DNA of 64,000 bases from an uncultured beta proteobacterium (GTDB lineage: Bacteria > Pseudomonadota > Gammaproteobacteria > Burkholderiales > Gallionellaceae). The position numbers were made by a program, and so were the translations under genes. The stretch lies in assembly GCA_942492745.1 (NCBI GenBank), contig OW818637.1, forward strand, positions 1,086,580 through 1,150,579. Reading direction: 5' to 3'. Shown piece by piece: positions 1 to 64,000 of the stretch; position 1 is the stretch's first letter, and every line of letters starts with the position of its first letter. The notes under the pieces were generated by a model. That model ran no database searches and was not told where the DNA came from. It saw only the letters and a program-made list of their open reading frames with translations.

Positions 1-832
1 GAAAGAGAGCTTCGGTAGGGTTTTGATAGAAAAAGTTGCCATAGATTTCGTAAGTATCTTTCGACCCATTTCCTTTCACGGGCCAGTGTCCCACGAGCAC
101 ATTAGGCCGCGCTAATGGCTCGGTAGCTGCGCCCTTCTCCTTGCTAAAAACGTTGTGGCGGATGATTGTGACGCTCGGCTCGCTGGGCATACCCGGAATC
201 TCCGGTCGCGCATTCTGATGCTTGATTTGCAAGTTGTAGCCAATTGTGTCCTTGATTAGATTGTGCTCAATTAATCCCCCCACAAATGGTGCATTTCCGT
301 CTGAGTTGCCGAGATAAATTCCGGTGCCGGCACCCCAAATTGTGTTACTTCGGATAACCCAGTCCCACGCGGGACACTTTGTCGAAATGCCCACAGTTTG
401 TTGGTTATTGCCATGACCCTTGATAACCAGATTTTCAAGCGTGATGTGGTGAGCCCATTCAGCGTGTCCTTCACATTTAACGCCGTCCACAGCCATGCCC
501 TGCCCGTCAAGTTCCAAATTACGAATAACAATGTAACTGGCGTTAATGATGCTGATCGTATTGTTTCCAGGTCTTGCCAAAAAAACAGGTAAAGGACCAT
601 TGGACGGGCCCATTATGATGACCGGATTGTCCTTATTCCCGTGCAGCCGATGCACAGGCAAACCTTTTTTGTAAACGCCGGGCTGTAGCAAAAGAGTATC
701 GCCTGGTTCCAGCCGCGAAAGCAATTCACGATAATTATCGGGGTCAGCTGTAACGAGGCTGGCGGCCTGTAATATTGAACTGAACAGGAGCAAGAGAAGA
801 AAAACTATGCGTCGCAAGGAAATACAAAACAT
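1..832 (-). CDS. Secreted right-handed parallel beta-helix repeat protein (N-terminal part; C-terminus lies beyond the window start)
   Basis: Absent from the ORF track because it runs off the window edge. My translation of the minus strand from the ATG at 832-830 stays open to position 1. It starts MFCISLRRIVFLLLLLFSSILQAASL (signal peptide). It then shows periodic motifs NASYIVIRNLELDG, ITLENLVIKGHGNNQQ, WVIRSNTIWGAGTGIYLGNSDG and GLIEHNLIKDTIGYNLQIK, typical of pectate-lyase-like beta-helix proteins. Confidence 0.6.
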   Translation of the reverse strand, partial: MFCISLRRIVFLLLLLFSSILQAASLVTADPDNYRELLSRLEPGDTLLLQPGVYKKGLPVHRLHGNKDNPVIIMGPSNGPLPVFLARPGNNTISIINASYIVIRNLELDGQGMAVDGVKCEGHAEWAHHITLENLVIKGHGNNQQTVGISTKCPAWDWVIRSNTIWGAGTGIYLGNSDGNAPFVGGLIEHNLIKDTIGYNLQIKHQNARPEIPGMPSEPSVTIIRHNVFSKEKGAATEPLARPNVLVGHWPVKGNGSKDTYEIYGNFFYQNPTEALF

Positions 833-1015
833 GTCTTGGTTTATTACGAAATGTTGATGAACATAACTGAGGAGAGATGCAGTGGGCGTTAAAGCTACTT
901 GATTACTGACCGCGCAAAGTACTTGTATTTAAATAAATTCATATCAAATTTTAGTTCATGGTAAATTATTTATTGGCCACTCGCCCTGCCCTGCACATAT
1001 GGCTATACCTATTTT

Positions 1016-2050
1016 TTATTCCGTCATCGGCAGGTCTCCTGCCACCAAGATTTTGTTTTCATTAACCGTGCCCTGAGCGGCGCGCCGCATTCTGTCATTG
1101 ATTGCAACCCATTCTTGTGTTGAGGGAAGTGCTTCAGCCAAAAGATGATCGAAACTGGCGTGATCAATACGGTGCAGTGTCGCATAGAGCTCGCGCCCAT
1201 ATTCATTAGCCAGCAGAGGCATCTGAAAACTTGTTATTTCACCACTACCTACACACTTGTTATTATCACTCAGATTAAGAACCGCTACTTTATAGCCCAG
1301 TTTAGCCAGTTGATGTGCCCGACGCCACAATTCGTCTGCCGGATGGATTTCAATTGGAGTTGTGGGGGCATAGTGTGACTCCAGCATGCCGGAAGCCCGC
1401 ACCATAGAAGCAGCCGGTTGAGCCAGCAAGATTTTCTTATTAAGTGTGTTTTCAATAGCTTCGACGGAAAGCCCACCGGGCCGCAATAGCACAGCCTCTC
1501 CATGCGCTAAGCTCACAATGGTGGATTCCACACCGATACGGCATGGGCCTCCATCCAGAATCATACCCACCCTGGATCCCAGTTTGTCTTGCACGTGTTG
1601 CGCTGTAGTTGGGCTTAACTGTCCAAAACGATTGGCTGATGGTGCTGCAATTCCGCCGCCGAACGCACGCAGCAGAGTGGTCGCGACTGGGTGGTCTGGC
1701 ACACGCAGACCTACGGTGTCTTGACCACCGGTGACCTCATTCGGCACTTGGCTGGATCGTTGCAGGATCAAGGTCAGTGGACCCGGCCAAAATGCTTCTG
1801 CCAGTTGCCATGCATCGTCGGGGATACTCTGCGCCCAAGCTGGTAGTTGGGAAGCTGCGGCAATATGAACTATTAGAGGATGGTAGTTCGGTCGGCCCTT
1901 GATCTCAAAAATCTTTTGCACTGCAAGTGGATTGGAGGCATCCGCCCCCAATCCGTAGACAGTCTCAGTGGGAAAAGCCACAGTCTCGCCCGCCCGCAGT
2001 AATTCTGCAGCAGCTTGTATCTCGTCATCCGGGATAGCATAGGGATTCAC
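1016..2050 (-). CDS. tsaC: L-threonylcarbamoyladenylate synthase (Sua5/YwlC long form)
   Basis: 344-aa ORF with the N-terminal YrdC-domain signature VAFPTETVYGLGADASNPLAVQKIFEIKGRPNYHPLIVHI and WPGPLTLIL, plus a C-terminal Sua5 extension. Confidence 0.9.
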   Translation of the reverse strand: MNPYAIPDDEIQAAAELLRAGETVAFPTETVYGLGADASNPLAVQKIFEIKGRPNYHPLIVHIAAASQLPAWAQSIPDDAWQLAEAFWPGPLTLILQRSSQVPNEVTGGQDTVGLRVPDHPVATTLLRAFGGGIAAPSANRFGQLSPTTAQHVQDKLGSRVGMILDGGPCRIGVESTIVSLAHGEAVLLRPGGLSVEAIENTLNKKILLAQPAASMVRASGMLESHYAPTTPIEIHPADELWRRAHQLAKLGYKVAVLNLSDNNKCVGSGEITSFQMPLLANEYGRELYATLHRIDHASFDHLLAEALPSTQEWVAINDRMRRAAQGTVNENKILVAGDLPMTE

Positions 2051-2062
2051 AGTGTCTTGTTT

Positions 2063-2500
2063 TCAATCCTGCATTCGGTCGGCTTGCCGCAGGTCCGCCG
2101 ACGACTCATCGCCCGAATAAGGATAACGTACATGACCCAAGCGAATCAGGAATACTGCCAGCGTCAGCATCAGGATAGAGCCAGTTATTGCGAGCATGCG
2201 CCAGTCATCCAAGGCTTTCATGTCCAAGATCAGGTAGCGCGCAAGTGCCACCATGCCGATGTAAAGTGGGAAGCGCACTGGCAGCTTGCCTGAGTTGTAA
2301 TACAGCCCGACCATGGCGAGTACTTCCAGGTAGAGGAAGAGCAGTAACAGGTCGGTGAGTGTCACTTGTACTGCCCGTACCATAGTCATGGTCTCGCTCG
2401 CCATGGCGAACACTGTGGCAATGGCGATGACTAGCAAGCCGATATGTTCGACCAGAGAAAGAAGTCGCTGGTTGAATCTTTTAATGGTTGTATTTTTCAA
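2063..2500 (-). CDS. psiE: PsiE-family (phosphate-starvation-inducible) membrane protein
   Basis: 145-aa four-TM ORF. FLYLEVLAMVGLYYNSGKLPVRFPLYIGMVALARYLILD aligns with the E. coli PsiE core [40 protein letters not shown]. Confidence 0.8.
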   Translation of the reverse strand: MKNTTIKRFNQRLLSLVEHIGLLVIAIATVFAMASETMTMVRAVQVTLTDLLLLFLYLEVLAMVGLYYNSGKLPVRFPLYIGMVALARYLILDMKALDDWRMLAITGSILMLTLAVFLIRLGHVRYPYSGDESSADLRQADRMQD

Positions 2501-2560
2501 TCCGTTAGCCCGTTCATTAAACTCCAGCGTCGTACTGATTTCAATAGCTGAAGGAATGTG

Positions 2561-3445
2561 TCACACGTCCATCAACAGTCGCACGGCTTCGTGATATTTC
2601 TCCGCAGTCTTTTCGATTACGTCGGCAGGAATTTTCGGCGCCGGGAGTTGTTTGTTCCAGCCAGACGCCTCCAGCCAGTCACGCACGAACTGCTTATCAA
2701 AGCTAGGCGGGTTGCTACCCACTTTGTACTGATCAGTTGGCCAGAGCCGCGAAGAATCGGGCGTCAGCGCTTCATCAATCAAATACATTTTGCCTGATGA
2801 ATCCACACCAAATTCAAATTTGGTATCAGCAATGATAATCCCCCTGGTGGCCGCATATACCGCTGCCTGGGAATACAGCGACATGGCGGCATGACGTACT
2901 GCATTAGCACGCGGTGCACCCAGCAATTTTATGGCCTGCTCGAAGGAGATGTTTTCATCGTGTTCACCTGCTGCTGCCTTGGTTGAAGGTGTAAATAAGG
3001 GTTGCGGCAGTTTTTGCGCTTCCTGTAAATCGGCAGGTAATTTAATGCCGCACACCATGCCAGTCTTTTGATATTCCTTCCAAGCGGAACCAGCCAGATA
3101 GCCGCGCACGATGGCCTCGATGGGCACGGGTCTCAAGCGTTTCACTACTAAGGCCCGGCCAGCCAGTTGCGTGCGTTCTTCATCAGTTTTGACTAACGAT
3201 TCTGGCTTGATACCGGTAAGGTGATTAGGGAGAACGTTATTAAGCTTACTAAACCAGAAATTGGACAAGGTAGTGAGTACTTGACCTTTTCCTGGCACTG
3301 GAGTCGGTAAAATGACATCAAAGGCGGACAAGCGATCAGTTTGCACAATGAGCAGGCGATCATCATCCACTTCATAAATGTCACGCACTTTGCCGCGGTG
3401 CAGTAATGGCAAACTGGTTAAGTTGGATTCAAATAATACAGACAT
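2561..3445 (-). CDS. purC: Phosphoribosylaminoimidazole-succinocarboxamide synthase (SAICAR synthetase)
   Basis: 294-aa [32 protein letters not shown] and [11 protein letters not shown] are classic PurC motifs. It lies adjacent to purE. Confidence 0.95.
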
Positions 3446-3457
3446 AGGGTTCCCCTT

Positions 3458-3952
3458 TTAGCTTAGTGATGGCAGCTTGATCGCAGCAATTGCTTCGGCC
3501 TGCTGTTTGCGGAATGCGATGAGACGCTTTGCCAACTGTGTATCGTTCAGTGCCAGCATGGATATTGCGAACAAGCCGGCATTCGCCGCACCTGCTTCGC
3601 CGATAGCAAAAGTGGCCACCGGAATGCCCTTGGGCATTTGCACGATAGATAGTAGCGAATCGATTCCCTTGAGGTATTTGGATGGAATGGGTACGCCCAG
3701 CACTGGCAGAGTGGTTTGACCTGCAATTACGCCAGCCAGATGCGCTGCACCACCCGCACCGGCGATGAAACACTGTACACCCTGTACACTCATTTCTTGA
3801 ACATAATTTAACAATAGTTCAGGTGAACGGTGCGCGGAGATCACACGCGCATCGTAGGCCACGCCGAAGTCATGCAACGGACGCGCGGCCTGCTGCATGA
3901 TTTCCCAATCATTTGCACTGCCCATCAAAATGGCAACCAGCGGTTTGTTCAT
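3458..3952 (-). CDS. purE: N5-carboxyaminoimidazole ribonucleotide mutase
   Basis: 164-aa ORF with VAILMGSANDWEIM, RVISAHRSPE, FIAGAGGAAHLAGV and GVPI, which are canonical PurE motifs. Confidence 0.95.
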   Translation of the reverse strand: MNKPLVAILMGSANDWEIMQQAARPLHDFGVAYDARVISAHRSPELLLNYVQEMSVQGVQCFIAGAGGAAHLAGVIAGQTTLPVLGVPIPSKYLKGIDSLLSIVQMPKGIPVATFAIGEAGAANAGLFAISMLALNDTQLAKRLIAFRKQQAEAIAAIKLPSLS

Positions 3953-3990
3953 GTATCTCCTTCCTTTAGATTGTTTTTTTAACTTGTTTA

Positions 3991-4131
3991 GGGTGCCTCT
4001 AAAAATTCAAGTTTCTAGGCAAGACAAGGCACGAGTAAAAAATTTGAGCGCTGCATATATTTGATATGTAAGCAATAATTTTTTCCGAGTAACGCCGTAT
4101 TGTGACGAAAATTGGATTTTTAGAGGTGCCC
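3991..4131. mobile_element. 141-bp foldback MITE-like element, copy A
   Basis: Its termini are gggtgcctctaaaaat ... atttttagaggtgccc, 16-nt imperfect inverted repeats. The whole element is about 95% identical to the reverse complement of 36929-37069, and its two halves form an imperfect long palindrome. It sits 39 nt upstream of the purE start. Confidence 0.7.
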
Positions 4132-5018
4132 ATTATAGCTTTTGTAATATAATTTCTAGTAGCCTGTCGGATTTCGCTGGCAACCAATTTGTTACATTGA
4201 GGTGCCTGGCAACTTAAGAAATAACATTTACTTATAATAATCAAAATATTATTTATATTCAAAGTTGGGAGTCTGGCTGTCTGTTAGGAACAAATGGATA
4301 GGTTCACCACTGTTTATGCAAAACCGAGTTTATACTTCCTCATGTTTGGCACTGCCGTGACGTGGGAGCGTCAGGCCTTCGCAATTCCCTCATTTTCTTC
4401 CGCCAACTCATCTCAGTCCAGATCTGGCCATCCCGAAACACGCTACTGGCATAGATTTCTTCGACTTCGATGGTCATCAAATCAATATTGGTGAGATTTT
4501 TCTTGGCGCTGGCAAACAGGCGGTTAGCTTGGCGTATACGCGCGCGATCCACTGAGTTGCGAAGCCACGAATTTCGGCGTCCAGGTTAATCGGAGTGTCG
4601 TAGGGAAGGATGAGATCCTTTGAAGGTTCGCTCATTTTTTTAGCCTGTAAAATCAATCGACTGTTGAAAGTCTCTGCATTGTCATTCCGTGTATTACAAG
4701 TGAGAAGCACCCACATCAGAATATTAAGCAATCAAATACTAAAGTATATTAATATGATAATTAATGAAAGAATTATTATGGATAAATTTAGTAAAATTGA
4801 TCAGTACAATACAGCTGCACAAGACACTAGAACAGCTTAAATGGATTGATTTTTGTTTCGCTTGGAGGACATTTATGCCGTAGTTAAAATTTAAGTGATT
4901 GATCAGTCCAGCCCTATTGCTTTTTAAGCAGGCATTTCGCCCAAAAGAGATTCTCAGATGTGTATATGCCTTGTGTTTGGGCGAACTCTGAATTTTAACG
5001 CGTCTTTAAGGTTCATAA

Positions 5019-5516
5019 TTATTTTTTAAATCCAATAAGGTAGATACCGATAACTTTTCCCACTTTATCTTTAATTGGATCATAACAAGTGTAGAAAGAA
5101 TTACCTAAAATATCGATATCCCCGCAATATGCTTCACCCTTGATTACTGCGTCATAAGCCTTGTTATGAGCAAGTTTAGTTCCAACCCCGCGAACTCCTT
5201 TAGGCGTTAATACATTTGTACTAACCCGAATAAATTCGACGCCATCTTTAACAAAGACAGTAGAATAAGCACCAGACGATTTTTTAATTTCATCAACAAC
5301 ACTAAAATTATTGTTTATTTTTTGTTTACCGAAATAAATGACTGGAGCAATTATATTTCCAGACTTTTCTACACCTTCGATTCTAGGTTCGCCCATTTTT
5401 GTAAATTTCGCTTTAAGCTCATCCACTGTTTTTCTGGGGTCATTTGTACTCGCGGTGGCCATAAACGCAGTGGCCATAAACAGTAATGTTGTTATAAACA
5501 AAATTGTTTTTTTCAT
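5019..5516 (-). CDS. Exported single-Cache-like (sCache_3-type) domain protein
   Basis: Likely start at MKKTILFITTLLFMATAFMATA (signal peptide). The body, GNIIAPVIYFGKQKINNNFSVVDEIKK..YSTVFVKDGVEFIRVSTNV...RGVGTKL.. AYDAVIKGEAYCGDIDILGNSFYTCYDPIKD..GKVIGIYLIG, resembles stand-alone Cache sensor domains. The gene is AT-rich. Confidence 0.55.
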   Translation of the reverse strand: MKKTILFITTLLFMATAFMATASTNDPRKTVDELKAKFTKMGEPRIEGVEKSGNIIAPVIYFGKQKINNNFSVVDEIKKSSGAYSTVFVKDGVEFIRVSTNVLTPKGVRGVGTKLAHNKAYDAVIKGEAYCGDIDILGNSFYTCYDPIKDKVGKVIGIYLIGFKK

Positions 5517-5849
5517 AAAAAATGTCCTTTTTAAATAATTTTGATTCAAATAATGAGTTGATAGTTATTGAATTTTAAATATTCGTTTAACAATTGTACA
5601 TTTTAATAGGTATTCTAATTAAAATATCGCATACATTATTGATATTTTTATATTTACTTTATTTAGAATACCCAAGTTTCAGTATTTTTGAAAGTATCAT
5701 TTCATTAATATAGGCGGATTAAAATTTCGAATAGCAACTTTTGTAGGTGAATTTAGGTGGCGAGCTGCGCTAGTATCGGAGCCAATTAAACAATCAACTA
5801 AAAGGAGTACAAATGGACATCTATAAGCAGCTCATAAACAAAGATATCA

Positions 5850-6060
5850 GATTTTCTGGGTTGAAGAAGGCGAGCAAGCGGGCCGTAATACTGGTGAGTG
5901 ACACTCACCGAATATTTCCCTACTTTTTGGAAAAACGCGTATCGTCGATGATCCAGTAGCAGCCGCTATAACGTCCAAGCACAGGCGCAATAATCTCGCG
6001 TACCGGTCAGAATGGCCGATCCCTTTAGACAAATGAGCCACTACCGGTTGAACTCATAGA
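5850..6060 (-). pseudogene. Remnant of an IS701-like (DDE) transposase
   Basis: The minus strand reads ..IIAPVLGRYSGCYWIIDDTRFSKK*. One frame over it reads KKVGKYSVSVTHQYYGPLARL. This is the conserved IIDDTGFPKKGxHSVGVxRQYCGxLG block of IS701-family transposases, broken by a stop and a frameshift. No full-length ORF remains. Confidence 0.45.
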
Positions 6061-6131
6061 TGAGTCCATACTGTCTCCTTTCTGTGTCAATGAAGCTGTC
6101 ATCCTGCATTTATGGCACAGTAAGGTTAGGT

Positions 6132-8291
6132 CTATTTTATATTGTGATGTGCTAAAAAATCTGCCTGTTGTAGTTTAACGAGTGCATGTATATCTTCCCC
6201 AACAGGCTGGTAGAGAGGACGGACCTTTCGCACAACGATATTGTTCGCTTCTTTAACATCATCTGCACGTAAAGCAATTAGTACCGGTTTCAAGCCTTCG
6301 TTAATGAATCTATTTCGGTTAGCGGCAAACCTCTCCGCCAGTGTTCTTTCAGCGGGTGTAAGATGATTGGCCATGTAGGCATTCCATGTTTGTTCTATTT
6401 CAGCAATATTTTCTTCGACCTGTGCTGTATTGTGGCTAATAATCTCGGGCGTCGGTGTTACCAGGGTAGTCGCGATTGCGAGCCGGTTTTCCAGTAATAG
6501 CAATTCAATATGCGCCACCTGTTCAAGAGGAATAGTGCGATCCTGCTGGTCAACTTTTAGATCCTGTTCGGTCTTGCTCATTCCGACAATCAATAGCGGC
6601 AGGGCGCATAGTATTCCAAACATTAGCGCCAGCTGAACCCGCCCGAAACCATTTACAATTAGTGGACCCTTGGCTTGAGTAAATTCTTCTTCAAGGGGTT
6701 GATATCCTTGACTGACTTTTCTGCCCGCTAGTGGATGATTGGAAAAAGGCTGGAACCGTTCAAAGCCTTTTACTATGACTGTACCGCCCGCGTGAGTATA
6801 TTCTTCTTCAAAGTGTTTAAGGAATTCCATAAAAGTATGATCAACCAGTTTGGCCTTGGAAAAATCCAGCCATACTTTTTTTCCGGCTTTTAATTGGTTG
6901 AACGCATTTTTAAAGCCCATCAAATTGGAGAATATGGCAGCACCCTGAATGGTTAAATTATATTCATCTTCTTTTTCTTTTAATGTATACCGAGCATTGA
7001 ACATGCTGCGAAGTGGAGCCCCATTTACAATATGGAATAAAAATTTAGCGACGATGCCCGAGGCTATCCCTATAAGTAAATCGGTCGCGATAGTTGCGGC
7101 GATGGTTACTAAAAAAACCACTAATTGCTCACTACCAATTTTGTAGGTTTTGTAGAATAGCGAAGGTGAAGCGAGTACATAGCCAACAAATATCAACATG
7201 GCTGCCAGCGCGGCATTGGGAATCATTTCAATCACGGGAATCATCAGTAGCATGGCAACCAACAAGAAGAAACCGTGGAAGAAATTGGCCCAAATTGTAC
7301 GGCCACCAAAACGTACGTTGGCTGAGCTACGTGCAACTTCAGCTATCATCGGCAGTCCACCCAACAATCCCGCAACTGCATTACCTGCTCCGACGGCAGC
7401 CAGGTCTTTATTGAAATCCGATTGACGCTTCCAGGGATCCAATCCGTCAACAGCTTTTACTGTAAGTAATGACTCCAGGCTGCCCACGACAAGAAACATG
7501 AATACATATTTCCAGAACACAAAACTAGTTATTGCAGAGAAATCGGGGTTGTATCCTACTGAACCCCAGAAGTCACCGATATGAACAAGGGCATGGGCCG
7601 GTTGTGTTGTCTTGAAGCTCAAAATAAATGCCGCTGGAATAGCAAACAAAAGCACAATCATCGGTGCTGGAATTTTTTTCAAGAAATTGATTTTTGTTTT
7701 CGGCATGCCGAATAAAACAATCAAACTGACAATGCCAATTAATGCAACCGGCTGATTGGCGTGCATGACAGAGTCGGGAATGCGTTCCAAAAGTCCAATT
7801 GGATTCAATCCTTTTAATGTGGAAGGGTCAATTCCCAGCAAGATATGGATTTGTTTGGAAAAGATGATTATTCCGATGGCAGCCAGCATCCCGTGCACAG
7901 CCGAGTGCGGAATAAAATCACTGAGTGAACCGGCTTTCAAGAAACCTAAAACGATTTGAATCCATGAAGCGACTACAATTGCGCCAAGAGCCAGATGCCA
8001 TCCTTCCGGGCCGCCTCCAAGTTCGGTTACGCATCCTGCACAGATTGTTATTAAGCCAGCAGCAGGACCTTTAATGGTAAGACGTGAGCCGGCAAAAAAA
8101 CTGACAAACAAACCTCCAATCATTGCTGTAAGCACACCCATCGCAGGCGGAAATTCACTGGCTTTCGCGATGCCTAAACTGAGAGGTAACGCTAGCAGGA
8201 AGACCAGGAATCCTGAAATAAAATCTGATCTAAAATTTTCTTTCAGTCCGGCTATACCCTCTTTGGGAAGAGATGATTGAATGGAACTCAT
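6132..8291 (-). CDS. SulP-family anion (bicarbonate/sulfate-type) transporter with STAS domain, extended by an extra TM helix and a 4HB_MCP-type sensor domain
   Basis: 719-aa ORF. The N-terminus, FISGFLVFLLALPLSLGIAKASEFPPAMGVLTAMIGG...TIKGPAAGL, is the SulP core. A STAS-like region ends in ..FSNHPLAGRK. It is followed by the TM helix VQLALMFGILCALPLLIVGM and about 150 aa matching the chemoreceptor N-terminal four-helix bundle (DRTIPLEQVAHIELLLLENRLAI ... IAEIEQTWNAYMANHLTPAERTLAERFAANRNRF ... ALRADDVKEANNIV..KVRPLYQPVGEDIHALVKLQ). Confidence 0.85.
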   Translation of the reverse strand: MSSIQSSLPKEGIAGLKENFRSDFISGFLVFLLALPLSLGIAKASEFPPAMGVLTAMIGGLFVSFFAGSRLTIKGPAAGLITICAGCVTELGGGPEGWHLALGAIVVASWIQIVLGFLKAGSLSDFIPHSAVHGMLAAIGIIIFSKQIHILLGIDPSTLKGLNPIGLLERIPDSVMHANQPVALIGIVSLIVLFGMPKTKINFLKKIPAPMIVLLFAIPAAFILSFKTTQPAHALVHIGDFWGSVGYNPDFSAITSFVFWKYVFMFLVVGSLESLLTVKAVDGLDPWKRQSDFNKDLAAVGAGNAVAGLLGGLPMIAEVARSSANVRFGGRTIWANFFHGFFLLVAMLLMIPVIEMIPNAALAAMLIFVGYVLASPSLFYKTYKIGSEQLVVFLVTIAATIATDLLIGIASGIVAKFLFHIVNGAPLRSMFNARYTLKEKEDEYNLTIQGAAIFSNLMGFKNAFNQLKAGKKVWLDFSKAKLVDHTFMEFLKHFEEEYTHAGGTVIVKGFERFQPFSNHPLAGRKVSQGYQPLEEEFTQAKGPLIVNGFGRVQLALMFGILCALPLLIVGMSKTEQDLKVDQQDRTIPLEQVAHIELLLLENRLAIATTLVTPTPEIISHNTAQVEENIAEIEQTWNAYMANHLTPAERTLAERFAANRNRFINEGLKPVLIALRADDVKEANNIVVRKVRPLYQPVGEDIHALVKLQQADFLAHHNIK

Positions 8292-8757
8292 GATATCTTT
8301 GCTCCTATGTTGGGCAGAAACTTCCGGCTTTATAGTAATTTTAAGGTCTTTTTTAACACTGCTTTTAGCGGTACAGACAGATTGTCGATATAAAATTTAT
8401 CCTGCGTTTATCGTCAAAACATAATGTGCTGGCCTCTTTGCTTACAAAACCTGAAGTACAGTGACAGCGTTCAGTAGCGCACATTTATGCTTGAAAATAC
8501 TTGCCTTGCAGAATATTTCGAGGACTGTTTCCTGCAATTGCTACTTTATATTTCGATTTTTGGTTCGAGGAGACATCGAACTGTTCAGCCAATGCAGCAA
8601 ATATCTTGTTTTCTTAGTTAGCATGAACAAATTGGTACTCCTCTATTTATAATGTCCACCACGGTTTGCATTGAGCAAGACCGTATTTAGTAGCCTTTAA
8701 ATTTTATAGGCCATCAATTGTTGGCTTGTGCGGTTGAGTTTCTCATTCAATTTCTAA

Positions 8758-10638
8758 TTAAGAGGACCTGTTAGGATGAGCATGATAAGTTTTTATATGA
8801 GGCCCAAGAAAAATACGAGCGTATATCCTGATCAATGAAAGTCCCGTTATTACGTAACTCAAGGCAGCGAGAAATACCAGGCCAGCCTGATCTTCATGAA
8901 TATGGGTAAATATTAGCTCTACTCCAATAAATGTTGGAGTCATTGGGAATGCCATTAGGCCTAAACAAGCTAATAGAAAAATAAATGCCAATTTAGGATG
9001 CTCGTAAGAGTGACCTTGAAACTGATCTAAGGTGATTTTGTGTTCGTGAGATTTGAGTTCATTCAGACAAGCGTAGCCTAAGACTCCTGAAATAATTACT
9101 CCACTTAAATACAGAATAATTTCATTGGTACTTATATCGCCATTTAACGATATGGCGAGAGGCCGATATAGATGCATGGTAATTACCAAGACCAAACTTA
9201 GCAGAGCATTTTTTCTTTCTGCAAATGATTTGAGCACCATTAGCAAACCAATAAATGCAAAAGATTCAGGTAAGTATTTGTATACTTCTTTTGGTATTAG
9301 CTGTTCATTGAATAAGCAGATTAAACCAATAAGATATGTTGCAATAAAGAAAATAACAACTTCAATTCCTGAGAAAAAATTTAATTTTCTGCTAGACCAC
9401 TTCAAAGGATTCCAAAAGAAACGATATACGAAGCTATCCAGATTGAACTCTTTGAGACATAACAAATATATTGAATATTCAATTTTTTTGAGAACTGACT
9501 TTCTATCAATATAATGACGTGGAATAAAATTATAAAATTGCTCGCGAATCATATAGCTTACTACCGAAGGCGAAACTAATAGTTGATAGGTTCTTAAAAA
9601 GGCGTTTCCGGTAAAATGTATCAAAGCAAGGCTGTGAAAACCTAAAGCAATTTCAATAAAAATCAGTCCAATTTGTGCAATCGAGGAATAGGCAATTTGC
9701 GTTTTAACGGATGATTGGACTCGTGCAATTCCTGTGGCAACAATGCTGGTAAATAATCCTAAAAATATTACAGTTATTACTATGGAAGTAAGGTGTTCCC
9801 AAAAAGGAAATGTTCTTAATAAAAGAAATGCACCTAAATGAACTGAAAGCGATCCGTAAAAAATTGCACTGGATGGGGTTGGACCTTCCATTGCTCTTGG
9901 AACCCAGGAAGAAAAAGGAAGTTGACCTGATTTTACTGCGGCGGCAAGTAATATCATCAGGGAAATAAGAACACCAAGGAGAGGATGATTTTGAAGATTT
10001 TCGCTAATAAATTGTTTATCAGTTAATTCTGAAAAGTTAATATTTTTACGCCATAAATAATGATTCATCCACATAACAATGAGTAAGCTCATATCGGCAA
10101 TACGAAATACTGTAAAGACCTTGAGCGCATTTTTTACAGGTAAATATCTGTCTCTGTAAAATCCAATCAACAAAAAAGAAGAAAGACCAAGTATCTCCCA
10201 GCCAACAAAAAGGGTTTCAAAATTTCCTGAAAATATTATTATGTTATAACCAATATAAAAGAAAAGAATGATGTTAAAAAATCGTTTGTAACCACTTTCT
10301 CGATGAAGATACCAACGGCAGTATTGTGTTACCAGAAGTGTGAGGGCAGAACCAACAAATAGGTAAACGGCACTGATCTTATCAAAATAGAAAGAAACTA
10401 AAAATTGATACTCCTTTGTTTTAAAAAGGATAATTCCGCTTTTCTCAAGTGTTGGATAATTATAGAGTAGCCATACAATCAAGAATACCCAAGAAATAAT
10501 TAAATGCAAACCCACGGTAAAAAGGACAGTCCGTGAGACAGCATTTTCCATTTTTTCTGGGATAAATAGACTAAAAATAAACCCCAAAAATGGTATGAGT
10601 ATAAAAAATTGAAGCATTGATGAGAGTAGCAAAGTCAT
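8758..10638 (-). CDS. dabB: DabB: NuoL/ND5-like proton-conducting membrane subunit of a DAB inorganic-carbon pump
   Basis: 626-aa polytopic ORF with the NuoL/ND5 core FVGWEILGLSSFLLIGFY ... SGQLPFSSWVPRAMEGPTPSSAIFYGSLSVHLGAFLL. It lies 9 nt downstream of the DUF2309/DabA gene on the same strand. Confidence 0.8.
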   Translation of the reverse strand: MTLLLSSMLQFFILIPFLGFIFSLFIPEKMENAVSRTVLFTVGLHLIISWVFLIVWLLYNYPTLEKSGIILFKTKEYQFLVSFYFDKISAVYLFVGSALTLLVTQYCRWYLHRESGYKRFFNIILFFYIGYNIIIFSGNFETLFVGWEILGLSSFLLIGFYRDRYLPVKNALKVFTVFRIADMSLLIVMWMNHYLWRKNINFSELTDKQFISENLQNHPLLGVLISLMILLAAAVKSGQLPFSSWVPRAMEGPTPSSAIFYGSLSVHLGAFLLLRTFPFWEHLTSIVITVIFLGLFTSIVATGIARVQSSVKTQIAYSSIAQIGLIFIEIALGFHSLALIHFTGNAFLRTYQLLVSPSVVSYMIREQFYNFIPRHYIDRKSVLKKIEYSIYLLCLKEFNLDSFVYRFFWNPLKWSSRKLNFFSGIEVVIFFIATYLIGLICLFNEQLIPKEVYKYLPESFAFIGLLMVLKSFAERKNALLSLVLVITMHLYRPLAISLNGDISTNEIILYLSGVIISGVLGYACLNELKSHEHKITLDQFQGHSYEHPKLAFIFLLACLGLMAFPMTPTFIGVELIFTHIHEDQAGLVFLAALSYVITGLSLIRIYARIFLGPHIKTYHAHPNRSS

Positions 10639-10647
10639 TTTTAAATT

Positions 10648-13182
10648 TTAATTAATTAAGTAGACTGGCAAATTCTCTTTAGTGGCTTCAACTATATGAG
10701 TAGATTCTGCTGCTTTAACTGATTCAATTAAAGTAATAACATCTGATATAGAGCCAAGAGCTCGTGTTAATGGACGGTAAAGAGAGAAGCCGCCGTCTTT
10801 AAATAAAAAAATCTCGCGCGTCTCTGGATTTACCGCAACTAGCCGAACCCACTCATTTATATAAAATTCATAATTTGCTGGTTGCTGATTAATTGCTGCC
10901 AATACGATTTCAGGAAAGTGTTCTACGATAACAAGGAGACGGATAGGATCATGAACTTCAATCATTTGACTTGGGAGGCCAGGTCTTAAGTCGCCATCAC
11001 TGCCGTTAGCAACGCCAATAAGTCCCATAACATTATGTGGAAGTTTTGTTCCTGCGCCCAATTTGTAATTATCAACTCGCGAGAAAAAGTATTCGAGACT
11101 GATTCCTCCCATAACCGGGGCAATAGGTTTCATTACATTAGATAGATATTTTCCTTCAGGATCTATTTTGTAATTGTAAGAATTCATAGACGACCGTCTG
11201 TCCAGATAGATGTCCTTGGATAGATCTCGCCTGCCGACAAAGCAAATTGCGTTGGTTGAATGGTTAAGTTCTTGTCGAGGTTCGAATAATGAAACTGATC
11301 GCCTAAGAATTTCTTCATGAATTTTTTTGGCGCTCAAGTTAGTATCAATTGACACTAACCTTCTCGATCTTTCTTTTGAATTTAAATCCAACGCCTTGAC
11401 GAAAACGGGTGTATTTTTTTTGTGGTTTGTCGAATTCACGGGAGAAAGTAAGTTTTCATCGAAATACGTAATCTCGTCACGCGTAGTATCATGAAGGGCA
11501 CCTAGAAATTGTGTTTCTATTGGAATTACTAGTCCTCTTGAGTTCAGCACTGCTCTAACTTCAGGGTGATTAGCCATAAAACAAAATACTCTTGCATTAA
11601 CTGAACCAGGCCTGCCTCCACAGGCTCCACAGTCATAAGCACAGTAATGCGGATTATTAATACTGGTTGCACCATGTCCGACCACATATACAATTGATGC
11701 AAAATCTTTTACAAGTCCAATGCTTATTAAAATTGTTTCTACTCTTTGAACCATCTCTTCGATTGTAAATCCCACTTGCAAATCGTTTTCCCGATGGTTC
11801 GTATTTTTGTTCTCAATAGTAAGGTTTGAAACCTTATCCATATGTGCAATTGGTGAAGCCATGGCAGGCATCGCGGAAGGCCGGAAAATATTCAGTGCCA
11901 GTTTAAATCCTGACAGTAATCCCAGTGTTTGAGTAATTAGCCAACCTCGAAAAAGAGAATGTGATAATTTAGAGAAATATGCTTCTTTCTTCCTCTTTTT
12001 TTTGGTTTCTGTTTCCTTAATTAAATGTTTTGGTGTAACTGGTGCAGGACAACATTTTGTATAGAATTTTCCATGTTCAGGTTGAAAAAAGAATTCAACG
12101 CCAAAGAATCCAGGTGTTGCAAAAGTTTCACATTCCGAGTCAATTCTTTCAAGGTAACGACGGAACGAAAGCTCCCTATCGTCGATACATGTGAACACTT
12201 GAAAACTTTTGTGGAATGTTACTGTTTCGTCTTTCCTTTTTTGCAATTGAATAGCGGCAAGCACTTGATCATAATAAGACCATTCAAAAGCATCTTGCCA
12301 AATTGAAAGAACTTCATCTAATTCTGTTTTGGGAACTTCATCAAAAAGTTCTACAGGTCTGTTTTTTAAATTGCTGCCAATTGGCAACCAATCTTCTTCA
12401 AATTGGAAATCAAGTGCATCAATCTCGAGTAAGAGTTCAAAAATAATTAAGTCATGAATTGATATTTTTTTTGGGTTCAGCAGAGATTGTGGTTGATTCT
12501 CAATGGCGGATACCATACCTGACCAACCTTGATGAGCAAATTGCTGATCGAATAAATATTGCTTGTAAAGCGATTCGTCACCAACAAGAATTTTTAGCAA
12601 ATCTTCAACTTTACAATTGCCCTTAAGGAGGAGTTCTTTGGCTCTTCTTCTTTTAAAGAAACTTGTAAAACTGTTTTCTTCTATTTCTCTTAAAGAAGAA
12701 AGAAAGCCTTTATGCCCAACGGGGAAACCCCATATTGAAATTCCCTGATCGAGATAACTGCAAAGAATTCTGAAAAGTAATGGATGGACAAACAAATCAA
12801 GATCTATACGATATTGATTTTTCCAATTTAATCTTAGCAAACCGATTCTTGATGCAATAGATGTGTCATATCTCTTACTGAGCACATTTTTCATCCACTC
12901 ATTTGCGTTCTCTAAACCTTTTTTCTCAGCAATAATTCTTTTTAGAATGTCTTCCCGGATACGTTTAGATATATAGAGCGATCTATAATCTTCTAACTCA
13001 AGAGAAACAAAATAACCAAATATTTTGGAAGCATGACGAATGCCATCATAGAATTGAAAATTCTGAAACGCATGCAACGTATTGTGATGGATAAAATCTT
13101 TTAGCGGAGCCTGACTCGGCAAAAAGTGCTTCAATTCATGAAGTGCTTCTTGTTCATTAAAAATAGAATTATTTGAATTCAT
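10648..13182 (-). CDS. dabA: DabA (DUF2309/YbcC family), beta-carbonic-anhydrase-like subunit of a DAB inorganic-carbon pump
   Basis: 844-aa ORF. The N-terminus, LKHFLPSQAPLKDFIHHNTLHAF, is typical of DUF2309. FTCIDDRELSF and VVGHGATSINNPHYCAYDCGACGG provide the Cys/Asp and His/Cys zinc-ligand motifs described for DabA. Confidence 0.85.
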   Translation of the reverse strand: MNSNNSIFNEQEALHELKHFLPSQAPLKDFIHHNTLHAFQNFQFYDGIRHASKIFGYFVSLELEDYRSLYISKRIREDILKRIIAEKKGLENANEWMKNVLSKRYDTSIASRIGLLRLNWKNQYRIDLDLFVHPLLFRILCSYLDQGISIWGFPVGHKGFLSSLREIEENSFTSFFKRRRAKELLLKGNCKVEDLLKILVGDESLYKQYLFDQQFAHQGWSGMVSAIENQPQSLLNPKKISIHDLIIFELLLEIDALDFQFEEDWLPIGSNLKNRPVELFDEVPKTELDEVLSIWQDAFEWSYYDQVLAAIQLQKRKDETVTFHKSFQVFTCIDDRELSFRRYLERIDSECETFATPGFFGVEFFFQPEHGKFYTKCCPAPVTPKHLIKETETKKKRKKEAYFSKLSHSLFRGWLITQTLGLLSGFKLALNIFRPSAMPAMASPIAHMDKVSNLTIENKNTNHRENDLQVGFTIEEMVQRVETILISIGLVKDFASIVYVVGHGATSINNPHYCAYDCGACGGRPGSVNARVFCFMANHPEVRAVLNSRGLVIPIETQFLGALHDTTRDEITYFDENLLSPVNSTNHKKNTPVFVKALDLNSKERSRRLVSIDTNLSAKKIHEEILRRSVSLFEPRQELNHSTNAICFVGRRDLSKDIYLDRRSSMNSYNYKIDPEGKYLSNVMKPIAPVMGGISLEYFFSRVDNYKLGAGTKLPHNVMGLIGVANGSDGDLRPGLPSQMIEVHDPIRLLVIVEHFPEIVLAAINQQPANYEFYINEWVRLVAVNPETREIFLFKDGGFSLYRPLTRALGSISDVITLIESVKAAESTHIVEATKENLPVYLIN

Positions 13183-13435
13183 TTTTGATAAGCTCTATCT
13201 AATGTTATTTTTTCTTTAGGCCGAGTGTGGCAATTTAAAAAATTTCTTATATATAACGTGATTGTCTGTTACTAAAATAATCATTAAATTATTTTTAATT
13301 TTTAAAATGGTATGGGTAATGTATGTTTAGGAAAAAATCTTGTCAAACTGAAGCTTGATATATGTCGGTCAGCAAAATTTGAAGATTTTTTATTCATTTA
13401 TATGTAACTAATTTTAGTTAGCATGATGTTTAAAT

Positions 13436-13942
13436 ATGAGAATAACCAATAAAATGCCTCAAGAAATATTGATTCGCCTTGCTGAAATTCGTGATGTTCA
13501 AGTTATAACTAAATTTAATCGAGCCATGGCTCTCGAAACAGAACAGAAAGAATTAATACCGGAAGTAATATCAAAGGGCGTCGATAAACTTTTAAATAAT
13601 CCCAATCTTGGTTTTTATGTGATTGCAGAACGTGACAATGAAGCTATTGGATCACTAATGGTAACTACGGAATGGAGCGATTGGCGAAATGGTATTTTTT
13701 GGTGGATTCAAAGCGTCTACATTGAGCCAAATGAGCGCCGAAAAGGGATTTATACTGAGCTTTATAATTTTATTCGAGAGTCTGCGAATAATAATCCAAG
13801 TATTTGCGGGTTTCGCCTTTATGTAGAAAAAGAAAATATTCTTGCCCAAAATGCATATGAAGCTCTTGGCATGATGGAAACGGATTACCGAATATACGAA
13901 GAATTAAAACCAGGAACTCGCTTCTGTATGGACGCTATATAG
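13436..13942 (+). CDS. GNAT-family N-acetyltransferase
   Basis: 168-aa ORF. WIQSVYIEPNERRKGIYTELYNFI is the acetyl-CoA-binding Q/RxxGxG/A-like motif A region, and the length is typical of GNAT proteins. Confidence 0.75.
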   Translation: MRITNKMPQEILIRLAEIRDVQVITKFNRAMALETEQKELIPEVISKGVDKLLNNPNLGFYVIAERDNEAIGSLMVTTEWSDWRNGIFWWIQSVYIEPNERRKGIYTELYNFIRESANNNPSICGFRLYVEKENILAQNAYEALGMMETDYRIYEELKPGTRFCMDAI

Positions 13943-14120
13943 AAATCATTCCAGAACCCGCGTTGATTATCAAGCTCGTACAATCTGTTCGATTTGCATC
14001 AACCCCGCCACCGGCAACTCCCCCGCCAGATAAGCCAGTAAATCCCCTAGTCATCGTGCCAACGACACCACTGAACTGATACATCCGCGCCCCTCCCCTT
14101 CGCATGTCCTGTAACTCTAT

Positions 14121-14143
14121 TGCATGCGCACCAATTACATGCA
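14121..14143 (+). promoter_or_regulatory. Dyad TGCATG-N11-CATGCA (contains GCACC-N5-CATGC), candidate NtrC-type enhancer
   Basis: A perfect 6-bp inverted repeat lies about 100 bp upstream of the sigma-54 promoter match. One half matches the NtrC consensus TGCACC-N5-GGTGCA; the other has two mismatches. Confidence 0.25.
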
Positions 14144-14235
14144 CTTTCCGGTAGCGATCGCACTGACATCGTGCAGGCCAAGTTTAATTAATATCATTAA
14201 ATATGTAATTTATTGATTTAATTTTAAAAAAATTA

Positions 14236-14250
14236 TGGCATCAATATTGC
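14236..14250 (+). promoter_or_regulatory. Sigma-54 (-24/-12) promoter candidate for cobA-nirBD-nirC
   Basis: TGGCATcaataTTGC has the exact GG-N10-GC spacing of the TGGCAC-N5-TTGC consensus. It is about 108 nt upstream of the cobA ATG, and ntrBC is encoded just downstream of the operon. Confidence 0.45.
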
Positions 14251-14357
14251 TCATAACTAATCATCTAACCAATGAGTTGATTTAAATTTTGATTTGTGGG
14301 TACAGCGGGATGTTTTCTCTATATGCCGACAATATCCGTCTAGGAATGGGAATAAAT

Positions 14358-15110
14358 ATGAAAAATGCACAAGTATATTTGATAGGTGCAGGACCAGGCA
14401 GTTTGGAACTGCTGACTCTTGGTGCAGTGCGCTCCATCGGACTGGCGGATGCCATTCTGATTGATGATTTAGTGAATCCTGATGTTCTGGGATTTGCCAA
14501 AGACTGCGCGCAGATTATTCACGTGGGCAAACGCGGGGGATGTAACTCTACGCCACAAAAATTCATCCATAAGCAAATGATTTCACTGGCGCGTGCAGGC
14601 AAGGTGGTAGCACGCATCAAGGGCGGTGATCCGTTTATGTTCGGGCGCGGAGGTGAGGAACTACAAGCTTTGCGGCAAGCCGGTATTTCGGTATCCGTTA
14701 TTAGTGGCATTACCTCCGGCATGGCAGTTACGGCTGCTTTGAACATTCCGCTAACGCATAGAGACTGCACGCATGGCGTAACGTTTGTCACGGGCCATAC
14801 GCAAGGAACAGAGGAACCGAACTGGCAGGCATTGGCGGCGACAGGCACTACTCTGGTCATATATATGGGTATGTCCAATTTAGGGCACATCATGCAGCGA
14901 TTGATAGCAAATGGGTTATCGACAGATATGCCTGCAGCCGCAATCCAGAACGGAACGCTGCCTAATCAGCAGCAGGTAGTGACTACGCTAGGGCAACTTG
15001 AATCCTTGGTGGTTGCCGAAAAAATGGCTAGCCCGGCGATCATAGTTATTGGCGAAGTAGTGCGATTTGCCGAAATGGCGGAACACGTTTCGCAGCGATT
15101 GGCCGCATAA
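14358..15110 (+). CDS. cobA: Uroporphyrinogen-III C-methyltransferase (siroheme branch)
   Basis: VYLIGAGPGSLELLTLGA, RIKGGDPFMFGRGGEE and VISGITS are SUMT motifs. I chose the MKNAQ start at 14358. The gene precedes the siroheme-dependent nirB. Confidence 0.85.
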   Translation: MKNAQVYLIGAGPGSLELLTLGAVRSIGLADAILIDDLVNPDVLGFAKDCAQIIHVGKRGGCNSTPQKFIHKQMISLARAGKVVARIKGGDPFMFGRGGEELQALRQAGISVSVISGITSGMAVTAALNIPLTHRDCTHGVTFVTGHTQGTEEPNWQALAATGTTLVIYMGMSNLGHIMQRLIANGLSTDMPAAAIQNGTLPNQQQVVTTLGQLESLVVAEKMASPAIIVIGEVVRFAEMAEHVSQRLAA

Positions 15111-15135
15111 CAATTTTGTAATCAGGAGCGATGTC

Positions 15136-17559
15136 ATGAAAAAAATGAAGCTGGTCATGGTGGGTAACGGAATGGCGGGCGTGCGAACTCTGGAAGAGTT
15201 ATTGAAACTGACTCCCGATTTGTATGACATTACCGTATTTGGTGCCGAACCCTATCCTAATTACAACCGCATCATGTTGTCACCGGTATTGGCGGGCGAA
15301 CAAGGCATCCAGGACATTATCCTGAACGACATTGACTGGTATAAGCAAAACAATATCACCTTGCATCTGAACAAGAAGGTCGTGCGTATCGCCCGAAAAA
15401 GCAAGGTGGTGGTGGCTGAAGATGGCACAGAAGCCGAATACGACAGACTGTTGCTGGCGACCGGCTCTAGTTCCTTCATTCTGCCGGTTCCCGGCAAGGA
15501 ATTGGCCGGTGTGATTGGCTACCGCGACATCCAGGACACCAACGCGATGATAGCCGCAGCTGAAAAATATAAACACGCGGTGGTCATCGGCGGCGGCCTG
15601 CTCGGGCTGGAAGCCGCCAATGGCTTGGCGCTTAGAGGTATGGATGTCACCGTTGTGCATATCATGCCATGGCTGATGGAACGCCAACTGGATGATAATT
15701 CAGCAAAAATGCTGCAATCCGCTTTGGAAGCCAAGGGGTTGAAATTCATCTTGGAGCAGCAGACTCAAGAGTTAGTAGACGATGGACATGGCCGCGTAAA
15801 GTCGATTCGCTTCAAGGATGGCAGTGAGATTCCTGCCGACCTGGTGGTGATGGCAGTTGGCATCCGCCCGAATGTTGCGCTGGCAGAATCAGCCGGGGTT
15901 TACTGTAATCGCGGCATTGTGGTGAGCGATACCATGCAAACCTATGACCCCAGTATCTACGCGGTGGGTGAGTGCGTTTCACATCGCGGCATCGCTTACG
16001 GTTTGGTCGCCCCGCTATTCGATATGGCCAAGGTCTGCGCCAATCATCTGGCGCGCATGGGAATCGCATACTACCAAGGCTCGGTTACCTCCACCAAGCT
16101 CAAAGTCACCGGAGTAGATTTGTTTTCGGCCGGTAATTTTACTGGCGGCAAAGAAACGAATGAGATCGTAATGCACGATGTCACCAGCGGGAGATACAAA
16201 AAACTGGTACTGAACAATAATACGCTCATCGGCGCAGTGATGTATGGCGATACCAAGGATAGCTCGTGGTATTTCCAGATGATACGTGATGGTAAAAATG
16301 TCGCCGAAATCCGTGACCAATTAATATTCGGCCAATCCCATATAGGCAATGCCGGCTCTCAAGGACAAAACCTTGCGGCCACGATGACAAACGCGATGGA
16401 AGTCTGCGGTTGCAATGGAGTATGCAAAGGTACTATCGTCAAGGCAATCAAGGAACAAGGGCTGTTCACGCTGGAGGATGTACGCAAGCACACCAAGGCT
16501 TCTGCTTCCTGTGGTTCATGTACCGGTCTGGTCGAACAAATTCTCGCTTCCACTGTCGGGGGGGCTTATGCGCCGCAAGCTACGACCGTGAAGCCTTTAT
16601 GTGACTGCTCTTCTCACAGTCATGAAGAAGTGCGCAAAGCAATCCGCGAGGAAAGGTTGATTTCGATCTCGCAAGCCATGATATTCCTTAACTGGAACAC
16701 CACAAATGGATGTGCCAAGTGCAGGCCGGCATTGAACTATTACCTGCTATGCGCCTGGCCGCATGAAGCAAAAGACGATCCACAATCACGCTACATCAAT
16801 GAGCGCGCCAACGCCAACATACAAAAGGACGGCACATTTTCGGTAGTGCCGCGCATGTACGGCGGCATCACCACTCCACAGCAATTGCGCCGCATCGCTG
16901 ATGTAGCAGAAAAATACAACGTCCCGACGGTTAAGGTGACTGGGGGACAACGCATCGATTTACTCGGCGTAAAAAAAACAGACTTGCCGAAAATGTGGGC
17001 AGATCTGGACATGCCCTCAGGCTACGCCTATGCAAAAGCCTTGCGCACGGTCAAAACCTGTGTGGGCAGCGAGTGGTGCCGTTTCGGTGTGCAAGACTCG
17101 ACGCAGATGGGTATCGACATCGAGCGCGCGTTTGACCATATGTGGATGCCGCACAAATTCAAGGTTGCCGTGTCCGGCTGTCCGCGTAACTGTGCGGAAT
17201 CAGGCATCAAAGATGTAGGCATAATCGGCGTGGAATCAGGTTGGGAAATCTATGTAGCGGGTAACGGCGGTATCAAGACCGTGGTCGCGCAATTCCTGGT
17301 GAAGGTAAAGACTCACGATGAAGTGATGGAGTACACCGGCGCATTCGCCCAGCTTTATCGCGAAGAAGCACATTACCTGGACCGCACAGTACATTACGTC
17401 GAACGGGTTGGTCTGGACCATGTCAAGAAACACGTGGTAGAAAATGCAGCCAATCGCAAAGCTTTATACGCAAGATTGCTATATGCGCTGCAGGGTGCAA
17501 CAAACCCATGGGCCAAAGAAAACATCAATGCGCGTGAATTCGAATCGCTGGCAATTTAA
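15136..17559 (+). CDS. nirB: Assimilatory NAD(P)H nitrite reductase, large subunit
   Basis: It has the FAD/NAD fold KLVMVGNGMAGVRT, the BFD-like [2Fe-2S] region CGCNGVCKG...CGSCTG, and the siroheme/4Fe-4S region TCVGSEWCRFG ... SGCPRNCAE. I chose the start at 15136. Confidence 0.95.
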   Translation: MKKMKLVMVGNGMAGVRTLEELLKLTPDLYDITVFGAEPYPNYNRIMLSPVLAGEQGIQDIILNDIDWYKQNNITLHLNKKVVRIARKSKVVVAEDGTEAEYDRLLLATGSSSFILPVPGKELAGVIGYRDIQDTNAMIAAAEKYKHAVVIGGGLLGLEAANGLALRGMDVTVVHIMPWLMERQLDDNSAKMLQSALEAKGLKFILEQQTQELVDDGHGRVKSIRFKDGSEIPADLVVMAVGIRPNVALAESAGVYCNRGIVVSDTMQTYDPSIYAVGECVSHRGIAYGLVAPLFDMAKVCANHLARMGIAYYQGSVTSTKLKVTGVDLFSAGNFTGGKETNEIVMHDVTSGRYKKLVLNNNTLIGAVMYGDTKDSSWYFQMIRDGKNVAEIRDQLIFGQSHIGNAGSQGQNLAATMTNAMEVCGCNGVCKGTIVKAIKEQGLFTLEDVRKHTKASASCGSCTGLVEQILASTVGGAYAPQATTVKPLCDCSSHSHEEVRKAIREERLISISQAMIFLNWNTTNGCAKCRPALNYYLLCAWPHEAKDDPQSRYINERANANIQKDGTFSVVPRMYGGITTPQQLRRIADVAEKYNVPTVKVTGGQRIDLLGVKKTDLPKMWADLDMPSGYAYAKALRTVKTCVGSEWCRFGVQDSTQMGIDIERAFDHMWMPHKFKVAVSGCPRNCAESGIKDVGIIGVESGWEIYVAGNGGIKTVVAQFLVKVKTHDEVMEYTGAFAQLYREEAHYLDRTVHYVERVGLDHVKKHVVENAANRKALYARLLYALQGATNPWAKENINAREFESLAI

Positions 17560-17572
17560 AAAGGGGCAAATC

Positions 17573-17884
17573 ATGAACACTTGGCATGAAGTCACAACTT
17601 TAGAAGAAATACCACCTCTGGGCGCACGCGTAGTTACGACAAAACAGGGGGACATCGCACTGTTCCGCACTGCGGAGGGAGAGGTATTTGCGTTGCTCGA
17701 TAGGTGCCCGCATAAGGGCGGCCATCTGTCACAAGGCATCGTATTCGGGAAGAAAGTAGCTTGCCCGCTGCATGGCTGGAATATCTGCCTGGATGACGGT
17801 AAAGCAGTGGCGCCAGACGTGGGGTGCACGCGCTCTTATCCGGTCAAGGTAGAAAATGATGTGGTGTATTTATCGCTTGCATAA
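17573..17884 (+). CDS. nirD: Nitrite reductase small subunit (Rieske-like)
   Basis: 103 aa from MNTWHEV. CPHKGGHLSQG...CPLHGW is a Rieske-type motif. It lies immediately after nirB. Confidence 0.9.
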   Translation: MNTWHEVTTLEEIPPLGARVVTTKQGDIALFRTAEGEVFALLDRCPHKGGHLSQGIVFGKKVACPLHGWNICLDDGKAVAPDVGCTRSYPVKVENDVVYLSLA

Positions 17885-17925
17885 AGTTACAGAATTATCC
17901 GAAGGTTAATTTCATAACGTTAAAG

Positions 17926-18741
17926 GTGATGCAAATGGATTACGTGCAACCTATCAAGTTAATAGAGCAACTTGTTGTTGTTGGCGAAAAAAAAGCATCT
18001 CTTGGTGTTCAGGATATGCTGCTTCGAGGTTTTCTTTCCGGGGTGCTGCTGGGTTTTGCGACTGCACTTGCGTTCAGGGTATCTGATGGATTTACGGGGG
18101 GCGCTGCTGCACTGGTAATGGGGATCATTTTCCCCGTAGGCTTCGTGATGATCGTACTGCTCGGATTGGAATTGGTCACAGGTAGCTTTGCGCTGTTACC
18201 GATGAGTGTCGCTGATGGAAAAATAAGTGGCAGCGAAATGTTACGGAATTGGTGCTGGGTTTTTCTAGGGAACTTGCTGGGCAGCCTGTTTTTTGGCGGG
18301 TTGCTGGCATTGGCACTTACTGGAACTTCGCCTGCCCCGGGTGGCCGATTAGCAGAAAAAATTATTGCAGTTGCTCAGGCTAAAACGCTTGCTTACCAGC
18401 ATACAGGTTCAATTGGCTGGCTCGCTGCCTTTATCAATGGCATCCTCTGCAACTGGATGGTGACTTTAGGCGTAGTGTTGGGTTTGATCTCCACTTCAAC
18501 TATTGGAAAAATCATCGCTCCCTGGCTACCAATCATGACATTTTTTGCACTTGGATTTGAGCACTGTGTCGTCAATATGTTCGTAATACCTACCGCGATG
18601 CTATTGGGTGCCGACATCAGTGTTTATCAATGGTGGTTCTGGAATCAAGTTCCGGTCACGCTGGGCAACTTGATTGGAGGTTCGATTTTTACCGGCATGC
18701 TCTTGTATGCCACTTATGGCAGAATGAATAAACATGCTTAA
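17926..18741 (+). CDS. nirC: Formate/nitrite transporter family protein (nitrite channel)
   Basis: 271-aa six-TM ORF. GLELVTGSF and FEHCVVNMF are FNT signature regions. It sits in the nir operon. Confidence 0.85.
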   Translation: MMQMDYVQPIKLIEQLVVVGEKKASLGVQDMLLRGFLSGVLLGFATALAFRVSDGFTGGAAALVMGIIFPVGFVMIVLLGLELVTGSFALLPMSVADGKISGSEMLRNWCWVFLGNLLGSLFFGGLLALALTGTSPAPGGRLAEKIIAVAQAKTLAYQHTGSIGWLAAFINGILCNWMVTLGVVLGLISTSTIGKIIAPWLPIMTFFALGFEHCVVNMFVIPTAMLLGADISVYQWWFWNQVPVTLGNLIGGSIFTGMLLYATYGRMNKHA

Positions 18742-18977
18742 TTGTAGGGCAATGTAACGCGTCAATGTGATGGTTGTCAGAATGGTAGCCGTCACAAAAG
18801 AATAAAAGCTGGTTTTGCTTTACAGTAAATTCGAAATGAAGATTTTTTTCTGCAAATTTTGTAGTATTTTTTAAAAGCTAATTCGATAAAACCATTGCGT
18901 ATATTTGTCGTCTAATTTGTATTTTGGCGTGTGATAGATTTATCAATAAACCATGGAGCAATCATTTCAAAGAGCTT

Positions 18978-20015
18978 ATGGCCGATACCTTTTTACCTAC
19001 CTTTGAACACCTCGCCACTGCAGTTATTCTACTGGATGAGCAGTCGCATATCGCTTACCTCAACCCGGCTGCGGAAAATCTGTTTGCCTTAAGCAGCAAA
19101 AGTCTGATCGGCCATCCGGTGCAGCATGTCTTCACTCACACCGAGCAACTTGATGCTGCAATGCAGCATGCACTAACTAATAACGCCAGCTATATCGAGC
19201 ATGATCTTGCGTTGGGCATACCTCCACATGGCAAGTTGCATTTGCGCTGCACCGCCACGCCATTACAATTAAACAAACATTTGCTACTTGAATTTCATAC
19301 CATTGATCGTCCGCTAAAGTTAGCACGCGAAGAACAGATGCTAGACCAGACTCAAGCTAATCGCCTTCTGTTACGCAATCTGGCACACGAAATCAAGAAC
19401 CCTTTGGGTGGCATACGAGGCGCTGCACAACTACTGGAACATGAATTGGAGAAACCTGGCCTGCGTGAATACACCCAAGTCGTCATTCAGGAAACCGACC
19501 GTTTGGTTTCACTTATGGAAAAACTGCTCACCCCGCAACATAAGCCCAATTTCAGTTCCCTCAACATTCACGAAGTACTTGAACGCGTGCGAAGCGTAGT
19601 TCTTGCTGAATTCCCAGAAAATATGTCTATTCAACGCGATTACGACATCAGCCTGCCAGTGCTAATGGGCGACAAGGAGCAACTTATTCAGGCAATACTG
19701 AATCTTGTACGTAATGCTGCGCAGGCCATGCAGGGACAAGGTAATATTGTGCTACGCACACGTATCTCGCGCCAAGTAACATTGATGAAAAAACGCCATC
19801 GCTTGGCGGTAATCGTTCAGGTCATAGACAATGGCCCTGGCATCCCCGTACATTTACACGACAAGATATTTTATCCACTGGTCTCTGGCCGTGACAATGG
19901 ACATGGTCTGGGACTAACCCTGGCGCAAGATTTTGTCAGCCAACATGAAGGCAGCATAGCGTTTGACAGTGAACCGGGACGTACCTGCTTCTCTGTAATG
20001 CTGCCACTAAAATAA
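18978..20015 (+). CDS. ntrB: Nitrogen-regulation sensor histidine kinase NtrB
   Basis: It has a PAS region (ILLDEQSHIAYLNPAAENLF), the H-box LAHEIKNPLGGIRGAAQLL, and N/G boxes (LVRNAAQA, DNGPGIP, GHGLGL). It is directly followed by ntrC. Confidence 0.85.
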   Translation: MADTFLPTFEHLATAVILLDEQSHIAYLNPAAENLFALSSKSLIGHPVQHVFTHTEQLDAAMQHALTNNASYIEHDLALGIPPHGKLHLRCTATPLQLNKHLLLEFHTIDRPLKLAREEQMLDQTQANRLLLRNLAHEIKNPLGGIRGAAQLLEHELEKPGLREYTQVVIQETDRLVSLMEKLLTPQHKPNFSSLNIHEVLERVRSVVLAEFPENMSIQRDYDISLPVLMGDKEQLIQAILNLVRNAAQAMQGQGNIVLRTRISRQVTLMKKRHRLAVIVQVIDNGPGIPVHLHDKIFYPLVSGRDNGHGLGLTLAQDFVSQHEGSIAFDSEPGRTCFSVMLPLK

Positions 20016-20037
20016 AGTGAACAAAATGGGAACCAAT

Positions 20038-21435
20038 ATGAAACCTGTTTGGATCATTGACGATGACCGTTCCATACGCTGGGTACTGGAAAAAGCCTTG
20101 GAACGTTCGGACATCAAATTTACAAGCTTCGCCTCGGCCGATGAAGCATTAGCCGCGCTGCAGCACGGCACACCGCAAGCCGTCATCAGCGATATCCGCA
20201 TGCCCGGCAGCTCCGGGCTGGATTTTTTGCAAAAAATACGAGAAAGGATTCCGAGTTTGCCAGTCATTATCATGACTGCTTATTCTGATCTGGAAAGCGC
20301 GGTGTCGGCATTTCAAGGTGGAGCATTTGAGTATCTGCCCAAACCATTTGACGTCGACCAGGCTGTCGCACTAATACGCCGCGCACTAGAACAAAGCCTG
20401 CGTACTGATGCACCTGCAGAAGAGCAATCAGCCGCATCTGCACCTGATATCCTGGGGCAAGCACCAGCGATGCAGGAAGTGTTCCGCGCTATTGGACGGC
20501 TCGCACACTCCCATGCAACGGTGATCATCAACGGCGAATCCGGCACCGGCAAGGAGCTGGTAGCACAAGCTCTGCATCGCCACAGCCCGCGCGCCAACGA
20601 ACCCTTCATCGCCATTAACACTGCGGCTATTCCAAAAGATTTGCTCGAATCCGAATTGTTTGGCCATGAGCGCGGTGCATTTACCGGCGCGGCCACCACT
20701 CGCCACGGCCGTTTTGAGCAAGCCGAAGGTGGCACACTTTTTCTTGACGAAATCGGTGATATGCCGGCGGAGCTGCAGACACGTTTATTGCGCGTGCTGT
20801 CGGACAAAAATTATTATCGCGTTGGAGGGCATCAGCCGATTAAAACCAATGTACGCATTATTGCCGCCACGCACCAGAATCTTGATGAGAGGGTAAAAGA
20901 AGGTTTATTTCGTGAAGATTTATTTCACCGCCTCAATGTCATCCGCCTGCGTCTTCCTCCACTGCGTGAACGGCGCGTGGATATCCCCTTGTTGGCGAAA
21001 TATTTTTTGCAGAAAAAAGCAGGTGAACTTGCTGTCGAACAAAAGACTTTCAGCGAGGACACACTGAATTATCTTGCAACACAGAATTTTCCCGGCAATG
21101 TGCGGCAACTGGAAAACCTCTGCCACTGGCTCACTGTAATGACACCATCACAACAGATAGAAATTGCCGACTTGCCACTCGAATGGCGCGAGGCATCCGC
21201 CGTCACTGACGCCCCGTCCGACGATTGGCGTTACGAATTGGGTCTGCAGGTCGCGCTTGCATTGCAACGTGGCGATCAAAATATACTAGGCAGTTTAAAC
21301 CAGCAGTTCGAACGCACACTTATCACCCAGGCACTGAAACACACCGATGGCAGGCGCATAGAAGCCGCTACCCTCTTGGGTATGGGACGCAACACGATGA
21401 CACGCAAGATTCAGGAATTTGGATTGGATAAGTAA
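20038..21435 (+). CDS. ntrC: Nitrogen-regulation response regulator NtrC (sigma-54 activator)
   Basis: It has a receiver domain (VWIIDDDRSIRWVL...DIRMPG), an AAA+ domain (GESGTGKE, ELFGHERGAFTGA = GAFTGA motif) and a C-terminal Fis-type HTH. Confidence 0.9.
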   Translation: MKPVWIIDDDRSIRWVLEKALERSDIKFTSFASADEALAALQHGTPQAVISDIRMPGSSGLDFLQKIRERIPSLPVIIMTAYSDLESAVSAFQGGAFEYLPKPFDVDQAVALIRRALEQSLRTDAPAEEQSAASAPDILGQAPAMQEVFRAIGRLAHSHATVIINGESGTGKELVAQALHRHSPRANEPFIAINTAAIPKDLLESELFGHERGAFTGAATTRHGRFEQAEGGTLFLDEIGDMPAELQTRLLRVLSDKNYYRVGGHQPIKTNVRIIAATHQNLDERVKEGLFREDLFHRLNVIRLRLPPLRERRVDIPLLAKYFLQKKAGELAVEQKTFSEDTLNYLATQNFPGNVRQLENLCHWLTVMTPSQQIEIADLPLEWREASAVTDAPSDDWRYELGLQVALALQRGDQNILGSLNQQFERTLITQALKHTDGRRIEAATLLGMGRNTMTRKIQEFGLDK

Positions 21436-21546
21436 ATAAATAGCGGCGATATGATTTAAATAATAACTTGCAGCATCTCGATTACTAAATTGCCGTAATC
21501 TTCATGTCGGACGAAAAATAGGATTGCCGGAACCAATCAATTCAAC

Positions 21547-22752
21547 TTAGTGGGGGAATGCGTCAGAACAACTCTTTTGATCCGGCCGCAAGAATATGAA
21601 CATCGTCAGTGCAGTAAAGGCGAGACATGCGGCCATTAGGAAAGCACTGGACGGATGCATCAACCACAAAGCCCCAGCGATCAGCGATGCAGGCAGGTAG
21701 ATAAGGCCGGTCACAAAATTGTAGACACCGATCGCAGACGCGCGCCGCTCCAATTCGAGATCTGCTATAAAAGCCTTGCTTTGGACTTCGTCGATCGCAT
21801 AAAACACGCCATAGATGATGAACAGGACAATGACCTGCCATTGTGTGGTTGCAAATGCGAAGCCGAGGCTCATCAACAAATAGATCAGATAGCCCAGCAT
21901 AATTATCCGCGCCCTTCCAAAACTATCGCCAAGTTTGCCAATCAGCGGTGATGCAACAACGAACGCAATATTGAACAAGGCATAAAGCAACACGATGTCC
22001 TTGACTGAAAAACCGACGCTGTGTGCACGCAGCAGTAGAAAGCCGAAACTGAAATAGGCCAGCGAAAAGATTCCTGCAGCGACGAGATAGCGCTTGAATT
22101 CCGGACTGAGGATTTTCCATGTTTCGAACATGTTCTCGCGTCGGTGCTGAACCCCTGGCTGATCCTTGATGAGACTCAAGACCACGATGCCGAGCAAGGC
22201 GGGAATGAGCGCAACCCAGAACAGGATCCGGAACGTCGAGGCTCCGTCACCAAGCCACGAAAGCAGACCGTACGCCACTAGCGGGCCAAGAACGGCTCCG
22301 GATTTGTCGAGAGCCTTGTGCACTCCGAACGAATATCCCCTTGTGTCTTTGTCGGATACTGCCGAAAGCCAGGCATCTCGTGGCGGCCCGCGGAAACCCT
22401 TGCCCAGCCGCTCGATGACACGAAATATACTGAGTCCCATGACCGAACTGGTGATCAAGAGAATGATTTTAGCTAGCGTGGAGAAACCATATCCGGCCAG
22501 AGCGAAGACTTTGCGATTTCCGGTTCGATCTGACAACCAGCCAGCTAAGTAATTCAACGAGGATGCGGACAAGTCGGCAAGTCCCTCGATCATGCCAAGC
22601 AAAGCGGCTGATGCCCCTGCGATGGTTGTAAAGAAAATCGCGAAAACGGAAAAAATCATCTCGGAGCTAAGGTCAGTCAAAAAGCTCACCAGACCCAGCT
22701 TGAGTACGTCTGGATGCAAACCAAACTTCTTATCTGCCGGTTCGGGTGACAT
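21547..22752 (-). CDS. MFS transporter
   Basis: 401-aa ORF with about 12 TM segments. The loop motif GWLSDRTGNRK between TM2 and TM3 is characteristic of MFS proteins. Confidence 0.75.
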   Translation of the reverse strand: MSPEPADKKFGLHPDVLKLGLVSFLTDLSSEMIFSVFAIFFTTIAGASAALLGMIEGLADLSASSLNYLAGWLSDRTGNRKVFALAGYGFSTLAKIILLITSSVMGLSIFRVIERLGKGFRGPPRDAWLSAVSDKDTRGYSFGVHKALDKSGAVLGPLVAYGLLSWLGDGASTFRILFWVALIPALLGIVVLSLIKDQPGVQHRRENMFETWKILSPEFKRYLVAAGIFSLAYFSFGFLLLRAHSVGFSVKDIVLLYALFNIAFVVASPLIGKLGDSFGRARIIMLGYLIYLLMSLGFAFATTQWQVIVLFIIYGVFYAIDEVQSKAFIADLELERRASAIGVYNFVTGLIYLPASLIAGALWLMHPSSAFLMAACLAFTALTMFIFLRPDQKSCSDAFPH

Positions 22753-22964
22753 CGTGTCCTTATTGAGATAATGGTCTGCTTACAGATCAATGGCACAAAA
22801 TTTTAAAGGCTTTTAAATACTTAAGCGTTTGAATGGGCAAACATGCCATTCCCCAATAATTTTGAGTACACTGCCTATTTCAGACACTAAAAAATCGAAT
22901 GCTGCGCGTATTAATGAGTTCATGTTTAATTGGCACCGATTGATTGGTACAAGAGGCTGTTGGC

Positions 22965-23588
22965 TCACTGTTTCCAGCCAAGAATCAATGGCTTTCGTCT
23001 TGAAGTTGAGGCGGCTTCTCCGCTCGGCACGCCCACGATGATTGGCGCTACTGCATTAAATTCTGCCGGGATGTTGAGTTCTGCTTTCACCTCTGGAGTG
23101 TTTAGTGCCTCAACAGAAGAGCCGATAACGCAACTGCCCAACCCGATGGCGCAGGCCGCTAATATCAGGTTTTCCGCCGCCAGCCAGCAGTCAGCTTCTA
23201 CAAAATGGTCGGATGGTTTGGCGCAGATGACAATGAGCGTGCCTGCGTTATGGAAGATATTGAAATCCGGGTTGGAGAAGGTATCTATTGCATGAACACC
23301 TGTCTGGTGGGTGCGATGCAACCTCTCGATGAAAAGAGGCTTGGCGCGATCGGACAATTGCTTTAAAAGCTGTCTGTTCTGCACAACGACGAATGCCCAC
23401 GGTTCTTCATGCATGGCTGTGGGCGCGCGCACGGCGGCTTCCAGCAATTTTTGAATGGTGTTGCGGTCAAGTTCAATTGGCGCATAAGCGCGTACAGAAC
23501 GCCGCGCAAGAATAGTCTCGAATATGTTTTTATGTGGCTTCTCGTTAGCAGATAGGGTCATGATCATTAACTTCCTTAGAGCAGGCAT
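22965..23588 (-). CDS. Nitroreductase-family flavoprotein
   Basis: ILARRSVRAY, APTAMHEEPW and IGLGSCVIG are typical nitroreductase-fold motifs. The ORF is about 200 aa. Confidence 0.8.
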   Translation of the reverse strand: MPALRKLMIMTLSANEKPHKNIFETILARRSVRAYAPIELDRNTIQKLLEAAVRAPTAMHEEPWAFVVVQNRQLLKQLSDRAKPLFIERLHRTHQTGVHAIDTFSNPDFNIFHNAGTLIVICAKPSDHFVEADCWLAAENLILAACAIGLGSCVIGSSVEALNTPEVKAELNIPAEFNAVAPIIVGVPSGEAASTSRRKPLILGWKQ

Positions 23589-23621
23589 TACACAGTAGCA
23601 TCAAATCATCTCAGCGATAAG

Positions 23622-25079
23622 ATGCATGTCATCACGTACCAGTACGACGCTCTGGGTCGCCGCATTGCGCGCAATCTGGACAACGTCGATACCACCGCCT
23701 ATGACTATGACAAGGCCGGGCGGGTGACCAGCATCAAATTCAACAACGAAGCGCCGGTCCGCTACGAATGGGACGCCGCCAGCCGTCTTACTGTCAAAAC
23801 CCTGTCCAACGGTGTGCGCATGGAATACCAGTACGACGCCGCATCACGCCTGCTCGGGATCACCTATCGTAAACCCGACAACACTGTCATCAACAGCATA
23901 GCCTACGGCTATGACGCCAAAGGCCAGCGCACCAGCAAAACCACCACGCTGCCCAGCCGCGACGAAACCCCGTTCACCGCTACCTACGACGCGGCTGACC
24001 GTATGCTGACCTTCACTCTCACGGGCAGCGGTGAAATCTTCAATTTGGCCTATGACGACAATGGCAACTTGGTCAGCAAGATCAGCCAGTCCACCGGGCA
24101 AACAACCACGTACACCTGGAATACGCGTAGCTGGCTGACTGCAATCACCGGACCGGGCCTTACCGCCAGCTTTGCTTATGACGCGCTGGGCCGACGCATC
24201 GAAAAAACCGTCAATGGACAGAGCGTTGGGTTTCTCTATGATGGTAGTCAGGTTATCGCCGAGCTGGCGGGCAATACGGTCAACGTCAAACTGTTGTCGG
24301 GTATTGCCGTCGATGAAATGCTGGCACGATATACTGCGGCGGCGGCACGACATTACCTGACCGATGCGCTGGGCAGTGTGGTGGCGATGCTGAAGGATGA
24401 CGCGAGCGTGCAGAATTATTATGCATACAGCCCCTATGGCGAGACCACACCATCCGCAAATGATGACGGCAATTCAAGCGTATATACCGGGCGGGAAAAT
24501 GATTTGACGGGGGTTTATTATTATCGTGCGAGGTATTTTGATCCGGTTTTGAAAAGGTTTATTAGTGGGGATCCGATTGGGTTGGTGGGGGGATTGAATT
24601 TCTATACCTATGTAGGGGAAAATCCGGTTAGTTTTGTTGATCCGTTTGGTTTGAGCTACCTTGTGTACAACAATAACTTGCAAAAACTTTATGTCTTGGA
24701 TGGTAGTGGCGACATCATTCAGAAATTCGATGCCGCAAATAATGCACAAACCGGGAGCAGAGGTTCTTGGCCAGAGGGGACATACAATATCGACTACTTC
24801 AGATTTCACAAAGATGACTCACCAAGTAGTAAGTTTGGCTCAAACGGAAACGTAGTGTTTGACCTCCCAGGATGTCGTGGTTGTGGTGTTCATTCTGGCC
24901 ATAGGGATAAAAAAGATAAGGCTGGAAGAAAGGGTTACAAACATGCAACTGATGGTTGTATACGAACAACTGATGATGCGACTTCCTTAATACAACAGCT
25001 TGAGAAAAGTGACGACCCGGTAGAGTCATTAACTGTTATCGATAGGGGAGCAATATGCGATTACTTATTGCCATACTGA
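23622..25079 (+). CDS. Orphan Rhs/YD-repeat C-terminal cassette with a polymorphic toxin tip (L,D-transpeptidase/Tlde1-like)
   Basis: YD repeats run from residue 1 (YQYDALGRRI, YDYDKAGRVT, YGYDAKGQRT, FAYDALGRRIEK). The Rhs core ends YYRARYFDPVLKRFISGDPIGL...NPVSFVDPFGL. A 141-aa tip follows (24654-25076). No N-terminal or PAAR part is present; the frame is closed by a TAG 45 nt upstream. Confidence 0.8.
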   Translation: MHVITYQYDALGRRIARNLDNVDTTAYDYDKAGRVTSIKFNNEAPVRYEWDAASRLTVKTLSNGVRMEYQYDAASRLLGITYRKPDNTVINSIAYGYDAKGQRTSKTTTLPSRDETPFTATYDAADRMLTFTLTGSGEIFNLAYDDNGNLVSKISQSTGQTTTYTWNTRSWLTAITGPGLTASFAYDALGRRIEKTVNGQSVGFLYDGSQVIAELAGNTVNVKLLSGIAVDEMLARYTAAAARHYLTDALGSVVAMLKDDASVQNYYAYSPYGETTPSANDDGNSSVYTGRENDLTGVYYYRARYFDPVLKRFISGDPIGLVGGLNFYTYVGENPVSFVDPFGLSYLVYNNNLQKLYVLDGSGDIIQKFDAANNAQTGSRGSWPEGTYNIDYFRFHKDDSPSSKFGSNGNVVFDLPGCRGCGVHSGHRDKKDKAGRKGYKHATDGCIRTTDDATSLIQQLEKSDDPVESLTVIDRGAICDYLLPY

Positions 25080-25522
25080 TTTTCTCTGTAGGTTTTGCTG
25101 GGCATGCTTTTGCGGCAAGAGTGAAGTCTTGTAGCAGAAATGATGCAATAGAGGCTGAAGGCGAAGCCTCAAAATTAAATCTACAGGACTGGGGTAGTGT
25201 TTACAAATCATTTAAGCGGTTTGCACAATGCGATGATGCGTCAATTGGCGAAGGATACAGTGAGGTAATCGTTGAGTTGCTAGTGAACGACTGGAAGTCA
25301 ATTGACGAACTGAATAAGCCAGCATCGAAGGATAAGCGCTTCAAACGATTTGTTCTTCACCATGTTGATGAGCTTATGAGCCCAGAGGAGGCTCAACAAA
25401 TATATGAGAACGTGCGAACACGTTGCCCAACCAAACTAAATAAACTATGTAAGCTCATTGAAAATGAACTGGATAAAACCCCGACGGGTGATGTTTCCAC
25501 CCGCGTAAGGCGTACCCCGTAA
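25055..25522 (+). CDS. Candidate cognate immunity protein (exported)
   Basis: 155-aa ORF overlapping the Rhs stop by 25 nt. It has a signal peptide MRLLIAILIFSVGFAGHAFA. This position is typical for Rhs immunity genes. I recognise no family. Confidence 0.45.
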   Translation: MRLLIAILIFSVGFAGHAFAARVKSCSRNDAIEAEGEASKLNLQDWGSVYKSFKRFAQCDDASIGEGYSEVIVELLVNDWKSIDELNKPASKDKRFKRFVLHHVDELMSPEEAQQIYENVRTRCPTKLNKLCKLIENELDKTPTGDVSTRVRRTP

Positions 25523-25562
25523 GCGAGCGTAGCCTGGGCTAACGTAGATACCGTCTTTAAAG

Positions 25563-26549
25563 TCAAGCATTTTTCAGGTAATCGTGTTGATACGGCTGTT
25601 GAGTTTTGAGTACGCCAAAGCACAAATGCACCAGCTTGCGCATTGCGGCACCGAGGGAGGACATCTTGGACTTGCCTCGGGCAAGCAGGCGTTCATAAAC
25701 AGCTTTGACGTGTGGGTTGTAGCGTGTTCCCACGACGGCAGCCACATAGAGCACGGCGCGTATTCTGGCGGGGCCGGCCTTGGACATTCGCGCGTGTCCC
25801 AGCACCGAACTACCCGACTGTCGTTCCACCGGAACGAGTCCCAGATAAGCCGCCAACTGTTCAGCTGAACCGAAATCATGGTTGTGCATGACAGAGAGTA
25901 TATTGCTCCCCACCTGCGGGCCAATTGCTGGAATACTCTGGAGCAATGCCCTATCTTTCTGAAGATTCGGATGCTTGTCGATATGTGCATCAATATCCTT
26001 TTGTAGCTGGGCTAACTGTTTGGCTAGAAACCCAATGCTCTCTTCAAGTGATTTATGAATCAGTGTTGGTGTGTCTGTGGCATGGGCTTTCTCCTGGCGA
26101 TTGCGCTCGCGATGTAAATCTTGGGCAATGGCTTCACGGCGGACCAACAACGATTGAAGTACCCGTGCTTCCTGAGGAGGAGGCACCCAAGCTTTAGGTT
26201 TGAGCAATGCGCCATAACGAGCCAGCACAACGCTGTCCACGCCATCGGTCCTGGTGCGCACGGCCAGCCCACGGCCAAAATCTTTAACCTGTGCCGGATT
26301 GATGATGGAAACCATCACGCCAGCATCCGCGAGCGCCATGGCAGCTTGTTCGTGATAGATGCCGGTGGCTTCCATGACGATATGCAATGCTTCTGGGGAA
26401 ACGTTTTGTTTGGCAACCCAAGCCAGCAAATCAACGATGCCTGACTGGGTGTTATTCACTACTTTGGCCTTGCGCTTGCCACTGGCTTCATCCAGCAACA
26501 GGCAACAATCCAATTTGGCTTTTGCCACATCCATACCGAGATAGAACAT
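25563..26549 (-). CDS. IS110-family transposase (DEDD recombinase)
   Basis: The N-terminus is MFYLGMDVAKAKLDCCLL...VMEATGIYHE (DEDD_Tnp_IS110). The C-terminus is LQSIPAIGPQVGSNILS...AAYLGLVPVERQSGSS (Transposase_20). Confidence 0.9.
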   Translation of the reverse strand: MFYLGMDVAKAKLDCCLLLDEASGKRKAKVVNNTQSGIVDLLAWVAKQNVSPEALHIVMEATGIYHEQAAMALADAGVMVSIINPAQVKDFGRGLAVRTRTDGVDSVVLARYGALLKPKAWVPPPQEARVLQSLLVRREAIAQDLHRERNRQEKAHATDTPTLIHKSLEESIGFLAKQLAQLQKDIDAHIDKHPNLQKDRALLQSIPAIGPQVGSNILSVMHNHDFGSAEQLAAYLGLVPVERQSGSSVLGHARMSKAGPARIRAVLYVAAVVGTRYNPHVKAVYERLLARGKSKMSSLGAAMRKLVHLCFGVLKTQQPYQHDYLKNA

Positions 26550-26639
26550 GATGACCTCCTGTTTCAATGTTAGCCAACTTCGCCCACTTGCCTTGTGCAT
26601 GCAGGGTTCACCCCTTGGATACCGTTCAGTGTCTATGCC

Positions 26640-26790
26640 GGCGAAAGGTGAAGCAGAGGGCTTGATCTACGTCACAAGGTCGAGCCTTAAGGTTGGGCTC
26701 AAGCTTCCTCTGCTTCGTGTGATGGTAGCTAACCACCACGGAAAGAAAGATATAAGATACCGTCTTGACTGTCTTCCGAACCGAAATCAG
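26640..26790 (-). ncRNA. Candidate IS110 bridge (seek) RNA region
   Basis: Two stem-loops are visible. The first spans 26650-26716: gaagcagagggcttga pairs with tcaagcTTcctctgcttc, giving a 16-bp stem with a 2-nt bulge. The second spans 26739-26778 (cggaa.ga/tcttccg). The loop of the second contains a 12-nt exact copy (26755-26766) of the sequence at the other IS end (25546-25557). Confidence 0.3.
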
Positions 26791-26879
26791 GCATCGCTGG
26801 TCGCGGTGTTCGATGTGGATAACTGGTCGCCATCCAAATTTGAAGCTGGACAGCGACAACTAAAGGTAATGCACTTGCA

Positions 26880-26909
26880 TTGACATGGTAATGTGATCAC
26901 CTTACCATG
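26880..26909 (+). promoter_or_regulatory. prlF-yhaV promoter with palindromic operator
   Basis: TTGACA (26880-85) is followed by 17 nt and then TACCAT. The promoter overlaps the dyad catggtaa-N10-ttaccatg (26884-26909), 33 nt upstream of the prlF ATG. Confidence 0.35.
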
Positions 26910-26941
26910 CAAGGCATCTACATTTTTGATAGGAGAGCCCC

Positions 26942-27271
26942 ATGCCTGCCACCCTCGAAGTCGAATCCACGCTGACCGACCGCTACCAGACTACGGTACC
27001 AGAGACCGTGCGTCGCGCCCTTCAGCTGGGCAAGCGCGACAAGATTCACTACACGATCCGGTCCAGCGGCGAAGTCGTGCTGACACGCGCCGAAGTTTCC
27101 GAAGGAAATGACCCGGTGCTTGGCCAGTTTCTGAGCTTTTTAGCCCGCGACATCGCCAGCCATCCGGAACGCCTGCAGGTCGTCGATGCTAGCTTTGTGC
27201 AGCATATCCAGTCGCTGGTCGATCGTATCGAAGTTGATCTTGACGCTCCACTTTCGGCAGACGATGAATGA
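26942..27271 (+). CDS. prlF: PrlF/SohA-family (AbrB-fold) antitoxin
   Basis: 109 aa. STLTDRYQTTVPETVRRALQL..DKIHYTI..GEVVLTR is the SpoVT/AbrB-like N-terminus typical of PrlF. It overlaps the YhaV-like gene by 4 nt. Confidence 0.8.
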   Translation: MPATLEVESTLTDRYQTTVPETVRRALQLGKRDKIHYTIRSSGEVVLTRAEVSEGNDPVLGQFLSFLARDIASHPERLQVVDASFVQHIQSLVDRIEVDLDAPLSADDE

Positions 27272-27774
27272 ATGCAAGCAAACCCGCGCCCTTGATCATC
27301 AACGGCTGGACGGTTTTCGCTCACCCCCTATTCTTGGTACAACTTGAAGCATTGGCCCGGCAGGTCGAGGTGTTCAAGCAAAAAGACCCTGTGATGTACG
27401 TGAAGAAGAACGTCAGCAAGCGACTGGCGGCAATCACCAAGTTGGCGTTCGACGCCATCCCGCAGGATCCGACGCGGCCGGAATACCGACAAGGCAACAC
27501 CCTCGGCGACGAACACAAGCACTGGATCCGGGCCAAATTCCTTCAGCAGTACCGACTGTTCTTCCGTTTCCACGCGCCGAGCAAGGTAATCGTGTTCGTC
27601 TGGATCAACGACGAGGATACCAAGCGCGCCTACGAGAGTAGCGACGACGCCTACCGGGTGTTCCGCAAGATGCTGGAAAGCGGCCATCCCCCTGACGACT
27701 GGAACCAATTGGTAGCCGAGGCGCGTGCTGAGGGTCAACGCCTGCAGCAGTTTGCAGCAGGCGTAGCAATGTAA
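27268..27774 (+). CDS. yhaV: YhaV-family toxin (ribonuclease)
   Basis: 168 aa. INGWTVFAHPLFLVQLEAL..., AITKLAFDAIPQDPTRPEYRQGNTLG..HKHWIRAKF.QQYRLFFRF and IVFVWINDEDTKRAY match YhaV toxins. Confidence 0.85.
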   Translation: MNASKPAPLIINGWTVFAHPLFLVQLEALARQVEVFKQKDPVMYVKKNVSKRLAAITKLAFDAIPQDPTRPEYRQGNTLGDEHKHWIRAKFLQQYRLFFRFHAPSKVIVFVWINDEDTKRAYESSDDAYRVFRKMLESGHPPDDWNQLVAEARAEGQRLQQFAAGVAM

Positions 27775-27813
27775 GGCTTGGCTTTGTAGCGAAGGAAGAG
27801 CAACGTTGTTATA

Positions 27814-28098
27814 GTGTTATCTGCCCCGAACGGGCAAAGCGGTTTTAACACCACAAAAAACGGTACCTATGACGACATTACCCAATTCACTGACAATGGC
27901 GACAAGGTGACCCGCACCATGGAATATGATCCAAACACGGGCCGCATGCTGAAAGGCACCGATGTGGTGGGCAATACCACTACCCTCCTCCGCGATCTGG
28001 CCGGGCGCGTCACCCAGGCAACCGATCCTTTGGGCTTTTCCAACCAGATAAGCGTGAGCCCCATCGATCAGGTCACCCAGGTGGCTTGCGAAGCCTAA
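27814..28098 (+). pseudogene. Internal Rhs/YD-repeat fragment
   Basis: 94-aa ORF with YD-type repeats (MEYDPNTGRMLKGTDVVGNTTTL.RDLAGRVTQATDPLG). It lacks both N- and C-terminal Rhs landmarks. Confidence 0.6.
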
Positions 28099-28201
28099 TA
28101 TCAAAATGGGATGAACACATGCGTTACAAACATGCGCTTGAATCGTACCATTTCGTATGTCGTAACTTGACACCGAACGATTGAAATTAGTAAGATCAAT
28201 C

Positions 28202-28492
28202 ATGAGGATCAGAAACGTCATCCATAAAGGGCCGCGCCGTTTCATCGAAACCGATGATGCGAGCGGCCTTCAACCCGCTGTCATTGAGAAGATCCGCCGG
28301 ATGGTCTCGTTTCTCCAAGATATGGAGCGCAAAGAGGAGTTGCGGACAGTACCGAGCTGGAAGGCACATATGCTCAGTGGGGATCGCAAGGGAACATGGA
28401 GTCTCTTTGTGACAAAGAACTGGCGAATGACGTTTCGGATCGATGCTGGCGAGATCGAGATTATCGACCTCGACTATGAAGATTACCACTAG
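28202..28492 (+). CDS. higB: HigB-like (RelE-fold) toxin
   Basis: MRIRNVIHKGPRRFIETDDASGLQP...SWKAHMLSGDRKGTWSLFVTKNWRMTFRID.GEIEIIDLDYEDYH matches the HigB 'plasmid maintenance system killer' family. Confidence 0.8.
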   Translation: MRIRNVIHKGPRRFIETDDASGLQPAVIEKIRRMVSFLQDMERKEELRTVPSWKAHMLSGDRKGTWSLFVTKNWRMTFRIDAGEIEIIDLDYEDYH

Positions 28493-28495
28493 GAG

Positions 28496-28834
28496 ATGGC
28501 CATGAGCGCAATTGCAGAAATTCGGTTGAAGAATCCCGCCCATCCCGGCGGCTTTATCCGGCATGAAATCATCGATCCGTTGGGTTTGACAGTGACGGCG
28601 GCAGCCGAGGCTCTGGGGGTTACGCGGGCCACGCTCTCGATGCTCCTCAACGAGCGAGCGCATCTGTCGTCTGAAATGGCGCTCAGGATTGAAAAGGCAT
28701 TCGGTGTTTCGATGGATACACTCATGCGCATGCAGAACAGCTTTGACATTGCTCAAGCGCGCAAGCGTGAAGGCGAAATCAAAGTAAGCCCGTTCAAGGG
28801 AATAGATAACACTGGCCATCCAGTCACGATCTAA
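28496..28834 (+). CDS. higA: HigA-family antitoxin (XRE HTH)
   Basis: HPGGFIRHEIIDPLGLTVTAAAEALGVTRATLSMLLNERAHLSSEMALRIEKAFG is a HigA/VapI-type HTH. It starts 4 nt after higB. Confidence 0.8.
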   Translation: MAMSAIAEIRLKNPAHPGGFIRHEIIDPLGLTVTAAAEALGVTRATLSMLLNERAHLSSEMALRIEKAFGVSMDTLMRMQNSFDIAQARKREGEIKVSPFKGIDNTGHPVTI

Positions 28835-28934
28835 TTGCCAGACCAATGAAAATGCCATTCACCTACGGTGCGCCGACGGACTCCTGGCAGCAAGCGTAGG
28901 CTACGCGTAATGCGGCAAGACCAGCTCCATTACC

Positions 28935-29210
28935 ATGTATTACAGCAAGAGCGGGCGGGTGCTGGAAGATGGCCAGGAACTGAAATTCTCATACAAGCCG
29001 GCCGGCGCATGCGCTACAGCTGTGGGGGTGAAATATCAGGTTAGCGGCGAAAACTGGGCACAAAATCAAGCCGGACAAGCCATTACCCGCCCCGGCGTGG
29101 TGGTGGAAACTACCGTCACCGACGCGCTGGGCAATAGCAACACTCAGCGTTTCAACAACGCTGGCCTCGCGACGGAAGCCGTGGACAGCCAGGGCCAGAA
29201 AGCGCGATAG
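28935..29210 (+). pseudogene. Internal Rhs-related fragment
   Basis: 91-aa ORF ending VTDALGNSNTQRFNNAGLATEAVDSQGQKA (YD-type repeat). It is isolated from any Rhs core end. Confidence 0.5.
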
Positions 29211-29329
29211 GTTGGGCTAAATGAAATTAACCCTCAACATCACAGATTGCGGATAAACAGACACGATTAACAACGCCTCAATCGCTAGACGTATTTCATA
29301 CCGAGCAGACAAAACAACGGGGGGTAAAA

Positions 29330-29566
29330 ATGAAAAAATTTAACTTGATATCATTCACCGGCATCATTTTTGCCATGGGCATGGCGACCACGTTTGGCCA
29401 GGCTTCCGCTGCGGTGATATACCAGTCCGCCAGCCTTGGCCCGGCTGACTGCTCGGCGGGTGGTTCCACTCTGGACAACACCCAGTTCCTCGGTGCCCGC
29501 TTCAGCTTGGGGTCAACGACAACACTCACGGGGGTAGGCGGGTGCATCTGCCCCAAACCCCCTTGA
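29330..29566 (+). pseudogene. 5' fragment of a decayed exported protein
   Basis: It has a signal peptide MKKFNLISFTGIIFAMGMATTFGQASA followed by about 50 aa. The reading then continues only in other frames. I cannot assign a family with confidence. Confidence 0.3.
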
Positions 29567-30497
29567 TTTGTTATCGCCACGACATAGCCCGACAACCACG
29601 GAAGGCTCCCTCCCACTACATCCCTTATGGTCCAAAGTTCGTGATACAGCTATCACTCTTGGTATCCGATTATAGACCTAAAAACATCAGTTTAAACCAC
29701 TCGATTTATCTGGAACTGGAATCGGTAATGATAGTTGCATTTTGAATATGCAGCCGCTTCGCTTCCTATCGGCTATTGAACTGTATGCCGAGTTTACCCG
29801 CCACTACAACATGTACCACGGTCGGTGCGTCAACCAAGCACGAGGCAGAAAATGGCACATTTGACAAGAGTGAGCGGCAATTGAACCCGCTGCCTACATA
29901 ACTTTAATGAACAACCCCGCAGCAAGCTGATGGTTCGAGTGTAAGTAAAGCTTACGCTGCAAGCGGCGGGGAATTCAACCCGAAGAGATTAAACTGGAAA
30001 AACCGAGCGCATGCCGCAGTTGGTCTGACGAGAAGGATTGAACGCAATGGTATAGAATTAGTTACATCAAGCACACAAAATCGCCAGTCGAGACGGCCTT
30101 CAAATTTGTTCTCGGGCCGGCCGCACTTTCTGTTTGCCGAGCCTGGATGAGAAAAAGTCGCTAATTATATGATCCAGTGGGCCAAAAAAAATGTCTAAGA
30201 GAAATGCGAAAAGGCTCATGATTCAGCTAGCGCTATCTGAAATATCATCAGCTTCGCCGCTACCCGGAGAAACTGGGACTCGACATGCAGCACTACAACA
30301 CCGGGATGGACGACTAACCTTATCTGCAACGTATTACAGCTTGCGATCGACCTGCAGGAGGATGCTCCGGAAAATACGCGACAATTTGGAAATCAAGACC
30401 AGGATAAGACGCGTCGCCGCGCAGGTAATGCAAAACAAGCGCGCCTCTGCTCTTGCAGTGAAAGCGAGACAAAGCCGTTTTGCGACGTTAACCATGT

Positions 30498-32381
30498 GTG
30501 CGTCGGATTCAAAAGTCCATTTGTAATTTGGAGGTTAACAAAGTGAGCAACACGCATATCAGCAGGCTTGATCCGCCGGTGCATAGTCGCTTTGACCACG
30601 CGCTGGGCGATGACGGGGCTGAAATCACGCTCGTGGAATATGGCAGCTACAACTGCTCGTACTGTCAGGCCGCACATGATGTTGTTGCCAATTTGCGAGA
30701 TCGCTTTGGCGAGCGGATGCGCTATGTGTTCCGTCACCGTCCTATTCGTGGCAATGACAAGGCACGCCGGGCCGCCGATCTGGCCGAATACGCTCACGAG
30801 ACCACAGGTCGATACTGGGAAACACACGATGCACTGATGAAACTCGGGCCCACGCTCGAGCACATTGATTTAGAAACGTTGGCTACGAAACTTGGCTTGC
30901 CTCTGCGTGACGCGTCCACGGAAGCGGCTTGGAGCCGAGCACAGGCGAAGGTCGAGGCGGATATCAGCAGCAGCAGACGTAGTGGCGCGCCCGTATCACC
31001 GACTTTATTCATTAATAGTCGGCGATACGAAGGGCCATGGGATGAAAATACACTTGCCGAAGCCATGCTCGGATCGCTCGGTCACAGGGTGCAGACTATA
31101 GCTCTGGACTTTGCACGATGGGCTCCATCAACTGGGTTACTGCTCTTGGCGATGTCAATCTTGGCAGTTATTGTGGTTAATTCGCCGCTCGGTCCGACGT
31201 TCGAAGCATTGTGGAATCTGCCAACCGGTCTGACGGCAGGGAAAATGGAGTTCCAGCTACCGGTGCGGGAATGGATCAACGATTGTTTGCTGACGATATT
31301 CTTCTTGGTTGTTGGGCTGGAAATCAAGCGCGAATTAACGGTTGGCCGTCTTGCCGCTCGGCGCGCGGCAGCGCTGCCGTTGGCTGCGGCTCTCGGGGGC
31401 ATGCTCGTTCCTGCGATCATTTATCTGCTGGTGGTGCCGGCTGGACCGCTGGCCAGTGGATGGGCAATCCCGACCACCACAGATACCGCCTTTGCGGTGG
31501 CCTTGATTGCCCTGCTTGGAAGACGCGTGCCCGTAGAATTGCGTATATTCCTGACAGCGGCGGTCGTGGTCGATGATCTTGTGGCTATTGCGCTTGTTAC
31601 TGTATTCTATTCCGGGCACATTGACCCGTTCAATGCAGCCGCCGCAGCTATTGTGACCGGGCTGTTGCTGTTGCTTAACCGCGGTGGAGTCTACCGCGCG
31701 CTTCCATACGCGCTTCTGGGGATCAGCTTATGGATATTCCTGCATGGCGCCGGGCTGCACGCCACCCTCGCAGGGGTGATCGTTGCAGTCCTTACACCAA
31801 CCCGACCACCAGCGAATCTGGCGGCATTGATGGCGCAGGCCGAGTCGGTGATTCATGCCGAACTGCGCCATCCGGAAGAGAGAGTTCTGCGACGCGGGCC
31901 GTCGGAGTCATCAATGCGCGCCCTTGATACCATTCACGACCGGATCGAATCCCCGGCCGATAAGCTACTGCGGACGGTTGAACCGTGGTCCAGCTACTTG
32001 GTGCTGCCATTATTCGCACTCGCCAACGCAGGCCTCGTTTTTTCCATGGAGGTCGTCGGCGGACGAGAGCCGCTGATCCTTGCCATCATGCTGGGGCTGG
32101 TTGTGGGTAAACCGCTCGGCATGGTCGCAGCAGCCGCTATTGCGGTTCGAATGGGATTGGCCGTCAAACCCGATGCCTACTCCTGGCGACAAATGATCGG
32201 CGCTGGCGCACTGGCCGGCATTGGGTTTACGATGTCGCTCTACATCGCTGCCAAGGCATTCCCGGATGACTCGGACTTCGCTGCAGCAAAAATTGGTGTG
32301 TTCCTTGCGTCCTTTCTTGCGGGTGCGCTGGGAGCCTTACTTCTCTGGCAGCAAGGAAAAAGTATGACGAAACACTCCTGA
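30498..32381 (+). CDS. nhaA: DsbA/thioredoxin-like domain fused to a Na+/H+ antiporter NhaA
   Basis: The N-terminal roughly 190 aa contain [18 protein letters not shown] (CxxC) and [12 protein letters not shown]. The rest has [29 protein letters not shown] and VVDDLVAI, which are NhaA signatures. A GTG at 30543 is an alternative start. The gene is GC-rich. Confidence 0.85.
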
Positions 32382-32530
32382 GCGTCAACGAACGGCAGAT
32401 TCAAGGAGCAACCACGGCAGTTAATGTTTAATCGCGGATTCAGCTCGGAAATGCTGACGTCCGTTAGATTCTACCAATGGAAATTGAGCCAGAGTTTGCA
32501 TTGGCGCACCTAAAATTGGCGCACCCAAAA

Positions 32531-33223
32531 TCAATGATAATCACCCACGGTTAGCGAAAGTCCGTTGTCTTTCGGGCCAAGGCCGAGCAGCCACGGTACC
32601 GCAGTTTTCGCCCATTTTTCGGCGGTAGGATAATCCCGTGCTTGCGAACCGAAGGTACTGCGCAGCATATCCGTATTAATGATGCCAGGATTCAGGGGGA
32701 TCGCCGCCATTCCCTGTGGCAGTTCTTGAGCTAATGCCTTGGTCAGACCTTCCATTGCCCACTTGGTCGCGCAATAAGGGGCGACTTCCGCATCGGTTGA
32801 GCGCCCCCAGCCAGAGCTAAAATTGACAATGACACCACTCCGCTTGGCTACCATTGCGGGTACGAAATGCCGGATAACATTGGCTACTCCCTTTATGTTC
32901 ACATCGACGACCATGGAGAATTCACTGGCAGGCACTTTCCAAAGCGGCGCATTACGGTTGACGAGTGCGGCATTGTTTATCAGTAGGTCGGGGAAACCAG
33001 CCAAGCTCAGGCAATGTTTTGCCCAATCACGCACAGCCTCATCGTTGGTGACGTCCACCACCTCGAAGCGACTGTCTGGCCCATTAAGGTTATTGAGCTC
33101 ATGAATCGCATCCTCTGATCGTCCGCAACCTAAAACCCGGTGGCCGAGGCGAATAAACCCCTCGGTCATGGCACGCCCCAATCCACGGTTTACTCCTGTA
33201 ATGACAATCACTTTGGAAGTCAT
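32531..33223 (-). CDS. SDR-family oxidoreductase
   Basis: VIVITGVNRGLGRA (TGxxxGxG), NNAA and YCATKWA (YxxxK) are present. The ORF is 230 aa. Confidence 0.85.
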   Translation of the reverse strand: MTSKVIVITGVNRGLGRAMTEGFIRLGHRVLGCGRSEDAIHELNNLNGPDSRFEVVDVTNDEAVRDWAKHCLSLAGFPDLLINNAALVNRNAPLWKVPASEFSMVVDVNIKGVANVIRHFVPAMVAKRSGVIVNFSSGWGRSTDAEVAPYCATKWAMEGLTKALAQELPQGMAAIPLNPGIINTDMLRSTFGSQARDYPTAEKWAKTAVPWLLGLGPKDNGLSLTVGDYH

Positions 33224-33286
33224 GAGATCACCAATTTATTCATTTACTTGTACCCACTCGATACGCAGTGTTCAAGTGAATGTTAG

Positions 33287-34351
33287 CTACAATTTAGCTC
33301 GTTGATATTGCGGTGGCCAATGGATGTCACCACCCAAGCTTTCCGCAGCTTGGAGGGGCCAGGTGGGATTTCTCAGCAATTCACGGCCAATGGATACCGC
33401 ATCCGCCTGTTCCGTGACAAGAATGTGTTCGGCTTGCATTACATTGGTAATCAAACCGACAGTGCTGACCATCACTCCTGTTTCCCTGCGAATAGTGGCG
33501 GCGAAAGATGTCTGGTACCCTGGCGCTGTCGGCACTGACGCATCAGGGACAAGCCCACCAGAAGAAACATCGACCATATCGACCCCAATGGATTTAAGTT
33601 TCCGAACCAATTCGATGGAACCAGGCAAATCCCACCCGCCTTCCACCCAGTCAGTTGCGGAAATACGAACCATCACGGGCTTGTCATCAGGCCACAACTC
33701 CCGCACGATTTTCGCTACCTGCAAGGGCAGCCGGGAACGGTTTTCGAAATTGCCTCCATATGAATCGGTGCGAAGGTTAGTCAATGGCGAAAGGAACTCA
33801 TGCAGCAGGTAGCCGTGAGCCATGTGAATTATCAGTGTCTCGAACCCCGCCTTAATCGCACGTTTTGTGGCTTCTGCGAATTGGTTCACGACATTGTCAA
33901 TGTCGGCCTGAGTCATTTCTTTTGGAATGCAGCTGTCAGGAGAAAACGGTAGCGCGCTTGGCGCGAGTGGCTGCCAGCCACCATTTTTCTGTTTTATAGG
34001 CAACCCGTCTTTCCATGGCTGATCGCTACAAGCCTTGCGCCCAGCATGGGCAATCTGAATTGCGGGTGTCGCTCCTTGCTCCTTGATGAAAGATACGATG
34101 GGGCAAAGTGCCTCTGCTTGCTGGTCTGTCCATAAACCTAAATCATATGGAGTGATGCGACCTTCGGGGGAAACAGCCGTGGCCTCCATCATTACCAGGC
34201 CGACACCCCCTGCGGCCCTGGCTCCGTAATGTACGAGATGCCAATCACTAGGCATACCATCATGGGCGGAGTATTGGCACATCGGTGCCATGAATATGCG
34301 GTTTCTTATTTCCACCTTGCGTAAACGAATTGGCGTGAATAGTCTGCTCAT
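33287..34351 (-). CDS. namA: NADH:flavin oxidoreductase, Old Yellow Enzyme family (YqjM/NamA-like)
   Basis: IRNRIFMAPMCQYSA, IQIAHAGRK and IHMAHGYLLHEFLSPLTNLRTDSYGG are classic OYE motifs. Confidence 0.9.
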   Translation of the reverse strand: MSRLFTPIRLRKVEIRNRIFMAPMCQYSAHDGMPSDWHLVHYGARAAGGVGLVMMEATAVSPEGRITPYDLGLWTDQQAEALCPIVSFIKEQGATPAIQIAHAGRKACSDQPWKDGLPIKQKNGGWQPLAPSALPFSPDSCIPKEMTQADIDNVVNQFAEATKRAIKAGFETLIIHMAHGYLLHEFLSPLTNLRTDSYGGNFENRSRLPLQVAKIVRELWPDDKPVMVRISATDWVEGGWDLPGSIELVRKLKSIGVDMVDVSSGGLVPDASVPTAPGYQTSFAATIRRETGVMVSTVGLITNVMQAEHILVTEQADAVSIGRELLRNPTWPLQAAESLGGDIHWPPQYQRAKL

Positions 34352-34489
34352 GCTTTTTATTCCTCCTTTTATTCTATTCCTTAAATTACAGGAGCAAACT
34401 TTGTGGGTGATTGAATGCGTTGACCTATGGAATCATTCAAGGAATAAGCACAATGCTCAAAACACTCAACTACCTTTCGCAGTGGTTTC

Positions 34490-34891
34490 TCAGATGTATA
34501 TTCCTTTATGAGCAGGGATGACAATTGGATTGTCACCTGCCTGAAAGATGAATAGTCCCACAAAGAAACTGAGAACCGCAATGAAGATGCTCGCAAAAAA
34601 TGCCGTCCAAAATCCCGATACCTTAAAGCCCGGAACAAGAGATGACACCAGAAGCATCATCAGCGCATTGATAACCAGCAGAAAAAAACCGAAACTGATA
34701 AGTGTTAACGGTATGGTAAGCAATATGACGACAGGTCTAATGACCGCATTGGCGAGACCCAACAATAGCGCCGATACAAACAAAGATTGTTTATTTGAAA
34801 AAGAAATACCGTGGAATATGAGGCCCGCAACCCATAGCGAAAGCGCAGTTATGCCCCAGTGAGCCAAAAATTCCATTATGTTATTCATCAT
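34490..34891 (-). CDS. Phage-holin-4-like (DUF360/YvlD) small membrane protein
   Basis: 133 aa with four TM segments. LGLANAVIRPVVILLTIPLTLISFGFFLLVINALMMLL is typical of this family. Confidence 0.6.
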   Translation of the reverse strand: MMNNIMEFLAHWGITALSLWVAGLIFHGISFSNKQSLFVSALLLGLANAVIRPVVILLTIPLTLISFGFFLLVINALMMLLVSSLVPGFKVSGFWTAFFASIFIAVLSFFVGLFIFQAGDNPIVIPAHKGIYI

Positions 34892-34998
34892 AATCGGGAC
34901 ACCAACTCCGTTCCATCATTCTTTTAGGTTTTAATTCCTGAGCGATTGCTCTGGGTCGGATATAAACATTACACCCTCCTGTGATTGTCTTCTAGGCC

Positions 34999-36258
34999 TT
35001 GAGTTTTACTATACCGAAAGACAGATACAATCATACCCGTGCTCGATTAATCCACTGGAATTATGCGACCTCTCTCAGTCTGCAACGCGAGAACCACCTG
35101 TTACTCACTCTCGCTGGCATTCAGTTCATTAACATTCTCGATTTCATGATTTATGATGCCGCTCGGCCCTATCCTGATGAGTTCGTTCGGCATGAACACA
35201 CATGAGTTCGGACTTCTTGTCTCGTCGTACAGCTTCAGTTCCGCCTTGTCAGGATTATTGGCTGCGACGTTTGTTGATCGCTTCGAACGCAAACGATTGC
35301 TGCTATCCGTATCTATTTTGTTCGGGCTATCAACGCTGGTATGCGGACTGGCCCCCGGTTATTCCACGCTAATTGTCGCACGCGGTTTGGCAGGAATGTT
35401 TGGCGGCATAATGGGAGCGATGGTGCAAACCATATTTGGCGATGTAATTCCGTTCGAACGTCGCGCACATGCCAGCGGCGTAGTTTCGACTGCCTTTTCG
35501 ATTTCCACAGTTGCCGGTGTACCGCTATCGTTGTGGTTGGCTAATCACGTAGGATGGCGCGTACCGTTTATTCTGATCGCAGGGTTAGCAGTATTGTTCG
35601 TCCTCATCGGCCTGCCCATCTTGCCGGAACTGCGCCAGCACATTAGTACGAACAGGCGCGATCACCCTTTTGCGGCAATGTTTGCTGTGTTGCGCGACAT
35701 TAACCATCAACACGCCTTGCTATTTTCCGCGCTGATCATTTTTGCCGGCTTCACTGTGATTCCCTATATAACTCTTTACGCAGTAAGCAACGTCGGTATT
35801 TCGCAACATGACATCCCATTCGTCTACCTTGCAGGCGGTGCGGTAACTTTGATTTCTGCTCGACGGATTGGTCGTTGGGCTGACCTGCACGGAAAGGTAA
35901 AAGTCTATCGATTGGTAGCCGCCGCTGCATTGTTGCCACTATTTGCAGTAAGCCAAATCGGGATCGTACCGCTATGGCTGTGGCTGATTTGTACCACAAT
36001 ATTTTTCGTGCTGGTTTCTGGTCGCATGATTCCTGCGATGGCCATCATTACCTCGGCCGCGCAACCGAAACTGCTCGGCACCTTCATGTCACTCAACGCT
36101 AAAATGCAATCATTCGCCATGGGCTTGGCAACCACATATCATCACACAAGATGGAGCGGGGAAAATCGCCGGGTATGCAACGGTAGGGTATATAGCAATG
36201 ACAGCGAATGTATTGGCAATACTATTTGTGTCACGCATCGTGATGCACCATCAAAAAT
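34999..36258 (+). pseudogene. MFS transporter gene with two frameshifts
   Basis: The N-terminal helix LLLTLAGIQFINILDFMI is in one frame (34999-35205). The body, MMPLGPILMS..., is in the next, implying an extra nucleotide near 35150. After ..AMGLATT (about 36135) the hydrophobic C-terminus GKIAGYATVGYIAMTANVLAILFVSRIVMHHQK* is readable only in a third frame, ending at 36258. Confidence 0.6.
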
Positions 36259-36289
36259 AGATTGTGTTTCTGCTATGACAGTCCAACCC

Positions 36290-36481
36290 TGGTCATGGCG
36301 TTCTGCACAAATGTCGCTGAAATTGGCCCTGGCTCGCGGACACCGATGGTTGGAAATGCTGGAGTCGGAAGAGGTCAAATCGCTGCGAGAACTTGCTAGT
36401 TGCGAAGATCTAGATAACAGTTGCGCCAGCTGTACCTCGAACTTGAATCTGCCTATAGTTGACTATGACATACGAAAATAA
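36290..36481 (+). pseudogene. C-terminal fragment of a recombinase-associated protein
   Basis: LALARGHRWLEMLESEEVKSLRELASCEDLDNS resembles the KALARAxRWxxMLESGEfxSixELAxxExxxxSY tail of resolvase/recombinase-family proteins. It has no catalytic domain and no start of its own. Confidence 0.3.
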
Positions 36482-36929
36482 ATTGACCTTCCTAACCCAT
36501 CATGTTGAAATCCTGCGCTCCAGCTATCAACACTGGACTGGGAAACCAAACTTTGATAATGGCATCAGTCAAGACAATGCTGTTGAAGCACTTTTTTTGG
36601 CTCCATTCGCAGTTCTTTCCCACGGCATCGGGGTAGACCCAATATTCAATTATGGTAACCAGCGGGCGCTGGATATGTTCGAAATGAGCTGGGAGGCGTT
36701 TACTGTTCTGCCATCACGCCTATCGGCTGAAACAGTAAATCAAAAAGAGCGGATTAAGCTGCTGGATGCAGTTACCAGACATGGATACATTAATAACTAT
36801 TCTGGTATCCGTATCTCGAAGTCTGGTCGGCGTTTCATGATCCGTGACGCCACAGTATGGAATTTGATGATACCAGATGGTCAGTATTATGGCCAAGCTG
36901 CACTCATCCGAGACTGGGAATACCTTTAG
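36465..36929 (+). CDS. MEKHLA-domain protein
   Basis: PIFNYGNQRALDMFEMSWEAFTVLPSRLSAE...ERIKLLDAV..HGYINNYSGIRISKSGRRFMIRDATVWNL matches bacterial MEKHLA-domain proteins. The last base of its TAG stop is the first base of MITE copy B. Confidence 0.6.
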   Translation: MTYENKLTFLTHHVEILRSSYQHWTGKPNFDNGISQDNAVEALFLAPFAVLSHGIGVDPIFNYGNQRALDMFEMSWEAFTVLPSRLSAETVNQKERIKLLDAVTRHGYINNYSGIRISKSGRRFMIRDATVWNLMIPDGQYYGQAALIRDWEYL

Positions 36930-37069
36930 GGCACCTCTAAAAATCCAATTTTCGTCACAATACGGCGTTACTCGAAAAAAATTATCGCTTACATATCAAC
37001 TATATGCAGCGCTCAAATTTTTTATTCGCGCCTTGTCTTGCCTAGAAACTTGAATTTTTAGAGGCGCCC
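36929..37069. mobile_element. 141-bp foldback MITE-like element, copy B (inverted relative to copy A)
   Basis: It runs gggcacctctaaaaat...atttttagaggcgccc. It aligns base for base with the reverse complement of 3991-4131, with only a handful of substitutions. It is flanked by TTTA on both sides. Confidence 0.7.
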
Positions 37070-37390
37070 TTTAATTTCTACGATGGCACCGTTAAATACT
37101 TCACAGACTTTCTCTCAAGTCGCTCCAATTAGGTAGTTGATTCGCAATAACGAGGCAGTAGATTTTTTACCGTTATGCTACAAGGGATACTGCCTTTTAC
37201 GGGTAGCGTCGCAATACCCACAGCCCGATGGAATACTGATTAGAAACTGCGACCATTGGAATTCATGAATAACTTCATTAACAAGAAATATTGTTTAACT
37301 TTAAACATTCTAGACCGATAACAAGTTCGTGGATATCGAACTTGAATCCACTTAATTAAAATTTAGATAATTAAGGTGCGAGGATTGGAT

Positions 37391-37759
37391 ATGGATAGCA
37401 AAATTACATTTATCAAAACCAACAAGGGTGAGGACGAAAGTAAAAGGATAACTAATTATTTATCCAATGATATCAAGCGTGCATTCTGTTTAATTGATAA
37501 CAGGTCCACTGTAAAAGAGCTGATGAAACGGGCTGCGCCCAGCTTACGTGTATCGCTTGAGTATATGCTACAGGAACTGATCAATGGAGGCTTTATTCAA
37601 GATAAAGACAAGGTGGATTGCGTTGCTAATATTGCGATTCCACGCGACAGACGTGTGAATAGTGCTGACAAGACATATATTGGCCGAGATCGGCGGAAGG
37701 CGACACCGTTACGACTTACTGAGTGCCAGATAAGCTCACAGAAAATACGGCCTAGTTAA
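37391..37759 (+). CDS. Hypothetical protein (basic DRR-rich tail)
   Basis: An ORF with plausible codon usage, starting MDSKITFIKTNKGEDE.. and carrying a C-terminal RDRR...GRDRRK tail. I recognise no family. Confidence 0.35.
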   Translation: MDSKITFIKTNKGEDESKRITNYLSNDIKRAFCLIDNRSTVKELMKRAAPSLRVSLEYMLQELINGGFIQDKDKVDCVANIAIPRDRRVNSADKTYIGRDRRKATPLRLTECQISSQKIRPS

Positions 37760-38047
37760 TTAATGCAACAAAACTATTATGTATGCCTATCTGATTAAAC
37801 TTTGACATTTGTAAGGCAATTAAAATCATGTATTTAAAAAATCGAGAAATTGCATTCGTAATGTAGAACAAATTATTTATCTAGATAGTCCGCTATACAG
37901 TGCGTTTGCTGTCTTTCAGGTTTTGGGAGTCAATTTCAACAACCGGCCAGAAGTAGCCGATCAAGCATCCTCTTCACCTCAGACGAAAGCTGTATGTTCT
38001 CCAGATGCTCGGGCTGAGCCGTCCAATCGCAATAGAAAGAAATCAAT

Positions 38048-38614
38048 ATGTCTATGCTTATTTTCTTCGGTATCGTTGCCATAGTATTGATCTACGGCAT
38101 CAGCCTGTATAACAACTTGGTGAATGTCAAAAATGCCGTTGCCAAGGCTTGGGCCAACATCGACGTGCTGCTGAAACAGCGCCATGACGAGTTGCCAAAA
38201 CTGGTTGAAGTGTGCAAACAATACAAGCAGTTTGAGCAATCCACCCTGCAAAAAGTTATCGAGGCCCGTTCACAGGTGCAGTCTGCAGGGGACCGTCAAG
38301 ACATCGACGCCCTCGGGCAGGCGGAAGGGATGCTGCGCGCGGGACTGGACAGAATCTTCGCCCTTGCAGAAGCTTACCCTGAGCTGAAAGCTAATGAAAA
38401 TTTCATGCAGCTGCAGAACCGTATCAGCACGCTTGAGAATGGAATCGCTGACCGCCGAGAATTTTATAACGACGCAGTGAACGTCAATAACGTACAAATA
38501 GAAATATTTCCCGCCAATATCCTTTCGAAGATGTTCGGTTTTGATGAAAAGCCATTGCTGGTATTCTCCACGGAAGAAAAAACGGATGTGAATTTGCAGG
38601 AATTATTTAACTAA
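38048..38614 (+). CDS. lemA: LemA-family protein
   Basis: It has an N-terminal TM helix and YNNLVNVKNAVAKAWANIDVLLKQRHDELPKLVE....LQKVIEARS...AYPELKANENFMQLQNRISTLENGIADRREFYNDAV.. , a near-consensus LemA sequence. Confidence 0.85.
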   Translation: MSMLIFFGIVAIVLIYGISLYNNLVNVKNAVAKAWANIDVLLKQRHDELPKLVEVCKQYKQFEQSTLQKVIEARSQVQSAGDRQDIDALGQAEGMLRAGLDRIFALAEAYPELKANENFMQLQNRISTLENGIADRREFYNDAVNVNNVQIEIFPANILSKMFGFDEKPLLVFSTEEKTDVNLQELFN

Positions 38615-38725
38615 CGGCTACGGCAAATATGTCTTGCCTGTTAATGAATCACCCATGCCTGCTCTCTCTTACCTCTGGCTGGTAAGCTGCGCGCGACTCG
38701 CTGTGCAATATTCACGATAACCCTC

Positions 38726-39625
38726 ATGCTGGATTGGCTAAGACGCGAATATGTGAAACTTATTACCTCAGGTGCGCAGCTGCTGCTGCTGTTTGTCGGC
38801 ATCCGCTTGCATTCCCGCAACGGCTGGTTGTATTGCCTTGCTGCAATTGCCTTGATTAGCCTCTATGCATGGCTATCCTCGTTATATAGGTTGCGTACCT
38901 TACGCAACACACCTACATCAAAAATTGCTTCTGCCGCACAAGGCTATGTTGAACTGATAGGAAGTGGTCAACCATTCTGTGATCCTCCCTTGCTCAGCAA
39001 TTTAAGGCGACGTCCTTGCTTGTGGTGTCGCTATAAAATCGAGCAGCGAGAGAAAAATGGATGGAGAACAATAGATAGTGGCGAAACAAGCGACTCTTTC
39101 ATACTACGCGACGACACCGGTGAATGTGTAGTTGACCCGGAAAATGCAGAGATCATCACTCAAGATTATGACCAATGGCAAATGGAGGGCTGTCGTTACA
39201 CTGAGTGGAAGCTGATCAAGGGTGAAACCCTTTACATCATCGGGCGATTTCGCACTCAAGGCGGCAACAATCAGGAATTTGACACGCGCGCTGAATTGAG
39301 CGCATTGCTGACGGAATGGAAAATAAACATGTCCACGTTATTCGCACGCTTCGATCTAAACAATGATGGGGAGCTAAGCATAGAGGAATGGGAATTCGCC
39401 AGACAAGCGGCCAAGCGGGAAGTGGAAAAAATGAAGATGAATGTTCTGGCACAACCCAGCACCAATATCATCAGCCGTTCTCCCGATGGCCAACTCTTCC
39501 TTATCAGCAACCTCTCCCAGGATAGACTGTCACGTCGCTACCTGCTCTGGACCTGGGGGCATCTCATGATTTTCTTTGGATCACTAGGTGTGTTAGGGTG
39601 GGTGCTGAAAAATGTTAATTCATAA
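38726..39625 (+). CDS. GIDE-like membrane protein with an embedded EF-hand
   Basis: It has two N-terminal TM helices and one C-terminal TM helix. The central region, GYVELIGSG..., CLWCRYKIEQRE.... and FILRDDTGECVVDPENAEI, resembles the GIDE domain. A canonical EF-hand loop DLNNDGELSIEE lies at 39353-39388. Confidence 0.6.
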   Translation: MLDWLRREYVKLITSGAQLLLLFVGIRLHSRNGWLYCLAAIALISLYAWLSSLYRLRTLRNTPTSKIASAAQGYVELIGSGQPFCDPPLLSNLRRRPCLWCRYKIEQREKNGWRTIDSGETSDSFILRDDTGECVVDPENAEIITQDYDQWQMEGCRYTEWKLIKGETLYIIGRFRTQGGNNQEFDTRAELSALLTEWKINMSTLFARFDLNNDGELSIEEWEFARQAAKREVEKMKMNVLAQPSTNIISRSPDGQLFLISNLSQDRLSRRYLLWTWGHLMIFFGSLGVLGWVLKNVNS

Positions 39626-39682
39626 CGTAATACAAAAGAATATTGCACGTTAAAAGTCGTTGACGGTGGATAAGGAATATTT

Positions 39683-39696
39683 GGGCACCTCTAAAA
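39683..39696 (+). repeat. Solo terminal-repeat remnant of the 141-bp MITE
   Basis: gggcacctctaaaa is a 14-nt exact match to the MITE terminus gggcacctctaaaaat. It abuts the ATG of the next gene and the start of a GC-rich block. Confidence 0.5.
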
Positions 39697-40982
39697 TGAA
39701 AAACCTCCTGATCCTTCATCTGGAAAGCATAACTCGGCAGCGTCTTGCCGCGTTCGAATCGGCATTTCCAAACACCCGGCGCCTAATGCAGGAAGCACTG
39801 GTGTTCGACAACTTCTTCTCGTCGGCGACCTCGACGCTGATGGTCGTAACCTACCTCTTTCATGGCAACGATTTTGAATACGACGCAGCTTCAGAATTCG
39901 AGGGCATGCGCCCTGCTGCAAACAACAGGAACCTCTTCTCCGTTCTCCAGAGTCACGGTTACAACGCGGATCTCATTTGCCTTAACGCCTTCCACGCTGC
40001 GAATCCAACAAAGCTTGCGTCGTGGTCCGACGATCTTCCACCAGTGTGGGGCACCAACGATTTTCCGTCGCTGTTCAACCGCTTCGACGAACTGACCAAT
40101 GCGCCTCCGTTTGCCATCTACGTGTGGGACCTCATTACTCACATCGAGCACAGCCTCGCGCTAGCGCCTTTTTCCAGCGGACTCACCGATCAGATCCGGC
40201 GCGCCTGCGGAGTGGCCGATGATGCGGTCGGCGTGATGCTGGCGATACTCGAGCGCAAAGGGTTACTCGACAATTCGACGATTGTCATCTATGGCGACCA
40301 CGGCGACGACTACTGGACCCATGGTTTCAAGGGCGGCATGGTCCATGCGACGGAACCGTACACTCAAATCACATGGACACCGCTAGCGATTCGCGATCCC
40401 AGTCTCACCCCAGGAACAAATGAGAATCTCGCAAGCACGATAGATATCGCGCCGACCTGTCTTGCGCTGCTAGGCATCGACGAAACAGCTGTGTTTCCGA
40501 ATTCCGGAACAAATTTACTGATGAGTGCGCCCGAGCTAGTGTTCTCTCAGAACTTCACGGCCAATCAGCCGGACAATCGGAAACTCGGCATTGTCAAGGC
40601 TTTTGCTGCAACTGACGACACATACAATCTGCTGGCGAGCTCGCGCGGTCTCGAGCTGTATGCGTATCGTCTCGACCCCGGAAATCACTGCAACCTGTTG
40701 CATTTCTTCGATGTCATGCCGGACGGGCGTCTTGAGTTGCGGGTGCGTCCGGGCGTGGCCGGTCATTTCCGGATGGCGTTGCAGGACAATCCGCGCGCCG
40801 TCGCCAACCTGGCATCGCGTTTCGGGACACTACATGCTGCGTTGGCCGAGCGTGTCGCGGCCAAGCGGGCATACATCGCGAAGCGCGGTGTCGAGCCTGC
40901 CTTTGCGCTCGACCCGCGTTGTCTTTACACGGTCGCCGATGAAACCCGTGCGGCGTTCTTTCGCTGTTCAGAAAGCGCGTAA
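39696..40982 (+). CDS. Sulfatase/alkaline-phosphatase-superfamily enzyme (LtaS/phosphotransferase-like), no TM or signal peptide
   Basis: LILHLES (metal ligand region), SSATSTL (nucleophile region), VIYGDHGDDYW and STIDIAPTCLALLGI are sulfatase-family landmarks. I chose the start at MKNLLIL. Confidence 0.7.
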   Translation: MKNLLILHLESITRQRLAAFESAFPNTRRLMQEALVFDNFFSSATSTLMVVTYLFHGNDFEYDAASEFEGMRPAANNRNLFSVLQSHGYNADLICLNAFHAANPTKLASWSDDLPPVWGTNDFPSLFNRFDELTNAPPFAIYVWDLITHIEHSLALAPFSSGLTDQIRRACGVADDAVGVMLAILERKGLLDNSTIVIYGDHGDDYWTHGFKGGMVHATEPYTQITWTPLAIRDPSLTPGTNENLASTIDIAPTCLALLGIDETAVFPNSGTNLLMSAPELVFSQNFTANQPDNRKLGIVKAFAATDDTYNLLASSRGLELYAYRLDPGNHCNLLHFFDVMPDGRLELRVRPGVAGHFRMALQDNPRAVANLASRFGTLHAALAERVAAKRAYIAKRGVEPAFALDPRCLYTVADETRAAFFRCSESA

Positions 40983-41067
40983 GTGGTGCGTGCATCAATA
41001 TCGGCATTCGACATTTCTTTCAAACTTCGATGATGATGAGCACATCCACCAAACTCACGCAACGATC

Positions 41068-41790
41068 ATGCGCTATCTGATTCTCTTGGCCGGCATGGGC
41101 AAACGCATGGGAAGAACGCATGCTGGCCTCCCGAAATGCCTGATCGACATCGACGGCGAGCTGTTGATTGAACGGCTGCTGCGGCAGATCCGGCAATTCG
41201 ATGCGCGGGCCGATATTCACGTTGTGCTTGGATATAAGAACGAGGTCATCGCACCGCTAGTCGATGGCTGCAGGATCGTCGTCAATCCGTTCTTCGACAT
41301 CACCGGGATCAACGCTTCGCTGTGGTTTGCACGCGCATCGTTCGATCAGCCGCTGATGGTGATCCACGGGGACGTCGTGCTGTCGGATGAACTGGCGGCC
41401 GACCTTTTTGCGACGGAAGCGGAGTCGCTGGTGGCCTACGACAGCAGCGTCCTCGATCCCAAGGAAATAAATATCGCGGCAGCGAGCGATCACGTCACGC
41501 GCTTCGGCGTTAACTTTTCCGGCTACAGCGGCGCCTACGCGGGGGTGCTAAAGCTCTCGGCACACGCTGCGCGGCTGTTCGCGGACACGCTCGATCGCCG
41601 CGTGCGGCGAGGATTCAACGAATCGCGCACGTATTACTTCTTCGTCATGCGCAAGCTGATCGCGGACACCGATGTTGTGTTCGTACCGTTCGATTTTGCC
41701 CGCTATCGCTGGAAGGAAATCGACTACTTTGAGGACATCGCCATTGCCAGGGCGCGGATCTGCGGACGAGCCAACGCCGATGCTTGCTAG
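41068..41790 (+). CDS. LicC/MobA-like nucleotidyltransferase
   Basis: MRYLILLAGMGKRMG....PKCLIDIDGELLIERL is the N-terminal NTP-transferase signature (LAGGxGxR-like). The ORF-track N-terminal extension (40591-41067) overlaps the previous gene out of frame and is not credible. Confidence 0.7.
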   Translation: MRYLILLAGMGKRMGRTHAGLPKCLIDIDGELLIERLLRQIRQFDARADIHVVLGYKNEVIAPLVDGCRIVVNPFFDITGINASLWFARASFDQPLMVIHGDVVLSDELAADLFATEAESLVAYDSSVLDPKEINIAAASDHVTRFGVNFSGYSGAYAGVLKLSAHAARLFADTLDRRVRRGFNESRTYYFFVMRKLIADTDVVFVPFDFARYRWKEIDYFEDIAIARARICGRANADAC

Positions 41791-42919
41791 CGGCCACGTG
41801 CATGACGTGCTGGACGAACACATCTGCACCATGGACTGTGAAATCCTTGATGCCGGTCTTCTTCACGTCGATCGCTGCGAATTTGCCAGCGCGATTCGGT
41901 CAATCCTGGTCGGGCAAGTCGCCGAATTTACCCGCGACCGTAACGCGATATGCTACCGCGTCTACCTTTCCGGCCGTAATGGAGCAACCGGCACAGCGAT
42001 CGTTAAGGTGCCCCGGTCGGGACCACAGCGAACCAACGACGACGCGACGTTTGCATGGGAAGCTGAAATGCTCGCCACTCTTCCCGCCACTGGCATCACG
42101 GATGTGCCCGCACTGCTGGGGCGGATTGCAGCCGCAGGCAGCCACTTCCTTTTTATGACCGAGTTGAAAGGCAAACATCCAGATCCCCGAATGCATCCAC
42201 TTGATGCCCGACAGTTGCGTGCGATTCTCGACCGCCTATACGTGATGGACTGCCAAGGCTTCATGCACTACGACCTCAAGGCCGCGAACATATTGGTCGA
42301 TGGCGATCGTGTGGGGTTCATCGACTTCGAGTTCGCCCGGTTCGTGGATTACCGCAATACCTACGCGCCGGCAATTGTGGTTTTTTGCGAAGATTTCAAC
42401 GTTTCCGGCAATCCTTTCTTCCCGGCGCGGTCGAACGTCGCAAATTTCGAGTTTCGGGCGTTCCATCGCTATCTGCTCCAACTCTGCACTGTACAATCCG
42501 CTGCAGCCGCTAACGCTTTGCTTCGAGACTGGTTGCGCGGCAAGTCTGCCTATCATCGGCGGATGGCGGACTTTCTTGCGGAACTCGCCGAAACGTCAGT
42601 CGATCGAATTGCCATCGCTGGCGGGATTACAACAGACAAGGCTCGCGGAACGTTGCTCGCTGCAGCAACGCACGAGAGTATGCTCGCGAAGCTGTTTAAG
42701 CATCCGCCCGGTGTTGTGGTTCGCGTCGAACGGTCGCTGATGGCTTTCCGTTGCGCCGTTTTCGAGCGGCACGCCGCCGAGGCCAAACGGCTGCAATACG
42801 CGACTCTGACCGAAATTAGCCAAGATGCCGCTCACGCCGATGCACTACCCGATGCCTACAGACTGGCCACGGCGAGGGTGCTGGACCTGGTGGCGCGCAG
42901 TGCCCATCCGCCCATGTGA
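41780..42919 (+). CDS. Protein-kinase-like fold protein (choline/LPS-kinase-like)
   Basis: AIVKVP (catalytic Lys region), HYDLKAANILVDGDRVGFIDFEFA (HxDLKxxN catalytic loop plus a DFE metal-binding motif). The start overlaps the upstream stop by 11 nt. Confidence 0.6.
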   Translation: MLASGHVHDVLDEHICTMDCEILDAGLLHVDRCEFASAIRSILVGQVAEFTRDRNAICYRVYLSGRNGATGTAIVKVPRSGPQRTNDDATFAWEAEMLATLPATGITDVPALLGRIAAAGSHFLFMTELKGKHPDPRMHPLDARQLRAILDRLYVMDCQGFMHYDLKAANILVDGDRVGFIDFEFARFVDYRNTYAPAIVVFCEDFNVSGNPFFPARSNVANFEFRAFHRYLLQLCTVQSAAAANALLRDWLRGKSAYHRRMADFLAELAETSVDRIAIAGGITTDKARGTLLAAATHESMLAKLFKHPPGVVVRVERSLMAFRCAVFERHAAEAKRLQYATLTEISQDAAHADALPDAYRLATARVLDLVARSAHPPM

Positions 42920-43136
42920 AACAGGGCAGCGCCGCTCCACTGCATGTGAAAATTTACCATCTTCGCTAAATATAGTAGCAGCAACGCCGCGATCTCCTCC
43001 CAGGTTGACCATAGCCTAACCGCCTAAGCACGCGCTTAATAAACTGATTCCATTCCGCCTTGGGTACCAGGAAGGAAACCTCCGCTGTCTCGACGGGCGT
43101 TTTCGCCTTGCAGTGCAGCCAACTGATCGCGTTCAA

Positions 43137-43683
43137 TCATCGGCCCCCGTACTTGGCAAGCAAATCGCCCATGTCATCGCTCACACCATAGCCAAAGTTT
43201 CGACAGATTTGATGTACGGCGCACAGCCTTTCCCATAACGGCTGGCGCTGTACGTCGCCCAAACTGGCGATGGTTTTCAAGGCCTGCTCAAACATCCTCA
43301 CCAGCGCGTCGAAGTAGCCCTCATCCTGCAGGCCGACATCATTGCTGAATCCCGCTCGCTGCCCGTTCGCAATAGAACACCATCAGTTCGGCCAGGCCTT
43401 CCGCTTGGCCGATGGCTTTCTTGTATTCGGCGATAGGCTTTTTTGCCTTGGCGACAGAGGTGTCCTGATTCTTGAATACATCGGGCCACAGCCAGCGGTC
43501 GATGTTGGTTTTGTACGGCTTGAGCACATCGTCGCCCAGACTGAGGCGGGCGTGCAGAAATATTTGATTATCCTTATTGGCTGCGAACAGGTCTTGCAGC
43601 AGCCCGAGCAGTCCAGCGCGATCGAAGTCCACGAGCTTGGTCTTGACGTCGCTCCAACTGGGCGTGTACTTCTTCGTGGCCAT
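43137..43683 (-). pseudogene. Frameshifted hypothetical gene
   Basis: The 114-aa ORF ends ..FYCERAASGIQQ*. One frame over, the sequence continues AGFSNDVGLQDEGYFDALVRMFEQALKTIASLGDVQRQPLWERLCAVHQICRNFGYGVSDDMGDLLAKYGGR*. This implies a 1-nt indel near 43355. Confidence 0.4.
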
Positions 43684-43769
43684 ATCCGCTATTCCTCGAA
43701 GATGTCTGGTTGGCTAACCTGATAGTTTTTGCCATCGGCAACAGTGGTTAAGTATTGCTTAATAACTGC

Positions 43770-44015
43770 CTATTTTTCGAGCTCATTATCAGCAAAAAAG
43801 CGTTTAAGATGGTGATTGATGGCGGGCACCGACACATCGTAGACCGTGGCCATCATCTTCTGCGTCAGCCAGATGTTTTCATCCTCATAGCGCATTTCCA
43901 TGCTGGTTTCTGATTGGCTGCCAGCGGCGATGAAAATCAAGTATTCGGCGGCAGGGGAACGGACGATAGAGACACCCTTCTTTCTGGGAACCTTCGGTGA
44001 TTTATTCTTGTTCAT
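43770..44015 (-). pseudogene. RhuM-family gene, N-terminal fragment only
   Basis: EMRYEDENIWLTQKMMATVYDVSVPAINHHLKRFFADNEL matches the RhuM N-terminus (..vrfe.etvWLtq.qma.lf......i..HlknIf.egEL). The ORF is 81 aa, whereas the full-length family is more than 300 aa. Confidence 0.5.
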
Positions 44016-44026
44016 TCCCGCCTCCT

Positions 44027-44394
44027 TCACGCCACCGTAACCTGACCGTTCATCAGCATGGGCAGGAGCCAATCGCGGAGTTGGGTAAGTTGCTGGTTTT
44101 CCTGCTCAAGTAGATCCTGTCGCCCGAAGATGGGCTCGACCGCATTTGAGAACTGCCCAATAACATCCGACTTAGGCAGAGTGATTTTTACCGTTTTTAA
44201 CACCGTGCCGGAAACCTCCTTAAAGGTTGAGCCAGAGGCATACTGCATGATTGCCTTCAAAGCATTGTTGACGGTGTAGTAAATGAACGCCGTTGAATAC
44301 CCGTTTGTCGAAATGAATGATTTGAAGCCCTGATTGGTCGTCAATTCAATCCGCGCGATGGCCATGTAGCCGATGGGCGGTACGAACCACATCC
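44027..44394 (-). pseudogene. hsdS: Type I R-M specificity subunit (HsdS), C-terminal fragment
   Basis: IARIELTTNQGFKSFI...ASGSTFKEVSGTVLKTVKITLP.....QFSNAVEPIFGRQDLLEQENQQLTQLRDWLLPMLMNGQVTV is a second target-recognition domain plus the conserved C-terminal helix. The N-terminal half is missing. Confidence 0.6.
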
Positions 44395-45613
44395 GGGTCA
44401 TCTTGAAATTTCTGGATGTTGACCACGGTGATCTCCGGCCTGCCGGTGTGGTTGTGCAGGGCCTGGGTCGCCTTGATATCGCGGGCAAAGGCTTCGCGAG
44501 TGTCGATGGTATGAACCGTCAGCCCACGGCAAGCAAACTCCCGCTGCGCCTGGATAAGCAGGTCTATCCTGTCAACGATGAAGTAGAACTTGGGGATGAT
44601 GCCCCTGCGCTGAAAGTAGTCGGTGAGAAAACGGGTGTTGTAATAGGCCAGCGCGGTTTTGCCGCTGCCCTGGGTGTGCCAGAAATCTCCATGCGTATAC
44701 CGGCATCCAGCTTCCGTTCAATCGCCTTGGAGGCGAAGATCTGGGGATAACGCATGACATGCTTGTGCAGACCGTCGGACTCGTTCACATAGACCATGGC
44801 GTATTGCAGAAGGAACGACAGGCGGTCGCGGCTGAACAGGGAGGTGCAAATCCGGTTGGTCGGCGTGTTGGGCGAATTATTGCTGATGAACTCCGGGCTG
44901 TGCTTGATGACGTTGAGGTTGTTGTCGCGCAGCACCTCGTTTTCGACTGCATCGTCCACGTCGGCCAGCAGGTGGGCCAGATTCAGCTCCTCCTCTTCGC
45001 GGAAGTAATTGAAGATCGGCGCGTCATACGAGGGGCTGGCATAGAAGGCCCCCTCGATGGGATGCGGTGAGCCGTCGTCATACTCCATGTTGTTGGAGAA
45101 AACCATTAACTGGGTAATGTTAGTAAAGCGGCGGAAACGGGGATTGCGGCAGCGCGTAATGATGCGGTTGCACTCGGCCAGAACACCTTCGCAGTTGTTG
45201 GGCTTCTTGACCTCGATGAAAACCAGCGGCATGCCGTTGATGAGCAGGGTAATGTCGGGCCGAAACTCGTCGTCGCCATTCTTGCAGGTTAGTTCTGTGA
45301 CCACATGGAAGCTGTTGTTGTCAAAGTCAGTAAAGTCGATCAGCCGGATGCCCGAGCGCTCGGTGAGTTTTTTCTAGAAGGCCTTGCCGAGATCTTCATT
45401 GTCCAGCAGGAGTTTAACGTCGGTCAACAGTCGGTCGATGTCGTCACTCTCAATGCCGGGATTGATCCGGGCGATGGCGGCACGAAACAAATCCGGAAAG
45501 ATATTGGTCTCTTCGTCCCATACGGCATTCTTGAGCGAAAAGTAGCGGTAGCCAAGCCGCACCATATGCAAAATGCAGGGGATTTTGACTCTTGAGTCTT
45601 CACTAAAAATCAT
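44395..45613 (-). pseudogene. hsdR: Type I restriction enzyme R subunit (HsdR), truncated, with an in-frame stop and a frameshift
   Basis: The N-terminus is MIFSEDSRVKIPCILHMVRLGY. An in-frame TAG lies at 45374-45376. PDITLLINGMPLVFIEVKKPN is the nuclease motif. The Walker A motif WHTQGSGKTALA is readable only after a frameshift near 44700. The gene breaks off after ..ITVVNIQKF, about 400 aa into a protein that is normally about 1000 aa. Confidence 0.7.
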
Positions 45614-45674
45614 CTGACAAAACCTCCCTGTAAAAGACTTTCATTTCAAAATAAGTATGCCCTGCCCGGCGCAC

Positions 45675-45752
45675 AAAAAAACAGCCAAACCACTGAAATG
45701 GCTTGGCTGCATTGGTCTTCGGTGGTTTCTGGAGGCCTTTAGGCGGCGGCGG
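45675..45752 (-). repeat. Second copy of the ssrA terminator region plus a few ssrA-3'-like bases
   Basis: aaacagccaaaccactgaaatggcttggctgcattggtctTcggtggtttctggagGcctttag matches 56731-56793 with 2 substitutions. It is followed by gcggcggcgg, which resembles the ggcggcggg of the ssrA 3' end. Confidence 0.7.
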
Positions 45753-46178
45753 CTACCGAATAATAGGCCAGAAGCCGCATAAACACAGGCATTGGCAGTT
45801 TCTATAAGATGCGGTTACCCGATAGTTACCCCTAAAAAATATCTGCTGCCCAACTTGGGACAATCAATTTTTCAGTTCTTATTTTGCAATTCAATCGAAT
45901 CTATCTCATTGTGCTCCTCCCAGGTTATTTGTACCATATAAGATAAGGTGGCGTCCAAAATTCACCCGATTTAACGTTCTTCTTTAAAGGCTCCATGTAA
46001 TTTCTCACTGAGATTATTATCATGCGCATGTGGTATTTTTGATAATTCTACTTTTAGTGCGCCATCTTTATCATGAGAATTGTCGACTTAATCCCAGGCT
46101 AGCTTACAATCCAGAGATAACCATTTTTGCGCGACTATGGAGAGCGCATGATATTTTCTTTTTTTACCGGTCATTAAA

Positions 46179-46907
46179 ATGAACATACTCTTACCACTCC
46201 TTATTATTGTCTATTCAAGCATTACAATTGCCTCTCCTGCAATGACTAACAAAGTCAATTCCGACGGTACCGTTACCTTAAATTCAGTTGAAAAGCCAAA
46301 GGTAAGTTCAACAAAAACAGTTCAGCAAAAGAAAAGCAAAGCAATTGTTAAACATGCAAAGAAAAAAGGGGGCAAGAAATTTGGAATAACGCAACAACCC
46401 GTACTAACAAAAAGGGAAAACTCTGACGGGACCATTACATATAAAACATCGGGGAAACCGAAAGCGGATTTATCAGAAACAATTTCACTTAAGGAAAGCA
46501 AAGAAATTGATAAACAAGCTAAGGGAATAGGTGTCAAGATTATTGATATAAAGGAACAACCCGTCATGACAAAGAAGGCTAATTCTGACGGAAGCGTTAC
46601 CTATAACTTAGTAGGTGATTCAAAGGCCGATTCCCCCGAAACTGTTCCACATAAACAAAGCAAAGATATCGAAAAACAAGCAGAGGACACTGGTGTAAAA
46701 ATCATTGAAATAAAAGAGCAATCTGTTATGACTAAGAAATTAAACTCTGACGGAACCGTAACCTATAACCCAGTCGGAGAGCCTAGGGCTGATACCCCAG
46801 AAACTATTCTCAAAAAAGAAGGCAAGGAGGTTGATGACAGATTCAAGGAGCTGGGTGTAAAAGTTATTGACGTTACGCCAAAAAAAGACATAGCACCTCA
46901 ACAGTAA
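46179..46907 (+). CDS. Exported protein made of four tandem 54-aa repeats
   Basis: It has a signal peptide MNILLPLLIIVYSSITIASPA. Four units of the pattern follow: (M/L)TK+xNSDG(T/S)(V/I)TYxxxGxxKADxPET(I/V)xxKxSK(E/D)IxKQAxxxGVKII(D/E)IKEQ(P/S)V. I recognise no family. Confidence 0.6.
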   Translation: MNILLPLLIIVYSSITIASPAMTNKVNSDGTVTLNSVEKPKVSSTKTVQQKKSKAIVKHAKKKGGKKFGITQQPVLTKRENSDGTITYKTSGKPKADLSETISLKESKEIDKQAKGIGVKIIDIKEQPVMTKKANSDGSVTYNLVGDSKADSPETVPHKQSKDIEKQAEDTGVKIIEIKEQSVMTKKLNSDGTVTYNPVGEPRADTPETILKKEGKEVDDRFKELGVKVIDVTPKKDIAPQQ

Positions 46908-47031
46908 TTTCTCCATTGATCCGGCCAGGATATGTTTGAACTTATCTGCCAGTCAAACCGCAAAGTGACGGCACCTCCCATTTCAAACTTCACTTGGCCG
47001 TATCAATAGTCATTGCAGACCCCATTAAGAT

Positions 47032-47265
47032 TTAATTACGCCTACACCTGGTCGAATTTAAAGGGCAGTCAACTTTGTGATGTTTTTCTTTATACACGCC
47101 AGTTCTCCGGGTCTCCGGTGTGTGATCCAATTTCAAGAAATGGTGGTACAGGTGATTTCCAGGCTTAAGTCCACAAAGTAGTTCCCGAAGCTCAGCGCCC
47201 GTAGGAAAACCAAACGGTTTACTCGCGCCGGCACCCAGGAGAAAAACTGTATTAACGGTTAGCAC
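47032..47265 (-). pseudogene. N-terminal fragment of a SIR2_2-like protein
   Basis: VFLLGAGASKPFGFPTGAELRELL matches the N-terminal nucleotide-binding motif of SIR2-like (SIR2_2) proteins. The ORF is only 77 aa. Confidence 0.35.
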
Positions 47266-47407
47266 ATGGACCTCGCACTAGGTCGATTTGACCTCCCCGC
47301 TCTCCCATGTTGAAGTCTACTCGCACCCAATAGGCATCTTGTTGATTTAATGCTTCCCCATGTCTCCCCAACCACTTCAAGCTTGAATCCACCCTTCTAA
47401 CCGTGAG

Positions 47408-48259
47408 TCAATTGCTTCGCCTAGTTGCTGCAAATATATTGCACTGGGCCGGGTCGCCGGTTTCCATCCCACGCTTAAACCAGGCGACACGTTGTCCCGA
47501 TGATCCGTGAGTAAAGGTTTCAGGCACTGCATACCCAAGTGCTTTCTTTTGGAGAGTATCATCTCCAATCGCGGTGGCCGCCGCAATAGCTTGCTCAATT
47601 TCACCGGGTTCGAGAATATGTTTCTGACTATCCGTGCGCCGCGCCCAAACTCCGGCATAACAGTCTGCCTGTAGCTCCAGTTTTACGCTCGCAGCATTCG
47701 CCTCTGCTTTGCTTGATGCCCGTTGTTTGGCGGCATTTATCTTAGCGGAAATTCCTAGAAGGTTCTGAACGTGGTGGCCCACCTCATGCGCCAGCACATA
47801 GGCCTCAGCAAATTCACCCGGTGCATGAAAACGATTTTTAAGTTCCGAGAAGAACGATAGATCGATATAAATTTTGCTGTCCAACGGGCAGTAAAACGGT
47901 CCCATGGCAGCGGTACCGTTGCCGCATGCACTTGTTGTGCTACCGGTAAAAAGCACTAGCTTCGGCTTGCGGTATTCCTTGCCCTTTGCCGCAAATGCTT
48001 CGCCCCATGTATCTTCCGTTTCCGCTAAAATCTTCGACACAAAAACGGCTGTCTTGTCATTTGCAGCAGGCTTATGTGCGCTCACCTGCTGAACAGGGGC
48101 CGTCTGTTCCATCAAGCCCAACAAAGTGGCCGGGTTCACGCCGGTTAAATAACTTCCAATTAAGGCAAGAAGGACGCTTCCAATACCAATACCTTTAATA
48201 AGCCCGCCGCCACGACGATCCTCAATATTTTCACTTTGTCTTTCATTGTCTAGCAGCAT
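47408..48259 (-). CDS. ypfJ: YpfJ-family neutral zinc metallopeptidase
   Basis: RQSENIEDRRGGG, GPFYCPLDSKIYIDLSFF, the HExxH motif in LAHEVGHHVQ and LELQADCYAGVWA are all family landmarks. Confidence 0.85.
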   Translation of the reverse strand: MLLDNERQSENIEDRRGGGLIKGIGIGSVLLALIGSYLTGVNPATLLGLMEQTAPVQQVSAHKPAANDKTAVFVSKILAETEDTWGEAFAAKGKEYRKPKLVLFTGSTTSACGNGTAAMGPFYCPLDSKIYIDLSFFSELKNRFHAPGEFAEAYVLAHEVGHHVQNLLGISAKINAAKQRASSKAEANAASVKLELQADCYAGVWARRTDSQKHILEPGEIEQAIAAATAIGDDTLQKKALGYAVPETFTHGSSGQRVAWFKRGMETGDPAQCNIFAATRRSN

Positions 48260-48841
48260 GATTTATCAGCGTCCATATTTTTGGTGGTTATTTCATGAAA
48301 TGGGGATATAACTAGGCATATAGCGAACCTGTTGCGCAAACAAACTGGTTCGTCGCTAAATTTCACTCATGGTGAGATGTTCGGGAAAATGCAACCGCCT
48401 TATCTTTGCGTATATGACCTTGGTAATCACCTTTGTTCACTTTCGCTTAAAAATTAAGCAGGATACGTGGATTATGTGGTCAAAAATCCACCAACATAAT
48501 ACCGTTTAATCGTCGTATTTAAACCGGGAATTGAGCTGACGTCCTTCAATTGTACTGATGAGACTATTAGTTACCATCTCAATTGATCATGCGAAATCAG
48601 CACGCAGTATTTTCGTCTATGGCCTATTTATCAGCAATGTTTCCATAACTCTGATCTGAATTGCTAACTCGTTTTTTGACATAATGGAAGAGACTTGCAA
48701 TTGCATCGCCATGCTGCAAAGCGTATTCTTTAATTAATCCACCAATAGAAATAGAAATCGAGTCATGCCGAATCAACTCCCTCTCACGGAACAAGTGCGG
48801 AGCACTCTCATCGACCAAGCCATCAAGTTTGGCTGCCGCGT

Positions 48842-50056
48842 TTGACCTCTCCATTGCGCATCAGCAGCTTTATCAAGCTGCTAACTTTCCGCTTTCAGAT
48901 TTCGCTGGCCTACCAGATGATCGCCGTGGTTGTCGGCTGGCATATCTATGAACTAACGCACGACCCTTTTGCGCTGGGTCTGGTGGGATTGGCGGAAGTC
49001 ATTCCCTACTTTTGTTGTGCGCTATTCGCGGGTTATGTCGTAGACCATCACTCCAGGCGAATGTTTGGTGTGCTGGCAAGCATCGTGCTAAGTTGCAATG
49101 CTCTGGTGCTCGTGTTTGTAGCCAGCGGCGGGATAGCGGGCGCCACGCTAATGTGGATCTATGGATCTATCGCCGCGGGTGGCGTCGCGCGCGCCTTCAT
49201 CGGGCCTTCTTACAGCGCGCTGCTTGCTCTGACTTTGCCGCGTGAGCACTATGCGCGTGCCGCTGGTATCAGTAGTTCGGTTTTTCAGTCTTCGATGGTG
49301 CTTGGTCCTGCGTTGGGCGGGATACTGGTTGGCTGGGCCAGCCTTACTACCGCTTACATGGTGGCTTCGATCCTCAGCATCAGTGCCGCCGCGTCTTTAT
49401 TCATGCTGCGCATCGCAGAGCCACCCAGAGCTGAGAGCGCACCGGTATTTTCCAGCATTGCGGAGGGGTTGCGCTTTGTGTTCAGCAACCAGATCATTCT
49501 GGGCGCGCAAGTGTTGGACATGTTCGCCGTATTATTCGGCGGCGCGGTCGCCATGCTGCCAGTATTTATTCACGATGTATTCCATTATGGTCCGGAAGGC
49601 TTGGGCATCCTGCGCGCAGCACCTGCGATAGGCGCAATCGCCTCCGGTGTCTTACTTGCTCGCCATCCCTTAAACCAGAATGCGGGCAGGATGTTGCTGG
49701 CATCTGTCGCCGGGTTTGGTGTATGCATCATTTTGTTCGCCCTCACCAGTCATTTTTGGGTGGCGGCATTCTTGCTACTGCTCTCTGGCGTGTGCGATGG
49801 GGTCTCGATGGTGCTGCGTACCACTATTATGCAGCTAATGACGCCAGACGCTATGCGCGGTCGTGTTTCTGCTATCAACGGCATTTTTATTGGCTCGTCC
49901 AATGAGTTGGGCGCTTTCGAATCAGGCTTGGCTGCCCGGGTGATGGGATTAGTTCCCTCTGTAATTTTTGGCGGAGCAATGTCTTTGGCTATCGTCGCAG
50001 TGACCGCGCGACTGGCACCCAAGTTGCGCAAATTGGATCTGCAACAGTTACGCTAG
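48842..50056 (+). CDS. MFS transporter (EntS/MFS_3-like)
   Basis: 404 aa with about 12 TM segments. GYVVDHHSRRM is the TM2-TM3 loop motif. Confidence 0.75.
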   Translation: MTSPLRISSFIKLLTFRFQISLAYQMIAVVVGWHIYELTHDPFALGLVGLAEVIPYFCCALFAGYVVDHHSRRMFGVLASIVLSCNALVLVFVASGGIAGATLMWIYGSIAAGGVARAFIGPSYSALLALTLPREHYARAAGISSSVFQSSMVLGPALGGILVGWASLTTAYMVASILSISAAASLFMLRIAEPPRAESAPVFSSIAEGLRFVFSNQIILGAQVLDMFAVLFGGAVAMLPVFIHDVFHYGPEGLGILRAAPAIGAIASGVLLARHPLNQNAGRMLLASVAGFGVCIILFALTSHFWVAAFLLLLSGVCDGVSMVLRTTIMQLMTPDAMRGRVSAINGIFIGSSNELGAFESGLAARVMGLVPSVIFGGAMSLAIVAVTARLAPKLRKLDLQQLR

Positions 50057-50177
50057 GGAAACACTGATTTATCCATCCGTTCTAATGATTTTCGATCATG
50101 GATTATAAAATACCCTAGGCTTCAGCGCAGAGGACTCAGGTCATGCAACCTGTTATTTGCTTGCTGCACCAAAAGAG

Positions 50178-53100
50178 TTACTTGTGGGCGATTAGACGCG
50201 AATGGATCAATTCACGCTCAGCAGGGTCGTGGGCAGGAAGATAATTGAACACACCTGCAACCGATGTGCCCACGGGCACTCCGTCGCGGAACAGCACCCG
50301 GTTGGCAGCCAGTGCCGGTACTTTTGCGCCTGCAAGCAAGGTACCGCACAGGTTGAGCGGATCGACTGCGGAGATGCAGACAAAGCTGCCGTCGTGCGAA
50401 CGCCGGCGCATTTCGCGTAACAGAGGAATCGCCTCGGGCAGCGCGAACTGTTCTCCTGACAGGCCGGCCACGAAGCGACCACCACGAACCTCGCCGCGAG
50501 CCTCCAGTCGGTGATACACAGAAAGCAATTCGCGCCAGGAAGGTAGCCACGAGGGCTCCCGTTCCAGCATGTGCCAGAACATCACCCCATAACGACGCAG
50601 AAGCGTCATGGCAATATGTTCCAATGTTTCCGGAGCGGTTTTTGGCTTGCGCGTCACCGGCTGCCGCGCGACACGCTTGGGCGCTTCGCCGACGGCCAAG
50701 ATATCGTCGTTTTTCCCGATGCCGCCTTCCTGAGTATCGGCATTAATCTCATTGATACGCTCGGTGATCGTGACGGCGTCCGCGCGGCGTACCAACGCCC
50801 AGCGGCCTGCTTCTTCCATCGTTGGAGCCGCGCTGCGACGGCCGCGCTTTCTAGACTTCGCGCGTTTATGGGTCGGTAACAACATGGCACGCAAGCCGGC
50901 GAAGCTGTCTGCATTGACCAGACCGGTGGCTACCAGTTCACCAAGCGTGTTTTCGAGTTCGACCGGCAACTGCCGCGCGTCCTTCGCCAATTCATCGAAA
51001 AACATCGCACCGTTATGGCGCAATGCGTCGAGTACACGTACCCCGCGCGGGGAAACCTCCACCTCACTTGCGACCGCCGGCAGCGCGTGCCACAGGCCCA
51101 GATGCCGGCGCGGCAGGAGTACCAGGGGTGTGCCGCGCACCGGGCCGCCTGCAGATGACGAAGGTGCGCCTACTCGCGTCCAGACAATTTTTCCGGCCCG
51201 GCACAGCTCATCGAGCCATGCGGTCGAGTAATCCTTCATTCGCAGTCTCAGCAACTCGCTCTCCCAGCTCCCGGCTGCGGCCTCATAGCCTTCCAACTGG
51301 GACAGAATTTGCGGCAGCGCGTCGCTGCCCTGAAGCTGCGCGCCCTCCGCCAAATGCTGCCATTCAAACAAGAAACGCATGAAATCCTGCCGTTCGACCG
51401 GTTCGATTTCGCGCCGCAAGCGCTTGATGGTGTAGCGGTGTATGCGTGCCAACAAATGTCGTTCGCACCATTCTTCGGCTACCGCCCCAGGCGTAAAGCG
51501 GCCGCGAATGACATACCCTTCATTTTCGAGCTGTGCCAACCCGATCAGTGTGGCGTTTTCCGACATGCAGAGTGTGGCGGCAATGTCGGCAATCGATTGT
51601 GGTCCAAAACCGCTGAGACGCGCACGAAGAATTTCCACCAGCGCGATATTTGGCGTCCATGCCTCGGCGTCACTCGCGGAAAGGTCATTCGGCATCGTCA
51701 TTTGCGGCATGGGACGGGCGTTCGGGTAGGCGACCTGCAAGCAGGAGAACCGTTCGCGCGCGATCCAGGCATTCGGGCCGCTACCGTCAGCGCTGGCGAA
51801 AACGGCAGCACGACCACTAGCGGCCAGTTCCGCCAGCCATTCGCTCCATCCTTCATTGGCCATCGCTTCCTTCGGCGTGATAAATGCCAATGACATCAAT
51901 GCCTCGTGCATCTCGTCGCTGTTGATCGCACGCGGCCAGGCTTCACTGGCCACCGCTTCAATGGCACCGGCATCGAGGGCACCCAGGTCGTCGGGAGACG
52001 TCGGATCGCTCCAGCGGCGAGTACTGACGGCAAGGGTACGGCGTTCTTCCAGAGGTGCGTCATCCAGGAAAGCATATGGTCGGGCGCTCAGCACTTCCAT
52101 TGCCAGCGGTGACGGCGAAGTGAGATCGCGCGAAAGCAGCCGAACCTCGCCTGCCTCCATTCGCCGCAACAGTGCCAGCCAGCCTTCGCTGTCCATCGCT
52201 TCGTGCAGGCAGTCTTGCAGGGTTTGATCGACCAGGGGATGGCTCGGCAATTCGCGCTCGCCGACGATGTTTTCGAGGCACGCTGCCTGGTCGGGGAACA
52301 CGGCGGCCAGCAAGTCGTCACTGCGCATGCGCTGCACCTGCGGTGCCACCTTGCGACCACCGCTGTATCGGGGAAGGGCCAGCGCTGTGGTGGCGTTCCA
52401 ACGCCATCGAACATTGAACAGCGGTGCATCAAGCAGGGCCTGAATCAGCACGTGCTCAGCGTTACTCGAACGCAGATATTTCCACACCTCACTCAATATG
52501 AAGCTGTGTCCCTCGGACAGTGACAGCACAATGGCGTCTTCAGTTGCGGCTGCCTGCAGTTCAAAATTAAAAGTGCGGCAGAAGCGTTTGCGCAGTGCCA
52601 AGCCCCAAGCGCGGTTGATGCGGCTGCCGCAGGGAGAATGCAACACCAGCTGCATGCCACCCGACTCGTCGAAAAACCGCTCCAGCACTAAGGTGTCTCT
52701 GGTCGGCAGCGCTGTCAGCGCGGCACGCGCGGTGGCCAGGTATTCCGTTATTTGACGGGCGGCGTTGTCATCGAGGCCGAGGTGCTCGAAAAGCCAGTCG
52801 ACGGCATGTTCAATTGCTTCCGCGCCATCATCTTTTTCCCCGAGCAGACGGTCGATCTCGCTCCGCAACCTGGAGACGCCAAACGATAGTTCGTCACTAC
52901 GGCCGGGGGCCTCGCCCAACCAGAACGGCAGATTGGGCTCAGCGCCGTGCGCGTCCTCGACGCGTACCTTGCCAGCCTCTATGCGCTGGATACGATACGA
53001 AGTATTGCCAAGTTGGAAAACGTCGCCTGCCAGGCTCTCGCTGGCGAAATCTTCGTGGACTGTCCCCACGTTGAACCCCTGAGGCTCAAGAATGACAGTG

Positions 53101-54614
53101 AAGTCAGCATTATCGGGGATGGTGCCGCCAGAGGTGACCGCTGTCAGTTTGCTTCCACGCCGGGAACGCAGCGTGGACGTGACGCTGTCACGATGCAGAT
53201 ATGACCCACGTACTCCCTGGCGACCGGTGTAGCCTTCAGTTAACATACGCAGAACCGCGTTATACTGCGCGCGCTCCAGTGTGGCGAAGGGCGAAGCCCG
53301 GCGGATCAGATCGAACAGCTCGTCTTCTCCCCATTCGCGATTGCTCACTTCAGCGACAATTTGCTGTGCCATCACGTCAAGCGGAGCAACAGGAATGCGC
53401 AACGCGTCCAGTTCATCGCGGCGAGCGCAATCGAGCAGTGCAGCACATTCAATGAGATCGTCACGTGAAGACGGAAACAACCTGCCTTTGGGAAGACCAC
53501 CGACGTGGTGTCCGGATCGTCCCACGCGCTGCAAAAACGAAGCAATACTGCGTGGCGAACCCATCTGGCACACCAGATCGACATCGCCGATATCGATCCC
53601 CAGTTCCAGCGATGAGGTAGCGATCAATATACGCAATTCTCCACGCTTGAGACGCTGCTCAGCGTCCTGCCGATATTCCTTGGCAAGGCTGCCATGGTGA
53701 GCTGCCACGTGTTTCGAACCGAGCCGATCGGCCAGGTGACGTGCAATGCGTTCGGCCATGCGTCGGGTGTTGACAAAAACCAACGTGGTGCGGTGCAGGA
53801 CGGTCAACTCCGCCAATCTGTCATAGACCCGCTCCCATACCTGGTTGGACATGATCGGCTCAAGCGGGACCGGAGGCAATTCAATGCCGAGGTCTCGTTC
53901 GCGCACGTGGCCGACATCAACGATCGCGCATTCGCGTCCCGCGCCAGCCAGAAATTCTGCCACTGCTGACAACGGCTTCTGGGTGGCCGACAAACCAATC
54001 CGGACAGGGGTTCGCGCGCACAACGCATCCAGGCGTTCGAGGCTGAGCGCCAGATGGCTGCCGCGTTTGCTGCCAGCCACGGCATGGATTTCATCAACAA
54101 TTACTGTCCGCACGGTGGCCAGCATCGCGCGCCCGCTATCGGAGCCGAGCAGCACGTATAGCGACTCTGGCGTAGAAATAAGGATATGCGGAGCGCACCG
54201 ACGCATCGCGTTACGCTCTGGCTGAGTCGTATCCCCTGTCCGTACAGCGGTGCGGATGCCATGCGGTGGTAGGCCCAGCGCCTTCAATTCTCGGTCGATG
54301 CCCTCCAGCGGATTGAGCAAATTGACGCGAATGTCGTTTGACAGCGCCTTGAGAGGTGAGACGTACAATATGCGCGTTTCGTTGGGCAGACCGGTTTCAC
54401 TACTTTCGCATACCAGAGCATCGACAGCAGCCAGGAAGGCGGTCAGGGTTTTGCCCGAGCCCGTCGGCGCCGCGATCAATGTCGTTTTGCTATTGCGAAC
54501 AAGGGGCCAGGCTTGCTGTTGAGCCTCCGTAGGGCTCGAGAAGGTTGCGTCAAACCAAGCAGTTACCGCGGGGTGGAAATTTTGCCGGTTCGTGGCACTA
54601 GAGGATGTTTGCAT
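50178..54614 (-). CDS. lhr: Large ATP-dependent helicase Lhr (full-length type)
   Basis: APTGSGKT (motif I), DEIH (motif II), SAT, and a helicase C domain (HHGSLAKE, LATSSLELGIDIG, GRSGH), followed by a roughly 900-aa Lhr C-terminal extension. I chose the start at MQTSSSATN (54614); the ORF track extends to 54764. The gene is markedly GC-rich. Confidence 0.9.
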   Translation of the reverse strand: MQTSSSATNRQNFHPAVTAWFDATFSSPTEAQQQAWPLVRNSKTTLIAAPTGSGKTLTAFLAAVDALVCESSETGLPNETRILYVSPLKALSNDIRVNLLNPLEGIDRELKALGLPPHGIRTAVRTGDTTQPERNAMRRCAPHILISTPESLYVLLGSDSGRAMLATVRTVIVDEIHAVAGSKRGSHLALSLERLDALCARTPVRIGLSATQKPLSAVAEFLAGAGRECAIVDVGHVRERDLGIELPPVPLEPIMSNQVWERVYDRLAELTVLHRTTLVFVNTRRMAERIARHLADRLGSKHVAAHHGSLAKEYRQDAEQRLKRGELRILIATSSLELGIDIGDVDLVCQMGSPRSIASFLQRVGRSGHHVGGLPKGRLFPSSRDDLIECAALLDCARRDELDALRIPVAPLDVMAQQIVAEVSNREWGEDELFDLIRRASPFATLERAQYNAVLRMLTEGYTGRQGVRGSYLHRDSVTSTLRSRRGSKLTAVTSGGTIPDNADFTVILEPQGFNVGTVHEDFASESLAGDVFQLGNTSYRIQRIEAGKVRVEDAHGAEPNLPFWLGEAPGRSDELSFGVSRLRSEIDRLLGEKDDGAEAIEHAVDWLFEHLGLDDNAARQITEYLATARAALTALPTRDTLVLERFFDESGGMQLVLHSPCGSRINRAWGLALRKRFCRTFNFELQAAATEDAIVLSLSEGHSFILSEVWKYLRSSNAEHVLIQALLDAPLFNVRWRWNATTALALPRYSGGRKVAPQVQRMRSDDLLAAVFPDQAACLENIVGERELPSHPLVDQTLQDCLHEAMDSEGWLALLRRMEAGEVRLLSRDLTSPSPLAMEVLSARPYAFLDDAPLEERRTLAVSTRRWSDPTSPDDLGALDAGAIEAVASEAWPRAINSDEMHEALMSLAFITPKEAMANEGWSEWLAELAASGRAAVFASADGSGPNAWIARERFSCLQVAYPNARPMPQMTMPNDLSASDAEAWTPNIALVEILRARLSGFGPQSIADIAATLCMSENATLIGLAQLENEGYVIRGRFTPGAVAEEWCERHLLARIHRYTIKRLRREIEPVERQDFMRFLFEWQHLAEGAQLQGSDALPQILSQLEGYEAAAGSWESELLRLRMKDYSTAWLDELCRAGKIVWTRVGAPSSSAGGPVRGTPLVLLPRRHLGLWHALPAVASEVEVSPRGVRVLDALRHNGAMFFDELAKDARQLPVELENTLGELVATGLVNADSFAGLRAMLLPTHKRAKSRKRGRRSAAPTMEEAGRWALVRRADAVTITERINEINADTQEGGIGKNDDILAVGEAPKRVARQPVTRKPKTAPETLEHIAMTLLRRYGVMFWHMLEREPSWLPSWRELLSVYHRLEARGEVRGGRFVAGLSGEQFALPEAIPLLREMRRRSHDGSFVCISAVDPLNLCGTLLAGAKVPALAANRVLFRDGVPVGTSVAGVFNYLPAHDPAERELIHSRLIAHK

Positions 54615-56092
54615 GTCCAGTAGATGATACAGGCGCTGAGTAAGTTCCCCATATCGGAAATCTATACACGCTAACGGTGATGGGAACGGTCTTTGACGGG
54701 CTCCCCCGGGGCATGCTCCGCAACCAAAATCTGGACAAGGAGACGACTGTTCCTGCCATGCCACGAGTCATACGTATGCTGCTGAACGAATAAAGGACGG
54801 ACTACGGAAGAAAATTGGCGCGTCCGAATGAGTGTCCGCTGTGGTTCGGGAGCACGCAGTCGCAGTTTGAACAATTGCGGACACTCACAAAGCACAATTC
54901 TGCACCATCAAAGAAAACCACGATAGTCCGCAATGGCCGAAGAGACTGTCTAAACGTTTCTGAAGAAGTCCGTTCATCGGCCATAGCAGTCACTCAGAAT
55001 TTTCTTGGTAGTGCCGTGTTAAAGCTGCATGAACGTCAGCTTTCAATAAACTCGAATGCGTACTCCCCACCCGTTACGGTCATTCGTGCACGGCTGCAAT
55101 TTGAATGCCTGATTGGTGATGTGGCTAAGTAAAGCTTTGGTGAAGCCGATAGAAAGTTCATGCAACTTCTCTATAGCTTGGTGGTGGATCATGGACAAGA
55201 AACAATTACCCGCTAGACTGCCCTCTAGGCTTTCTTATACGGTTGAGCCGAAGCACCTGAGGATGCAATATGTCAAGGATGAAAATCCCCAGGGCAAGTT
55301 CAATTGGGATGTTGATGATCCCTTTGTGCTGGTAATCCACGAATATCTGAGATACATCGCTTACAAGCCGTTCAGATGAAATATATATCGCAGCGACCAA
55401 TGCTCAAGTTGTCTTGCGACACATTACCTTCGGTCCTAACGGCCTCAAAGAGTGCGGACACCGTCAGCTATCGATTCTAATGCGACATACGTAAATCTTT
55501 TTCAGAACGAAAAGGCGAAGTCTCTCGTAGGAAGTCGCTTGTGCATCGTTGTGGCTGATGAATATTAGATCAGGAAATGGTTCTGTCAGCAGCGTAGCGA
55601 AACCACTTTCTATAATTCTTTTTGTTTTGTTTCGCTTTTAGCCTTAACCAAATCTGCCATTTAAATTATTTTAGCGGCTCGTTCTACAGCTTTTTTATCG
55701 TCCTCCTCTCCAGCCATCATTTTTCGAAGTTCATCTAAGAAATTCGTTTCCAGGATTCCAATTAAATGGGGATAACATTCTTTGCCATGTTCTTCTATAT
55801 AACCCTCAAGTGAAGGTAGAGCAGCTTTGACTAACTGTATGTTCCCATCTTTTTCAGTAAATTTTCATCACCTATACCCAACTCAAACAGTTTTAATTTT
55901 GCAGCGGCTCCTAAAAGAATAGTTTGATACGCTGTGAATAATGCCCATGTCATGGGTGAAACAAATGGCTGCTCTTTTTCTGATACATTAAAAGAATATT
56001 TATTCATATCAAAGCCCGCACCTATTTGCTTAAAAAATTCGCGTAACGCCCATAAATGAAATTGATACGGTATCTAATCCTATATGTATTAG

Positions 56093-56599
56093 CTAGTGCT
56101 CATCAACGTTCCTCGTTGCAACGTGAGGCGACATGAGGCGGTCAATGTAAGCCATTGCAACCGCTGAAGCGACGAATGCCATGTGAATCAGGGTTTGCCA
56201 TAACATGGTTTTTTCGGCCAGATTGGGCGCATTGATAAATGTCTTTAACAGGTGGATGGACGAGATGCCAATAATGGCGGTGGCCAGTTTTATCTTAAGC
56301 AAGTTGGCATTGACGTGCGATAGCCAGTCCGGCTCATCTGGGTGACCGGCTAAATCTAGGCGGGAAACGAAAGTTTCATAGCCACCTACTATCACCATGA
56401 TTAGCAGATTGGAAATCATTACTACATCGATCAAGCCGAGGACAATTAACATGATATCGGATTCACCCAGGTGCGGTACTTTCTCGACCAAGTGTGTCAG
56501 TTCCACCATAAAGTGAAATACGTAAACGCATTGAGCAATGATTAAACCTAGATACAGCGGCAGTTGTAGCCAGCGGCTACCAAACAAGATGGACGTCAT
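56093..56599 (-). CDS. yqhA: UPF0114/YqhA-family membrane protein
   Basis: MTSILFGSRWLQLPLYLGLIIAQCVYVFHF...IMLIVLGLIDVVMISNLLIMVIVGGYETFVS matches YqhA-family proteins. Confidence 0.8.
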   Translation of the reverse strand: MTSILFGSRWLQLPLYLGLIIAQCVYVFHFMVELTHLVEKVPHLGESDIMLIVLGLIDVVMISNLLIMVIVGGYETFVSRLDLAGHPDEPDWLSHVNANLLKIKLATAIIGISSIHLLKTFINAPNLAEKTMLWQTLIHMAFVASAVAMAYIDRLMSPHVATRNVDEH

Positions 56600-56723
56600 A
56601 GGTTTATAACGTTGGGTGGTATTTTTTTGTTGCATGCTTTTCCTTGAATGATATTAATAAATTCAGAATGTTGTGTTGCTTTGGTGTTCAGAATCAGCCC
56701 ATTCGAGACTGATTCGCCACTTT

Positions 56724-56793
56724 AAAAAGAAACAGCCAAACCACTGAAATGGCTTGGCTGCATTGGTCTCCGGTGGTTTCTGGAGACCTTTAG
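56724..56793 (-). terminator. ssrA rho-independent terminator (two hairpins)
   Basis: Just 3' of the CCA end are two hairpins. The first is GGTCTCC-N10-GGAGACC. The second is CAGCCAAGCCA-TTTCAG-TGGTTTGGCTG (11 bp with one G-U pair), followed by TTTCTTTTT. Confidence 0.65.
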
Positions 56794-56795
56794 AT

Positions 56796-57164
56796 TGGTG
56801 GAGGCGGCGGGAATTGAACCCGCGTCCGCAAGCACTCTACAGGCAGTTCTACATACTTAGTCAAGTTATTTAATTTTATCCGGTAGACGCCAACCGACAG
56901 GCTGCTACCGAACGAGTTACCTAAATTTAATGCCATACAAAGTAACCCTGCATGACACGATTCCGTGTATATGACCTCACTCATCGCGGCCTTGCGGCCT
57001 TGAGCCCCTCCACGGACAGCAGGGTGTGAGGTCTAACCGCTTACGCGGCTAAAGCGTACTTTTCGTCGTTTGCGACTATTGGTTTTCCAGCTGATTTACG
57101 AGGTTGCGGGTCCTCGGTATGCCCTACACTGCTTTGCAACCCACGTCGAAGCCAAGTCGCCCCC
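56796..57164 (-). ncRNA. ssrA: tmRNA (SsrA), tag ANDEKYALAA
   Basis: The minus strand starts GGGGGCGACTTGGCTTCGACGTGGG. It contains ..CCTCGTAAATCAGCTGGAAAACCAATAGTC GCAAACGACGAAAAGTACGCTTTAGCCGCGTAA (tag ORF 57041-57073). It ends ..GACGCGGGTTCAATTCCCGCCGCCTCCACCA, a tRNA-like T-arm, acceptor stem and CCA. Confidence 0.95.
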
Positions 57165-57471
57165 GGTTTCGATATGATCTGCTACAAAACTTCGCAGATT
57201 GTAGCAGTTATGAGTGACAAAAGCGGAAGAAGTTCCGTACCTTCTCAATTAACTGTAATAGCCGTTTAAGGGGGTATATGGTTCTGGTGCAAACCGCATC
57301 GGCGCTACCGTTCCCGGAATCGGGCAACAGGAAATCACCGGGTACATTTGATTAATCCATAAACGGGTAATGGAAACAGACCTGTCCCGGTTATCCGTCA
57401 CCCGTTGCTTTCATGCAGTGATACCATGCAAATCAATTCGCTGCTTGACTCGTTGAACTACTGTTTTAACA

Positions 57472-59397
57472 ATGATAGATAAAAAACTCGCTTTACTGTT
57501 TTCGCCTAATGGTGCGCTGGCCGAGCACATACCCAATTTCCGCGCGCGTCCACAACAGGTGGAAATGGCGCAAGCCATCGCACAGGCAATTACCGCGAAT
57601 GGGCAGCTTATCGCAGAGGCAGGCACAGGAACAGGCAAGACTTTTGCCTATCTCGTCCCTGCCCTGCTCGCAGGCGGCAAGGTAATTATCTCCACCGGCA
57701 CGAAAAATTTGCAAGACCAACTTTTTCAACGCGATTTACCTACGGTGCGTGATGCGCTCAAAGTACCGGTTTCGTTAGCATTACTCAAGGGCCGTTCCAA
57801 TTACCTGTGCCATTATCACCTCGAACGCACGCAATCTGATGGCCGCTTTACCACGCGCGAGGATGCGCGCCATCTAGCCAAAATTGTGAAGTACGCGAAA
57901 ATTACCCAGTCCGGCGACAAGAGTGGTGTGAGCGATGTGCCAGAGAATGCACTTATCTGGATGCAGGTGACTTCAACGCGCGATAACTGCCTGGGGCAGG
58001 AGTGCCCGCATCATAAAGATTGCTTTGTACTGAAGGCGCGCAAGGAGGCAATGCGGGCCGATGTGGTGGTGGTGAACCATCATTTGTTTTTCGCCGATTT
58101 GATGCTGCGCGACGAAGGTCTTGCGGAACTGCTGCCAGCCTGCAACACGGTTATTTTCGACGAAGCGCACCAGTTGCCTGAGACCGCAAGCTTGTTTTTT
58201 GGCGAAAGTATTTCGACTTCACAAATCATCGAATTGGCACGAGATGTGCGTTTGGAAGCGGCGATTTCGGCTAAAGACTTTGCCGCACTTCCCACCGCTA
58301 CCGACTCGTTGGACAAAGCCGCGCGTGACTTGCGCCTGGTGTTCAAACAGAGCGAGGGGCGCATGACTGCCATCGCCATTGAAGATTTATCCGGCTGGAC
58401 GGATGCCATGGTCGTGCTGAACGATAAGCTCAAGCAGGTTAACAGTCTGCTGGAGATGCAAGCAGAGCGCAGCGAGGGACTGGAGAGTTGCTGGCAACGG
58501 GGGCAGGTAATGGCGCAAAAAATTTTACAATGGCAGGACAAAGAGCAAGTGGATATGGTGCGCTGGCTTGAAATATTTCACCAATCCGTGCAGCTCAACA
58601 CCACGCCGTTGTCCATCGCAGAAATATTCGCCAAGCAAATTAATGGCCACCCACGTGCATGGATATTCACGTCAGCTACAATTACAGTGAAGCAGGATTT
58701 CTCGCACTATCAGTCCGAAATGGGGTTGTTTGAGGCTCAAACCGCCTGCTGGGACAGCCCTTTCAACTACCCTGAGCAGGCGTTGCTATATGTGCCAAAA
58801 AATATGCTCGATCCGAATAATCCTGGCTATACCGAAGCGGTGGTGCTGGCGGCTCTTCCGTTGATCGAGGCCAGCAAGGGACGTGCATTTTTGCTGTTCA
58901 CCAGCCTGCGCGCCATGCAACGCGCACATGAGATTTTAACGGCTGAGTTCGAACGCAAGAAACTTAACTATCCATTGATGTTGCAAGGCGAAGGTTCGCG
59001 TAATGAGCTGTTGAGCCGCTTCCGCGAACACGGCAACGCCATACTGCTGGGCAGTCAGTCTTTTTGGGAAGGAGTAGATGTGCGCGGCGAAGCACTTTCG
59101 CTAGTGGTAATAGACAAACTGCCGTTCGCTCCGCCGGATGACCCGGTGCTGGCGGCGCGCCTTGCACAGATCACCAGCCAGGGACGTAACGCCTTTATGG
59201 AATATCAGTTGCCCCGCACGGTAATTAATCTTAAGCAAGGTGCGGGACGGTTGATTCGAGATGAAACCGATCGCGGCGTGCTGATGATTTGTGACCCGCG
59301 TTTGATAGCAAAATCCTACGGCAAGCGCATATGGCAGAGCTTACCGCCATTCAAGCGCACACGGGATTTAAGTGAGGCGGTGGATTTTTTTGCGTAG
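57472..59397 (+). CDS. yoaA: DinG/YoaA-type (Rad3-related) ATP-dependent DNA helicase
   Basis: AEAGTGTGKTFAYLVPAL (Walker A), a 4-Cys Fe-S cluster region (NYLCHYH...CLGQECPHHKDCF), DEAH (FDEAHQL), and C-terminal SFWEGVD and GAGRLIR motifs. Confidence 0.85.
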   Translation: MIDKKLALLFSPNGALAEHIPNFRARPQQVEMAQAIAQAITANGQLIAEAGTGTGKTFAYLVPALLAGGKVIISTGTKNLQDQLFQRDLPTVRDALKVPVSLALLKGRSNYLCHYHLERTQSDGRFTTREDARHLAKIVKYAKITQSGDKSGVSDVPENALIWMQVTSTRDNCLGQECPHHKDCFVLKARKEAMRADVVVVNHHLFFADLMLRDEGLAELLPACNTVIFDEAHQLPETASLFFGESISTSQIIELARDVRLEAAISAKDFAALPTATDSLDKAARDLRLVFKQSEGRMTAIAIEDLSGWTDAMVVLNDKLKQVNSLLEMQAERSEGLESCWQRGQVMAQKILQWQDKEQVDMVRWLEIFHQSVQLNTTPLSIAEIFAKQINGHPRAWIFTSATITVKQDFSHYQSEMGLFEAQTACWDSPFNYPEQALLYVPKNMLDPNNPGYTEAVVLAALPLIEASKGRAFLLFTSLRAMQRAHEILTAEFERKKLNYPLMLQGEGSRNELLSRFREHGNAILLGSQSFWEGVDVRGEALSLVVIDKLPFAPPDDPVLAARLAQITSQGRNAFMEYQLPRTVINLKQGAGRLIRDETDRGVLMICDPRLIAKSYGKRIWQSLPPFKRTRDLSEAVDFFA

Positions 59398-59663
59398 TGC
59401 AGGAATAATTTTTACTTGCTGGGACATATGATCTGATATCAGGCCATCAAACATTATCAAATCGATAGGCCCCCCAAGACAAATGTTAATGGATGATGCA
59501 ATTGTTACCCAAAATGACATTGTCGTTGAGCCTAAAAACAAAACCTTTCTGCAAACAACAAGTTCCCCAGCAACATTGAGTAATCACAGCAAAGGTTACG
59601 TGAATTGTATTTTCTAGTTAATTAGATCAAAATGAATTATCAGTTATATTTTGGGAGACATTT

Positions 59664-59930
59664 ATGAATCAAAAACTTTTGCAGTTATTGGATGGCGCTG
59701 AAGATAAATATCCTCATACACTGGAACAGCAGTTTCCGCATGTTATTAGCAAAATATTGGAGCTATGGGGTTTGCCGGCTATTAATCAATATTTCGTTGA
59801 TCTGATGTTGCACACGCGTGCCGTGCCGCGGAAAGGCTTTCCATCTAAGGCGGCTAAAGAGATCGCCGATCTAAATCTGATAAATGACGAACAAAGTAAA
59901 GCAAAGGAAGGCGCACTGATCAATCGATAA
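59664..59930 (+). CDS. Small conserved hypothetical protein
   Basis: 88-aa ORF with an upstream GGGAG Shine-Dalgarno sequence. I recognise no family. Confidence 0.4.
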   Translation: MNQKLLQLLDGAEDKYPHTLEQQFPHVISKILELWGLPAINQYFVDLMLHTRAVPRKGFPSKAAKEIADLNLINDEQSKAKEGALINR

Positions 59931-60094
59931 TTATGGTAACAAAATCTTACTTAAAGATACAAAACCAGATTTCCGTATCTCATGGAGATTTCGCCCGGCT
60001 GATTTCTTACACTCCCGGGAGCTGAATTTAACCGGGCTAATCATGTGTTCACGTCCAAATATTTAATTTAATCGCTACACGTGCAGTTGACAGG

Positions 60095-61417
60095 TTAAAC
60101 CGTTTCCGCCCACAAATCGTGTACATCAGAATCAGTGATTCGGACATTCACAAAATCACCAACCTTTAATGTCTGGCCATTACTGATATAAACGAGACCA
60201 TCGATTTCTGGTGCATCAGCTGAACTACGTGCAATTGCACCCTCCTCGTCCACTTCATCCACCAATACCTGCATGGTCCTGCCTAATTTACATGCAAGGC
60301 GTTCGCCACTGATCTCTTCCTGCAATTGCATCAAACGGCCCAAGCGTTCTTGCTGGACTTCAAGTGGAATGTGATCCGGTAAACCATTTGCCACAGCACC
60401 TTCCACAGGCGAATACATAAATGCGCCAACGCGATCCAGTTGAGCCATTTCGAGAAAATCGAGCAGCTCTTCAAATTCTGCTTCTGTTTCGCCGGGAAAT
60501 CCGACGATGAAAGTGCTGCGCAAGGTAATTTCCGGACAGATTTTGCGCCATTGCTGAACGCGCGTAAGCACGTTTTCACTGCTGGCGGGACGTTTCATCA
60601 ATTTAAGAATGCGCGCATTGGCGTGCTGAAAAGGGATATCCAGATAAGGCAGAATTTTCCCCTGCGCCATCAGCGGGATGACTTCATCTACATGTGGGTA
60701 AGGATAAACGTAATGCAATCGCACCCATACGCCCAGTTCGCCCATCGCCTGCACTAGCTCGGTCATACGTGTCTTGATCGGCCTACCGCCCCAGAAACCC
60801 GTGCGGTATTTTACATCCACGCCATAGGCACTGGTGTCTTGCGAGATTACTAGCAATTCTTTCACGCCTGCGTTCACCAGATTCTGCGCTTCCTGCATCA
60901 CGTCACCTACCGGACGGCTCACCAGATCGCCGCGCATGCTGGGGATGATGCAAAAGGTGCAGCGATGGTTACAGCCCTCGGAAATTTTCACATAAGCATA
61001 ATGCTTGGGTGTCAGCCGTATGCCTTGCGGCGGGACCAGATCGCTGTATGGATCATGCAGCTTGGGTAAATGGGAATGAATGGCTTCCATCACTTCATCT
61101 GTCGCATGTGGACCGGTGACTGCCAATACTTTTGGATGCGCTTCTTTCACCACATTGCCTTTGGCACCCAAGCAGCCAGTAACAATAACTTTTCCATTCT
61201 CGGCCAGCGCCTCACCGATTGCTTCAAGCGACTCAGCCACCGCACTGTCGATGAAACCGCAGGTGTTAACTACCACCAGATCGGAATCCGCATAATTGGG
61301 AGAAATAATGTAACCCTCGGTGCGCAAGCGAGTAAGGATATGCTCGGAATCCACCGTCGCCTTGGGACAACCGAGAGATACGAAGCCAACGCGTGGCGCT
61401 GTGATTTGTTTGCTCAT
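60095..61417 (-). CDS. rimO: Ribosomal protein S12 methylthiotransferase
   Basis: [16 protein letters not shown] (UPF0004 N-terminus), [11 protein letters not shown] (radical-SAM CxxxCxxC) and a C-terminal TRAM domain. The ORF is 440 aa. Confidence 0.95.
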
Positions 61418-61533
61418 GTTTTAACTTTATATATTGGATTGAACATTGTCTTTCCTGAAGCCAGCTTTATCTTCGCTGCGCTCTTAATAATTGCGCAAAG
61501 ACTGATATTTGGTAATGCAGGAGGGAACATTTT

Positions 61534-62313
61534 TTACTCTACCATTAACACGCTCATCAACCACACTGTCCCTACGCCCGATACAATCAGCACCACCTGC
61601 TGCAAGGTATCCCGTAACTGCACGCGCTTGTGCAAACCGGGTATCAGATCTGCCACCGCAACATAAATCATGCTTGCAGCTGCCAGCGCCAGCAACGATG
61701 GTATCCATGACTGCATGGTCTGCAAGGTAAAGTATCCAAGTATGCCGCCTGCCACAGAGGCGAAACTGGATATCAAATTCAATTGAAAGGCACGCAGTTT
61801 GCTATAACCCGAATACAGCAGGATGGCGAAATCACCCACTTCCTGGGGAATCTCGTGTGCGATGATGGCCAGTGCCGTGACGAGGCCCAGATGCACGTCA
61901 GTAAGAAAAGCCGCGGCAATAATGATGCCATCCACAAAGTTATGGAAAGTGTCACCTATGATAATCATCATGCCACTGCGTCCATGGTCAGACCCATGTT
62001 CCGCATCGATTGCTAAATGCGCTTCGCAATGCTCATGGTGGCAGTGCCTCCACAGCACCAGTTTTTCCAGGATGAAAAACAACAGAATACCAAACAACAC
62101 CGTACCACTCAAAATAGCTACATTGGGGGTTAGGTTGATTGCCTCGGGCAAAATATTGAGAAATACTGCTCCAAGCAACGCGCCTATTGCATAGCTCACC
62201 ATGCCACCAAGATAATTCTGTGTACGGCTATTGAACGCGAACAATGCTGCACATGCCACGCTCAATGTGCCACCTACAATGCAGGTGGTAATAATCCAGA
62301 CCAAAATGCTCAT
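61534..62313 (-). CDS. zupT: ZIP-family metal transporter (ZupT-like)
   Basis: 259 aa with 8 TM segments. It has a His-rich loop HCHHEHCEAH, plus HNFVDG and HEIPQEVGDF, the ZIP signature motifs. Confidence 0.85.
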   Translation of the reverse strand: MSILVWIITTCIVGGTLSVACAALFAFNSRTQNYLGGMVSYAIGALLGAVFLNILPEAINLTPNVAILSGTVLFGILLFFILEKLVLWRHCHHEHCEAHLAIDAEHGSDHGRSGMMIIIGDTFHNFVDGIIIAAAFLTDVHLGLVTALAIIAHEIPQEVGDFAILLYSGYSKLRAFQLNLISSFASVAGGILGYFTLQTMQSWIPSLLALAAASMIYVAVADLIPGLHKRVQLRDTLQQVVLIVSGVGTVWLMSVLMVE

Positions 62314-62523
62314 GGTGAGTTCAAGAAATAAATTAGGCGCGGATTATACCTAAAGGCAGGCAAGCCATTCTCTAAGTGCGTGGTTAATTGCAGCGGATTT
62401 ATTTTTTCCAAAAACCTGAAAAGCTGAAAGATCTCGACAACTGCGCTTCAAATACGACATATTTAACGGTATAGGTTTCAGGATCGAAAATAACTTGCAC
62501 AGTCGGAGACTGTATTTCCCTGC

Positions 62524-63378
62524 TCATGTTGCCACCTTCGTTTCTACTCCTAATGCTCGAATGCGTGTAGCGAACGCTTCCAATTGCTGCTCTGACAGCG
62601 CGGCCAGTTGCGGTGCTTCCGGTTGTAACGTGGGGCGTGCCAAGCTGTAAAGCAACACACCTTCAGGTTTAATATTGTCATGCAGCAATGTGGCCAGAAA
62701 ATTCAGATAATCGTCCTCATCCTGCTTGCCCGGCGGCTCGCCATCCAGCATGAACCAGCAGGTTTGCAGCCAAGTCGGGCACAGCGCGATGGAGGTGGCG
62801 AGGTTCTCGCGTACCTTAACAAGACTTGTGCGGGTATTGTTGATTCGCTGCATGCCAGCCTTGCTGGCACGGTCAACTTTGAACCACACTTCACCATTAA
62901 ATTGCGCCATCTTGCGCAGGCCTTGCTGCACGTTTTTGCGGTGCATAAGGCTGCCATTGGTGATGAGAACCAGTTTGATATGGGAGGGCAACTCCAGTTC
63001 TTGTCGCAGCTTGCCGATAAGTGATATAACTTGCTCAAATTCTTTGGCGCTGGTCGGTTCACCATTGCCGGACAAGGCAATATCGTTAATGCGGCGCGCC
63101 CCTTCCGGCACGCGGCGCTGCATGAAATCTCCGTGCAGTAACTCATGAAGAAAACCACGCAGCTCGTGCTCCAGCAGCGCCAGATCAACTCGCGGAGCTG
63201 TGCCACGCTTTAGTTCCGGCACCTGACAATATATGCAGCGCCAATTGCAGGCATTATTGGTATTGAGATTGATGCCAACTGACACCCCGCCCGCCCGCCG
63301 CGACACCACGGGATAGACATAGCGCAACCCCGCGCTTTCGCGACTATGGTCGGTTACATCAAGACCAGTGTTACTCAA
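62524..63378 (-). CDS. Radical SAM protein
   Basis: CNWRCIYCQ (CxxxCxxC) and LSGNGEPT (SAM-binding GGE-like motif). Its TTG start overlaps the nlpD stop (TTGA). Confidence 0.75.
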
Positions 63379-64000
63379 GACTTTACGAGCGGCAGATATT
63401 TGGCAGGATCAACTGGCTTGCCAAAGCGGCGTATCTCGAAGTGCAGGCTGACTTGATCGGTGTCAGTGTTGCCCATCTCTGCGATCTTCTGGCCTCTGTT
63501 TACGTTCTGCCCTTCCTTTACCAGCAACTGGTCGTTATGGGCATAAGCGCTGAGATAAGTCTTGTTATGCTTGATGATGACCAGCTTGCCATATCCGCGC
63601 AGACCATTGCCGCTATAAACCACCTTGCCCGCCGAACTGGCAACTATCGCTTGACCCAGCTTACCGGCAATATCGATTCCCTTACGGCTGGCGCTTTCAG
63701 AAAATTCACTTATTAACGTTCCAGACGTTGGCATACTCCACTCCAGCGCACTACCATCGTCATCGGCAAGACCATCGCTCTTGGCCTCGGGTCTGATTTC
63801 AGGCTTAGACTGAACTTTGGCCACCATCACAGGTTCATATTTTTGCAGGTCTTCCTGCATTTTTTCAATCTGTGCCACAGCCTGCTCGGTATACGGCAGC
63901 TTGGCCACCTTAGGCTGACTTTTGACGGGAATTTCCAGAGGCTTACTTTCAACTATAGTTTTAACCACGGTCGAAGTGCTGGCAGAGGGTAAGCGTAACT
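63375..64000 (-). CDS. nlpD: NlpD-like M23 peptidoglycan metalloendopeptidase (C-terminal part; N-terminus beyond the window end)
   Basis: [68 protein letters not shown]....LHFEIR is an M23 domain. The frame is open to position 64000. Confidence 0.8.

What the first reader, a model, noticed from the sequence alone, without database searches (positions are those of the whole stretch)
6132..6760. SulP transporter fused at its C-terminus to a periplasmic chemoreceptor-type four-helix-bundle sensor domain
The 719-aa SulP ORF does not stop where this family normally ends, just after the STAS domain at ..FSNHPLAGRK. It continues in frame through one extra hydrophobic helix (VQLALMFGILCALPLLIVGM). 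About 150 aa follow that read like the N-terminal ligand-binding four-helix bundle of methyl-accepting chemotaxis proteins: DRTIPLEQVAHIELLLLENRLAI, IAEIEQTWNAYMANHLTPAERTLAERFAANRNRF, RADDVKEANNIV and RPLYQPVGEDIHALVKLQ. The protein ends before any second TM helix, HAMP domain or signalling domain.

The topology implied by the extra helix would put a ligand-sensing domain in the periplasm, tethered to a probable bicarbonate/anion transporter. I do not know of a characterised example of this architecture. It could be a ligand-gated transporter, or a fossil fusion created when the adjacent IS701-like element (remnant at 5850-6060) truncated a chemoreceptor gene.
Basis: partly seen in the sequence, partly recalled or inferred. 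Interest (0 to 1): 0.7.

Follow-up and report, generated by a model that had tools for sequence, protein, structure and literature searches.

The report
SulP transporter carrying a periplasmic chemoreceptor sensor
In the nitrite-oxidising genus Candidatus Nitrotoga, an anion (probably bicarbonate) transporter has permanently acquired the outward-facing ligand-binding domain of a chemotaxis-type receptor without any signalling part, which suggests, but does not prove, a transporter controlled directly by an external chemical.

Summary
ORF 6132..8291 (-) encodes one 719-aa protein: Sulfate_transp (1.5e-56), a STAS-like α/β domain, a 26-aa linker, one strongly hydrophobic helix (552-571), and a Tar-type four-helix bundle (TarH 3.7e-26; AF2 pLDDT 91; best Foldseek hits are chemoreceptor and kinase sensor domains). 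There is no second TM helix, HAMP or output domain.

It is not a one-off fossil. The same uninterrupted architecture occurs in about 32 protein clusters and in six further Candidatus Nitrotoga genomes, always as dabA-dabB-sulP. The extension is under purifying selection (dN/dS 0.17 for the bundle, against 0.06 for the core and 0.11 for STAS). It keeps 27 of 29 residues conserved in its two-TM sensor relatives.

The IS701-like remnant is shared with only one other genome, so there is no evidence that it caused the truncation. The junction carries a diverged 69-nt direct repeat of the STAS 3' end, which marks a rearrangement.

Among the 150 best hits of an exhaustive search of 1.84 billion representative proteins, only the Nitrotoga cluster has this domain at a C-terminus. 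No paper found describes it.

Most likely function (inferred): a periplasmic ligand-sensing regulator of a transporter linked to inorganic-carbon uptake. Ligand, substrate and mechanism are untested.

The parts
6132..8291 (-). Complete 719-aa fusion gene including the stop codon: SulP core, STAS, linker, TM15 and a periplasmic four-helix bundle.
   Evidence: The ORF is listed and its domains. Full-length orthologues with 76-96% identity are found.
7104..8234 (-). SulP/SLC26 membrane transport domain (residues 20-396).
   Evidence: Pfam Sulfate_transp E=1.5e-56. The hydropathy profile shows multiple TM segments. dN/dS is 0.06.
6717..7001 (-). STAS-like cytoplasmic domain (residues about 431-525), ending ...FSNHPLAGRK where unfused relatives stop.
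   Evidence: The Pfam STAS hit is weak (E=0.037). AF2 gives an alpha/beta fold with pLDDT about 80-85. Unfused relatives end at GRKIRK* or GRKVKK.... dN/dS is 0.11.
6749..6817 (-). Direct repeat copy 1: the 3' end of the STAS-coding region (..LKHFEEEYTHAGGTVIVKGFERFQ).
   Evidence: Local DNA alignment of copy 1 against copy 2 scores 31, against 7.9 +/- 1.2 in shuffles.
6632..6700 (-). Direct repeat copy 2: the linker immediately before the extra TM helix (..QPLEEEFTQAKGPLIVNGFGRVQ). It is the scar of the rearrangement that made the fusion.
   Evidence: The repeat is significant in 6 of the 7 genomes (scores 15-31), but not in L005.
6579..6638 (-). Extra transmembrane helix TM15 (residues 552-571). 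It is homologous to TM1 of the donor sensor family but about 5 residues shorter.
   Evidence: Highest hydropathy peak in the protein and positive-inside flank charges. Aligned to TM1 of the sensor relatives. tblastn homology to MCPs starts at MCP residue 8. dN/dS is 0.13.
6135..6578 (-). Periplasmic Tar-type four-helix-bundle ligand-binding domain (residues 572-719). It ends about 10-15 residues before the point where relatives enter TM2.
   Evidence: TarH E=3.7e-26. AF2 pLDDT is 91 with four helices. Foldseek top hits are chemoreceptor and kinase LBDs. dN/dS is 0.17. 27 of 29 family-conserved residues are kept.
8758..10638 (-). dabB-like gene (Proton_antipo_M), upstream in the same orientation.
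   Evidence: Pfam. Synteny is conserved in all Nitrotoga loci.
10648..13182 (-). dabA (inorganic carbon transporter subunit DabA), the first gene of the conserved dabA-dabB-sulP cluster.
   Evidence: Pfam DabA E=1.1e-204. Synteny.
5850..6060 (-). Short frameshifted remnant of an IS701-family (DDE_5) transposase downstream of the gene. It is not part of the fusion and is not its cause.
   Evidence: Motif WIIDDTRFSKK/GKYSVSVTHQYYG. DDE_5 E=1.9e-4, below the cutoff. Shared only with L001.

Best explanation
**What it is.** This is a genuine, selectively maintained gene fusion, found so far only in the genus Candidatus Nitrotoga. A SulP/SLC26-family anion transporter is the third gene of a conserved dabA-dabB-sulP inorganic-carbon-uptake cluster and is therefore probably a bicarbonate transporter. 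Behind its cytoplasmic STAS domain it has gained the N-terminal module of a betaproteobacterial Tar-type sensor: TM1 plus the four-helix-bundle ligand-binding domain.

**Topology.** The termini of the SulP fold and the STAS domain are cytoplasmic; this rests on established SLC26Dg and BicA structures, from my own knowledge. The extra helix therefore crosses from inside to outside and places the bundle in the periplasm. There it is tethered by a single helix, with no TM2, HAMP or output domain.

**Origin.** The fusion arose once, by a rearrangement that left a diverged 69-nt duplicate of the STAS 3' end at the junction.

**Proposed mechanism (inferred, not shown).** SLC26 transporters and Tar-type bundles both function as homodimers. 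The two periplasmic bundles of a transporter dimer would bind a small, probably anionic, ligand at or near their interface. Ligand-dependent dimerisation or repacking would be passed through alpha1-TM15 to the gate/dimer interface of the transporter, or the bundle would sterically cap its periplasmic face. Either way, anion transport would be tuned directly to an external chemical cue without any phosphorelay.
For: **Shown**
- One uninterrupted ORF with the Sulfate_transp and TarH domains.
- The same architecture in about 32 clusters at 76-94% identity and full coverage; the named ones are all Ca. Nitrotoga. It is also found in six species-level genomes.
- dN/dS is 0.17 for the bundle and 0.13 for TM15, against 0.06 for the core and 0.11 for STAS.
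- 27 of 29 positions that are at least 80% conserved in canonical two-TM relatives are retained, including R603, W636, R675 and R691-P692-L693.
- There is no conserved in-frame start codon upstream of TM15, so the bundle can reach the periplasm only as part of the fusion.
- The bundle fold is confidently predicted (pLDDT 91). It matches solved chemoreceptor and kinase LBDs that bind malate/citrate, amino acids or aromatic acids.
- TM15 is the strongest hydrophobic segment and obeys the positive-inside rule.
- The nearest relatives of the bundle are N-terminal sensor modules of MCPs, GGDEF-EAL proteins and histidine kinases, always followed by HAMP.
- dabA-dabB-sulP synteny holds in every Nitrotoga locus. 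Unfused relatives also sit beside DabA/Proton_antipo_M or complex-I-like genes.
- SulP-family HCO3- transporters are documented in autotrophic Proteobacteria (PMC10880623).
- The junction repeat is significant.
Against: - No ligand, substrate, topology or expression data exist.
- In Tar-type receptors the signal leaves through alpha4-TM2, which is exactly the part missing here. A route through TM15 is therefore hypothetical.
- Two membrane-proximal family-conserved residues have changed (Y582Q, E647A) and TM15 is about 5 residues shorter. Both are compatible with loss of classical signalling.
- The full-length AF2 model was too poor (pLDDT 56, membrane domain below 50) to show where TM15 packs or whether the bundle can contact the transporter.
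- BicA and DauA NCBIfam scores are far below their cutoffs, so 'bicarbonate' rests only on gene neighbourhood.
- Purifying selection proves that the domain matters, not that it senses a ligand.
Confidence: 0.45

Rival explanations
1. Structural or oligomerisation accessory with no ligand sensing. TM15 and the dimer-prone four-helix bundle are kept because they stabilise the transporter dimer, or its folding or localisation. The former ligand pocket would then be irrelevant.
For: - The TM2/HAMP output path is gone.
- Membrane-proximal residues have changed and TM15 is shortened.
- dN/dS of the bundle (0.17) is somewhat higher than that of the core (0.06).
Against: 27 of 29 residues conserved in bona fide sensors are retained. 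These include the alpha1 Arg and the alpha4 R-P-L motif, which sit where Tar-type pockets lie (the pocket position is from my own knowledge of Tar). A pure dimerisation clamp would not need them.
Confidence: 0.2
2. Docking platform or substrate antenna. The periplasmic bundle either recruits a periplasmic partner (for example a carbonic anhydrase, or the small secreted sCache protein encoded downstream in some genomes), or it captures the transported anion and hands it to the transporter, like the fused substrate-binding domains of some ABC/TRAP systems.
For: - An orphan secreted sCache_3 protein is encoded just downstream in the window, in L005 and in L011.
- 4HB domains such as NarX and McpN bind small oxyanions (my own knowledge).
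Against: - The sCache gene is not adjacent in L001-L004 or L006.
- I know of no precedent for a 4HB acting as a delivery domain.
- There is no direct evidence for any partner.
Confidence: 0.15
3. Decaying fossil. An accidental read-through fusion, for example caused by the nearby IS701-like element, with no function, seen because it is recent.
For: - An IS701-family remnant lies about 70-280 bp downstream of the stop codon.
- The 3' flank is a rearrangement hotspot and differs in every genome.
- A repeat scar sits at the junction.
Against: - The fusion is intact in seven genomes whose synonymous divergence reaches or approaches saturation: pairwise dS is about 0.2-0.9 for most pairs, and above 1.7 or undefined for pairs with L005. 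dN/dS is 0.17.
- The end point is the same in all of them.
- About 32 clusters show the architecture in metagenomes.
- The IS remnant is shared only with L001.
- The one apparent 'split' version is a 100-N scaffold gap.
Confidence: 0.03
4. A transporter-like sensor. The SulP moiety no longer transports. The whole protein is a receptor whose STAS domain passes periplasmic (4HB) and/or membrane (SulP) signals on to a cytoplasmic partner such as DabAB or an anti-sigma-type STAS partner.
For: - STAS domains are known protein-interaction and regulatory modules (my own knowledge).
- The linkage to dabAB is conserved.
Against: The transport core is the most strongly constrained part (dN/dS 0.06). It is about 70-75% identical to ordinary unfused SulP proteins, which argues for retained transport.
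Confidence: 0.1

Closest known systems
SulP/SLC26 transporters with accessory domains fused after the transport core (for example BicA with STAS, or SulP-carbonic anhydrase fusions; the latter from my own knowledge of Felce & Saier 2004)
   Same: It has the same transport fold (Sulfate_transp), a cytoplasmic STAS domain, and an association with inorganic-carbon genes. Relatives in this clade have also gained C-terminal extensions: a Pfam-less domain of about 200 aa in Bacteroidota.
   Different: Here the added module crosses the membrane again and is periplasmic. It is a receptor ligand-binding domain, not an enzyme or a cytoplasmic regulator. BicA and DauA equivalog scores are far below their cutoffs.
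Tar/Tsr-type four-helix-bundle ligand-binding domains of chemoreceptors and sensor kinases (Pfam TarH/4HB_MCP_1; solved examples MCP2201, Vc1313, Adeh_2942, PcaY_PP)
   Same: It shows sequence-family membership (E=3.7e-26), a four-helix fold and a preceding TM1, and it keeps nearly all family-conserved residues.
   Different: There is no TM2, HAMP or output domain. The domain sits at the C-terminus of a 14-TM transporter rather than at the N-terminus of a signalling protein. Of the 150 best representatives, only this cluster has that arrangement.
Transporters or channels with fused or associated extracytoplasmic receptor-type domains (ABC importers with fused substrate-binding domains; the dCache-containing alpha2delta subunits of Ca2+ channels; GluR0-type ligand-gated channels). 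These are conceptual analogues, from my own knowledge.
   Same: An extracytoplasmic ligand-binding module is physically coupled to a membrane transport protein without a phosphorelay.
   Different: The folds differ, the transport mechanism differs (an elevator-type secondary transporter), and no experimental coupling has been shown here.
Transporter-like sensor proteins (SLC5-domain kinases CbrA/CrbS, Amt-kinase fusions). The reverse logic, from my own knowledge.
   Same: A transporter fold and signalling-system parts are combined in one polypeptide.
   Different: In those proteins the transporter fold is the input and a kinase or cyclase is the output. Here a sensor input domain is attached to a transporter and there is no signalling output.

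Membership tests
SulP / SLC26 anion transporter family | Sulfate_transp (PF00916) membrane domain above the curated threshold. | tested here: met
   192.3 bits against a cutoff of 23.2, covering profile positions 1-380 of 380.
SulP / SLC26 anion transporter family | C-terminal cytoplasmic STAS domain. | tested here: inconclusive
   Pfam STAS scores 14.2 bits, below the 22.6 cutoff. However, AF2 gives an alpha/beta domain with pLDDT about 80-85 at residues 430-525. The region also aligns with unfused SulP relatives.
BicA-type bicarbonate transporter (NCBIfam NF050096 equivalog) | Score above the equivalog cutoff. | tested here: not met
   117 bits against a cutoff of 880. The bicarbonate assignment rests only on dabAB synteny.
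DauA C4-dicarboxylate transporter (NF008660 equivalog) | Score above the equivalog cutoff. | tested here: not met
   171 bits against a cutoff of 614.
Tar-type four-helix-bundle ligand-binding domain (TarH / 4HB_MCP_1) | Profile match above the curated threshold. | tested here: met
   TarH 92.6 bits (cutoff 25.2) and 4HB_MCP_1 57.1 bits (cutoff 27).
Tar-type four-helix-bundle ligand-binding domain (TarH / 4HB_MCP_1) | Antiparallel four-helix-bundle fold resembling solved LBDs. | tested here: met
   AF2 pLDDT 91.3 with four helices. The Foldseek top 39 PDB hits are almost all chemoreceptor or kinase 4HB sensor domains, with target-normalised TM-scores up to 0.84.
Tar-type four-helix-bundle ligand-binding domain (TarH / 4HB_MCP_1) | Bundle bracketed by two TM helices (TM1 before alpha1, TM2 after alpha4). 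| tested here: not met
   TM1 is present (552-571). The protein ends about 12 residues after ..ALVKLQ, with no TM2.
Tar-type four-helix-bundle ligand-binding domain (TarH / 4HB_MCP_1) | Binds a small-molecule ligand. | not testable with these tools
   Only indirect evidence: 27 of 29 family-conserved residues are retained.
Methyl-accepting chemotaxis protein | HAMP and MCPsignal cytoplasmic domains. | tested here: not met
   There are no such Pfam hits in the protein. tblastn with full-length MCP relatives finds no remnant in the window or in six loci.

The most novel reading that the evidence does not exclude
This would be the first example of a chemoreceptor-type periplasmic ligand-binding domain directly gating a secondary (SLC26/SulP, elevator-type) transporter. 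In it, an external small molecule would control bicarbonate uptake of an autotrophic nitrite oxidiser through a single tethering helix, with no kinase, methylation or second messenger involved.
Probability: 0.3. Interest if true: 0.8.

Novelty: new variant of a known kind. Interest (0 to 1): 0.58.

Why it matters
Sensor domains of the Tar type are thought to work by pushing on their second transmembrane helix into a HAMP, kinase or MCP output. Here such a domain has been kept under selection across a whole genus with that route deleted, and it is welded to a transporter instead.

If it regulates transport, it would show a new way of coupling chemical sensing to membrane transport. It would give a natural ligand-controlled SLC26-family protein for mechanistic work, and the family includes human disease genes. 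It would also point to an unknown external cue that controls inorganic-carbon uptake in an environmentally important group of nitrite oxidisers.

If it only stabilises the dimer, it remains a clear case of a sensor domain exapted for structure.

Tried and rejected
- **A separately encoded 4HB gene.** P0121 (121 aa) looked like one, but the contig has a 100-N scaffold gap inside the fusion gene. It is an artefact.
- **IS-caused truncation.** The remnant is real but shared only with L001, whereas the fusion and its end point are genus-wide.
- **MCP remainder downstream.** No HAMP or MCPsignal remnant exists in the 64-kb window or in six loci. The downstream genes are unrelated and differ in every genome: porin, Ku, HlyD/AcrB, ABC-F, PurL.
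- **Donor MCP as an ancestral neighbour.** Unfused relatives in Nitrosospira and in other contigs have no sensor gene downstream.
- **Internal translation start for a separate TM-4HB protein.** There is no conserved in-frame ATG, GTG or TTG upstream of TM15.
- **Sequence search of the PDB.** Neither the domain nor a 25-sequence profile gave a significant hit. Only fold comparison worked.
- **Full-length AF2 model.** It was meant to place TM15 relative to the transporter. The membrane domain has pLDDT below 50, so it is unusable for that purpose.
- **Word-index homologue search with the C-terminal domain alone.** It returned only 4 fragments, so the exhaustive HMMER search was needed.
- **Promoter and terminator scan of 5500-8900.** No more sites than in shuffles.
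- **Rfam.** Nothing near the gene.
- **Literature.** No paper links Nitrotoga SulP with DAB or describes a SulP-4HB architecture.
Full report
**1. The observation**

The window carries one ORF at 6132..8291 on the minus strand, 719 aa, with no internal stop. Pfam places four matches:
- Sulfate_transp at residues 20-396 (E=1.5e-56);
- a sub-threshold STAS match at 438-508 (E=0.037);
- TarH at 554-710 (E=3.7e-26, 92.6 bits against a cutoff of 25.2);
- 4HB_MCP_1 over the same stretch (E=2.3e-15).

There is no HAMP or MCPsignal match. Unfused relatives of the transporter end at ...HPL(A/S)GRK plus a few residues.

The extra hydrophobic segment is VQLALMFGILCALPLLIVGM, residues 552-571. It gives the highest Kyte-Doolittle peak of the whole protein (2.39). 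Its N-flank has net charge +2 and its C-flank -1.

An AlphaFold2 model of residues 548-719, built on 25 aligned relatives, has mean pLDDT 91.3. It consists of one long helix (TM15 running into alpha1) and three further helices. The full-length model shows the same four helices at 589-611, 615-640, 646-675 and 679-718 with pLDDT 86-93.

Foldseek against the PDB returns, as its best matches, the ligand-binding four-helix bundles of chemoreceptor MCP2201, sensor kinase Adeh_2942, Vc1313, Tsr, Tar and PcaY_PP. Target-normalised TM-scores are about 0.7-0.84.

**2. Not a one-off**

A homologue search with the full protein found about 32 clusters of 718-722 aa. They have 76-94% identity, 100% coverage and the same Pfam pair (PF00916 with PF02203/PF12729). 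Every named one is from Candidatus Nitrotoga: arctica, AM1P and MAGs.

A scan of one genome per species with the C-terminal 192 aa returned six loci. All are Ca. Nitrotoga: sp. 1052, BS, M5, fabula and two MAGs. Each contains a single uninterrupted reading frame of 719-722 codons ending at the same place.

A 121-aa protein looked like a free-standing bundle. It turned out to be a gene call on the far side of a 100-N scaffold gap within the same fusion gene.

**3. Selection**

I computed Nei-Gojobori estimates over the seven nucleotide sequences. Pairwise dS is about 0.2-0.9 for most pairs and saturating for pairs with N. fabula. The ratios of mean dN to mean dS are:

| Region | dN/dS |
|---|---|
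| Transport core | 0.06 |
| STAS | 0.11 |
| Linker | 0.28 |
| TM15 | 0.13 |
| Four-helix bundle | 0.17 |

The extension is thus under clear purifying selection, comparable to the STAS domain.

Of 29 positions that are at least 80% conserved in canonical two-TM relatives of the bundle, 27 are kept in the fusions. These include R603, W636, Y639, R659, P669, R675 and R691-P692-L693. The two exceptions are Y582Q and E647A; Y582 is membrane-proximal. TM15 is also about five residues shorter than TM1 of the relatives.

No in-frame start codon is conserved upstream of TM15. The bundle can therefore be exported only as part of the fusion.

**4. Where the parts come from**

The exhaustive HMMER search of 1.84 billion representative proteins with the C-terminal 192 aa gave 829 hits. 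Among the best 150, only the Nitrotoga cluster has the domain at a C-terminus, at residues 533-717 of 719. All others carry it at residues about 10-170 or about 165-330.

Ten of the closest hits, at 44-52% identity, were scanned. They are MCPs, a GGDEF-EAL protein, a hybrid histidine kinase and PAS-TM-4HB proteins. Eight of the ten have a detectable HAMP domain after the bundle; one of the other two carries MCPsignal and the remaining one ends soon after the bundle. So the donor was an ordinary, widely shuffled sensor module.

tblastn shows that homology begins at residue 8 of such MCPs, so the whole of TM1 was taken. It ends shortly after ..ALVKLQ, some 10-15 residues before TM2. No HAMP or MCPsignal remnant exists in the window or in the six loci.

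The junction itself carries a scar. The 69 nt at 6632-6700, encoding ..LEEEFTQAKGPLIVNGFGRVQ, are a diverged direct repeat of the 69 nt at 6749-6817, encoding ..FEEEYTHAGGTVIVKGFERFQ at the end of STAS. The alignment score is 31 against 7.9 +/- 1.2 in shuffles. The repeat is also significant in five of the six other genomes.

The repeat ends where TM1 homology begins. This indicates that the sensor 5' region was joined to a second copy of the sulP 3' end by duplication, deletion or template switching. The exact path cannot be reconstructed from these data.

Unfused relatives examined in Nitrosospira and in other contigs have no sensor gene downstream.

**5. The IS element**

The region at about 5850-6060 does contain a frameshifted fragment with the IS701-family motif WIIDDT.FSKK / G..SV.V..QYYG. 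It gives a weak DDE_5 match (E=1.9e-4, below the gathering score).

This DNA is shared only with Nitrotoga sp. 1052, locus L001. In the other genomes the downstream neighbour is different each time: a porin, Ku, HlyD-AcrB, AAA/ABC-F, PurL, or the sCache gene. Since all genomes share the same fusion end point, the IS cannot be credited with the truncation. The 3' flank is simply a rearrangement hotspot.

**6. Context and likely substrate**

Upstream and co-oriented are dabA (10648-13182, PF10070, E=1e-204) and a dabB-like Proton_antipo_M gene (8758-10638). The order dabA-dabB-sulP is conserved in every Nitrotoga locus.

Relatives about 70-75% identical but unfused (528-547 aa; Nitrosospira, Nitrosovibrio, Nitrosomonas) also lie next to DabA and Proton_antipo_M genes. 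Relatives of about 730 aa in Bacteroidota lie next to a complex-I-like module. They carry a different, Pfam-less, TM-less C-terminal extension.

DAB/DAC complexes are CO2-hydrating inorganic-carbon pumps. SulP-family HCO3- transporters have been studied in autotrophic Proteobacteria (PMC10880623). A role in bicarbonate or inorganic-carbon transport is therefore the best guess.

It remains an inference from neighbourhood. The BicA and DauA equivalog models score far below their cutoffs: 117 against 880 and 171 against 614.

**7. Mechanism**

*Shown:* the architecture, its conservation, purifying selection, retention of sensor-family residues, and the absence of any output domain.

*From established knowledge (SLC26Dg and BicA structures, Tar LBD structures; my own knowledge):*
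- SulP termini and STAS are cytoplasmic, so an extra helix places the bundle in the periplasm.
- Both SLC26 transporters and Tar-type bundles are homodimers.
- Tar-type ligands bind at the membrane-distal alpha1/alpha4 region near the dimer interface.
- Isolated LBDs often dimerise on ligand binding.

*Inferred:* two bundles above a transporter dimer bind a small, probably anionic, ligand. They alter transport either through alpha1-TM15 acting on the gate/dimer interface or by steric capping.

The classical piston route (alpha4-TM2) is missing. This is the main argument against simple signalling and the reason for the moderate confidence of 0.45.

Rivals, with my confidence in each:
- a ligand-independent dimer-stabilising accessory (0.2);
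- a docking or antenna domain (0.15);
- a transporter-like receptor signalling through STAS (0.1);
- a decaying fossil (0.03, effectively excluded).

**8. Comparison with what is known, and novelty**

The protein is a member of the SulP family, and its tail is a member of the TarH/4HB_MCP_1 family by sequence and fold. It fails the two-TM criterion of such sensors. It is not an MCP.

SulP proteins with extra C-terminal domains are known. In the sources available here I found no record of one with a second membrane passage and a periplasmic receptor domain. Public annotations call it only 'SulP family inorganic anion transporter'.

I rate it a new variant of known kinds. It is restricted, as far as seen, to one genus, and it is of real interest to transport and signalling specialists. 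It has no functional data, hence an interest score of 0.58.

Noticed in passing
window 5019-5549 (-); also L005 11295-11816 and L011 6761-7264: A 176-aa protein with an N-terminal signal-peptide-like segment (MKKTILFITTLLFMATAFMATAS). It carries a single sCache_3 domain (E=2e-27) and has no TM anchor or output domain, so it is an orphan secreted sensor-type domain. It is 74% identical in Ca. N. fabula and lies just downstream of the SulP-4HB gene in three genomes. It could be a partner of the tethered bundle or an independent binding protein.
   Followed up: partly
window 8292-8757: The 466-nt dabB-sulP intergenic region is conserved at 74-79% identity in L002, L003 and L006, but reduced to about 90 nt in L001 and L004. 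No Rfam family and no convincing promoter or terminator was found. It may be a leader or regulatory region.
   Followed up: partly
window 8750-13500: The dabA-dabB segment has markedly lower G+C (0.31-0.38) than the SulP gene (0.40-0.47) and the flanking housekeeping genes (about 0.50). This suggests a horizontally acquired inorganic-carbon cassette.
   Followed up: no
window about 5850-6060 (-); L001 10676-10863: A frameshifted fragment of an IS701-family (DDE_5) transposase of about 60 codons, shared only with Nitrotoga sp. 1052. The 3' flank of the fusion gene differs in every genome compared.
   Followed up: yes
P0041, P0081, P0072, P0087; L009 8001-10199: Bacteroidota (Cyclobacteriaceae) members of the same SulP clade are about 730 aa. 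They carry a different C-terminal extension of about 200 aa with no Pfam match and no TM helix, and they sit beside a complex-I/Mrp-like gene set (Proton_antipo_M, NADHdh, Complex1_49kDa, Oxidored_q6). This is another uncharacterised add-on to this transporter clade.
   Followed up: no
L007 1-7912 (Nitrosospira MAG): The unfused orthologue is preceded by an unusually long DabA (1103 aa), three consecutive Proton_antipo_M genes and a 355-aa protein without Pfam. This is a more elaborate DAB-like cluster than the two-gene form in Nitrotoga.
   Followed up: no
L005 16305-17753 (-); L011 11147-12366 (-): A second, unfused SulP paralogue (about 32-35% identical) lies a few kb away, beyond sua5, in Ca. 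N. fabula and in a MAG. It was not detected in the first 1100 bases of the window.
   Followed up: partly
window 14289-18741 (+): An assimilatory nitrite reductase cluster lies next to the dab-sulP genes. It comprises a siroheme-type methylase (TP_methylase), a NirB-like NAD(P)H nitrite reductase and a NirC-type formate/nitrite transporter.
   Followed up: no
window 56796-57164 (-): A tmRNA gene (Rfam RF00023, 232 bits).
   Followed up: no

Follow-up and report, generated by a model that had tools for sequence, protein, structure and literature searches.

An IS621-like element of the IS110 family with a predicted bridge RNA, inserted at a donor-like host site in Candidatus Nitrotoga

Elements of the IS110 and IS1111 groups belong to the same family and follow the same RNA-guided logic, with the RNA encoded upstream of the recombinase gene in the IS110 group and downstream of it in the IS1111 group, whose elements use a seekRNA. 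Bridge recombinases are being turned into tools for programmable genome writing, for which natural orthologues whose guides and targets have been mapped offer useful starting material. The closest described system for the element analyzed here is IS621 of E. coli (PDB 8wt6), for which the catalytic residues of the recombinase have been named, and in which, once strands have been exchanged, AT at donor positions 6-7 is paired by the handshake bases A81/U82 of the target-binding loop; pairing of these handshake bases with the target before exchange blocks recombination (PMC11208158). Recombination in the IS110 family involves strand exchange at a 2-nt core, without a long duplication (PMC11208160). 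In vitro, one half-site, LD, RD, LT, or RT, is enough for IS621 recombination, and LD-only sites are a recurring class of IS621 off-targets (bioRxiv 10.64898/2026.08.31.748434). ISPpu10 of Pseudomonas putida, another member of the IS110 group, shows "structure-gated" targeting of REP hairpins with a dual-match logic (bioRxiv 10.64898/2026.03.19.712850).

We compared with these systems one IS110-family locus of Candidatus Nitrotoga (Gallionellaceae), located in the window, that is, the whole 64-kb stretch of DNA analyzed here. The coordinates of its features are given in Table 1. The gene had been described as an IS110-family transposase gene, and this assignment was confirmed by matches to the Pfam domains DEDD_Tnp_IS110 (PF01548, E 5.7e-21) and Transposase_20 (PF02371, E 2.1e-23). 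The protein has the N-terminal DEDD RuvC-like domain and the C-terminal Tnp domain with catalytic serine that characterize the IS110 group. It aligned over its full length with the IS621 transposase 8wt6 (E 5.3e-56), with D7, E60, D102, D105, and S245 in register with all five IS621 catalytic residues (D11, E60, D102, D105, and S241), and it also matched ISCro4 (9t56) at full length. The host differs from that of IS621, and the protein has diverged.

Table 1. Features of the IS110-family locus and its flanks (positions in the window)
Feature	Position	Strand	Remarks
IS110-family (IS621-like) element	25544-26756	-	1.2 kb; block common to all other copies
Recombinase gene	25563-26549	-	328 aa, start MFYLGMDV; GGAGG 7 nt upstream
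Bridge RNA (predicted, ~175 nt)	26567-26740	-	covariance-model match
5' stem-loop of bridge RNA	26719-26739	-	-11.5 kcal/mol, z -3.9; 8 pairs, 2 with compensatory changes (19-sequence alignment)
Target-binding loop	26650-26716	-	outer stem, inner stem, internal loop with two guides, apical hairpin
Left target guide GCCCAACCU	26690-26698	-	7 nt plus CU reading the core
Right target guide ACGUAG (26667-26672) and handshake dinucleotide AU (26665-26666)	26665-26672	-	8-mer of the preliminary description
Donor-binding loop	26580-26644	-	outer stem UCGCC/GGCGA and apical hairpin conserved; compensatory changes in E. coli homologues
Left donor guide ACGGUAUC	26618-26625	-	same sense as last 7 right-end bases plus first core base (ACGGTAT-C)
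Right donor guide core ACAAG (26592-26596) and donor-loop handshake GC (26590-26591)	26590-26596	-	
Left donor arm and core (AAGACGGTAT-CT), right end	25546-25557	-	first 12-mer copy; conserved part of element
Second 12-mer copy	26755-26766	-	CT core (26755-26756) plus 10 nt of host flank (26757-26766) mimicking left donor arm
Conserved 42-nt flank unit with donor-like arm	26757-26798	.	90-95% identical stretches in genomes G001, G008, and G023
Right target: AC plus right half of REP-like repeat (GTTAGCCCAGGCTACGCTCGC)	25522-25545	-	motif follows intact hairpin-type targets elsewhere in genome
-35 hexamer TTGACT of putative circle-junction promoter	25561-25566	-	overlaps recombinase stop codon; would form only by joined ends
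-10 hexamer TATCTT of putative circle-junction promoter	26747-26752	-	in left end

The ends of the element were defined by its other copies. A second full copy in the genome, 96% identical, matched exactly the block given in Table 1, and 12 further copies in congeners had identical start and end bases, all of them starting CTTGTATC and finishing ...GGTATCTAC. Contigs of other strains parted from the element exactly at 25544 and 26756. Positions 25544-25545 (AC) are the first two right-target bases, present in every case, and with a single CT core counted the element spans 25546-26756. The right end thus lies where the preliminary description had placed it, but the left end lies about 110 nt further in: the noncoding end, estimated at 300 nt, is in fact 207 nt long (26550-26756), and 26757-26870 is host flank that is 94% conserved in element-free relatives. 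CT was present at both junctions in nearly all copies listed, and no copy-specific repeat beyond this core was found among them, except for the pre-existing look-alike here and in the insertion L060. The dinucleotide core without longer target-site duplication is that of the IS110 group, and the CT core and a right target starting with AC are shared with IS621 (target ATCAGGC-CT-AC). Besides full copies, the genome contains right-end remnants, at least eight in number and 11-292 bp in length. Their inner edges were searched for a shared CT breakpoint, as a test for site-specific deletion by the recombinase, and were heterogeneous with no common motif.

The preliminary description had placed a bridge RNA in the noncoding end upstream of the recombinase gene, the arrangement of IS621 and the IS110 group as opposed to that of the IS1111 group, and this was borne out by folds, by a 19-homologue consensus, and by a covariance model. 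Built from 17 homologues, all from outside this genome, the model matched the bridge RNA end to end (197.8 bits, E 1.5e-60), and this was its sole strong match in the window. A scan of 25300-27100 against Rfam 15 at E up to 10 returned noise only (best E 0.41; mir-462, SECIS_4, U1, and mir-33), with no family at threshold and no bridge-RNA match. At the DNA level the region was 71-73% identical to E. coli IS110 left ends, and the gene had no detectable similarity. Minimum-energy and consensus folds agreed on a 5' stem-loop and two internal-loop modules, corresponding to the 5' stem-loop, target loop, and donor loop of the IS621 RNA; the ISPpu10 RNA, in contrast, is reported to lack a 5' stem-loop. 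Compensatory changes affected 14 of the 51 pairs of the consensus structure, drawn from 19 close homologues (mean column identity, 78%). The first of two stem-loops described earlier is real and strong: it is the target-binding loop (-30.2 kcal/mol, z = -4.8, 0/200 shuffles as good), with compensatory changes in its outer and inner stems. The donor-binding loop is the best-conserved section of the left end. Both it and the true 5' stem-loop had been overlooked. RNA-library contigs of related strains, which carry no information on start, end, strand, or level, covered 25544-26756 and stopped at the element ends.

The two guides of the target-binding loop match and covary with the insertion sites, as in the IS110 group, the left flank of the window copy being the exception. 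The left target guide equaled the left flank plus core at the second copy (9/9) and at the REP-type sites of relatives. Over 24 insertions it matched the left flank at a mean of 7.7/9 positions versus 5.85 with flanks permuted (0/20,000), and it tracked this flank over at least eight specificities (GCCCAAC, GCCCACC, TTCGCAC, GTCTGCG, GCGCATC, CTCGCTC, GCGCTC, and CCATCAT). The right target guide varied with the right flank in several lineages (CAUGUAG with CTACATG and CGAGUAG with CTACTCG), so that the covariation between loop and target proposed earlier as a check was found for the left guide and, in those lineages, for the right guide as well. In the window copy the right junction reads CT+ACGT, and ACGUAG complements these 6 contiguous bases. 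The 8-mer ATCTACGT is, as had been noted, the exact reverse complement of 25542-25549; it had been dismissed as not significant on its own but is actually the right target guide with its handshake dinucleotide, complementary to the right-end junction in the manner of the published model. By analogy, the AU of this loop would correspond to A81/U82 of IS621.

Most canonical copies lie at the 3' foot of REP-like hairpins, and the hairpin sequence matches the left target guide. This is a likeness to IS621, which also targets REP-type repeats, and to ISPpu10, in that the left target of most canonical insertions forms the 3' arm of a DNA hairpin and the element follows directly 3' of it. The target specificity differs from that of IS621, being GCCCAAC-CT-ACGT, with a naturally longer right target guide of 6 nt. 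The lineage is of interest as a small group of almost identical elements that show at least eight natural specificities of the left guide and a naturally extended right target guide, including two guide pairs in one genus that are directed at two different REP-type repeats.

In the donor-binding loop no covariation of the donor guides was detected, because ends and guides were almost invariant. The segment carrying the left donor guide was near-invariant in 19 homologues, about half of which, including the consensus, read ACGGUAGC, and the two E. coli copies differed further. The left donor arm was near-identical across the 20 right ends listed, in which AAGACGGTAT-CT showed at most a few substitutions, and it was found in remnants too. 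Every other copy had CT+TGT at its left end, to which ACAAG was complementary. On both sides of the core, the donor-loop guides thus correspond to the ends of their own element, as is typical of the IS110 group, with one private mismatch in the window copy (26753). Since both loop and ends are nearly invariant, the proposed pairing of the donor guides rests on complementarity and on the analogy with IS621, whose donor (ACAGTAT.CT.TGTAT) is nearly like the one here (ACGGTAT.CT.TGTAT) and whose donor-loop handshake likewise starts with G; the target-loop handshake AU is also shared.

A promoter appears to be assembled across the joined ends of a circular form. When right and left ends were joined in silico, TTGACN, a 17-nt spacer, and TATCTT were present in 18 of 19 cases. 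At the chromosomal junction of the window copy the flank gives AAGACA at the -35 position (4/6), and a linear scan of the minus strand upstream of the RNA found no sigma-70-type site. No linear promoter would be expected there, because the predicted promoter exists only across the joined ends.

The window copy is also set apart by its left flank. The window contains just two exact copies of AGATACCGTCTT, one at 25546-25557 and the other at 26755-26766, and 0.18 matches with up to one mismatch are expected by chance; the identity of the two copies reported earlier is exact and is not a chance event in the local comparison. The second copy has the same sense as the right end, and only its CT core lies inside the repeat-defined element. 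In G004 and G022 the flank is 94% identical over its full 544 nt, and the element is always absent. Empty sites in G004, G022, G008, G001, and G023 read ...GACAGTAAAGACGGTAT-C[A/T]-ACGTTAG.CCAGGCTACGC, and the flank sequence is therefore older than the insertion. In these relatives 18 of 21 positions (hand count) agree with the right end, including GAC of the -35 box. The core is CA, not CT, in four of the five, so that the exact pre-insertion sequence in the window strain is one that we infer. The left target guide matches this flank at 4/9 positions only. Among the 24 insertions, the two poorest left-flank matches are those of the window copy and L060 (3/9), and both flanks end in CGGTAT-CT, that is, in the donor arm. 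Unlike the sites of ISPpu10, the site of the window copy has no such hairpin; it is noncanonical and donor-like. Its GTTAGCCCAGGCTACGCTCGC motif also flanks the copy in L014.

We consider it very probable that an IS621-like element with a bridge RNA occupies the locus and that the second 12-mer is a pre-existing host look-alike site rather than a guide. By homology with IS621, the ends would join as a circle, forming the promoter TTGACT-17-TATCTT, which would drive the bridge RNA and the DEDD/Ser recombinase. The donor-binding loop would then read the joined ends (ACGGUAUC reading ...ACGGTAT-CT and ACAAG reading CT-TGT...), the target-binding loop would read the insertion site (GCCCAACCU reading GCCCAAC-CT and ACGUAG reading CT-ACGT), and the handshake bases AU and GC would aid strand exchange at the CT core. 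The 3' foot of a REP-like hairpin would serve as canonical target. Transcription, RNA-guided catalysis, and engagement of the present site by a guide are proposed here by analogy. The window copy would have inserted at the pre-existing host site AAGACGGTAT-CT-ACGT, and the 12-nt repeat would have arisen for this reason.

This site copies the right-end junction, since its left arm is the element's left donor arm and its right arm is compatible with the right target guide. An older copy that had inserted in a REP-like repeat most likely left it behind as a scar. This reading draws on the version of the sequence in the relatives and on the REP-half context, because, in the window strain, nothing in the flank past the 12-mer is significantly similar to the right end. 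When the next 80 nt were aligned locally with the right end in search of a longer remnant, the score was 12, a value reached by 1484 of 2000 shuffles, and the idea that this flank is a recognizable long right-end remnant was dropped.

Alternatively, the donor-like site could be a chance look-alike, used since half-match recognition tolerates it. The lack of significant similarity beyond the 12-mer fits this view, as do the sufficiency of half-sites in vitro and the ~0.4 exact 12-mers that, by our own arithmetic, are expected by chance in a 3.3-Mb genome. However, the match covers 12 bases where the guide specifies no more than 8, the likeness of the relatives to the right end extends to 18/21 with the GAC of the -35 box, the site borders on the right half of a REP-type target, as expected of an old right-end junction, and the genome carries the right-end remnants described above. 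We regard coincidence as unlikely on balance.

Distinctly less probable is a later rearrangement, in which a canonical insertion in an intact REP-like hairpin was followed by loss of half of the hairpin when the left junction recombined with a right-end scar lying upstream, from a precursor resembling L014. In L014 a right-end remnant does lie by a canonical copy with the same right flank motif, as a scar whose distance upstream from the left junction is 20 nt, and the right flank in the window is a REP half without its left half. The empty sites speak against such a rearrangement: all five already have the donor-like arm adjoining the REP right half, without hairpin half or element, and this arrangement therefore predates the insertion. 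L014, considered as a possible precursor arrangement, is not orthologous to the window locus, as similarity ends 22 nt beyond the right end.

The model of the preliminary description, in which a second stem-loop of the bridge RNA carries the 12-mer at 26755-26766 in its loop as a guide to the other end of the element, is highly improbable. The 12-nt identity is real, and bridge RNAs do have a left donor guide in the right-end sense, but the element ends at 26756 in every copy (more than 12 besides this one) and 26757-26766 is host DNA in the empty sites of five relatives. The hairpin at 26739-26778, described as strong, has an energy of -7.1 kcal/mol on the RNA strand (z = +0.5, 138/200 shuffles as good) and is missing from all other copies, which have different left flanks. 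Because it folds like shuffled sequence and straddles the element end, the 12-mer does not lie in a loop of the element RNA. The left donor guide is found elsewhere, in the near-invariant segment of the donor-binding loop, and the conserved circle-junction promoter would begin transcription downstream of the 12-mer. A target-site duplication is equally hard to credit, for although the 12-mers form a direct repeat with one copy per element end, the right-end copy belongs to the conserved element in all copies and remnants, other copies have no flanking repeats past the CT core, and the left copy is already in the empty sites.

Returning to insertion at a pre-existing look-alike, the site was probably used by half-match recognition, through its donor-type left arm, its target-type right arm, or both, and not through the left target guide. 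It resembles the LD-only and RT-only off-targets of IS621 in the identity of its left arm with the left donor arm, in the fit between its right arm and the right target guide, and in the position of the insertion, precisely at the CT core. Those cases were observed in vitro or in engineered E. coli, whereas this is a natural chromosomal insertion, and the window site differs from them in having two matching half-sites, mimicking the right-end (excision-type) junction. The AT at positions 6-7 of the window site would pair with AU which, by analogy with IS621, would count against productive use there. A left flank that ignores the left target guide and copies the donor arm belongs to the off-target class that limits the specificity of bridge recombinases as tools, and it suggests that such events occur in the wild at scars of earlier copies. 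We propose tentatively, with rather less than even confidence, that IS110-family elements use the scars of old copies (left donor arm, CT, right target) as secondary landing sites, which the left guide of the donor loop and the right guide of the target loop would together bind like an excision substrate. In that case half-match recombination, so far shown only in vitro and in engineered E. coli, would have natural chromosomal examples in the window copy and perhaps in L060, and the many right-end-only remnants in the genome would be potential homing sites or decoys rather than inert debris.

For genome annotation, the locus is an ordinary insertion sequence, a member of the known IS110/IS621 class carrying a predicted bridge RNA. 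At its left end the window copy alone reads CTTATATC, owing to a private G-to-A change at 26753 in the right donor arm, and it may be impaired because this base mismatches its own right donor guide.

The element is a genuine IS621-type bridge-RNA element in a nitrite-oxidising betaproteobacterial lineage, so the preliminary description had its class right. The IS110-family recombinase gene recognised in that description is intact and encodes 328 aa with the Pfam domains DEDD_Tnp_IS110 and Transposase_20. The protein matches the solved IS621 transposase 8wt6 over its full length (E 5.3e-56), and D7, E60, D102, D105, and S245 align to the IS621 catalytic residues named in PMC11208158. Among public sequences, its nearest relatives come from Candidatus Nitrotoga and other Gallionellaceae. 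A second full copy in the same genome (a complete chromosome of 3.29 Mb), hereafter copy 2, is 96% identical and coincides exactly with window positions 25544-26756; 12 further copies in congeners start with CTTGTATC and finish with ...AAGACGGTATCTAC at identical positions, and contigs of other strains placed on the window diverge exactly at 25544 and 26756. Because these copies and contigs set the boundaries, the non-coding left end measures 207 nt, not the ~300 nt first proposed. The element is bordered on one side by a prlF-yhaV toxin-antitoxin pair and on the other by a gene for an RHS-repeat/YkuD-domain protein, downstream of which is a small ORF. Congeners keep the prlF side and not the RHS side, and the insertion site is therefore the edge of a variable region.

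Features of the element, its surroundings, and related sequences (window positions; G000:C1 entries lie in the same genome outside the window)
Feature	Position	Strand	Details
RHS-repeat/YkuD-domain protein gene and small ORF	23622-25522		
Element	25544-26756	-	
Recombinase gene	25563-26549	-	
Left end	26550-26756	-	
12-mer AGATACCGTCTT	25546-25557; 26755-26766		CT core of second copy, 26755-26756
8-mer ATCTACGT	26665-26672		reverse complement of 25542-25549
5' hairpin	26719-26739		z -3.9
First internal-loop module (target-binding loop)	26650-26716		-30.2 kcal/mol, z -4.8; outer stem, inner stem, large internal loop, apical hairpin
Second internal-loop module (donor-binding loop)	26580-26644		left-end fold
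Covariance-model match	26567-26740		197.8 bits
CUUUC, extreme left end	26745-26749		minus strand; alignment columns 8-12
GGAGG, recombinase RBS	26555-26559		minus strand; alignment columns 225-229
Private substitution 1	26753		G to A
Private substitution 2	26639		A to G
prlF-side flank	26757-27300		
prlF-yhaV	26942-27774		
Unoccupied near-cognate site	29207-29217	-	GCCCAACCTAT
REP-like family 1			GTTGGGCTTCATTTCATTCAGCCCAAC-CT-ACCGGGCT
REP-like family 2			CGCGTGGGCACAAAGACGTGCCCACC-CT-ACATGGCT
REP-like family 3			GTTGGGCTTCGCAAGCTCAGCGCCAAC-CT-ACGGTAGCCCAGGCTACGC
Orphan model match	G000:C1:1242675-1242802	-	23.6 bits, E 2.6e-4
Remnants L003-L010	G000:C1 ~992000, 1668200, 1771700, 1783300, 1784700, 2004721, 2998100, 3069200		

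The left end folds into three modules, and the first loop of the preliminary description does belong to a predicted bridge RNA. We aligned 19 left ends: the two copies in this genome, 15 elements from other Gallionellaceae, Nitrosomonadales, and Janthinobacterium (protein identity, 69-92%), and two E. coli elements. Their consensus structure is the same fold, with 14 of 51 pairs preserved through changes on both sides. The left end is 71-73% identical to E. coli IS110 left ends at the DNA level, and the gene has no detectable DNA similarity to theirs. A covariance model trained only on the 17 sequences from outside this genome matched 26567-26740 from end to end and, across the genome, returned only the two expected copies and one weak orphan; Rfam held no matching family. 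The orphan, in which the 5' hairpin can still be recognised along with a UUACCCACCUUAAGG loop, is probably the decayed left end of a related element; tblastn gave no recombinase match near its coordinate. In E. coli, 206 records, mostly plasmids, carry a bridge-RNA-like stretch ~73% identical to this left end; it lacks annotation in nine of the 10 records listed and adjoins a truncated IS110-family transposase gene in the two records examined. On one such plasmid, pUMNF18_87, loop and left flank correspond exactly (CCCCAUCAUCU and CCCCCATCAT-CT). In 17 of 19 homologues, the consensus fold also pairs CUUUC with the GGAGG at which ribosomes bind the recombinase message; such pairing could mask translation if transcripts start upstream of the circle-junction start, for example, when transcription reads through from the flank. 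In related strains, RNA-library contigs span the entire element, left end included; being assembled, they are uninformative on any discrete RNA and on its strand and termini.

By convention, left guides have top-strand sense and right guides are complementary, both including the core (PMC11208160). The left target guide, on the 5' side of the first internal loop, is GCCCAACCU, identical to the left flank and core of copy 2 and several congener copies, whose flank forms the 3' arm of a REP-like hairpin (...AGCCCAAC-CT). Across relatives this segment covaries with the left flank (GCCCACC, TTCGCAC, GTCTGCG, GCGCATC, CTCGCTC, and GCGCTC; CCATCAT in an E. coli plasmid copy). Over 24 insertions, guide and flank agreed at a mean of 7.7 of nine positions versus 5.85 with flanks permuted, a value reached in none of 20,000 permutations, and the outcome was the same with 17 non-redundant guides. 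On the 3' side of the loop, the right target guide reads ACGUAG, complementary to CT plus ACGT at the right junction, and is followed by AU; it tracks the right flank in relatives (CAUGUAG with CTACATG, CGAGUAG with CTACTCG). The AU corresponds to A81/U82 of IS621, handshake bases that pair with AT at donor positions 6-7 once strands have been exchanged (PMC11208158). Thus, the 8-mer, correctly reported as the reverse complement of 25542-25549, is the right target guide plus handshake, and its complementarity to AT-CT-ACGT is as the model predicts for an integrated copy.

In the second module, the left donor guide ACGGUAUC reads in the sense of ACGGTAT-C at the right end, and the right donor guide ACAAG is complementary to the left-end CT-TGT. 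The two donor guides and the two ends hardly vary across all the homologues, and they closely resemble the IS621 donor ACAGTAT.CT.TGTAT.

At least three REP-like families in this genome have the canonical target of the element as their 3' foot, and an unoccupied near-cognate site stands behind a hairpin 2.4 kb from the element. Near-identical congener elements (93-95%) carry either of two guide pairs: GCCCAACCU/ACGUAG at hairpins of the first and third families (four loci: L012, L015, L022, L032) or GCCCACCCU/CAUGUAG at the second (L013, L028, L030). It looks as if both target guides had been reprogrammed naturally while little else changed.

The 12-mer is present at both positions, as described, and nowhere else in the window. 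It had been read as a guide in the loop of a second stem-loop, but the copy placed there is the CT core followed by 10 nt of flank beyond the element end. In element orientation, the locus reads AAGACGGTAT-CT-left end...right end AAGACGGTAT-CT-ACGTTAGCCCAGG...; since AAGACGGTAT precedes CT at both junctions, the left flank copies the left donor arm. That flank agrees with the left target guide at four of nine positions, among the two worst of the 24 sites. The other, in a Gallionellaceae MAG (L060:993, VIKH01000095.1), scores 3/9 to its own guide; its left flank GCGCGGTAT-CT, ending CGGTAT-CT, fits the donor arm, and its recombinase gene is truncated. On its right, the window copy is flanked by a REP-like repeat's right half; intact repeats elsewhere in the genome read hairpin ...CAGCGCCAAC-CT-AC-GGTAGCCCAGGCTACGC.

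The decisive result came from empty sites. The prlF-side flank is 94% identical in two congeners (G004 and G022) that lack the element there, and the initial 42 nt of this flank are found again in G001, G008, and G023. All five read ...GACAGTAAAGACGGTAT-C[A/T]-ACGTTAG.CCAGGCTACGC..., with the donor-like arm adjoining the REP right half and no hairpin half, so the 12-mer is pre-existing target DNA rather than a guide. By hand count, the relatives' empty-site sequence shares 18 of 21 positions with the right end, among them GAC of the -35 box, and the site is best understood as an eroded junction left by the right end of an older copy canonically inserted in that REP. The older junction stays an inference, because the window's own flank has no significant similarity to the right end beyond 12 nt. 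A later deletion as the source of the 12-mer is unlikely, as the empty sites already carry the donor-like arm on the REP right half, and a duplication made by insertion is ruled out by its presence in those sites.

What remains of modest interest is that the window copy inserted naturally into a site resembling both a donor arm and a right-end junction. That site offers two of four possible half-sites: its left arm fits the left donor guide (8/8) and its right arm the right target guide (six contiguous positions). A 2026 preprint (bioRxiv 10.64898/2026.08.31.748434) reports that for IS621 recombination in vitro one matching left or right donor or target half-site (LD, RD, LT, or RT) on the partner DNA suffices, and it attributes about half of the non-target insertions in E. 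coli to LD-only and RD-only sites. The window copy fits this behaviour. Its site mimics the right-end junction bound by the complex during excision (PMC13626964). Engagement by the donor loop seems more likely than by the target loop, because AT at positions 6-7 would pair the AU handshake, and in IS621 such pairing with the target before exchange blocks recombination (PMC11208158).

Joining the ends in silico gave TTGACN-17-TATCTT in 18 of 19 elements, with the -35 in the right end, overlapping the stop codon, and the -10 in the left end, a placement that would put the transcription start immediately ahead of the 5' hairpin. In the chromosome, the left junction has AAGACA (4/6), contributed by the flank, at the -35 position, 17 nt from TATCTT, and a linear scan called no promoter there. 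The window copy has two private substitutions relative to 18 homologues, one in the right donor arm, creating a mismatch to its own guide, and one in the donor loop beside the outer stem.

Outside the window, the genome holds at least eight element remnants of 11-292 bp. In all of them the right end (...ACGGTATCTAC) survives and runs into a REP tail (CGNGCT); their inner cut points are heterogeneous, with no common breakpoint motif, and blastn turned up no remnants that keep just the left end. At one conserved flank (...GCTATTGAAGCATATAATGCG), G011 has a full copy and this genome only 136 bp, and copies begin at element position 294, 301, or 415 in three other genomes (G018, G007, and G034, respectively). 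This suggests repeated erosion from the left side. In Ca. Nitrotoga sp. CP45 (L014/L041), a full copy is canonically inserted with a right-end remnant, GAGACGGTATCTAC, 20 nt upstream of its left junction; the right flank of this full copy shares the TAGCCCAGGCTACGC motif with that of the window copy.
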